Shown here one piece after another: positions 1 to 20,000 of a DNA stretch of 20,000 nucleotides (position 1 is the first letter of the stretch; the number at the start of each line of letters is the position of its first letter). The DNA is taken from positions 61,526 to 81,525 of the forward strand of contig JAFGVM010000057.1 in the NCBI GenBank assembly GCA_016937995.1, read 5' to 3'. Below the pieces are notes generated by a model. That model ran no database searches. It was not told where the DNA came from and saw nothing but the letters and a program-made list of their open reading frames with translations. A program made the translations under genes and the position numbers. This stretch comes from Candidatus Delongbacteria bacterium. Lineage in GTDB: Bacteria > UBA4055.

Positions 1-216
1 CCAGTTTCAATAATGGCTGAAACTTTCAGGACAGGAAAGGTTAGCGGTGAGGATATCGTAAAGCTGATCAGAAAGCATTTTGACCTTACACCGAAAGGTA
101 TTATTAAGAAATTAGACTTAAGAAAACCTGTGTTCAAAGAAACAGCTGCTTATGGTCATTTTGGAAGGGATCAGTTCAGTTGGGAAAAACTTGATATGGT
201 GGATAAACTGGCATAG
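1..216 (+). CDS. metK: S-adenosylmethionine synthetase, C-terminal part (gene starts upstream of window)
   Basis: Frame +1 is open from base 1: [13 protein letters not shown]...[17 protein letters not shown]...[13 protein letters not shown], the classic MetK C-terminus. Stop TAG at 214-216. Confidence 0.96.
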
Positions 217-223
217 CAATAAT

Positions 224-254
224 CAATGTCCAACACGGAATATCCAATTATGAA
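224..254. repeat. Dispersed intergenic repeat, copy 1
   Basis: caatgtccaacacggaatatccaattatgaa matches 12964-12994 at 27/31 nt, including an exact 17-mer (231-247 = 12971-12987). Confidence 0.8.
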
Positions 255-261
255 GGGATTT

Positions 262-290
262 GTAAGGGCACAACAATTTGTGACCGATAC
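262..290. repeat. REP-like imperfect palindrome
   Basis: GTAAGGGCACAA-caat-TTGTGACCGATAC: a GTA-headed hairpin resembling GTAG-type REP sequences. Confidence 0.45.
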
Positions 291-302
291 ACATAAAAGA
301 AC

Positions 303-845
303 ATGAAAAAACTTTTTATAATAATATTACTTCTCAACTTTATAGCCTTATTTTCAGGTGAGTTCGACCTGTTCAAAGAAAAAAAGGCGCAGGATCAAAG
401 TTTGTACAAGGACCTGAAACACAATAAAATAAGATTGTCCTATACTCTGTTCCCTGCAAGCTACAATAAAATTGGTTTTGCAGTAGAAGAATACATAACG
501 AAAAGACTTGGTTTTATGATCGAAGCTGATTTTTCAGATGAAGGATCAACCATGAAGGAAAAAGCTGAGATAATAATTGCAGGATCTTACCGTCTTACAA
601 AAAGAGTTAGAACTTGGGTCTTTCAGGGAAATTTAGGTCTTTCGTTCAATGATGATGTTGCTTATGATAATGGTATGAGCAAAGGATTCAGGACTAATCA
701 TATGTACGGCAGATTTACAGTTGAATACTTATTCAAGAACGGATTAGGATTTGACTTTTCCATGGTTGGAAGAATGCCAATAGAATTTGATATTAATGAG
801 GATATGTCACCTCAACATTCCATAGGAATACTTTTTAATTTCTAA
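303..845 (+). CDS. Putative small outer-membrane beta-barrel protein
   Basis: Signal peptide (MKKLFIIILLLNFIALFS), alternating amphipathic beta-strands, C-terminal IGILFNF ending in Phe. Confidence 0.65.
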   Translation: MKKLFIIILLLNFIALFSGEFDLFKEKKAQDQSLYKDLKHNKIRLSYTLFPASYNKIGFAVEEYITKRLGFMIEADFSDEGSTMKEKAEIIIAGSYRLTKRVRTWVFQGNLGLSFNDDVAYDNGMSKGFRTNHMYGRFTVEYLFKNGLGFDFSMVGRMPIEFDINEDMSPQHSIGILFNF

Positions 846-868
846 ATAACAAAACCGGCTGAACTAAA

Positions 869-2743
869 TTGAAATATTTTACGATACTCATACTGATATT
901 AGCATTATCATTTTTTTATGTTCTTACGATAAAAAACAGTGATTCAGAACCTGAAATTTCGAAAATTAAATTGATCTCTGAAATTGACACAAGTTTGATC
1001 GCAGAGGTTCCATACAATGATTTTTTAAAAAATATAGACATTGATGTTAAAAATTCATATTTTACAAAGAGTAATATTTTGATCGACAGTATGGAATATT
1101 TTGCTGAAGTTTTAGTAGCAAATGAAGATTCTTTGATATTCGAAATACCAAAAGAATTTAAAAATAGTGATATATATGTTGAGTTTAATTCATTTTCAAC
1201 GGTCAACTCAGGTTCTGTTTCGATAAAGCATGATCAGAAGCTAAAAAAGGTGGTCTTAGAAGAAACTACTTTTACAAAACATAGAATTTTTCTTGGCAAG
1301 GTGAAGTCAAGCATAGTTGTGCAGCAAAGTAGATCTACTTACATTTTTAATTTTAGATTATTAAGATCAGTTAAACCCCGATGGGACAGAAAAAAGAAGA
1401 AAAGCATTGTTATATTTGATATTGCTGGTCTAAAAGACAGTCTCATAAGTGATACTACAGCTTTTCCATTACTTTCAAAAATACGATCCAGATCAAAATA
1501 TTTTCCAAAAACTTTTTTGCAATCTTTAAATAGATATGAATCAAAAGTTTCATTCTTAAAATGCCTTGATACCTATTTAAATCTTGATAATTTTCCACCA
1601 TATAAGGATGAAAAAACAATAATAATGGATAGTTTGAGATATTCATCTTTGCCTGAGATCTATGATCTGTCAGGATATAATACACATTTTTACGGTAGCA
1701 GATCTGAAAATGATAACGGGATCATCACAATGTTCAATAACTCTTCTGTTTTCTTTCACGATCCCGGAAGCAACAGTCATATGATCAAAAAATTTTATAA
1801 CGATATAAACGAAAATAAAAATGCTGAAAATTTTTACTTTTTAGATCTTAATTGCGAAACAGATGACCATAATTTATACTTGAGAAATATTGATTATTTC
1901 CTGCGGGAATATTTTTTCTACGTTAAAACCAAAGTGAATCTGAATGACTACATTTTCATATTTATATCAAGTTCCTCGGATAAAATTTATGAACCTCTTA
2001 TAACTATGTTCTATTCTGAGGGTAACATTGAGCCTGTAAGAATAACAGCAAGAATAAATTTAACTGATGTTGCCAAAACGATCCTTAATTATTCAAAATT
2101 AAGATCCCCTGATCATTTTAACGGTAATGATCTAAGTTCTACATCAGAAATTGAAAGCAGAATGAGTATTTTAGGATCAGAACTCGATACACTGATATTT
2201 TATGACGAAAAGTTCATTTACAAAAAACAAAAGTACTCAGAGAATTTTAAATTAGAAACGATAGCTGAAGAAACTTATATTGTTAGAAAAAAACAGGATA
2301 TTGAACATGATTACAAAGAAGCTGTTTTACGGGAATACGAAGGTGACTATGTAAAATATTTTATATTCAGAAACAACAGTGAAAAGGTGAAGAATTATAA
2401 TATAAAAATAAATTCGAAAAGCAGATTCGTTCCATTTAATAATATTGAGGATTATTATTCTCAGAAAAAGAAACGGGGACAGTATGATCATACTTTGTCA
2501 GTGGAAGTAAAACCTTTTACCAATGATACGATCAAGCTGTTTTACAGACAGGAAGATCAGATTTTTAAAATGAAATTCGATACAAAGTTAAGATTGTCCT
2601 ATGGGGCTTTAAGCATTTTTGCAGGGGAATTGAAAGAGTTCTATGAAGAATCTGGATTTGGTAGAGATCGTACTGTTTACAATAAACAGGAAGTTTTTCA
2701 GGATTATGATGTTAAAATATTCAATAGAAGAATAAATTTTTGA
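869..2743 (+). CDS. Membrane-anchored sulfatase/alkaline-phosphatase-fold protein, apparently lacking catalytic motifs
   Basis: N-terminal hydrophobic anchor, TTG start. Scaffold segments resemble sulfatases (SIVIFDIAGL; SLPEIYDLSGYNTHFYG; INLTDVAKTILNYSKL..PDHFNGNDL), but there is no C/SxPxR and the SDHG motif reads SSSS. Confidence 0.55.
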   Translation: MKYFTILILILALSFFYVLTIKNSDSEPEISKIKLISEIDTSLIAEVPYNDFLKNIDIDVKNSYFTKSNILIDSMEYFAEVLVANEDSLIFEIPKEFKNSDIYVEFNSFSTVNSGSVSIKHDQKLKKVVLEETTFTKHRIFLGKVKSSIVVQQSRSTYIFNFRLLRSVKPRWDRKKKKSIVIFDIAGLKDSLISDTTAFPLLSKIRSRSKYFPKTFLQSLNRYESKVSFLKCLDTYLNLDNFPPYKDEKTIIMDSLRYSSLPEIYDLSGYNTHFYGSRSENDNGIITMFNNSSVFFHDPGSNSHMIKKFYNDINENKNAENFYFLDLNCETDDHNLYLRNIDYFLREYFFYVKTKVNLNDYIFIFISSSSDKIYEPLITMFYSEGNIEPVRITARINLTDVAKTILNYSKLRSPDHFNGNDLSSTSEIESRMSILGSELDTLIFYDEKFIYKKQKYSENFKLETIAEETYIVRKKQDIEHDYKEAVLREYEGDYVKYFIFRNNSEKVKNYNIKINSKSRFVPFNNIEDYYSQKKKRGQYDHTLSVEVKPFTNDTIKLFYRQEDQIFKMKFDTKLRLSYGALSIFAGELKEFYEESGFGRDRTVYNKQEVFQDYDVKIFNRRINF

Positions 2744-2773
2744 ACAAGGCAACATTCCTTATTACTTTTTATA

Positions 2774-2802
2774 TTGCCAATAGCCTTAGTTTTAGTTATA
2801 AT
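2774..2802 (+). promoter_or_regulatory. Sigma70-type promoter
   Basis: TTGCCA (2774-2779), 17-nt spacer, TATAAT (2797-2802), upstream of the GGAGGAG RBS and ATG 2858. Confidence 0.7.
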
Positions 2803-2857
2803 AGTAAATTATTGGATAATGTATGATAAATATAAATTTGTTTGTTCGGAGGAGAGA

Positions 2858-4414
2858 ATGAAAAAAATAATCACACTGGTATTGGTCCTTACGACTTTTG
2901 TTTTGACCGCTGCAATGGAAGAATATGACAGGAAATCAATATCTATTTTTAAAATGGATGTAACTCCTGCAGCTATCACTGCTACTCAGTCAGATGTCCA
3001 AATGATCTACGACGCGGTATTTCAAAAATTTACGAACATGGGAAGATTTGACTATAATCCCATACCAGCTGGAGTTACTAACGCTTCAGAACTTTTTGAG
3101 ATCGTAAAGGAATACACTGCAACAAAGATCGAAGAAAGAGCTGCAAAACAGTGGGATATAAAGAATGAGTATTACGGAACTAATTTTGTAACAGGAGAGA
3201 ACGTTGATAAGATAATGAACGGTGCATACATTCTCTTTCCTAGATTAAACGCATTCGCTGTTACAAAGAAAAAGAAAGGTGACGACTTTACAGCTTCGGT
3301 TTCTGTTTCAGTTGATGTCTATGCGGGAAAAAATACCGGTACAGTGGAAAATCCACAATGGACACCTGAATTGGTTAAGACTATAAATGCATCAGGTTCA
3401 AATGCTCTTGGAAGTTTATTTGATATTAACCTGAATCCAAAAAAGAAAGATAAGAGGAGCGAAGCGATAAAATCAGCTACGAATGGAATGCTTTTGTTTT
3501 TGGAAAAGGAGCTGAAGAAAATTGATGCTTTTAAAATAAAAGCTCTTGTAACTAAAGCTGAACCAAAGAAAGATAAAATAGCTTTTAATTTTGGAAAGAA
3601 CGTTGGTGTTAACGTTGACGATGCTTACACAGTTGGATATTTTATGAACAAAGGCGGTAAGCAGGAGTTCGTAGAAACAGGTTATATGAAAGTAAGAAAA
3701 GTCGACGACAAAGAATCAACTTCACAGCTTCTTATAGTTACAAATCCAAAGAATGAAAAAGAAGATGACCTTTTTAATGAGTACGATCAATGTTATGAAT
3801 ATCCTTTGGTTGGATTGAATATTTTTGTTCAGGGAGGTATGAACAGTTTTAAATTTTGGTCAGAAGATGCAGATTTTACTTCAACTCCTATAGTGGATTT
3901 AGAGGAAGAATCTATAACTGCTTTTGGTGGTTTAAATTTAGAATACGATATAGCAAAATTTGTTAAGATCCCTGAGTTGTATATTAATGCTACGTATGAT
4001 TTTTTGCCTGTTGAATTAGGTAATATAACTGAAATTGTAAATAGTGTATTGTACACTTATGAATATAGTGTAACTACTGGTATTGCTGAACTTGGATTTA
4101 CTAAGAAATTTTTTAGTAGAAGACTCGGATGGTATTTTGGAGCGGATGTAGGTTATATGATGATGAGTTTTGATCAAGGTGATGATACTACAAATGATTA
4201 TTATTCGGTAGGTGGTAAAGCAAAAGTAGGTATAAACTATATGCTTGATAAGCAATTACTTTTTGACTTAGGAGCAGGATATAGATTCTATGGTGAGTTA
4301 ACTGACGAAGATGGAAATGAAGTATTTGAAGCATGGGGTCCAGATTATGAAGGTGAAGGATGGTTAACACCTTCTGGATTTGTTGTTAGAGCAGGTTTAG
4401 GATTTACATTATAA
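2858..4414 (+). CDS. Secreted/outer-membrane protein: N-terminal periplasmic domain, FlgT-C-like middle domain, C-terminal beta-barrel
   Basis: Start moved to ATG 2858 (GGAGGAG RBS, signal peptide MKKIITLVLVLTTFVLTA). Middle segment IAFNFGKNVGVNVDDAYTV...GYMKVRKV resembles FlgT_C. The C-terminal ~190 aa are amphipathic beta-strands ending RAGLGFTL. Confidence 0.6.
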   Translation: MKKIITLVLVLTTFVLTAAMEEYDRKSISIFKMDVTPAAITATQSDVQMIYDAVFQKFTNMGRFDYNPIPAGVTNASELFEIVKEYTATKIEERAAKQWDIKNEYYGTNFVTGENVDKIMNGAYILFPRLNAFAVTKKKKGDDFTASVSVSVDVYAGKNTGTVENPQWTPELVKTINASGSNALGSLFDINLNPKKKDKRSEAIKSATNGMLLFLEKELKKIDAFKIKALVTKAEPKKDKIAFNFGKNVGVNVDDAYTVGYFMNKGGKQEFVETGYMKVRKVDDKESTSQLLIVTNPKNEKEDDLFNEYDQCYEYPLVGLNIFVQGGMNSFKFWSEDADFTSTPIVDLEEESITAFGGLNLEYDIAKFVKIPELYINATYDFLPVELGNITEIVNSVLYTYEYSVTTGIAELGFTKKFFSRRLGWYFGADVGYMMMSFDQGDDTTNDYYSVGGKAKVGINYMLDKQLLFDLGAGYRFYGELTDEDGNEVFEAWGPDYEGEGWLTPSGFVVRAGLGFTL

Positions 4415-4440
4415 TATTTTTTAATAAAACAGGGGTTCTT

Positions 4441-5556
4441 ATGAAACTCAGAAAAATTATTATCATGCTGGTAGTTTTCAGCATTACAATGATCTACGCA
4501 CAGGCAAGTCAATATTCACATGACCACAATGTAACTGAAGTTGAAGTCAGTGGATACGGCTCATCCGTTCAGGTTGCTATTCAGGCAGCACAAAGAGAAG
4601 CTATATCAACTGCAATAGGTACATTTTTGACATCTGAGACAGAAATGCAGAATTACATGACAGTCAAAGACAAGATCCTTTCAAAAAGTGAAGGATTTGT
4701 AAAGTCCTTTGATGTGATCGACAGAGTAAAAGAAGCTGACGGTGGATGGACAGTAACAATAAAAGCAGCAGTTGCTAAAGATATGATCCTGACGGACCTT
4801 GAAGCACTGGGTGTTCTTTTATCTCAGCTGGATAATCCTTCAATAGTAGTTTTCTACGCACCGAAAGGAGAGCAGTATCATCCAAGATATACTGAACAGG
4901 CTATCAATCAGATCAATCAGTATTTTACAACATTCAGGTATGATGTGTATGATCTTGATCAATTGAACGCTATGATAGAAGATGATATCTCTATGAAAGA
5001 AGTCGGGTTGAACGAAGAAGTATCGATGGCTGAAATTTTGGCAAAGAAATTGAAATCAGATATTTATGTAACTGTAGCACTTATGCTGGAAGACCTAGGT
5101 AACGGTAAAAAGAAAGCTAAAGCTACTGCTAAGATATTCAATGCTTCAACAGCAAAATTACTGGGTGTACAGAACGGATACAGTGACGAGATCTATGGAA
5201 ATAACACTGCTCAGGATGCAAATATTGATCAGGCTGTTAAAAAACTTATGCCGCTTATTATGAACCAGGTTAAAGGTTACTGGAAACTTCAGCTGGATAA
5301 AGGTAAGCAGTACGTAATCATGTTCAGTAAACTTCCTAAAGGGAGAAAAGTTAAGAAGGCAATTACTGACGTTCTGTCTTCAGAGGCAAAAGAAATAAAG
5401 AAAGTTTCGACTACTGAATATCAGGTTTGGATCAGCGGTTCTATCGACGATTATATTGATGCAATCGGTGACGGAGTTCAAAATCAGATCTATGAAGGTA
5501 AGGATTTTGATTATGAGAATAGGGGAGACAGGATAAACATTTTCCCAGTGGAATAA
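4441..5556 (+). CDS. Secreted FlgT-N/LPP20-like domain protein (paralog A)
   Basis: Signal peptide. VEVSGYG...AIQAAQREAISTAIGTFLTSETEMQNY...DKILSKSEGFVKSFDVI...TVTIKAAV is the FlgT N-terminal-like pattern. Strong paralog of 11734-12948. Confidence 0.65.
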   Translation: MKLRKIIIMLVVFSITMIYAQASQYSHDHNVTEVEVSGYGSSVQVAIQAAQREAISTAIGTFLTSETEMQNYMTVKDKILSKSEGFVKSFDVIDRVKEADGGWTVTIKAAVAKDMILTDLEALGVLLSQLDNPSIVVFYAPKGEQYHPRYTEQAINQINQYFTTFRYDVYDLDQLNAMIEDDISMKEVGLNEEVSMAEILAKKLKSDIYVTVALMLEDLGNGKKKAKATAKIFNASTAKLLGVQNGYSDEIYGNNTAQDANIDQAVKKLMPLIMNQVKGYWKLQLDKGKQYVIMFSKLPKGRKVKKAITDVLSSEAKEIKKVSTTEYQVWISGSIDDYIDAIGDGVQNQIYEGKDFDYENRGDRINIFPVE

Positions 5557-5675
5557 TGTTAAAATCTTTGAATTTCTGCGTCAGATAGCTTTCCTTTTCG
5601 AAGTCACTTAGGTCTGACTAAGTTCCTTCTTAATTTAAGCCATCTTCCTTGAACTTCTTTGCTTTTAAACATTAT
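5552..5675 (+). ncRNA. ssrS: 6S RNA-like ncRNA, copy A
   Basis: Rod with a large central bubble: AATAATGTT/AACATTATT closing stem, AGATAGCTT/AAGCCATCT, GAAG/CTTC, ACTTAG/CTAAGT. The 3' bubble carries CCTTGAAC as in E. coli 6S. Homologous to 15853-15966. The closing stem may extend to about 5538-5691. Confidence 0.6.
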
Positions 5676-5691
5676 TGTGTTTTTTGGAATG

Positions 5692-5718
5692 AGGGTGTAA
5701 TTTATTACGCCCTTTTTT
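5692..5718 (+). terminator. Intrinsic terminator
   Basis: AGGGTGTAA-ttta-TTACGCCCT followed by a T-run. Confidence 0.8.
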
Positions 5719-5732
5719 CATTAATTCATTTC

Positions 5733-5761
5733 TTGACTATTCATACCAGATTTGTTAAAAT
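5733..5761 (+). promoter_or_regulatory. Sigma70-type promoter with extended -10 for the riboswitch operon
   Basis: TTGACT (5733-5738), 17 nt, TAAAAT (5756-5761) preceded by TGn. Confidence 0.75.
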
Positions 5762-5790
5762 TCCGATCGTAGTTAAATTGAAATAAATAA

Positions 5791-5887
5791 AAGTTCTGAA
5801 GTCCGAAATCCTAAGGTCGTTACTATGGATCAGGACCGATGGGTCGCTCTCGAAAGGGAACGGTCTCCCGTGCTTGGAAAGGAGCTG
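5791..5887 (+). promoter_or_regulatory. Moco RNA motif riboswitch, P3-less (Tuco/tungsten-cofactor-type) variant
   Basis: P1 AGTTCT/GGAGCT sequesters the RBS. P2 is GTCC..ATCC-TAAG..CTAT-GGAT..GGAC. P4 is GGGTCG-CTCTC-GAAA-GGGAA-CGGTCT with a GNRA loop. The hallmark 3' CTCCCGTGCTTGGAAAGGAG compares with E. coli moaA leader CTCCCGTATCTGGAAAGGTG. Only 4 nt separate P2 and P4, so there is no P3. Confidence 0.85.
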
Positions 5888-5889
5888 AA

Positions 5890-6012
5890 ATGAAAAATAT
5901 CAATACCTACTGTTTTATATTTGCAGTTACAACCCCCAATACATATTTTAATTCGGAAATTTTTCCAAGCATGAACTTTTATTTCCCTGAGTTTAAAATT
6001 TCTAAATTATAA
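5890..6012 (+). CDS. Putative 40-aa leader peptide directly under riboswitch RBS control
   Basis: ATG 5 nt after the riboswitch GGAG. Translates MKNINTYCFIFAVTTPNTYFNSEIFPSMNFYFPEFKISKL*. Below the ORF-track length cutoff. Confidence 0.45.
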   Translation: MKNINTYCFIFAVTTPNTYFNSEIFPSMNFYFPEFKISKL

Positions 6013-6029
6013 AACAAAAGGAGAGAAAA

Positions 6030-6845
6030 ATGTTAAAGAAAATGACTGTTGCACTTTTTAGTGTGCTAATGATTATGTCCATCTTCACTGCTTGCACAGA
6101 TGAAAGTGATCCGGTAGCACCCGTAATTACGCCTGATGATACAATAATGTTAACTGTTGATGAAACTATTGATTCAACTTCTGCGTTTGAGTTCAAAGTA
6201 TCGACTGAAGATGTTACAAGAATCAAGATCTATTGGACGGAACTAGGAAGTGTTAATAATTCAGGTGAGACCGGAGATATTCAGGTATCAGTTTTAAAAA
6301 TGGATGGAGTTTCTCCGTATAAAATAATTGCAAATAGTAAAGATTTCATTAGAAAAGATAACAGTGAGATAGATGATCCTAAAGAAGTTTATGTTGATGC
6401 TGTCGAGGATACCCTGATAGTCAAAGTAGAACAAAAAACCGTACCTGGTACCTTCAAGCTCGTTGTCCAGAAAAATCCTGTTATTTTCTCTGTAAATGAT
6501 TCACTGATCGTTGATTCAGATATAAAAGATTATGAAGTATTCGTGAAAAATGCGGATAAAGCAATAATATACTGGCAGGAATTAGGTACATCTGAAGTGG
6601 GAAATGATAAAACTGCAAATGTTCAGGGGTCAGTTTACCAAATGGATTGGTTGACAGCTTACAAGCAGATCGAGAATGGTAAGGACTTTGAAGATAAAGA
6701 TAACAGCTCATGGGATAATCCTAAAGAAATCCTATTGGACAAAGGTGAGAATTTTATAAATGTAAGAATTGAAATGCTTGAGGATACAGGTGGTGTAATC
6801 GGTACATTCGGTCTGTTCGTTGTGGATACAAGTGATGAGGATTAG
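6030..6845 (+). CDS. Acidic lipoprotein with two tandem homologous beta-rich domains
   Basis: AAGGAG RBS, lipobox-like IFTA-C. Internal repeat: IKIYWTELG...YKIIANSKDFIRKDNSEIDDPKEV versus IIYWQELG...YKQIENGKDFEDKDNSSWDNPKEI. Confidence 0.8.
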   Translation: MLKKMTVALFSVLMIMSIFTACTDESDPVAPVITPDDTIMLTVDETIDSTSAFEFKVSTEDVTRIKIYWTELGSVNNSGETGDIQVSVLKMDGVSPYKIIANSKDFIRKDNSEIDDPKEVYVDAVEDTLIVKVEQKTVPGTFKLVVQKNPVIFSVNDSLIVDSDIKDYEVFVKNADKAIIYWQELGTSEVGNDKTANVQGSVYQMDWLTAYKQIENGKDFEDKDNSSWDNPKEILLDKGENFINVRIEMLEDTGGVIGTFGLFVVDTSDED

Positions 6846-8958
6846 TTTCGATCTAATATTAGTTATAACTGCGATAATTTTTGCACAATTCGAAGAAGTC
6901 GTTCTTCCCGAATTGAATGTAACTGTTGAGCAGGAAAGCATAGATATCAGGAAACTTGCGGCCAGCAGAAAGATAGTTATTAATCAGAAAGATTTTGAGA
7001 GTCTGGGGGATATTACTGCAGGTGATATTATTAAAAGGTATCCCGGTCTCTGGGTACAGGGACCGGGCGGTTCGAACAGGAACGTGATGCTTTGTGGACT
7101 CGATAAAGTATTTCAATCTATAATGATAGATGGAAACAGACCTTGCGGTGGTGAATCTGACAGAGAGTTCAAGCTGGACAGAATACCACTAGACATTATT
7201 GAGAAAATTGAAATAATAAATATCCCTACTGTAGATTATTGCTCTGATGCTGTTGCAGGTGTCGTAAATATTATAACGAAAAAAAATTCTTTAAGGAACT
7301 TTCTTACACTGGATATTGCTGCAATAACAAATTCGACAAACTACGATTATGCTAACGGAGAGTCATATCTTTCACTGCAGAAAAATAAATTTTTCTTGAG
7401 TGGAAGTTACAATAGAGAGACAAGGATTAATCTCGAAGAACTGAAAGATTCCTCAACAGGTATAACTGGTGAAGTGGAAGAAGATTGTGAAATTGATATA
7501 ATATCATTCAACTTAAATTACGATCTGTTTCTTAACAAGGATACCAAGATAGCACTCAAAGGACTATTTTCAAACTTTGATGAAATAAGAGATGTTGTTC
7601 AGGATGTTAAATTCAGAACTCAGGGTGGTTTGAACTACAGAGATATCATAACAGATCAGACAATACTGAGAAGAGTTAGTCAGTTAGGAGTTATTTTTAA
7701 CCATAGGTTTGATGATTACCACGATATCTCATCAGAAATTAGTGTAAGCAGAGCTGATGATGAGAAAGAAAAATATGTCACTGAGGATAAGATCGATAGT
7801 TTTGTTTACACGGATGAGAATGAAGATCAACTGAATCATGAATATATGTTCTCTACAGATTATAAAAATCTGAATTCTTCAATATTCTCTTATTCAAACA
7901 CGGTTAAAACAGGATTAAAATTTAACTATTTGACCAGAGATTATAACAGATTTGTTAAAACCACAGAAATAGTTGATCCTGATACTGTGTTAATAGATGA
8001 AGATGGTTCATTTGATTATTCTGAATTGCAGGCAGGATTGTATTTGAGAGATGAGATCTACATCGAGTCAATTATTTTTTCTCTTGGATTAAGATCGGAA
8101 TATGCATACTATGAATATAAAGTGATCGACTCGGTCCAAACAGGTAATAATGATTATTTCTACTTGAATCCATCTTTGCTCATCAATTATAAAGTTAAGG
8201 ACAATTATATTGTTAAAGCCGGTTTTTCTAAGCAGATAGCCAGACCCCCTTTTGCCTCGGTAGTTCCAATTGATAAGATCAAAACTAAAAAAAATATCAT
8301 TGAAAGAGGTAATCCGGACTTAAAACCAGCAAATGCTTTGGTTTATAACCTGGGTTTTGAATTCTACAGTAAAAAAGAGTTTTATTCTATTTTCGGTTAT
8401 TTCAAAGATGTAAAAGATATTATTGAGATAAAGGACGTGGGTATAGATACAGCTACTGGCTATAATATCCAGCAGTATGTCAATATTTCAAAAGCACTTG
8501 TATTCGGTGTGGACTTTGAGTTCAATACTGAGCTTGATAGAATCGGGATGAAGGGATTTTCATTCTCAGGAAATTATTCATGGTTGGGATCACAGGTAAA
8601 AGATGAGAATATAGATGTTATGCGGCGTTTGAACGAACAGCCTAAGCATATCGCAAATGCCAGCTTAAGTTATAGGATTGATCCGTGGGTGGCAACAGTA
8701 GGTGGGACCTTCAGTGATGAGAAAGTGATCTGGGGTACTATTGTTGACGGTGTAGTTATTGACAAAACAGTTACAGACAGTTATCTTCAGTTCGACGGAT
8801 CAGTAAAATATTTTATGAGTGAAAATACAATTATTTATATAAATGTAAGCAATATTTTCGGAGAAGATATTACTGTTACTCAGGGGAATGTTACCGGTGT
8901 TGAAGAAGTGGGTACAAAATTTACGCTTGGTTTTAAATATGGTATGAAAGGGTCATAG
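6835..8958 (+). CDS. TonB-dependent outer-membrane receptor
   Basis: Likely ATG at 6835. TonB-box-like ELNVTV, plug motifs (IMIDG; LDRIPLDIIEKIEII; DAVAGVVNIITKK), barrel motifs (RGNPDLKP; YINVSNIF). Confidence 0.92.
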   Translation: MRISFDLILVITAIIFAQFEEVVLPELNVTVEQESIDIRKLAASRKIVINQKDFESLGDITAGDIIKRYPGLWVQGPGGSNRNVMLCGLDKVFQSIMIDGNRPCGGESDREFKLDRIPLDIIEKIEIINIPTVDYCSDAVAGVVNIITKKNSLRNFLTLDIAAITNSTNYDYANGESYLSLQKNKFFLSGSYNRETRINLEELKDSSTGITGEVEEDCEIDIISFNLNYDLFLNKDTKIALKGLFSNFDEIRDVVQDVKFRTQGGLNYRDIITDQTILRRVSQLGVIFNHRFDDYHDISSEISVSRADDEKEKYVTEDKIDSFVYTDENEDQLNHEYMFSTDYKNLNSSIFSYSNTVKTGLKFNYLTRDYNRFVKTTEIVDPDTVLIDEDGSFDYSELQAGLYLRDEIYIESIIFSLGLRSEYAYYEYKVIDSVQTGNNDYFYLNPSLLINYKVKDNYIVKAGFSKQIARPPFASVVPIDKIKTKKNIIERGNPDLKPANALVYNLGFEFYSKKEFYSIFGYFKDVKDIIEIKDVGIDTATGYNIQQYVNISKALVFGVDFEFNTELDRIGMKGFSFSGNYSWLGSQVKDENIDVMRRLNEQPKHIANASLSYRIDPWVATVGGTFSDEKVIWGTIVDGVVIDKTVTDSYLQFDGSVKYFMSENTIIYINVSNIFGEDITVTQGNVTGVEEVGTKFTLGFKYGMKGS

Positions 8959-9696
8959 ATGAATTTTTATATTGCTATAGATGATACAGATAATATTGGT
9001 ACTGCAGGAACTGGAGAGATCCTTGAAAATTTAATAGTTGAGCTATCAGATAAGTTTGAGACTTCATTTTCCAGAGTTACAAGACATCAGCTTCTTGTTC
9101 ACAAAGATATAAAATATACTTCACATAACAGTTCAATGTGTTCATCAGCATTTGTTGATACCTCAATTATTCCTTTTATTATCGATCACTCGATAGAATT
9201 TCTAACAAAAAATTGTGCAGAAGGTTCTGATCCCGGACTATGCATTGTTGATATAGATAAAGTGAATGATAATGGAGTTGAAAAGATCAAAAAGTGGGGA
9301 TCGGACGCTAAAAGAAATGTTCTCTGTAAAAAGGATGCATATTTATTGGCTAAGGAAACCGGAATTCACTTGTCTGAGCATGGTGGGACCGGAGATGGTA
9401 TCATTGGTGCTTTAGCCGGGATAGGGCTGAGACTTTCAGGGAATGATGGTAGATTCAAAGGTAAATTTGATCTAGATGTTAAGAACGGTTTTATCAAAGT
9501 TAGAGACATCCTTCTATCTCCGTCAATTGATATTGTAACAACAGAATGTGGTTCAAAGTTATCTCCGGATGATGAAGTATTTATCACCGACAAATTAAAA
9601 ACTATACTGAAAGATCACAAGTCTGTCCTGATGATCAGGAAGAATAAAGAAGGTCACTGGGAAAATCTTTCAAGAAAAGAGCTGAAGGTATATTAA
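8959..9696 (+). CDS. TiaS N-terminal-like (DDTD motif) protein of unknown function
   Basis: IAIDDTD..GTG, RHQL, YTSHNSSMC, SDPGLC, HLSEHGGTGDGIIGALAGIGL resemble the N-terminal catalytic region of TiaS. The tRNA-binding OB/zinc-ribbon part is absent. Confidence 0.7.
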   Translation: MNFYIAIDDTDNIGTAGTGEILENLIVELSDKFETSFSRVTRHQLLVHKDIKYTSHNSSMCSSAFVDTSIIPFIIDHSIEFLTKNCAEGSDPGLCIVDIDKVNDNGVEKIKKWGSDAKRNVLCKKDAYLLAKETGIHLSEHGGTGDGIIGALAGIGLRLSGNDGRFKGKFDLDVKNGFIKVRDILLSPSIDIVTTECGSKLSPDDEVFITDKLKTILKDHKSVLMIRKNKEGHWENLSRKELKVY

Positions 9697-9893
9697 TGTG
9701 GGAAAAAGTAGACGGAAATAAAGTGTTCAGGTATTCAGTTGAAGATCATATAAAATTATCCTTAGCAGCGGAAGAGTGTCAAAATTTTTTAGTTGATGAT
9801 GAGGATGAGATAATTGATGATTCTGTTTCATGTCAGAACTGTGCTTACCGGAGATGGGGTGAGAATACTATTTATTGTATGAGGACTGAATGA
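9696..9893 (+). CDS. Small 4-Cys acidic putative metal-binding protein
   Basis: C-x2-F..DDEDE..SCxNCxYRRW..C pattern. Translationally coupled on both sides (TAATG overlap and ATGA overlap). Confidence 0.75.
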   Translation: MWEKVDGNKVFRYSVEDHIKLSLAAEECQNFLVDDEDEIIDDSVSCQNCAYRRWGENTIYCMRTE

Positions 9894-11602
9894 AGTCTGT
9901 AAAATTTCTGCTAAAATATTTATTGAAAACGAAAAAGTATATTGGACTCGGTATACTTTTTACTTTATTGATGAGTATTTTCGAGATATTTCCGGGGATG
10001 ATTTACAAAGTAATTGCTGATTCTCTATCAAATTTAAGTACGAATTCAAAATTTCTAAATATCAAGATACCGGTGAAAATACTTGATATGAAGTATGAAA
10101 CTTACAAGTTCAATATAAAAGACAGCGACCAGATATTTAATGTTTTCCTATTGATCTGTGCTTCTTTTTTAACGATCTATATTTTAAGTGGATTATTCAG
10201 ATACTTCAGAGATATTTATTTCAATTTTGCTGTTCAGAGGATACTCAAGGATATAAAAGATGTTATTTGCAGGAAGATACTTAATCTGCCTTTCCCTCAT
10301 TTCAATAAAAATAAGACCGGTGACCTGATGTCAAGGATCACGTATGATGTTACGATATTACATAACATAATTGATGTATTCATAGAGCTTTCTAGGTCAA
10401 TGATAGCTCTTTTGATATTTCTTCCGATACTTTTCTATATAGATTGGAAGATATCTTTCTTTGCAATACTTTTTTTTCCTGTATCTCTTTATCTGGTGAA
10501 ATATTTATCCAGAAAGATGAAAAAGCTGAGTAAAGGTATCTCTGATACAACTGCGGACTATACTGAATTTATCAAAGATAAGGTTGAGCGTATTCAGTCA
10601 ATTAAAATCGCAGGAGAAGAATCGAACGAACTAGATGATTTTAAATCTCTGACAAAGAGGAATTATGATCTTGCGGTTAGAAATATAAAGATAAAATTCT
10701 TCCTTAAACCTTCGAATGAAATAATCGGTATATTTGGTATCGTTATCATTGCAATTTATTTCTGCTATTTGTTGATAAATAAAGAAATGGGTGCCGGTAA
10801 TATTGTACTTTATCTATCGATCCTGAAATCAGCCTATAAACCGTTTAAAAAAGCAGCTGAATCATTTGGAGACTTACACTTCTCTTTAGCCGGAGCTGAT
10901 AAAATAACAACTCTTTTGGACAATGACGAAGAAAGCGCAGCGGATCTTGAACCAATATCGTCGATCGATTCCATAATCTGCAACAACGTTTGTTATAAAA
11001 TTGAGGATAAAGTAATACTTAAAGATATTTCTCTGAAGTTAATAAAAGGTTCAAAAGTAGGAGTGACAGGCATCTCAGGAAGCGGAAAGACCAGTTTTGT
11101 AAATCTTCTTCCACGGTTGAATATCCTTACTGATGGTGAGATATTATTCAATGAAAAATCTCTGAACGATTTGGATATTTCAAGTGTCAGAAGCAGGATA
11201 TCTTTTGTAAATAACGGCTTTACTCCGATCAACGGTTCTATCTTCGACAATCTTACTTACGGTATCCCTGAACCTGAAAAAGCAATGAAAGAATTTACTT
11301 CAAATTTCGATATGAAGACATTTTTAAATATAGCTGATTACGAACCTGAAATTGTGATCGGCAAGACCGGTATGAATTTATCAACAGGTCAGCTGCAGAA
11401 GATCGCGTTGATAAATGCAGTTCTCAGAAAACCTGAACTTTTTATCATCGATGAAGGATTTGATCTTTTGAGCAGTGACGATATCGAACAATTTTTATCA
11501 CTGGTCATGGAAGATTCAATTTTATTAGTAGTTTCAAGGCAGAAATTTATCCTTGATAGGATGGATAAGGTCTATAAAATGGTCGAAGGTACAATTCAAT
11601 AA
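9890..11602 (+). CDS. MsbA-like ABC exporter (fused TMD-NBD) with degenerate NBD motifs
   Basis: TM helices with KTGDLMSRITYD, Walker A GISGSGKT, signature LSTGQ, Walker B FIIDE. Q-loop, D-loop and H-switch are altered. Confidence 0.85.
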   Translation: MKSVKFLLKYLLKTKKYIGLGILFTLLMSIFEIFPGMIYKVIADSLSNLSTNSKFLNIKIPVKILDMKYETYKFNIKDSDQIFNVFLLICASFLTIYILSGLFRYFRDIYFNFAVQRILKDIKDVICRKILNLPFPHFNKNKTGDLMSRITYDVTILHNIIDVFIELSRSMIALLIFLPILFYIDWKISFFAILFFPVSLYLVKYLSRKMKKLSKGISDTTADYTEFIKDKVERIQSIKIAGEESNELDDFKSLTKRNYDLAVRNIKIKFFLKPSNEIIGIFGIVIIAIYFCYLLINKEMGAGNIVLYLSILKSAYKPFKKAAESFGDLHFSLAGADKITTLLDNDEESAADLEPISSIDSIICNNVCYKIEDKVILKDISLKLIKGSKVGVTGISGSGKTSFVNLLPRLNILTDGEILFNEKSLNDLDISSVRSRISFVNNGFTPINGSIFDNLTYGIPEPEKAMKEFTSNFDMKTFLNIADYEPEIVIGKTGMNLSTGQLQKIALINAVLRKPELFIIDEGFDLLSSDDIEQFLSLVMEDSILLVVSRQKFILDRMDKVYKMVEGTIQ

Positions 11603-11672
11603 TTAATAGCCAATATTCTAGTTGCTGTAGGAGATGCCCCTATAACTTCCATATGTGTATAATATTTTTCTT

Positions 11673-11701
11673 TTGTCTAAATCATTTTATTTTAGCATAT
11701 T
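11673..11701 (+). promoter_or_regulatory. Possible sigma70 promoter
   Basis: TTGTCT, 17 nt, CATATT, upstream of the AAGGAG RBS of 11734. Confidence 0.35.
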
Positions 11702-11733
11702 ATATCCTGTATTACAATTAAAAGGAGTAAACT

Positions 11734-12948
11734 ATGAAGCTAAAAATGATATTTATTTTGATAACAATGTTACTTATATCTTCCTGTGTAACAGTAAAGC
11801 ATGTTTCACCAATGGAAAGGGATAAGGATAAACTTGAAGAATCACCTGTTGAAGAAGTGAAGGTCGAAGAGCAGAATCTTACCACCGGAAACAAGATCAG
11901 TCAGTATTCTCATGATCATAATATAACGGAAGTGGAAGCTCAGGGGATCGGAGTTGACAGAGAATCTGCGATCAAAGATGCTCAGAGAAATGCAATTACA
12001 ACTGCAATCGGTACATACCTTGTATCAGAGCAGGAAATGCAGAATTATATGACCGTTAAAGATGATATCCTTTCAAAGAGTGAAGGTTTTGTGAAAGCTT
12101 ATGATGTTATCGATCAGATGAGAGAAGCTGACGGGAGCTGGACTGTGACTATAAAAGCAGCTGTCACAAAAGATATCGTGATGAGCGATCTTGAGTCGTT
12201 GGGAATCCTTTTAGCACAGCTTGACAATCCATCTCTGGTTGTTTTCTACGCTCCAAAAGGAGTAAATTACGACAAAAGATATACTGAGCAGGCAATAAAT
12301 AATATTAATCAGTATTTTACTATCAACAGATACGATGTTTACGATCTTGAGCAATTGAATAAAATGATCGAAGATGACATTGCATTAAAAGAGATCGGTC
12401 TTGATGAAAATGTTACAATGGCTGAACTTCTGTCAAAGAAATTGAAAGCTGATATCTATGTTACAGTAGCAATAATGCTTGAAGACCTTGGGAACGGTAA
12501 AAAGAAAGCTAAAGCCACAGCTAAAATATTCAATTCTTCCACAGCTAAGCTTCTAGGTGTTCAGAACGGTTACAGTGATGAGATATGGGGGAATAATACA
12601 GCTTACGATGCAAATATAGACCAGGCTATCAAGAAACTTATGCCGATGATAATGAATCAGGTTAAAGGTTACTGGGTAGAACAGCTTGATAAGGGAAAGC
12701 AGTATATTCTAATGTTCAGTGATCTTCCTCAGGGAAGAGAGTACAAAAAGGCTCTATTCGATATCTTAGATACAACTGCAAGAGAAGTGAAGAAAGTTTC
12801 TTACGAAGAATATGTTATCTGGATCAGAAAGAATATTGATGAATATATCGATTCTATCGGTGATGCAATTCAAAAGCAGATATATGATGGTAAGGAATTC
12901 GATTATGAGAATAGGGGTGAGCGGATAAATATTTATTTGACGAAATAA
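11734..12948 (+). CDS. Lipoprotein, FlgT-N/LPP20-like domain (paralog B)
   Basis: AAGGAG RBS, lipobox LISS-C. From SQYSHDHN onward it aligns end-to-end with 4441-5556. Confidence 0.7.
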   Translation: MKLKMIFILITMLLISSCVTVKHVSPMERDKDKLEESPVEEVKVEEQNLTTGNKISQYSHDHNITEVEAQGIGVDRESAIKDAQRNAITTAIGTYLVSEQEMQNYMTVKDDILSKSEGFVKAYDVIDQMREADGSWTVTIKAAVTKDIVMSDLESLGILLAQLDNPSLVVFYAPKGVNYDKRYTEQAINNINQYFTINRYDVYDLEQLNKMIEDDIALKEIGLDENVTMAELLSKKLKADIYVTVAIMLEDLGNGKKKAKATAKIFNSSTAKLLGVQNGYSDEIWGNNTAYDANIDQAIKKLMPMIMNQVKGYWVEQLDKGKQYILMFSDLPQGREYKKALFDILDTTAREVKKVSYEEYVIWIRKNIDEYIDSIGDAIQKQIYDGKEFDYENRGERINIYLTK

Positions 12949-12963
12949 ATATTTATCAATATC

Positions 12964-12994
12964 CAATATTCAACACGGAATATCCAAATACGAA
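12964..12994. repeat. Dispersed intergenic repeat, copy 2
   Basis: 27/31 identical to 224-254. Confidence 0.8.
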
Positions 12995-12999
12995 TACCC

Positions 13000-13030
13000 C
13001 TGGATTCCCGGATCTAGTCCGAGAATGACA
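13000..13030 (-). repeat. GTCATTC...GGAATCCA-type palindromic repeat
   Basis: Minus strand TGTCATTCTCGGA-CTAGA-TCCGGGAATCCAG, a GC-rich hairpin with the layout of a widespread short palindromic element. Confidence 0.55.
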
Positions 13031-13039
13031 GATGATGCG

Positions 13040-13072
13040 AAAAAAAAGAGACGTTGCAGTGCAACGTCTTTA
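13040..13072 (-). terminator. Intrinsic terminator of the helicase gene (REP-like, possibly bidirectional)
   Basis: Minus strand: stop TAA, then AGACGTTGCA-C-TGCAACGTCT-C and a T-run. The plus strand also has T-rich sequence after the stem. Confidence 0.75.
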
Positions 13073-15046
13073 CTTTTTTGCATATTTTTCTTTGATCTTA
13101 TCCATCATTTCCTGAATCTTGTTCTTTGCATTCTCAACATTTTTTTCACCTGCCTGAGAATGAGGGTAAAGAAAAAGTTCTTCAGGAATCTCTTTTAAAA
13201 ATCTTGACGGTTCAGATTTGACTTCCTGTCCGTACTGCATTCTTGATGCTGCCGACGTGATATACAATTTCCTCTTAGCTCTTGTTACACCAACATAACA
13301 TAGTCTTCTCTCTTCCTCCTCATTATTCTCTTCGAGAGATCTTTTATGAGGTAAAATACCTTCCTCGAACCCACAGATGAAAACGTTCTCGAACTCAAGT
13401 CCTTTTGAACTGTGAAGAGTCAGAACAAGAACCTGATTACCATGGTTCGTGTCATCTGATTCCTGAAGAAGAGAAACTTTCTCCAGAAATCCATTTATTG
13501 AAGGGTTCTTAACTTCTTTTTCATATCGCTTAACAGAGTTGATCAATTCCTCAACGTTAGCAACTCTTGAGATGGATGCTTTAGTCTTCTCTTTGTTCAG
13601 ATATTCAAAGTAATCAACATCGTATATGATCGATAGTAATGTGTCTGAGACTGAATGATCCTTGGAGTATTCTATATTCTTAACGATAATATCAAGAAAT
13701 TGAGAAATGTTAAAATGTTTTGTAGAAGCAATTGTATCGATCTTCTTGTAAGATCTTAATGCTGTATAGAAATTGATATTCTCCTGTTCAGCATAATTTG
13801 AGATCTTGAAAACAGTATCTTCTCCGATACCTCTTTTGGGAGTATTAATGATCCTGAGAGTGGAAACTTCATCTGACGGATTGGCAATAACAGCAAGATA
13901 TGCCAGAATATCCTTGATCTCTTTTCTGTCATAGAATTTATAATCTCCGACAATCTTGTAAGGAATATTATTCTCTCTGAAAACCTCCTCAATGTTCCTG
14001 CTGAGGTAGTTCGTTCTCATAAGTACAGCGTAATCGAAGAAATTCTTATTGTTATCATCTTTGATTCTCTCAGCTATAAGTTTAGACTCATGTATAGCAT
14101 CAGTACCCTGAAAATATTCAAGTGGAACATTCACCTGGTGATAAGCTTTAACATTTTTGATCTTTCTTTCCTTATTATTTCCGATAATACTGTCTGCAGC
14201 TTTTAGGATCGTTGAAGTACATCTGTAATTCACATCAAGTACAATGGTCTTACAACCTTTCCAATTTTTCTCAAAGTCCAGAATATTCCTGAAATCTGCA
14301 CCCCGGAATGCATAGATAGACTGATCATCATCACCTACTACGAATAAGTTACCGTGACTTCCGGCAAGATGGTTGATTATTGAATTCTGAATTGGATTTG
14401 TATCCTGAAACTCATCCACCATGATATATTTAAAAGTTCTCTGGTATTTTTCCCTCACTTCAGGGAACCGGGTAAGTAATTCAAGCATTACCAATAAAAG
14501 ATCATCAAAATCGAAGGCATTATTTACCTTAAGTATCCTCTTATATTCAGGAAGTATTCTCACTGCAAGTGTTGATATAGGATCGACTGTGGGTATAGTG
14601 GAGAAATTTGTATAAGTGTTTTTTATTCCGGATAATTTATAGTGTACCATCTTAGGATCGAACATATCAGTACTTATGTTCAAATTATGCATGGCTTTTT
14701 TTATCACAGAATGCTGAGCAGCAGAATCGTAGATGGTGAAATTTTTCTGATAACCCAGTATTTCAACATTTTCTCTGATTATTTTTACACCAAGTGCATG
14801 AAAAGTACTGCAGGTAATTTCATTAAAATCTTTTACAGAACCTTTCAATCTCTCTGTCATTTCCTCTGCTGCTTTATTTGTAAATGTCACTGCCAATATG
14901 TTTTTTGGATCGACCCTGTGTTTATTTACGAGGTTCTTTATTCTTCCGATGATAACTCGTGTTTTGCCACTACCGGCTCCTGCAAGCACTAAACATGGTC
15001 CATTCAGGTGATTAATAGCCATTTTCTGACTGTCGTTAAAATCCAT
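13070..15046 (-). CDS. SF1A ATP-dependent DNA helicase, UvrD/Rep/PcrA family (Rep-like)
   Basis: GPCLVLAGAGSGKTRVI, AVTFTNKAA, VDEFQDTN, VGDDDQSIY, NYR, TLHSSKGLEF, EERRLCYVGVTRA. Confidence 0.95.
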   Translation of the reverse strand: MDFNDSQKMAINHLNGPCLVLAGAGSGKTRVIIGRIKNLVNKHRVDPKNILAVTFTNKAAEEMTERLKGSVKDFNEITCSTFHALGVKIIRENVEILGYQKNFTIYDSAAQHSVIKKAMHNLNISTDMFDPKMVHYKLSGIKNTYTNFSTIPTVDPISTLAVRILPEYKRILKVNNAFDFDDLLLVMLELLTRFPEVREKYQRTFKYIMVDEFQDTNPIQNSIINHLAGSHGNLFVVGDDDQSIYAFRGADFRNILDFEKNWKGCKTIVLDVNYRCTSTILKAADSIIGNNKERKIKNVKAYHQVNVPLEYFQGTDAIHESKLIAERIKDDNNKNFFDYAVLMRTNYLSRNIEEVFRENNIPYKIVGDYKFYDRKEIKDILAYLAVIANPSDEVSTLRIINTPKRGIGEDTVFKISNYAEQENINFYTALRSYKKIDTIASTKHFNISQFLDIIVKNIEYSKDHSVSDTLLSIIYDVDYFEYLNKEKTKASISRVANVEELINSVKRYEKEVKNPSINGFLEKVSLLQESDDTNHGNQVLVLTLHSSKGLEFENVFICGFEEGILPHKRSLEENNEEEERRLCYVGVTRAKRKLYITSAASRMQYGQEVKSEPSRFLKEIPEELFLYPHSQAGEKNVENAKNKIQEMMDKIKEKYAKK

Positions 15047-15185
15047 TCAGCATCCTTTTCTGTTGAGAGATTAAATTTAAGTTATAAGGATAATATCAAC
15101 AAATAAAAACTTATAAATAATTTCAATATTGAGAATGTAGATATTTTAGCAGAATTCAGTTCTTAAATTTTTCTTTATTTTTTTG

Positions 15186-15215
15186 TTGACATTGATTAGG
15201 TAAGTAAGATATATT
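15186..15215 (+). promoter_or_regulatory. Sigma70-type promoter
   Basis: TTGACA (15186-15191), 18 nt, TATATT (15210-15215). Confidence 0.55.
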
Positions 15216-15310
15216 CGTCAAAATATAATGGGCGTAAAAAAATTGTTGTTCATTTATTAAAATGACCGGGTGAGAACCGGAAAAATGGTAAACTTATTAG
15301 AGGATACAAA

Positions 15311-15847
15311 ATGGTTGATTTTTATATCGATGAAATTATTCGGGTTATGCATGAGAAAGCTGAGGATATGACGTATTATCTGCACAAAGAAACAGGTGAC
15401 ATTATATATATAGATGAAAACATCGCATCAGGGGTTGAAAAGGAGTATGATCAAACAACAACAGTCATTGAAGAATGGAGTTCAGATGTTGAGGATGATG
15501 ATATGTACCACGAAAAAATTTACTCACCTACTGATGAACTTGATGAGAAGGAATTAATCAAGAGAGTAAGATTTACCAAGCAGGACGATTATGAACCTAT
15601 TCCTACGGTTACAACAAGCGAAATGAAAAAGATCGTGGAAGAATATCTTGAGACTCAAACTGATTATGATGAAGATCTGAAAATGGCGATAATGACATCT
15701 ATAAAAAATATTCCATCTTTTGAAGAAATAGAAGAAACGTTACTAAAACATATTTCAGACAAAGAAAAGTGGAACAATTTTTATCAGGAAACCATTAAGA
15801 ACAGAGTTGTGAGCTGGTTGAAAGGATTAGGTTTCGAAGTTATGTAA
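15311..15847 (+). CDS. UPF0158-like acidic protein
   Basis: GAGG RBS. YYLHKETGDII, YEPIP..., and C-terminal EKWNNFYQE...VVSWLKGLG fit the UPF0158 pattern. Confidence 0.65.
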   Translation: MVDFYIDEIIRVMHEKAEDMTYYLHKETGDIIYIDENIASGVEKEYDQTTTVIEEWSSDVEDDDMYHEKIYSPTDELDEKELIKRVRFTKQDDYEPIPTVTTSEMKKIVEEYLETQTDYDEDLKMAIMTSIKNIPSFEEIEETLLKHISDKEKWNNFYQETIKNRVVSWLKGLGFEVM

Positions 15848-15852
15848 TAATT

Positions 15853-15966
15853 TGTTGAACTTTGAACTTCTACACAAGATCGGTTTTCTCTCGAAGTAAC
15901 TTAGTGTTCCTAAGCTCTTTCTTGATAAAGTCCGATTTTCCTTGAATATTTTTGTTTATTAGCATT
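15853..15966 (+). ncRNA. ssrS: 6S RNA-like ncRNA, copy B
   Basis: TGTTGA/TTAGCA, AGATCGG/CCGATTT, GAAG/TTTC, CTTAG/CTAAG stems. Bubble motifs TACACAAGA and CCTTGAA resemble E. coli 6S (TACCACAAGA, CCTTGAAC). Colinear homolog of copy A with compensatory changes. Confidence 0.65.
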
Positions 15967-15994
15967 TTTTAAATAGATATTAAATAGTGAATAT

Positions 15995-16021
15995 AAAAGG
16001 GAGTGGTCCCTTTTTTTTTTT
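15995..16021 (+). terminator. Intrinsic terminator
   Basis: AAAAGGGA-gtgg-TCCCTTTT followed by a long T-run. Confidence 0.8.
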
Positions 16022-16040
16022 AAAATCAAAAAGTTATTTA

Positions 16041-16069
16041 TTGCTCTATTTAAACCGATATTGTAAATT
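16041..16069 (+). promoter_or_regulatory. Possible promoter giving a leaderless tsaC transcript
   Basis: TTGCTC, 17 nt, TAAATT ending 7 nt before ATG 16076. No Shine-Dalgarno is visible. Confidence 0.45.
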
Positions 16070-16075
16070 CTATAC

Positions 16076-16711
16076 ATGAGATGTAATAATGACATAAATG
16101 AATTTGTTAAGGTAATTGCCAGTCAAGGTCTGGTAATATTACCGACAGACACTATCTATGGGTTTTCCTGTCTTCCGACATCGATCCATGCTATTGATCG
16201 GATTAAAAGTATCAAGAAAAGGTCAGATAAACCATTTATTATCCTTGATACCGATATGAAAAGGATGAGATCATATTTTAAATATGCTTTTGCTGACAAG
16301 GTGGTCAGAGAGATGATAAATGATAAAGTATGGCCGGGCAAAGTGACAGTCATAGCAGAAAAGTGTGCTAAAATAGACTATCCGTTTTTATCAGACATTA
16401 ATACGATAGCTGTAAGATGGCCGGATAACGATCTGATAAATGAATTGAATACGAAACTGAATTCTGGAATCATCAGCACGAGTATTAATAATTCTGGAGA
16501 GAAGGAGATAAATTCTTTATCCGAGATCAAGCATAATTATCACGACAAGGTCGATCATATTTGGGAAGATAATTCAGAATGTAATATACCATCGTTAATA
16601 ATCAGGATAGACAGTGAGTACAAAAAATTAGTGGTTGTAAGAGATCCCGGTACAACTGAATCCAAAGAAATATTGTTTAAACTGGATAATATAATAAATA
16701 GATGCCGATAA
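16076..16711 (+). CDS. tsaC: L-threonylcarbamoyladenylate synthase (TsaC/Sua5/YrdC family)
   Basis: ILPTDTIYG, IKKRSDKP, WPGKVTVI, TIAVRWP, STSINNSG. Single-domain length of 211 aa. Confidence 0.9.
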   Translation: MRCNNDINEFVKVIASQGLVILPTDTIYGFSCLPTSIHAIDRIKSIKKRSDKPFIILDTDMKRMRSYFKYAFADKVVREMINDKVWPGKVTVIAEKCAKIDYPFLSDINTIAVRWPDNDLINELNTKLNSGIISTSINNSGEKEINSLSEIKHNYHDKVDHIWEDNSECNIPSLIIRIDSEYKKLVVVRDPGTTESKEILFKLDNIINRCR

Positions 16712-19700
16712 ATATTTATACTCAATATACAAAACCGGAAGGTTCGATCAAATTTGATGATCTTGTGGCTGAGGCTAAAAAACTGGGTATAGATGCACTG
16801 GCATTGACCGATCATGGTAATTTTTCGGGTATTGAAGAGTTTTATAATGCCGCATTAACGGCAGGGATCAAGCCGATAATAGGAATAGATGTTTTTTGTA
16901 AACTTGAAAATGAACATTTCATCAGATCAATATTCTATATAAAAAATGAAACCGGTTACCGTTCAATACTGGACCTGATAAGCAACTTCAAACTGGCTGA
17001 GGAAGGATTTTACTATTTTTCTGTAGACTATCTTAAAGGTCTTCATGATATAATTATGATGGTAAACCTTTTTAAAACAGATCATCTGTCATCTCTTGTC
17101 AAAATAGATACCGACATTGAAGAGATCCATACACGGTTAAAATATTCTGACCTCAGGATAAAATATTACTTTCAGGTAATAAAAGATGATTCACCCGGAA
17201 ATTCTCTCATAACTTCTAATATTTTAGAATATGCCAAGGATAATGAAATTGAGCTTATTGCTCAGAATCCGGTTTATTATCTTAAAAAGGGTGAAGAAGA
17301 TGTTGCAGAATTTATGTTGAAGATGGGAGGGATCTTGCAGGAAGGTAAAAAAGATAAAAATCAGTATCTGGGAAGCCTGGAAGATCTTGCACATTTTTTT
17401 CCGAAGGGATCAATAGAAAATAAACAGAAGATAATTAAAGAATGCAATTTCCTGATAAGTAAATTGCCGATCAGATATCCTGATTTTGAACTTAAAACAA
17501 AAATTGACTATTCTTTTAACGAAACTTTAAAAGATATGGTCTGGCAGCGTCTTGAGTTCACTAAAAATGAAGAGGACAGGGAGAAATTAAAAGATATAAT
17601 ATTTGCTGAATTAGCTTATATAAGAAAATTTAATATTGCAGATTATATAATTTTTCTAAAGGAGTTTAAGGAAGAGTATAAACAAAAGTTCAATGGTGGA
17701 ATATTTTTCACTGGATTTGTAAGTGATCTTTTCATTGCTCATGCACTTGGACTTACCTGGTCTTCACCACTTTATATCACTCAAGCTTATCACAGATCTA
17801 TGCTGAAAAGTAAAAAATTACATCCTGTAATAAACATTATAATAGCATCAGATAAAAGGGATGAGTTCATTGAATATGTAAGCGGGAAATTCGGGAAGGA
17901 TAAAGTATGTTATTTGAGTGAATATGTCCGCTGGCATTCATTATCTCTGATAAATACACTGGTCAAGGAGTTCAAAGTTGACAATTCCAGTAAGGATGTT
18001 TTTATCAAGCATTTGAGCACTTTGAGCAAATACGGTTCGATAAAAGATATTATGGCGCAGGAGGATGTGAAAAAACTTCTGGTACGTCATCCTGAATATA
18101 AAGATATTTTTGCAAAAGCGGTAAAAACTGACGGGTGCTTTAAAAATTATAGTACTAATTCCAGTCAGATCGTTATAGGGAGTAAACCTATTAAAGAATT
18201 ATTACCAGTAAGTAAGACTTCTAATCTGGAATCAGGCGTTCTAAGATCTTTTTATGATATAAACACAGCAAAGTATTTTGGAGTTTGGAATATTAACATA
18301 GAGTCTCATACATATTTATCAATACTTGCAGAAGCCACTTCTCTGATCGAATCCGATAAGACAAAGATAAATGAACTCGCTAAAAAATTAACTGAGAGAA
18401 TAAAAAATGAGGATACGGATCTGATTCCGTTCTTCTCTTATGATGTGAACCGGGTCAGGTATCTGGATTTTACAAAAAATTATTTATTGAATTTAGCATT
18501 ATATTTTGAAGCGGGAAGGTCAAAACTGGATATTATTTTCAAAGATGAAAAAGAAACTCCTCCTCTGAAGAAATTTGAAAATGACCTTAAGATCACTGGT
18601 GGATATGTAGTTTTCAGAGAGCAATTGTTCTATGTTTGTGAAAAATTATTCCCATCGCAAGAATTTTTAAGTCTTAAGCATGGTATTTACAATAGTTCAA
18701 TTTATAACCAGTTCCAGTTCATACTCGATAGGCATCATGATGATAAGAAGAATGCTCAAAAGATAACCTGGTTAAAGAAAAAGGTTATAAATTCCGTGTT
18801 CTATGCCTCTTTATCCGAAATATCACTGAAGATATTCACTTCTTTAAAAATTCTTGACCTGAAATTATCTAAACCTAAAAAGTTTTATGAGATATTTTTT
18901 GTCAAAGAGGTAGAGAAAGAGGGGAACTGGAGAAAATTATTGATTGATATCCTGCAGATAGGATATAAGATATCAAAATACAATTCGCAGACCATTGTTA
19001 AAAATATTCAACTGGATAAGCAAAATTTAGAATTCAAATTACCTTTGTACACTGTGAAAGGAATTTCCCATAAAGTTTCAGATGTGCTTTATGAATATTT
19101 CAGTTCATCAGGTTTTTTGAATTTCAAGGGTTTTCTGGAGACAATAGATAAAGAAGTGATCAAGCACAATATTGTTAGTTTATTGATCAAAGTAGGTTTC
19201 TTCGATGATTATGATTCAAACCGCAAACAATTATTGCAGATAAATGATATTTACTTCAGGGAATTGAAGAACGAAGCTGTTCAGGATGAATTATTCTCAG
19301 AGGGATATGTGGAGCTTCAGGACGATGAAGTGGACGATTATTCCATTTTTGAGAAGATAGAACTGGAAAAGGAGCTGGTCGGTTTTGCTATCAGTGAACT
19401 GTCTCATACCAAAGAGGAATTTCTAAGTTATATTAAGTTTGAAAATAATATTTTGATCAGCAATATTCTAAAATTCGATGCAGTGAGAAAAGAGATATAT
19501 TTTTTTAAGGATAATCAACCGATCGCTCTGAATTTTAATGATGAGTTTATTTTAGAAGAATCAGCATTTTATAAAGTGTGGTACAGTGAAGAGAACGATA
19601 TTACGCGGTATGAGGTTTTAGAGAATATTTATAAAGATTCTGCTTATGTTCTTTATGTATCTATTCCTTCCACCAATAAGGATATCCTGACCGGATTACT

Positions 19701-19863
19701 GGAAATGACAAGGGATGAGGGTAATTGTGAGATTGAGATATTGTTTTCAGATTCTTTTGAGATCGTGAAACCTGGAAAAAGTATTTTATTGACAAAAACT
19801 AATTTTGAAAAGATCAAAAAATTGCTGAAAGACCTACCGTTTTATTTCCAACCAAAGGAATAA
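16702..19863 (+). CDS. dnaE: DNA polymerase III alpha (DnaE) homolog, predicted catalytically inactive
   Basis: PHP (ALALTDHGN..G, GIKPIIG), ELAYI...ADY, ITGGYVVFREQ, HhH (VKGIS), LIKVGFFD, QDELF, EKELVGFAIS are all present. The palm motif PDIDxDF reads PVINIII. Confidence 0.85.
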   Translation: MPINIYTQYTKPEGSIKFDDLVAEAKKLGIDALALTDHGNFSGIEEFYNAALTAGIKPIIGIDVFCKLENEHFIRSIFYIKNETGYRSILDLISNFKLAEEGFYYFSVDYLKGLHDIIMMVNLFKTDHLSSLVKIDTDIEEIHTRLKYSDLRIKYYFQVIKDDSPGNSLITSNILEYAKDNEIELIAQNPVYYLKKGEEDVAEFMLKMGGILQEGKKDKNQYLGSLEDLAHFFPKGSIENKQKIIKECNFLISKLPIRYPDFELKTKIDYSFNETLKDMVWQRLEFTKNEEDREKLKDIIFAELAYIRKFNIADYIIFLKEFKEEYKQKFNGGIFFTGFVSDLFIAHALGLTWSSPLYITQAYHRSMLKSKKLHPVINIIIASDKRDEFIEYVSGKFGKDKVCYLSEYVRWHSLSLINTLVKEFKVDNSSKDVFIKHLSTLSKYGSIKDIMAQEDVKKLLVRHPEYKDIFAKAVKTDGCFKNYSTNSSQIVIGSKPIKELLPVSKTSNLESGVLRSFYDINTAKYFGVWNINIESHTYLSILAEATSLIESDKTKINELAKKLTERIKNEDTDLIPFFSYDVNRVRYLDFTKNYLLNLALYFEAGRSKLDIIFKDEKETPPLKKFENDLKITGGYVVFREQLFYVCEKLFPSQEFLSLKHGIYNSSIYNQFQFILDRHHDDKKNAQKITWLKKKVINSVFYASLSEISLKIFTSLKILDLKLSKPKKFYEIFFVKEVEKEGNWRKLLIDILQIGYKISKYNSQTIVKNIQLDKQNLEFKLPLYTVKGISHKVSDVLYEYFSSSGFLNFKGFLETIDKEVIKHNIVSLLIKVGFFDDYDSNRKQLLQINDIYFRELKNEAVQDELFSEGYVELQDDEVDDYSIFEKIELEKELVGFAISELSHTKEEFLSYIKFENNILISNILKFDAVRKEIYFFKDNQPIALNFNDEFILEESAFYKVWYSEENDITRYEVLENIYKDSAYVLYVSIPSTNKDILTGLLEMTRDEGNCEIEILFSDSFEIVKPGKSILLTKTNFEKIKKLLKDLPFYFQPKE

Positions 19864-19975
19864 AAATTATAATATCTTTCAAACTTTCTTTTGCTTGTAC
19901 GAAATATAGTGTTCCCCTGTTTTTAGGCACAAAATTTTCTTAAATTGTGTTAAAGAAACAGAGGAGAATCAAAAA

Positions 19976-20000
19976 ATGAACAAAAAGTCTCACTCATCAG
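19976..20000 (+). CDS. Start of next gene (truncated by window end)
   Basis: GAGGAG RBS at 19961-19966, ATG 19976, MNKKSHSS... open to the window end. Confidence 0.55.

Follow-up and report, generated by a model that had tools for sequence, protein, structure and literature searches.

A P3-less Moco/Tuco riboswitch precedes a candidate tungsten acquisition operon with a conserved DDTD and mini-protein unit

Introduction

Among the closest known counterparts of the operon analysed here are TupABC, ModABC and WtpABC, ABC importers of tungstate and molybdate that are controlled by Moco/Tuco riboswitches. They share with it the same regulator class, the P3-less Moco motif (PMC2408646, Regulski 2008), and presumably the same purpose, supply of tungsten or molybdenum at low cofactor. 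In the available text of that work, the link between motifs without P3 and the tungsten cofactor is a correlation and not a demonstrated specificity (PMC2408646). A second relative is the type II transporter MolBC-A of Haemophilus influenzae (HI1470/71/72), in which MolA binds molybdate and tungstate; the available text on this system records no riboswitch and no partner resembling the proteins described below (PMC4031551). In Eubacterium limosum, Tuco riboswitches precede FecCD-type transporters that were read as iron uptake systems (PMC11725836). Of these, fetABC1 rose under tungsten limitation behind its Tuco riboswitch, fetABC2 shares an operon with a gene of the XdhC family, and cellular iron content was 12-fold higher on lactate (PMC11725836). 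The E. limosum motifs are likewise P3-less RF01055 elements, the available supplementary gene tables (PMC11725836) show no DDTD-sized or mini-protein gene following FetABC1/2, and these systems have no outer-membrane part because the organism is Gram-positive. TonB receptors near molybdopterin riboswitches have also been noted in Pelobacter (PMC3543383).

Here we analyse a riboswitch and five-gene operon in a 20,000-nucleotide stretch of DNA from a Candidatus Delongbacteria bacterium, referred to throughout as the window. No component of TupABC, ModABC or WtpABC was found in the window or in its genome; the window operon has a TonB receptor, a putative surface lipoprotein and an ABC transporter of exporter fold, and it adds two cytoplasmic proteins that those systems lack. 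Its architecture of surface capture, TonB gate, inner-membrane ABC transporter and operon-end cytoplasmic enzyme is that of vitamin and siderophore uptake, in which a TonB receptor and a surface lipoprotein are followed by BtuCDF, an ECF transporter or importers of exporter fold such as YbtPQ, IrtAB and Rv1819c. Unlike those routes, which answer to Fur or a B12 riboswitch, the window operon is placed under a metal-pterin riboswitch, its receptor belongs to no specific subfamily and its lipoprotein to no known family. A first-pass annotation of the window knew of no characterised pathway of this kind, a statement that needs qualifying in view of the E. limosum Tuco-FecCD operons (PMC11725836) and the receptors beside riboswitches in Pelobacter (PMC3543383).

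Riboswitch and operon organization

The unit lies on the forward strand at positions 5733–11602 of the window, where the first-pass annotation had placed a promoter, a P3-less Moco motif and five coupled genes, and all of these elements were located at the coordinates given. Its 5′ boundary is formed by a terminator-like hairpin and T run that ends the preceding gene (5691–5714). The sigma-70-like promoter that follows (TTGACT-17-TAAAAT with an extended -10 TG; 5733–5761) is a consensus match that is not significant on its own because one site was found against 1.9 expected from shuffled sequences.

The covariance search that had been proposed as a check matched Rfam RF01055 at 5782–5900 with 58.3 bits, well above the gathering score of 36 bits (E 6.8e-12, model positions 1–135). 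A whole-genome scan recovered the same element again, and with model R1 it scores 81.1 bits. Helices P1, P2, P4 and P5 are present, with the CGAAAG loop forming the GAAA tetraloop that closes P4, and the model positions of the P3 hairpin are deleted in the alignment, the match being 119 nt long. Among four orthologous leaders, four pairs of P2 keep pairing despite two-sided changes, and the aptamer is kept ahead of orthologous operons in three relatives. The RNA in the window is a genuine Moco/Tuco motif of the P3-less class.

Complementarity, together with the alignment and consensus fold of the four leaders, points to a candidate switching sequence at 5960–5984. Positions 5973–5984 are perfectly complementary to 5785–5796, where the 5′ strand of P1 and its 5′ flank lie, and positions 5962–5971 are complementary to the P5 region (5871–5880). 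Compared with its orthologues, the window leader has one compensatory change. Further downstream, a AAACAAAAGG stretch and a putative GGAGAG Shine–Dalgarno sequence (6012–6025) are conserved in 4/4 orthologous leaders and, in the orthologues, are complementary to a CTTTTGTTT element. We propose an OFF switch. At low levels of the metal-pterin cofactor the riboswitch would leave the leader open and the five genes would be made; at high levels the aptamer would fold and free the switching sequence, which is predicted to cover the ribosome-binding site and so turn expression off.

The five genes are tightly coupled, their successive junctions being an overlap, TAG-ATG, TAATG and ATGA, and the complete riboswitch–operon unit was found again in three further genomes of the same family. 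Riboswitch and operon are thus as first described, as is the lack of mod, tup or moa genes in the window by domain and family profile searches.

Transport proteins

The first gene (6030–6845) encodes a lipoprotein of 271 aa whose sole cysteine is residue 22 and whose two internal repeats of ~100 aa share 40% identity across 99 aa (E 7e-20). Family and profile searches placed it in no known family and structural searches returned weak beta-sandwich look-alikes only (TM below 0.5); orthologues are present in the related loci L097, L098 and L099. We propose that this protein captures the ligand at the cell surface. The ligand would then be carried through the outer membrane by the product of the second gene (6820–8958), a TonB-dependent receptor with Plug (44.3 bits) and TonB_dep_Rec_b-barrel (115.7 bits) domains, for which family searches gave no specific subfamily. 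The receptor is 712 aa long counted from a TTG start, with an alternative ATG six codons downstream. Of the TonB–ExbBD system that would energise it, two TonB_C genes and two ExbD genes are encoded at another site of the same contig (C2, 19–23 kb).

The last gene (9890–11602) encodes an ABC half-transporter of 570 aa, in which a six-helix membrane domain (ABC_membrane, 107.5 bits) is fused to the nucleotide-binding domain (ABC_tran, 70.5 bits). It has an exporter (type IV) fold, and its closest solved chains are the exporters MsbA, BmrA and Sav1866, but it falls well below the MsbA equivalog (TIGR02203, 237.8 bits against a cut-off of 602) and has no peptidase domain. It is kept in L097 and L099. 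The first-pass annotation called this protein an exporter, which is correct for its fold; its role is probably inner-membrane import, by analogy, because unambiguous importers hold that operon place in other lineages. The direction in which it would move the ligand over the inner membrane is taken from the same analogy.

The DDTD and mini-protein unit

Between the receptor and ABC genes lie those for the two cytoplasmic proteins. The first (8959–9696), which we call DDTD, is a stand-alone protein of 245 aa resembling the kinase domain (TCKD) of TiaS, the archaeal tRNA(Ile2) agmatidine synthetase (3amt, 3au7, 4rvz). DDTD has weak matches to TiaS and to methanogenesis-marker-11; a profile search against the PDB returned the TiaS kinase domain (E 6e-7, alignments to 3au7 and 4rvz) over TiaS residues 1–153 only, and the Atlas structural match (TM 0.63) reached the level set for TiaS_TCKD. 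The features of the TCKD superfamily are all present, namely the acid cluster, the Thr18 position and the GxGxIGALAxxG loop, and the TiaS-type motifs D8, D9, T10, D11, T18 and G142–G154 are invariant in the DDTD family. DDTD nevertheless fails the TiaS equivalog NF040849 (22.6 bits against 600, residues 1–159 only). It ends at ~245 aa, too short to accommodate the OB and zinc-ribbon domains, so that the full TiaS set of kinase, ferredoxin-like, OB-fold and zinc-ribbon domains is not found in it. Moreover, His43, His48, His56, His137, His141 and Cys95 do not vary within the family and Cys61 almost never does, and TiaS lacks these residues; in all, 57 columns are invariant among 16 sequences. 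The family is bacterial, large and strongly conserved, with 4608 of 5315 candidate protein clusters matching at E≤0.001 and, in species genomes, at least 565 confirmed matches among at least 602 pattern-matching stretches.

The neighbouring gene (9696–9893) encodes an acidic mini-protein of 65 aa (pI 4.41) with cysteines at 28, 46, 49 and 61. It carries the conserved motif C...DDEDE...SCxNCxYRRW...C, of which Cys4 and RYRRW are invariant. Among 80 DDTD loci surveyed in species genomes, the mini-protein gene lies directly downstream of DDTD in 50 and is displaced in 2 more, while 28 have no such gene. Natural fusions join the mini-protein to the C terminus of DDTD, 14 of the 150 mini-profile matches listed being full-length fusions (at least 14 protein clusters), and its motif is also embedded in larger fusion proteins that we inspected (P0126, P0133 and P0130). 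In locus L026, and in L046 by clustering, its position is taken by FmdE (PF02663) with a C-terminal zinc finger (PMC2954224); searches detected no resemblance in sequence between FmdE and the mini-protein. DDTD and the mini-protein are one conserved unit. The unit is also found fused or adjacent to FAD (DAO) and BFD [2Fe-2S] oxidoreductases, a sign that the reaction may be a redox one or the substrate organic. We envisage DDTD as an ATP-using, TiaS-kinase-like enzyme with an added His/Cys-rich site and the mini-protein as its Cys4, Arg-rich partner, the pair handling the imported metal species on its way to cofactor synthesis.

The resemblance to TiaS could instead mean that the pair modifies RNA or protein, has no role with metals and merely shares operons with transporters. 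The conserved DDTD, Thr18 and GxGxIGALA motifs would fit such an enzyme, as would the Cys4 element, reminiscent of the zinc ribbon in TiaS (Atlas cluster names). We give this reading the slightest chance of those considered here: besides the NCBIfam TiaS score and the missing domains, the family is bacterial, it recurs downstream of Moco motifs and importers across many phyla, and its extra invariant His and Cys residues are foreign to TiaS.

In combining a gene for a small Cys-rich peptide with genes for an ATP-type enzyme, an ABC transporter of exporter fold and a TonB receptor, the operon resembles the methanobactin layout. By that likeness the mini-protein would be the precursor of a peptide or small-molecule metallophore that DDTD modifies, the ABC transporter exports and the receptor retrieves in metal-loaded form. 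The mini-protein is, however, a conserved domain and not a leader with a variable core; it is fused to the C terminus of DDTD in at least 14 clusters and replaced by FmdE with its zinc finger in L026 and, by clustering, L046, it has no cleavage motif, and the ABC transporter is without a peptidase domain. Domain and family searches of the window found no maturation enzymes. The exporter-fold ABC transporter, moreover, is paired with DDTD in 0 of the 80 loci and, outside the window, only in L097 and L099, its place being held by importers in other lineages. A metallophore pathway is hence very unlikely.

Genomic neighbourhoods of DDTD

Uptake parts accompany DDTD on the same strand in 55 of the 80 loci (FecCD/Peripla_BP_2 in 39, ECF CbiQ in 12, a TonB receptor in 15 and TonB in 6), whereas 19 have none; a second, independent set of 80 metagenome loci agrees with this picture. 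The binding proteins that adjoin DDTD in 39 of the 80 loci are MolA-like and, as in MolBC-A, come with FecCD permeases and ATPases, genes that are not present in the window. They match MolA (HI_1472; 3psa/3psh) at 4.8e-43 and siderophore or B12 binders at 1e-8 or worse, which favours a plain oxyanion as ligand, at least where DDTD follows a FecCD importer. There, the metallo-pterin or tungsten/molybdenum chelate suggested in the first-pass annotation would be the less likely ligand.

Moco motifs are similarly associated with DDTD: 51 of them occur across 27 of the 80 loci, and 53 loci have no motif within reach; for 15 of the loci the sequence upstream is shorter than 4 kb. A same-strand motif lies no more than 8 kb upstream of DDTD in 26 loci (27 with L018) and no more than 400 nt upstream in 13. 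The host genomes contain on average 175 motifs in 209 Mb, so that ~0.003 would be expected per upstream stretch, and the observed rate is ~100 times that of chance. Each of the 17 motifs rechecked with the Rfam model scored 50–79 bits, and their spans of only 116–123 nt mean that they lack P3. Neighbouring genes point the same way, with TupA-like genes (two copies), a WtpC-like ATPase, MoaE, MoaA, an XdhC-family AOR maturation factor and a DVU_1551 NTP transferase; in Desulfuromonadales the TupA-like genes share gene islands with DDTD. The AOR N-terminal domain is encoded in 46 of 50 DDTD-bearing genomes against 7 of 25 unrelated ones, in counts that, like the other co-occurrence figures, disregard the shared ancestry and anaerobic lifestyle of the hosts; the carriers are mostly anaerobes. 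The expectation that DDTD and SCxNCxYRRW homologues cluster with Moco motifs, TonB receptors and tungsten or molybdenum genes is borne out by massive enrichment. The new result is comparative: the DDTD and mini-protein unit is statistically tied to Moco motifs, uptake systems and tungsten genes.

Could the operon supply iron, or another metal, in step with tungsten-enzyme production? The riboswitch would then co-regulate import of an iron chelate for Fe-S-rich tungsten enzymes, and the DDTD pair would release the iron. This is the published reading of the two Tuco-controlled FecCD-type operons of E. limosum (PMC11725836). The Cys4 protein could hold an Fe-S cluster, and iron chelates are the classical cargo of both TonB receptors and FecCD systems, with such relatives among our matches. 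We nonetheless consider iron supply improbable. The binders are far nearer MolA than siderophore binders, the neighbours are TupA, MoaE, XdhC-type and FmdE genes and not iron genes, and an OFF switch would cut iron uptake just when cofactor, and hence tungsten-enzyme assembly, is high. The host genome, moreover, shows no other tungsten or molybdenum transporter, and in E. limosum itself the tungsten response of fetABC1 and the XdhC-family partner of fetABC2 (PMC11725836) speak against it.

Host genome and relatives

The window's genome is 97% complete and, as predicted for a tungsten or molybdenum user, encodes an AOR-family protein of the long type (719 aa) and cofactor genes. The long homologue of Escherichia coli, YdhV, carries molybdenum and not tungsten, which makes tungsten less secure as the metal here. 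MoaA-MoaC-MOSC-MOSC/MoaB lie behind a second Moco motif and MoeA is also present. Searches of the genome for TupA, ModA, WtpA and MolA-like binders found no tup, mod or wtp transporter, the only PBP_like_2/SBP_bac_11 match being PstS within a pst operon; one FmdE query found no FmdE. Searches of 16 genomes from the host's family found MoaE in none and AOR in 13, and five of these 13 AOR-bearing genomes have the operon. In three relatives it coexists with TupA; the operon is therefore no simple substitute for Tup and may carry another species.

The missing MoaE raises the prospect of pterin salvage, in which receptor and pump would import molybdopterin, a fragment or a dephosphorylated precursor from other anaerobes, DDTD would re-phosphorylate or activate it and the Cys4 partner would protect or carry it. 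We know of no organism in which molybdopterin import has been described. The importer classes found with DDTD, a TonB receptor with a type II ABC transporter, ECF and exporter-fold ABC, are those that serve B12 and other bulky vitamins. Among the mostly anaerobic carriers, a pterin sensitive to oxygen could survive, the fused DAO and BFD oxidoreductases suggest an organic substrate, and the TiaS domain is a kinase (PMC11938285). Set against this, the binding proteins encoded beside DDTD are oxyanion binders of the MolA kind, the host retains MoaA and MoaC behind their own riboswitch, and DDTD loci of Desulfuromonadales adjoin MoaE and MoaA. With only 5 of 13 AOR-bearing genomes having it, the operon cannot be a general cofactor source for the MoaE-less family. 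Salvage is thus unlikely, if less so than iron supply.

Discussion

The first-pass interpretation is partly supported by these data. Of the outcomes that it named as refuting, three were examined, namely a missing covariance match, a genome lacking tungsten or molybdenum enzymes and homologues not enriched near tungsten or molybdenum genes, and none of the three was observed. We favour, as a moderately probable reading, a cofactor-repressed operon for acquisition of tungsten, and possibly molybdenum, that includes an uncharacterised ATP-dependent module for cytoplasmic handling. In such a tungsten operon the lipoprotein, receptor and half-transporter would bring the ligand into the cell and deliver it to the DDTD pair. 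Whereas TiaS is an archaeal tRNA enzyme, DDTD is bacterial, has additional His and Cys residues and is tied to transporters and riboswitches. Because it travels with tungsten-related genes across many anaerobic bacteria, the DDTD and mini-protein module probably marks an unrecognised step in tungsten acquisition or handling.

Operon architecture and conservation

The host genome (2.75 Mb, G+C 34.6%, completeness 97%), whose nearest named relatives are MAGs of Candidatus Delongbacteria, carries at 5733–11602 of the window what the first-pass annotation had read as a promoter, a riboswitch and five coupled genes, a candidate system for uptake or salvage of a tungsten or molybdenum cofactor. All elements of this layout are present, but the promoter-like TTGACT-17-TAAAAT at 5733–5761, taken alone, is no better than chance; just before it (5691–5714) comes a terminator-like hairpin that belongs to the preceding gene. 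By the Rfam model, 5782–5900 on the forward strand is a Moco RNA motif that scores 58.3 bits, where the gathering score is 36, and has the P3 hairpin deleted, in agreement with the proposed P3-less ('Tuco-type') subclass. Such motifs are linked by correlation to tungsten-cofactor users in the available text of Regulski 2008 (PMC2408646). Domain and family searches also agree that the window holds no mod, tup or moa gene.

The stops and starts of the five successive genes overlap or abut. The first encodes a lipoprotein of 271 residues whose sole cysteine is residue 22 and whose two repeats share 40% identity (E 7e-20); it has no known family, and Atlas gives just weak beta-sandwich look-alikes from a low-confidence model. 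The TonB-dependent receptor has Plug and barrel domains and matches the generic TonB-receptor and plug families only, with no subfamily assigned. There follow DDTD, a 245-residue protein resembling the TiaS kinase domain (8959–9696, forward strand), and its partner, here called mini, an acidic protein of 65 residues (9696–9893, forward strand; pI 4.41) with four cysteines (Cys28, Cys46, Cys49 and Cys61). The last gene encodes a 570-residue ABC half-transporter of exporter fold, the nearest solved relatives of which are exporters, a likeness that does not decide transport direction.

Of the 16 genomes sampled from the host's family, 5 were found to carry DDTD, as against none of 25 other relatives. 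Three of the five repeat the order Moco motif, lipoprotein, receptor, DDTD, mini and ABC transporter, the ABC gene not being seen after the mini gene in one of them. Protein identities to these orthologous operons are 54–64%, lower for the lipoprotein (31–37%), and their Moco motifs score 78–81 bits.

The surroundings of the operon in these relatives differ from those in the window. Here it is flanked on the same strand by two genes for DUF6175/LipL46-like lipoproteins (4441–5556 and 11734–12948), the products being 75% identical and the DNA repeats 72–77% identical at a spacing of 7392 nt; the operon may owe its place to insertion between the copies of a duplicated gene of this type, or along with such a gene. 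Further upstream, a run of three ORFs (303–4414), encoding 180, 624 and 546 residues, has no Pfam or NCBIfam match.

Predicted regulation by the leader

No intrinsic terminator is present between the aptamer and the start codon, nor after the ABC gene. Within the leader of the window, positions 5973–5984 are perfectly complementary to 5785–5796, which comprise the 5' flank and 5' strand of P1, and positions 5962–5971 are complementary to the P5 region (5871–5880). The three orthologous leaders keep the same arrangement, with a single compensatory change between the window and the orthologues, in which the P1 flank goes from C to T and the downstream element from G to A. In the orthologous leaders this downstream element, CTTTTGTTT, is complementary as well to an invariant AAACAAAAGG abutting the Shine-Dalgarno sequence. 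These four sequences suggest a translational OFF switch. In the absence of ligand, the element would pair with the aptamer and leave the ribosome site free; with ligand, P1 would form and the released element would mask the ribosome site.

The DDTD family and its partner

DDTD belongs to a family of thousands of members found in Thermodesulfobacteriota, Bacillota, Leptospirales, Delongbacteria and other groups. A word-indexed search returned 4608 protein clusters at E≤0.001 (5315 candidates), and in species genomes there are at least 565 confirmed matches among the 602 pattern-matching stretches listed. An alignment of 16 sequences has 57 invariant columns. The DDTD profile finds the TiaS kinase domain in the PDB at E 6e-7, aligning the acid cluster, the Thr18 position and the glycine-rich loop, and the predicted Atlas model superposes on TiaS structures with a TM of about 0.63. 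Identity with TiaS itself is ruled out by an equivalog score of 22.6 bits against 600 and by the end of the protein at 245 residues. Relative to TiaS, the profile alignment shows that DDTD adds invariant His43, His48, His56, His137, His141 and Cys95, along with a near-invariant Cys61.

The mini protein matches no Pfam family (best 0.0015, below the cut-off) and no solved relative by profile. Two close relatives were found by word search and 191 representative clusters by profile; the invariant residues include the four cysteines, an acidic run and Arg52, and the SCxNCxYRRW motif also has a near-invariant Arg53 and Trp54. Among the best 80 genome loci of the DDTD search, the mini gene, counted with an HMM and not by single-linkage clustering, lies directly downstream of DDTD in 50 and is displaced in 2 more. 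Full-length DDTD–mini fusions of 290–391 residues number at least 14 among the best 150 of the 191 mini profile matches, and in the larger fusion proteins inspected the mini motif stands right behind the DDTD domain. Adjacency together with natural fusion shows that DDTD and mini act together. The literature found on Moco/Tuco riboswitches, TonB-dependent receptors, TiaS and the molybdenum cofactor does not describe this module.

Elsewhere the pair is fused to, or precedes, an FAD-dependent (DAO) oxidoreductase with a BFD-like [2Fe-2S] domain (proteins P0126–P0141; loci L114, L119, L165 and L176). DAO and BFD fusions make up 15 of the 19 longer DDTD proteins, and one protein combines DDTD with Pyr_redox_2 and DUF1667. 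These fusions and adjacencies hint at a redox step in the DDTD pathway.

Association with Moco motifs

Moco motifs, TonB receptors and W/Mo genes recur around the DDTD and mini homologues of the 80 loci, as the first reading of the operon had led us to expect. There, 51 Moco motifs are detected by a covariance model that was trained on 14 mapped P3-less motifs and would under-detect P3-bearing ones. In 26 of the 80 loci, or 27 including L018, where an ORF call hides the spacing between motif and DDTD, DDTD has a same-strand motif no more than 8 kb upstream; upstream sequence is shorter than 4 kb in 15 loci. In 13 loci the motif is within 400 nt of DDTD. With a background of 175 motifs in 209 Mb of the first 50 host genomes, about 0.003 are expected per upstream stretch, and the enrichment upstream of DDTD is roughly hundredfold. 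All 17 motifs rechecked pass the Rfam threshold (50–79 bits), and their span of 116–123 nt identifies them as P3-less.

Gene neighbourhoods across lineages

Recurrent same-strand neighbours in the 80 loci were clustered and then named. An uptake part is present in 55 loci. It takes the form of a FecCD permease with an ABC ATPase and a Peripla_BP_2 binder in 39, and of a fused ECF ATPase, a CbiQ-type T component and a 190-residue membrane protein of no family in 12; TonB-dependent receptors occur in 15 and TonB in 6. Surface Ig-like proteins are also recurrent, with Big_5 in 24 loci (one LPXTG-anchored) and fn3 as well. Contexts in an independent set of 80 metagenome loci match those of the first, and in some of its ECF or receptor operons a DAO and BFD [2Fe-2S] oxidoreductase follows DDTD–mini.

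In Desulfuromonadales, DDTD–mini lies inside tungsten islands. Their genes encode MoaE, MoaA, an XdhC-family AOR maturation factor and a DVU_1551-family NTP transferase, as well as porins, two TupA-like binders, a WtpC-like ATPase and an AA_kinase-family protein. Up to four P3-less motifs per ~6 kb occur in such islands of Geobacteraceae/Desulfuromonadaceae (L021, L025, L047, L058 and L066), including tandem pairs and separate motifs ahead of DDTD–mini and of ECF/TonB genes.

Several other neighbours were observed. The 190-residue membrane protein (L066, 11738–12310, and its cluster of 18 loci) sits between a CbiQ-type T component or TonB receptor and DDTD, and is a candidate for a new ECF substrate-capture component serving the same ligand. 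An AA_kinase-family protein of ~268 residues with a partner of 70–95 residues stands ahead of DDTD in several loci (L052, 6731–7537, and its cluster). It may be a W/Mo store, since the Azotobacter Mo-storage protein belongs to the same fold family. In Leptospirales MAGs the mini position after DDTD is taken by FmdE with a C4 zinc finger (L026, 8738–9388; L046 likewise by clustering), and a second MolA-like/FecCD set follows FmdE. The available part of a 2010 paper (PMC2954224) notes that most FmdE genes adjoin genes for metal-ion transporters.

The DDTD-adjacent binders bear on the likely ligand. A profile of 22 of them matches 4ovk, an unnamed binder, at 2e-47 and MolA (HI_1472, 3psa/3psh) at 4.8e-43, with siderophore, haem and B12 binders at 1e-8 or worse. 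According to the accessible text of PMC4031551, MolA is a binder of molybdate and tungstate, and the MolBC-A importer is of type II.

AOR enzymes and the host genome

The AOR N-terminal domain, of an enzyme family tied to the W/Mo cofactor, is encoded in 46 of the 50 genomes that carry DDTD (frequently as many copies), and in 7 of 25 unrelated and 5 of 14 control genomes, as raw counts that ignore kinship and lifestyle. The host encodes an AOR-family protein of 719 residues and also MoaA, MoaC, MoeA and MoaB; tup genes and MoaE were not found. A second Moco motif precedes MoaA-MoaC-MOSC-MOSC/MoaB, and MoeA is accompanied by another MOSC protein. The one PF00384 protein (1214 aa) adjoins NuoE/F-like genes, and TonB and ExbD are encoded.

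In this 97%-complete genome we found no TupA, ModA, WtpA, MolA-like binder or TupB; the sole PBP_like_2/SBP_bac_11 match is PstS, within a pst-pho operon. This leaves the operon as the host's only candidate for W/Mo transport. That it serves as an alternative to TupABC was rejected, as three relatives (G059, G060 and G065) carry both the operon and a TupA-like gene, so that it does not simply replace Tup.

In the host's family, MoaE (molybdopterin synthase) was found in none of the 16 genomes, several of them 95–99% complete, and an AOR-family enzyme in 13. The host's sole ThiS-family gene sits in a thiamine operon, and its three MOSC-domain genes adjoin moaC, moaB and moeA. Sulfur insertion toward molybdopterin may follow a non-canonical route in this family. 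DDTD and mini as a substitute for molybdopterin synthase were rejected: DDTD is present in only 5 of the 16 genomes lacking MoaE, and elsewhere it adjoins MoaE.

Discussion

A role of the operon in W/Mo-related uptake and processing is well supported. An oxyanion is the favoured ligand, since the binders adjoining DDTD are MolA-like by sequence profile; a chelate or a pterin is less likely, although the DAO–BFD fusions and the vitamin-type importers leave room for an organic ligand. Tungsten is the favoured metal. The host AOR-family protein could nonetheless use molybdenum, being of the long type like E. coli YdhV, which is reportedly a molybdenum user.

More tentatively, and at somewhat less than even chances, DDTD and its Cys4 partner would constitute an unrecognised, widespread ATP-dependent step of tungsten-cofactor biogenesis, a cytoplasmic enzyme–chaperone pair that activates, selects or delivers newly imported tungsten to the pterin-insertion machinery. 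It would be fed by dedicated high-affinity routes, including the first TonB-dependent outer-membrane uptake of tungsten, and the 'iron-type' FecCD operons behind Tuco riboswitches would be tungsten importers. To our knowledge, the known W/Mo routes (Tup, Wtp and Mod) stop at the inner membrane.

Published observations bear on these routes. TonB-dependent channels near molybdopterin riboswitches appear in the available text of a Pelobacter genome paper (PMC3543383). In Eubacterium limosum, as described in the accessible part of PMC11725836, Tuco riboswitches precede two FecCD-type operons named iron transporters by the authors; fetABC1 is up under tungsten limitation, fetABC2 shares its operon with a gene of the XdhC family, and that text places no DDTD-sized gene after either operon. 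Both may be MolA-like importers of tungstate or molybdate, an alternative reading for published 'iron' transporters behind Tuco riboswitches.

Cofactor biology still asks how tungsten is selected over molybdenum and by what path the metal reaches the pterin from its transporter. Carriers of DDTD include cultivable Geomonas, Geomesophilobacter, Neobacillus, Thermincola, Phosphitispora and Petroclostridium. Our results point to outer-membrane, TonB-powered uptake of W/Mo species. Through four independent lines, namely riboswitch control, gene neighbourhood, natural fusions and co-occurrence with AOR, they now link a large, conserved family without assigned function and its mini partner to tungsten metabolism.

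Follow-up and report, generated by a model that had tools for sequence, protein, structure and literature searches.

Catalytically inactive polymerase homologs that serve structure or regulation are known from the Y family (ImuB), the B family (the C-terminal half of Pol epsilon and archaeal forms) and the X family. In the ImuB-type case the homolog lacks catalytic residues, has kept its clamp motif and is under selection (PMC11791113 and PMC12926913, in excerpt), and for inactivated polymerase modules that persist in other families a structural or binding function is presumed (PMC2669801 and PMC12926913, in excerpt). For the C family, the accessible parts of two surveys of bacterial polymerases list only PolC and DnaE1–3, all of them catalytic (PMC3919608; PMC12926913); the more recent survey, PMC12926913 (2026), built its trees after removing 'strongly diverged or truncated sequences', and its supplements might list such proteins.

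The window, a stretch of 20,000 nucleotides from a Candidatus Delongbacteria contig, contains at 16702..19863 (+ strand, as are all protein features below) an open reading frame of 1053 amino acids plus stop with an ATG start and no internal stop, which is read here as a catalytically dead DnaE paralog (iDnaE). The initial annotation had called it an intact 1053-residue frame colinear with the Pol III alpha subunit, and this agrees with the ORF call and with a phmmer search against PDB, in which residues 3–550 aligned to residues 10–574 of E. coli alpha (4jom, E 1.3e-27). Pfam searches gave PHP (E 1.4e-21) and DNA_pol3_alpha (E 6.6e-19) over their cut-offs, and HHH_6 slightly below (23.7 bits, cut-off 25.6). 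An AF2 model with a mean pLDDT of 82.8 had Taq and E. coli alpha as its top Foldseek matches (2hpi, E 1.7e-44), and structural alignment (VIA) of model residues 1–856 with 2hnh chain residues 5–910 gave a Z of 31.6 and an rmsd of 5.1 over 817 residues; superposition on E. coli and Taq DnaE, a check proposed with the initial annotation, thus returned a complete Pol III alpha fold. Judged by its model, the paralog is a C-family fold and a homolog of DnaE-type Pol III alpha, with the domain order PHP, palm, thumb, fingers, HhH/beta-binding, clamp-motif loop, OB and C-terminal domain. The best NCBIfam scores were obtained with DnaE1 models (~194 bits; TIGR00594, 195 bits against a cut-off of 434; PRK05673, 193.7 bits against 1002), and none of the equivalog cut-offs (434–1806) was reached. 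Assignment as a functional DnaE1 equivalog was rejected on these scores and on the loss of the catalytic Asp residues, GRGS and fingers motifs. Charge and pI resemble those of active DnaE and so have no diagnostic value. The annotations that such genes carry at present are 'DNA polymerase III subunit alpha', which is misleading, 'PHP domain-containing protein' and 'hypothetical protein'.

The polymerase site was compared with that of E. coli alpha, whose catalytic aspartates are D401, D403 and D555. In the phmmer register PVINIII lies under PDFDVDF, F-T-G-F under G-R-G-S and N-I-N under K-F-D. PVINIII (aa 375–381, 17824..17844) replaces PD(I/F)D(I/V)D(I/F), with Asp1 changed to Val and Asp2 to Asn, and NINIESH (aa 530–536, 18289..18309) replaces K(M/F)DFLGL, with Lys and Asp3 both changed to Asn; by phmmer and MAFFT L-INS-i the residues at the three catalytic Asp positions are V376, N378 and N532, and K553 and D555 correspond to N530 and N532. 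GRGS is replaced by FTGF (aa 336–339, 17707..17718; phmmer and family alignment), where the central Gly alone is kept, and it is absent from all 20 family members in the alignment. The initial annotation had read PVINIII at 17824-17844 and FTGF at these two sites, in agreement with the coordinates of P375–I381 and with the phmmer alignment. At the third site it was right that no acid occupies the Asp position, but its reading GVWNINI (18280-18300) lies three residues off register; the error leaves the conclusion of catalytic loss intact because the Asp3 position holds no acid.

Across the family the Asp3 position carries N in 17 members, E in two and H in one; Asp1 is replaced by V, Q, L, I, R, E or H, and Asp2 by N, T, S, R or G. 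At these three positions 17 of the 20 members have no acidic residue, and the other three, all divergent, have just one, a Glu at Asp1 or Asp3; no member keeps the triad. The fingers region (aa 561–760, approximate; 18382..18981), which lies inside the structural alignment that runs through residue 856, has lost FQxES, YRPGP, RKAMGKK and FNxSH; YFEAG, ASLSE and KHGIYNS occupy the YRPGP, FNxSH and RKAMGKK sites, as FTGF does that of GRGS. YRPGP, FQxES, FNxSH and THA are replaced in 20/20 family members; the 9/9 active DnaE of the alignment retain them, as they do GRGS and RKAMGKK. The E-Q of YQEQ persists as F-R-E-Q (18613-18624), and EQ is present in 20/20 members.

Two-metal catalysis requires at least two carboxylates. 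That the protein is nevertheless a polymerase or another nucleotidyl transferase, working through migrated or unconventional catalytic residues, is very unlikely: essentially all 20 members have uncharged or different residues in place of the three carboxylates, of GRGS and Lys553 and of four fingers motifs, and the replacements at Asp1 and Asp2 vary, unlike those of a new catalytic site. Such activity would fit the conservation of Glu534, two residues past the Asp3 position (17/20 members), and of N530 and N532, and the retention in most members of R365 at the position of E. coli R390; it also has a precedent in archaeal PolB2, predicted inactive and then proved active according to the part of PMC8764526 available. 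Glu534 and the single Glu residues may allow residual metal binding at the polymerase site.

The N-terminal domain (aa 1–255, approximate; 16702..17466) is a degenerate PHP domain by Pfam, structure match and ligand table, and model residues 1–251 matched the alpha–epsilon chimera 4gx8 with Z 24.3 and rmsd 2.4. Three of the nine metal ligands are retained, with Asp/Glu swaps (E13, H38, D63). The HxH site reads N-I-Y (16711-16719), as had been noted from the sequence, and the stretch aligned to HLHNH is PINIY, without His. The three kept positions (Asp3 as Glu, His4, Glu5 as Asp) are retained in 20/20 family members and the other six are replaced in 20/20, with loss of HxH, His6 (to Arg), Cys7, Asp8 (to Pro) and His9 (to Tyr/Phe). 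This N-terminus is among the best-conserved parts of the paralog, with P12, E13, G14, T36, D37, H38, G39, K57, P58 and G61 invariant in 18 family members. The PHP domain of E. coli alpha is likewise degenerate and serves solely as a docking site. It is improbable that the PHP domain works as a phosphoesterase, a nuclease or a small-molecule- or metal-binding module with the dead polymerase body as its DNA-binding platform: the invariant residues and three universally kept ligand positions would suit such a role, and PolX proteins in which PHP outweighs the polymerase site exist (PMC12926913, in excerpt), but just 3/9 ligands of the trinuclear site are left and the E. coli domain is degenerate too. 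Set against the nine-ligand motif HHDHEH[C/H]DH (PMC12926913, in excerpt), a metal-dependent phosphoesterase or proofreading PHP was rejected on ligand count.

The beta-binding/helix-hairpin-helix domain (aa 761–857, approximate; 18982..19272) includes LLIKVGFFD, with HHH_6 at residues 778–844; a precomputed PF14579 annotation exists for most orthologs. It is followed by a disordered loop (aa 858–875, 19273..19326; pLDDT <50), the one long such stretch of the model, and within this loop by the clamp-binding-type motif QDELF (aa 861–865, 19282-19296). HhH, LIKVGFFD and QDELF had all been reported as remaining, and all were found, the motif at the same coordinates. As in DnaE1, an internal beta-clamp-type sequence motif thus stands after the HhH domain. 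QDELF is the sole Q..[LMI]F of the protein, and since about 0.2 such motifs per protein are expected by chance (a rough estimate), its weight rests on conservation at the homologous column: the Qx[ED]LF column, aligned to the canonical internal clamp motif, has LF in 19/20 and Q in 15/20 family members, and L864 and F865 are invariant in an alignment of the paralogs with three active DnaE. One family member, P0123, is without the motif. An OB-fold domain (aa 911–975, 19432..19626) matched an RPA OB with Z 7.3 and rmsd 2.5 over 64 residues, and also SSB, RPA, PriB and aaRS OB folds (Z 6–7.9); the source genus has it, as do the two genera that diverge most, whereas three genera have deleted it. 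The C-terminal alpha/beta domain (aa 979–1053, 19636..19860), with the motif GNCE[IV]EI.FSD and PFY near its end, is conserved in 12/12 loci. When OB and C-terminal domain were searched as one fragment, the three leading Foldseek matches, at E 3.2e-4 to 5.2e-4 over about 200 alignment columns, were to full-length Taq Pol III alpha. In DnaE1 the C-terminal domain binds tau; the Pfam model of tau domain V gave no usable match in a search for such a link (E 0.064), and as it detects only 3/14 control genomes it is uninformative.

The source genome also has a single canonical dnaE, in which no motif is missing, which answers the question of a second dnaE raised with the initial annotation; canonical motifs were intact in 9/9 genes checked. 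Orthologs of the paralog, which had likewise been suggested as a test, occur as one copy in 15 of the 16 species genomes that represent the phylum, most of which go under the name Candidatus Delongbacteria, G006 having no copy, and 12 copies are full-length and uninterrupted, open over 978–1054 codons even though identity in the family drops to 21–40%. For G009–G012, the only pair with unsaturated dS, dN/dS was 0.098 (dN 0.100, dS 1.02), compared with 0.039 for the canonical dnaE of the same pair; three further pairs with computable but saturated dS gave 0.05–0.115. The proposed dN/dS comparison therefore yields ~0.10 where measurable. Between-genus identity is even over the domains (0.39–0.48), and 42 columns are invariant in 18 family members. 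The paralog is under purifying selection and is not a decaying gene. A slowly decaying gene or annotation artefact, that is, a pseudogene open by chance, is extremely improbable given 12/12 full-length copies open, dN/dS ~0.1, the invariant columns and a confident model; what speaks for decay is a non-synonymous rate 2–5 times that of canonical dnaE in most genera and two partial copies at contig ends of poor assemblies, each with one in-frame stop (at codon 20 in G001, five codons before the contig end in G003).

At the locus, tsaC/yrdC (Sua5_yciO_yrdC, E 3.1e-33; 16076..16711, + strand) precedes the paralog, its stop TAA (16709-16711) overlapping the start of the paralog frame (ATG at 16702), and a UPF0158 family gene (PF03682, E 2.3e-11; 15311..15847, + strand) lies further upstream, as it does in 10/12 loci. 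A promoter-like site (15186-15215, 11/12 matches) and a terminator-like hairpin between UPF0158 and tsaC (15995-16014) are consensus matches only. The order UPF0158–tsaC–paralog is found in 9/12 loci; a divergent uvrD/pcrA is a further neighbour in the window, and the neighbours across loci are UPF0158, tsaC, uvrD and FTCD. The tsaC and UPF0158 neighbours offer no replication link. A role outside replication and repair, tied to TsaC (t6A tRNA modification) and UPF0158, for example as a structural partner, would account for this gene order and for the stop/start overlap in the window. We regard it as unlikely, although less so than the other alternatives: the two most divergent members, G004 and G007, have other neighbours, the G008 locus is without tsaC, the hairpin separates UPF0158 from tsaC, and a retained clamp motif, HhH, OB and DNA-cleft domains are unexpected in a tRNA-modification partner. 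GC content is similar to that of the surroundings, PADLOC gave no defence-system match for the paralog, and the best 80 of 357 relatives on viral contigs included no family member, being ordinary DnaE-type matches of 20–40% identity and partial length. The paralog sits in a core-genome context. Elsewhere in the genome, the beta clamp gene is at L044:736-1848, and the sole Y-family gene is UmuC-like and carries its own QYSLF.

When 1.84 billion representatives were searched with a profile, the best 150 of 17171 matches contained only one small family of such paralogs, and in the 147 top-scoring sequences of those 17171, inspected by regex and alignment, there was no other DnaE that is fully inactivated. 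P0207, P0193 and P0241 were considered as dead DnaE and rejected, as their aspartates are kept. A genome-collection scan with P0017 found nothing; one that used patterns specific to the family gave 13 loci, every one of the same lineage, but these patterns restrict its reach, and it missed at least one divergent member already known. At about 2.5 substitutions per site the paralogs have a very long stem branch, and a clade of the paralogs with the phylum's own DnaE was unrejected in a 23-row LG+G4 analysis (p-AU 0.126), to which long-branch effects apply; the family may have originated by lineage-specific duplication.

From sequence, the paralog would be incapable of nucleotidyl transfer, with replication done by the canonical dnaE. 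The loss of catalysis and the intact, phylum-wide retention beside a normal copy therefore point to a probable non-catalytic job at the clamp, in which the protein probably binds both clamp and DNA. The selection for a non-catalytic role proposed in the initial annotation is supported by the canonical dnaE, the orthologs, the dN/dS of ~0.10, the fold and the triad loss. The explanation that we favour, with some reserve, is a DnaE paralog of full architecture but without catalysis that acts on clamp and primer-template as a placeholder, competitor or scaffold. The flexible-loop Q(D/P)ELF motif would dock it onto the beta sliding clamp and the retained thumb–fingers–HhH cleft onto primer-template DNA; it would then sit on clamp-loaded primer ends but not extend them and, as placeholder, competitor or scaffold, could gate the access of the active polymerases, namely canonical DnaE and the one UmuC-like enzyme. 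More tentatively, it may be a dedicated non-catalytic replisome or clamp subunit of the whole phylum and the first C-family pseudo-polymerase. If so, it could pair with active alpha on the clamp or take its place, for instance to keep a site on the lagging strand, to slow replication or to manage polymerase switching, and it would parallel, in bacteria, the dead polymerase module of eukaryotic Pol epsilon. Dead alpha, live alpha and clamp would make a simple three-protein system in which clamp occupancy by a non-extending polymerase can be set against replication and repair.

Compared with DnaE1 (structures from E. coli, Thermus aquaticus and M. tuberculosis), the paralog is alike in fold, domain order and position of the internal clamp motif, and differs in the absent triad, GRGS and fingers motifs, in its very long stem branch and in coexisting with a canonical DnaE1. 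DnaE2/ImuC is likewise a second, shorter DnaE-type gene (about 1000–1090 aa) with a degenerate PHP, but it keeps the catalytic residues and is associated with imuA/imuB (or PolY/RecA) genes, whereas the paralog lacks both the residues and the cassette; an assignment as DnaE2/ImuC was rejected on PRK05672 (114.7 bits, cut-off 939), the lost triad and the missing imuA/imuB. The earlier remark that this is no standard dnaE2 cassette accords with that score and with the gene context: neighbour annotation of the window and of the relatives' loci contained no imuA or imuB near the paralog. With ImuB it shares the logic of a dead polymerase homolog with a beta-clamp motif kept by selection, and to this extent the analogy first drawn with ImuB holds; it fails in that ImuB has a Y-family fold and the paralog a C-family one, with no imuA, imuB or dnaE2 nearby and no linked partner polymerase gene, and an ImuB-like Y-family scaffold was rejected on these grounds. 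The C-terminal half of Pol epsilon, inactivated archaeal PolB forms and PolX with a dead polymerase site resemble the paralog as full-size folds that outlive catalysis; they are B- and X-family proteins and none is C-family, and PolX retains an active PHP nuclease, while the PHP domain of the paralog is degenerate as well. Since the C-family types in the available parts of the surveys are all catalytic, a phylum-wide, full-length dead DnaE under purifying selection would carry the notion of pseudo-enzymes over to the replicase of bacteria, and the paralog would, as far as the accessible text of PMC3919608 and PMC12926913 describes no inactivated C-family group, be the first C-family pseudo-polymerase.

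The open reading frame at window positions 16702–19863 (+ strand, 1053 aa) starts with ATG and is uninterrupted; its coordinates and those of its motifs were correct in the initial annotation, which had described a full-length DnaE lacking all catalytic residues and keeping a clamp-binding motif. A PHP domain (E 1.4e-21) and a Pol III alpha core (E 6.6e-19) were identified with Pfam, the helix-hairpin-helix (HhH) domain falling slightly below the cut-off; against the DnaE models of NCBIfam the protein scored ~195 bits versus cut-offs of 434 to 1806. A phmmer search of all solved structures aligned residues 3–550 with E. coli alpha 10–574 (E 1.3e-27), PDFDVDF being replaced by PVINIII, GRGS by FTGF and K-F-D by N-I-N. 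The loss of the third-Asp motif stands, with its register moved by three residues: KxDFLGL corresponds to NINIESH (18289–18309) and not to GVWNINI, which leaves the conclusion of catalytic-residue loss as before. The pattern Q..[LMI]F occurs once, as QDELF at 19282–19296.

Twenty family members were aligned with nine active DnaE. At the catalytic Asp positions (Asp1, Asp2 and Asp3; E. coli D401, D403 and D555), Asp1 was Glu in one member and non-acidic in 19, Asp2 was non-acidic in all 20, and Asp3 was Asn in 17, Glu in two and His in one; no member carried more than one acid at these sites. GRGS, THA, FQxES, YRPGP and FNxSH were replaced throughout. Retained were E-Q of YQEQ (20/20), R of FER (most members), TDHGN, KPIIG, the HhH region (G.FD...R) and the clamp motif (LF in 19/20, Q in 15/20). 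On this alignment, catalytic loss is a predicted family trait. The replacement sequences are themselves conserved (GVWNINIES, IFFSGFVNDL), a pattern suggesting that a remodelled site is constrained rather than drifting. Residual catalysis could enlist a Glu two residues past the Asp3 position, conserved in 17/20 members; with at most one acid at the Asp sites it is very unlikely.

The paralog is a second DnaE copy and not the replicase. Exactly two Pol III alpha core matches were found in its genome (2.75 Mb, 99 contigs, 97% complete): the paralog itself scored 72.6 bits, and a canonical dnaE frame in contig C22 scored 326.9 bits. The C22 product has 1172 aa, contains HLHNH, GRGS, PDIDID, KMDFLG, YRPGP, YQEQ and FNRSH together with the complete PHP ligand set, and is 25% identical to the paralog. 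A DnaE-type frame of at least 1165 aa is also present in 14 of the 16 phylum genomes, and every motif was kept in the nine canonical dnaE genes checked (9/9). The clamp motif of canonical DnaE, in the same genome (L024:73–3591) and eight relatives, reads W[DGE]xSLF[GA] with no leading Gln; Q(P/D)ELF of the inactive paralog is nearer the consensus than this motif of the phylum's canonical DnaE, a sequence difference that may bear on clamp competition.

Among 5.8 billion proteins, a word-indexed search returned 16 close relatives (P0002–P0017, identity 32–81%), with a sharp drop in score from 446 to 180 bits between the family and ordinary DnaE. In an 18-member profile search of 1.84 billion representatives, six full-length clusters and four fragments (220–1379 bits) were among the matches listed, ordinary DnaE appearing from 248 bits downward. 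Family peptide patterns, run on one genome per species for 185,579 species, gave 13 loci, all of the same lineage, and missed at least one known divergent member. Family members are labelled 'PHP domain-containing protein', 'hypothetical protein' or 'DNA polymerase III subunit alpha' in databases, mostly under Candidatus Delongbacteria, and the family is so far restricted to this one uncultured phylum. Leads for a possible spread past the phylum are a 1063-aa branch from metagenome contigs with no taxon label, outside the 16 genomes (P0017, P0126, P0271), and the nearest neighbour in the ESM Atlas, a cluster of 109 'hypothetical proteins' about 1060 aa long in which PHP, Pol3-alpha and HhH domains occur; its four members of known phylum carry the label Candidatus Sumerlaeota.

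The collection represents the phylum with 16 species genomes, which belong to a single family, and orthologs were found in 15 of them, one copy each: 12 full-length open frames of 978–1054 codons, one copy spread across two contigs (G013) and two fragments at contig ends (G001, G003). The N-terminal fragment of G001, a genome of the same genus, lies at a contig end (L016:3–329, − strand) and is interrupted at codon 20 by an in-frame TAA (KFN*L), the remainder being 83% identical to the window's paralog; the G003 fragment has an in-frame TAG five codons short of the contig end. Since both assemblies are poor (490 and 410 contigs), sequencing error and real disruption are indistinguishable for these stops. 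In G006 (91% complete) neither the paralog nor the orthologous tsaC was found, so the entire block is possibly unassembled there.

dN/dS was calculated by the Nei–Gojobori method for ten genome pairs, in most of which dS was saturated or non-computable. For the sole informative pair, G009–G012, the paralog gave dN 0.100, dS 1.02 and dN/dS 0.098, and canonical dnaE gave dN 0.018, dS 0.48 and dN/dS 0.039; paralog ratios of 0.05–0.115 were obtained in three more pairs with computable but saturated dS. Within the window's genus (G000–G002) identity was 80% for the paralog and 83% for the canonical enzyme. Between genera, paralog identity (0.39–0.48) was even across PHP, palm, thumb, fingers and HhH and fell only in the linker, the OB segment and the C-terminal domain. 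Purifying selection acts on the whole paralog body and is looser than on the replicase in most genera. A gene in decay, to which the two stops could be ascribed, is extremely unlikely beside these ratios and the 12 open frames. A function centred on the PHP domain, in which three of nine metal-ligand positions survive (Glu, His, Asp), is quite unlikely.

A tree of 50 rows was built from 11 paralogs, five canonical DnaE from the phylum and 34 representatives, the latter a random draw from the top matches of 1000–1300 aa with the remaining rows excluded. The paralogs grouped in a single clade (SH-aLRT 100) whose stem measures ~2.5 substitutions per site, and the phylum's canonical enzymes in a separate clade nested within ordinary DnaE; in a smaller AU test, a common origin of the two was not rejected (p 0.126).

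An AlphaFold2 model of the paralog (input 18-sequence alignment, mean pLDDT 82.8) had Taq, M. tuberculosis and E. coli alpha as best Foldseek matches (E 1.7e-44 and below). Superposition (VIA-align) of model residues 1–856 on E. coli alpha chain residues 5–910 gave Z 31.6 and rmsd 5.1 over 817 residues, the fold of Pol III alpha. QDELF lies inside the model's single long low-confidence stretch (residues 858–875), consistent with a flexible loop bearing a linear motif. Residues 911–975 (window 19432–19626) are modelled as an OB fold, with Z 7.3 to RPA (VIA-align) and 6–7.9 to many SSB, RPA, PriB and aaRS OB folds, values that are middling yet consistent. The C-terminal 176 residues modelled alone had full-length Taq alpha as their top three Foldseek matches (E 3.2e-4 to 5.2e-4). 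The OB segment occurs in the window's own genus (g1) and the two most divergent genera (G004, G007) and cleanly deleted in three others (g4, g5, g7), and is thus dispensable for the paralog's function; the final ~85 residues, with GNCE[IV]EI.FSD, are conserved in every family locus compared.

The GC content of the paralog matches that of its surroundings. Upstream, in the same orientation, lies tsaC/yrdC, whose stop overlaps the paralog start, preceded by a UPF0158 gene (15311–15847, + strand) encoding an acidic 178-aa product and, farther upstream, by a divergent uvrD/pcrA. This neighbourhood is unlike imuA-imuB-dnaE2, in agreement with the earlier view that the locus is not a standard dnaE2 cassette. 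The UPF0158-tsaC-paralog trio occurs at 9/12 loci, and UPF0158 is a conserved direct upstream neighbour at 10/12; a convergent formiminotransferase-cyclodeaminase gene follows in all nine relatives with the region visible, the window's contig stopping 137 bases past the paralog stop codon. A role linked to TsaC or UPF0158 would account for the trio and is unlikely, the two most divergent members having neighbours unrelated to it. No solved structure related to the UPF0158 protein was found by sequence, and PADLOC gave a weak, probably spurious match of this protein to Cas10a (E 0.0013). No resemblance to prophage was seen in the best 80 of 357 viral-contig relatives, nor to defence systems with PADLOC. 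Elsewhere in the window, two DUF6175 proteins with signal-peptide-like N-termini (4441–5556 and 11734–12948, both +; 75% identity over 346 residues) lie 6 kb apart, amid and around them a TonB-dependent receptor, an ABC exporter and large frames lacking Pfam matches. Four sizeable frames of the window, at 869–2743, 2774–4414, 6030–6845 and 8959–9696 (+; 624, 546, 271 and 245 aa), gave no Pfam match at E 0.001. The genome has a single beta clamp gene, adjoining dnaA, two RNase T-type exonuclease genes and one Y-family polymerase, of UmuC type (C48:5308–6603), with its own QYSLF near the C-terminus.

The paralog has the full fold of Pol III alpha minus the chemistry; it is maintained by selection alongside a functional replicase, and a disordered loop carries its conserved clamp-type motif. 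That it is a selectively maintained non-polymerase is highly probable; that it acts as a non-catalytic factor binding clamp and DNA is the favoured reading, held with some reserve. Such a protein would bind the clamp and primed DNA with extension impossible, and at clamp-loaded primer ends could be a placeholder, competitor or scaffold.

The paralog is homologous to DnaE1 but fails its defining catalytic features and score cut-offs; with ImuB it shares a logic, lying outside the ImuB family. In their passages on the C family, PMC3919608 and PMC12926913 include PolC and DnaE1–3 only, the latter, a 2026 survey, covering complete genomes only and discarding strongly diverged sequences. A full-text literature search, covering main articles, found no inactivated C-family polymerase; set against these surveys and this literature, the paralog extends the pseudo-polymerase idea to the C family.
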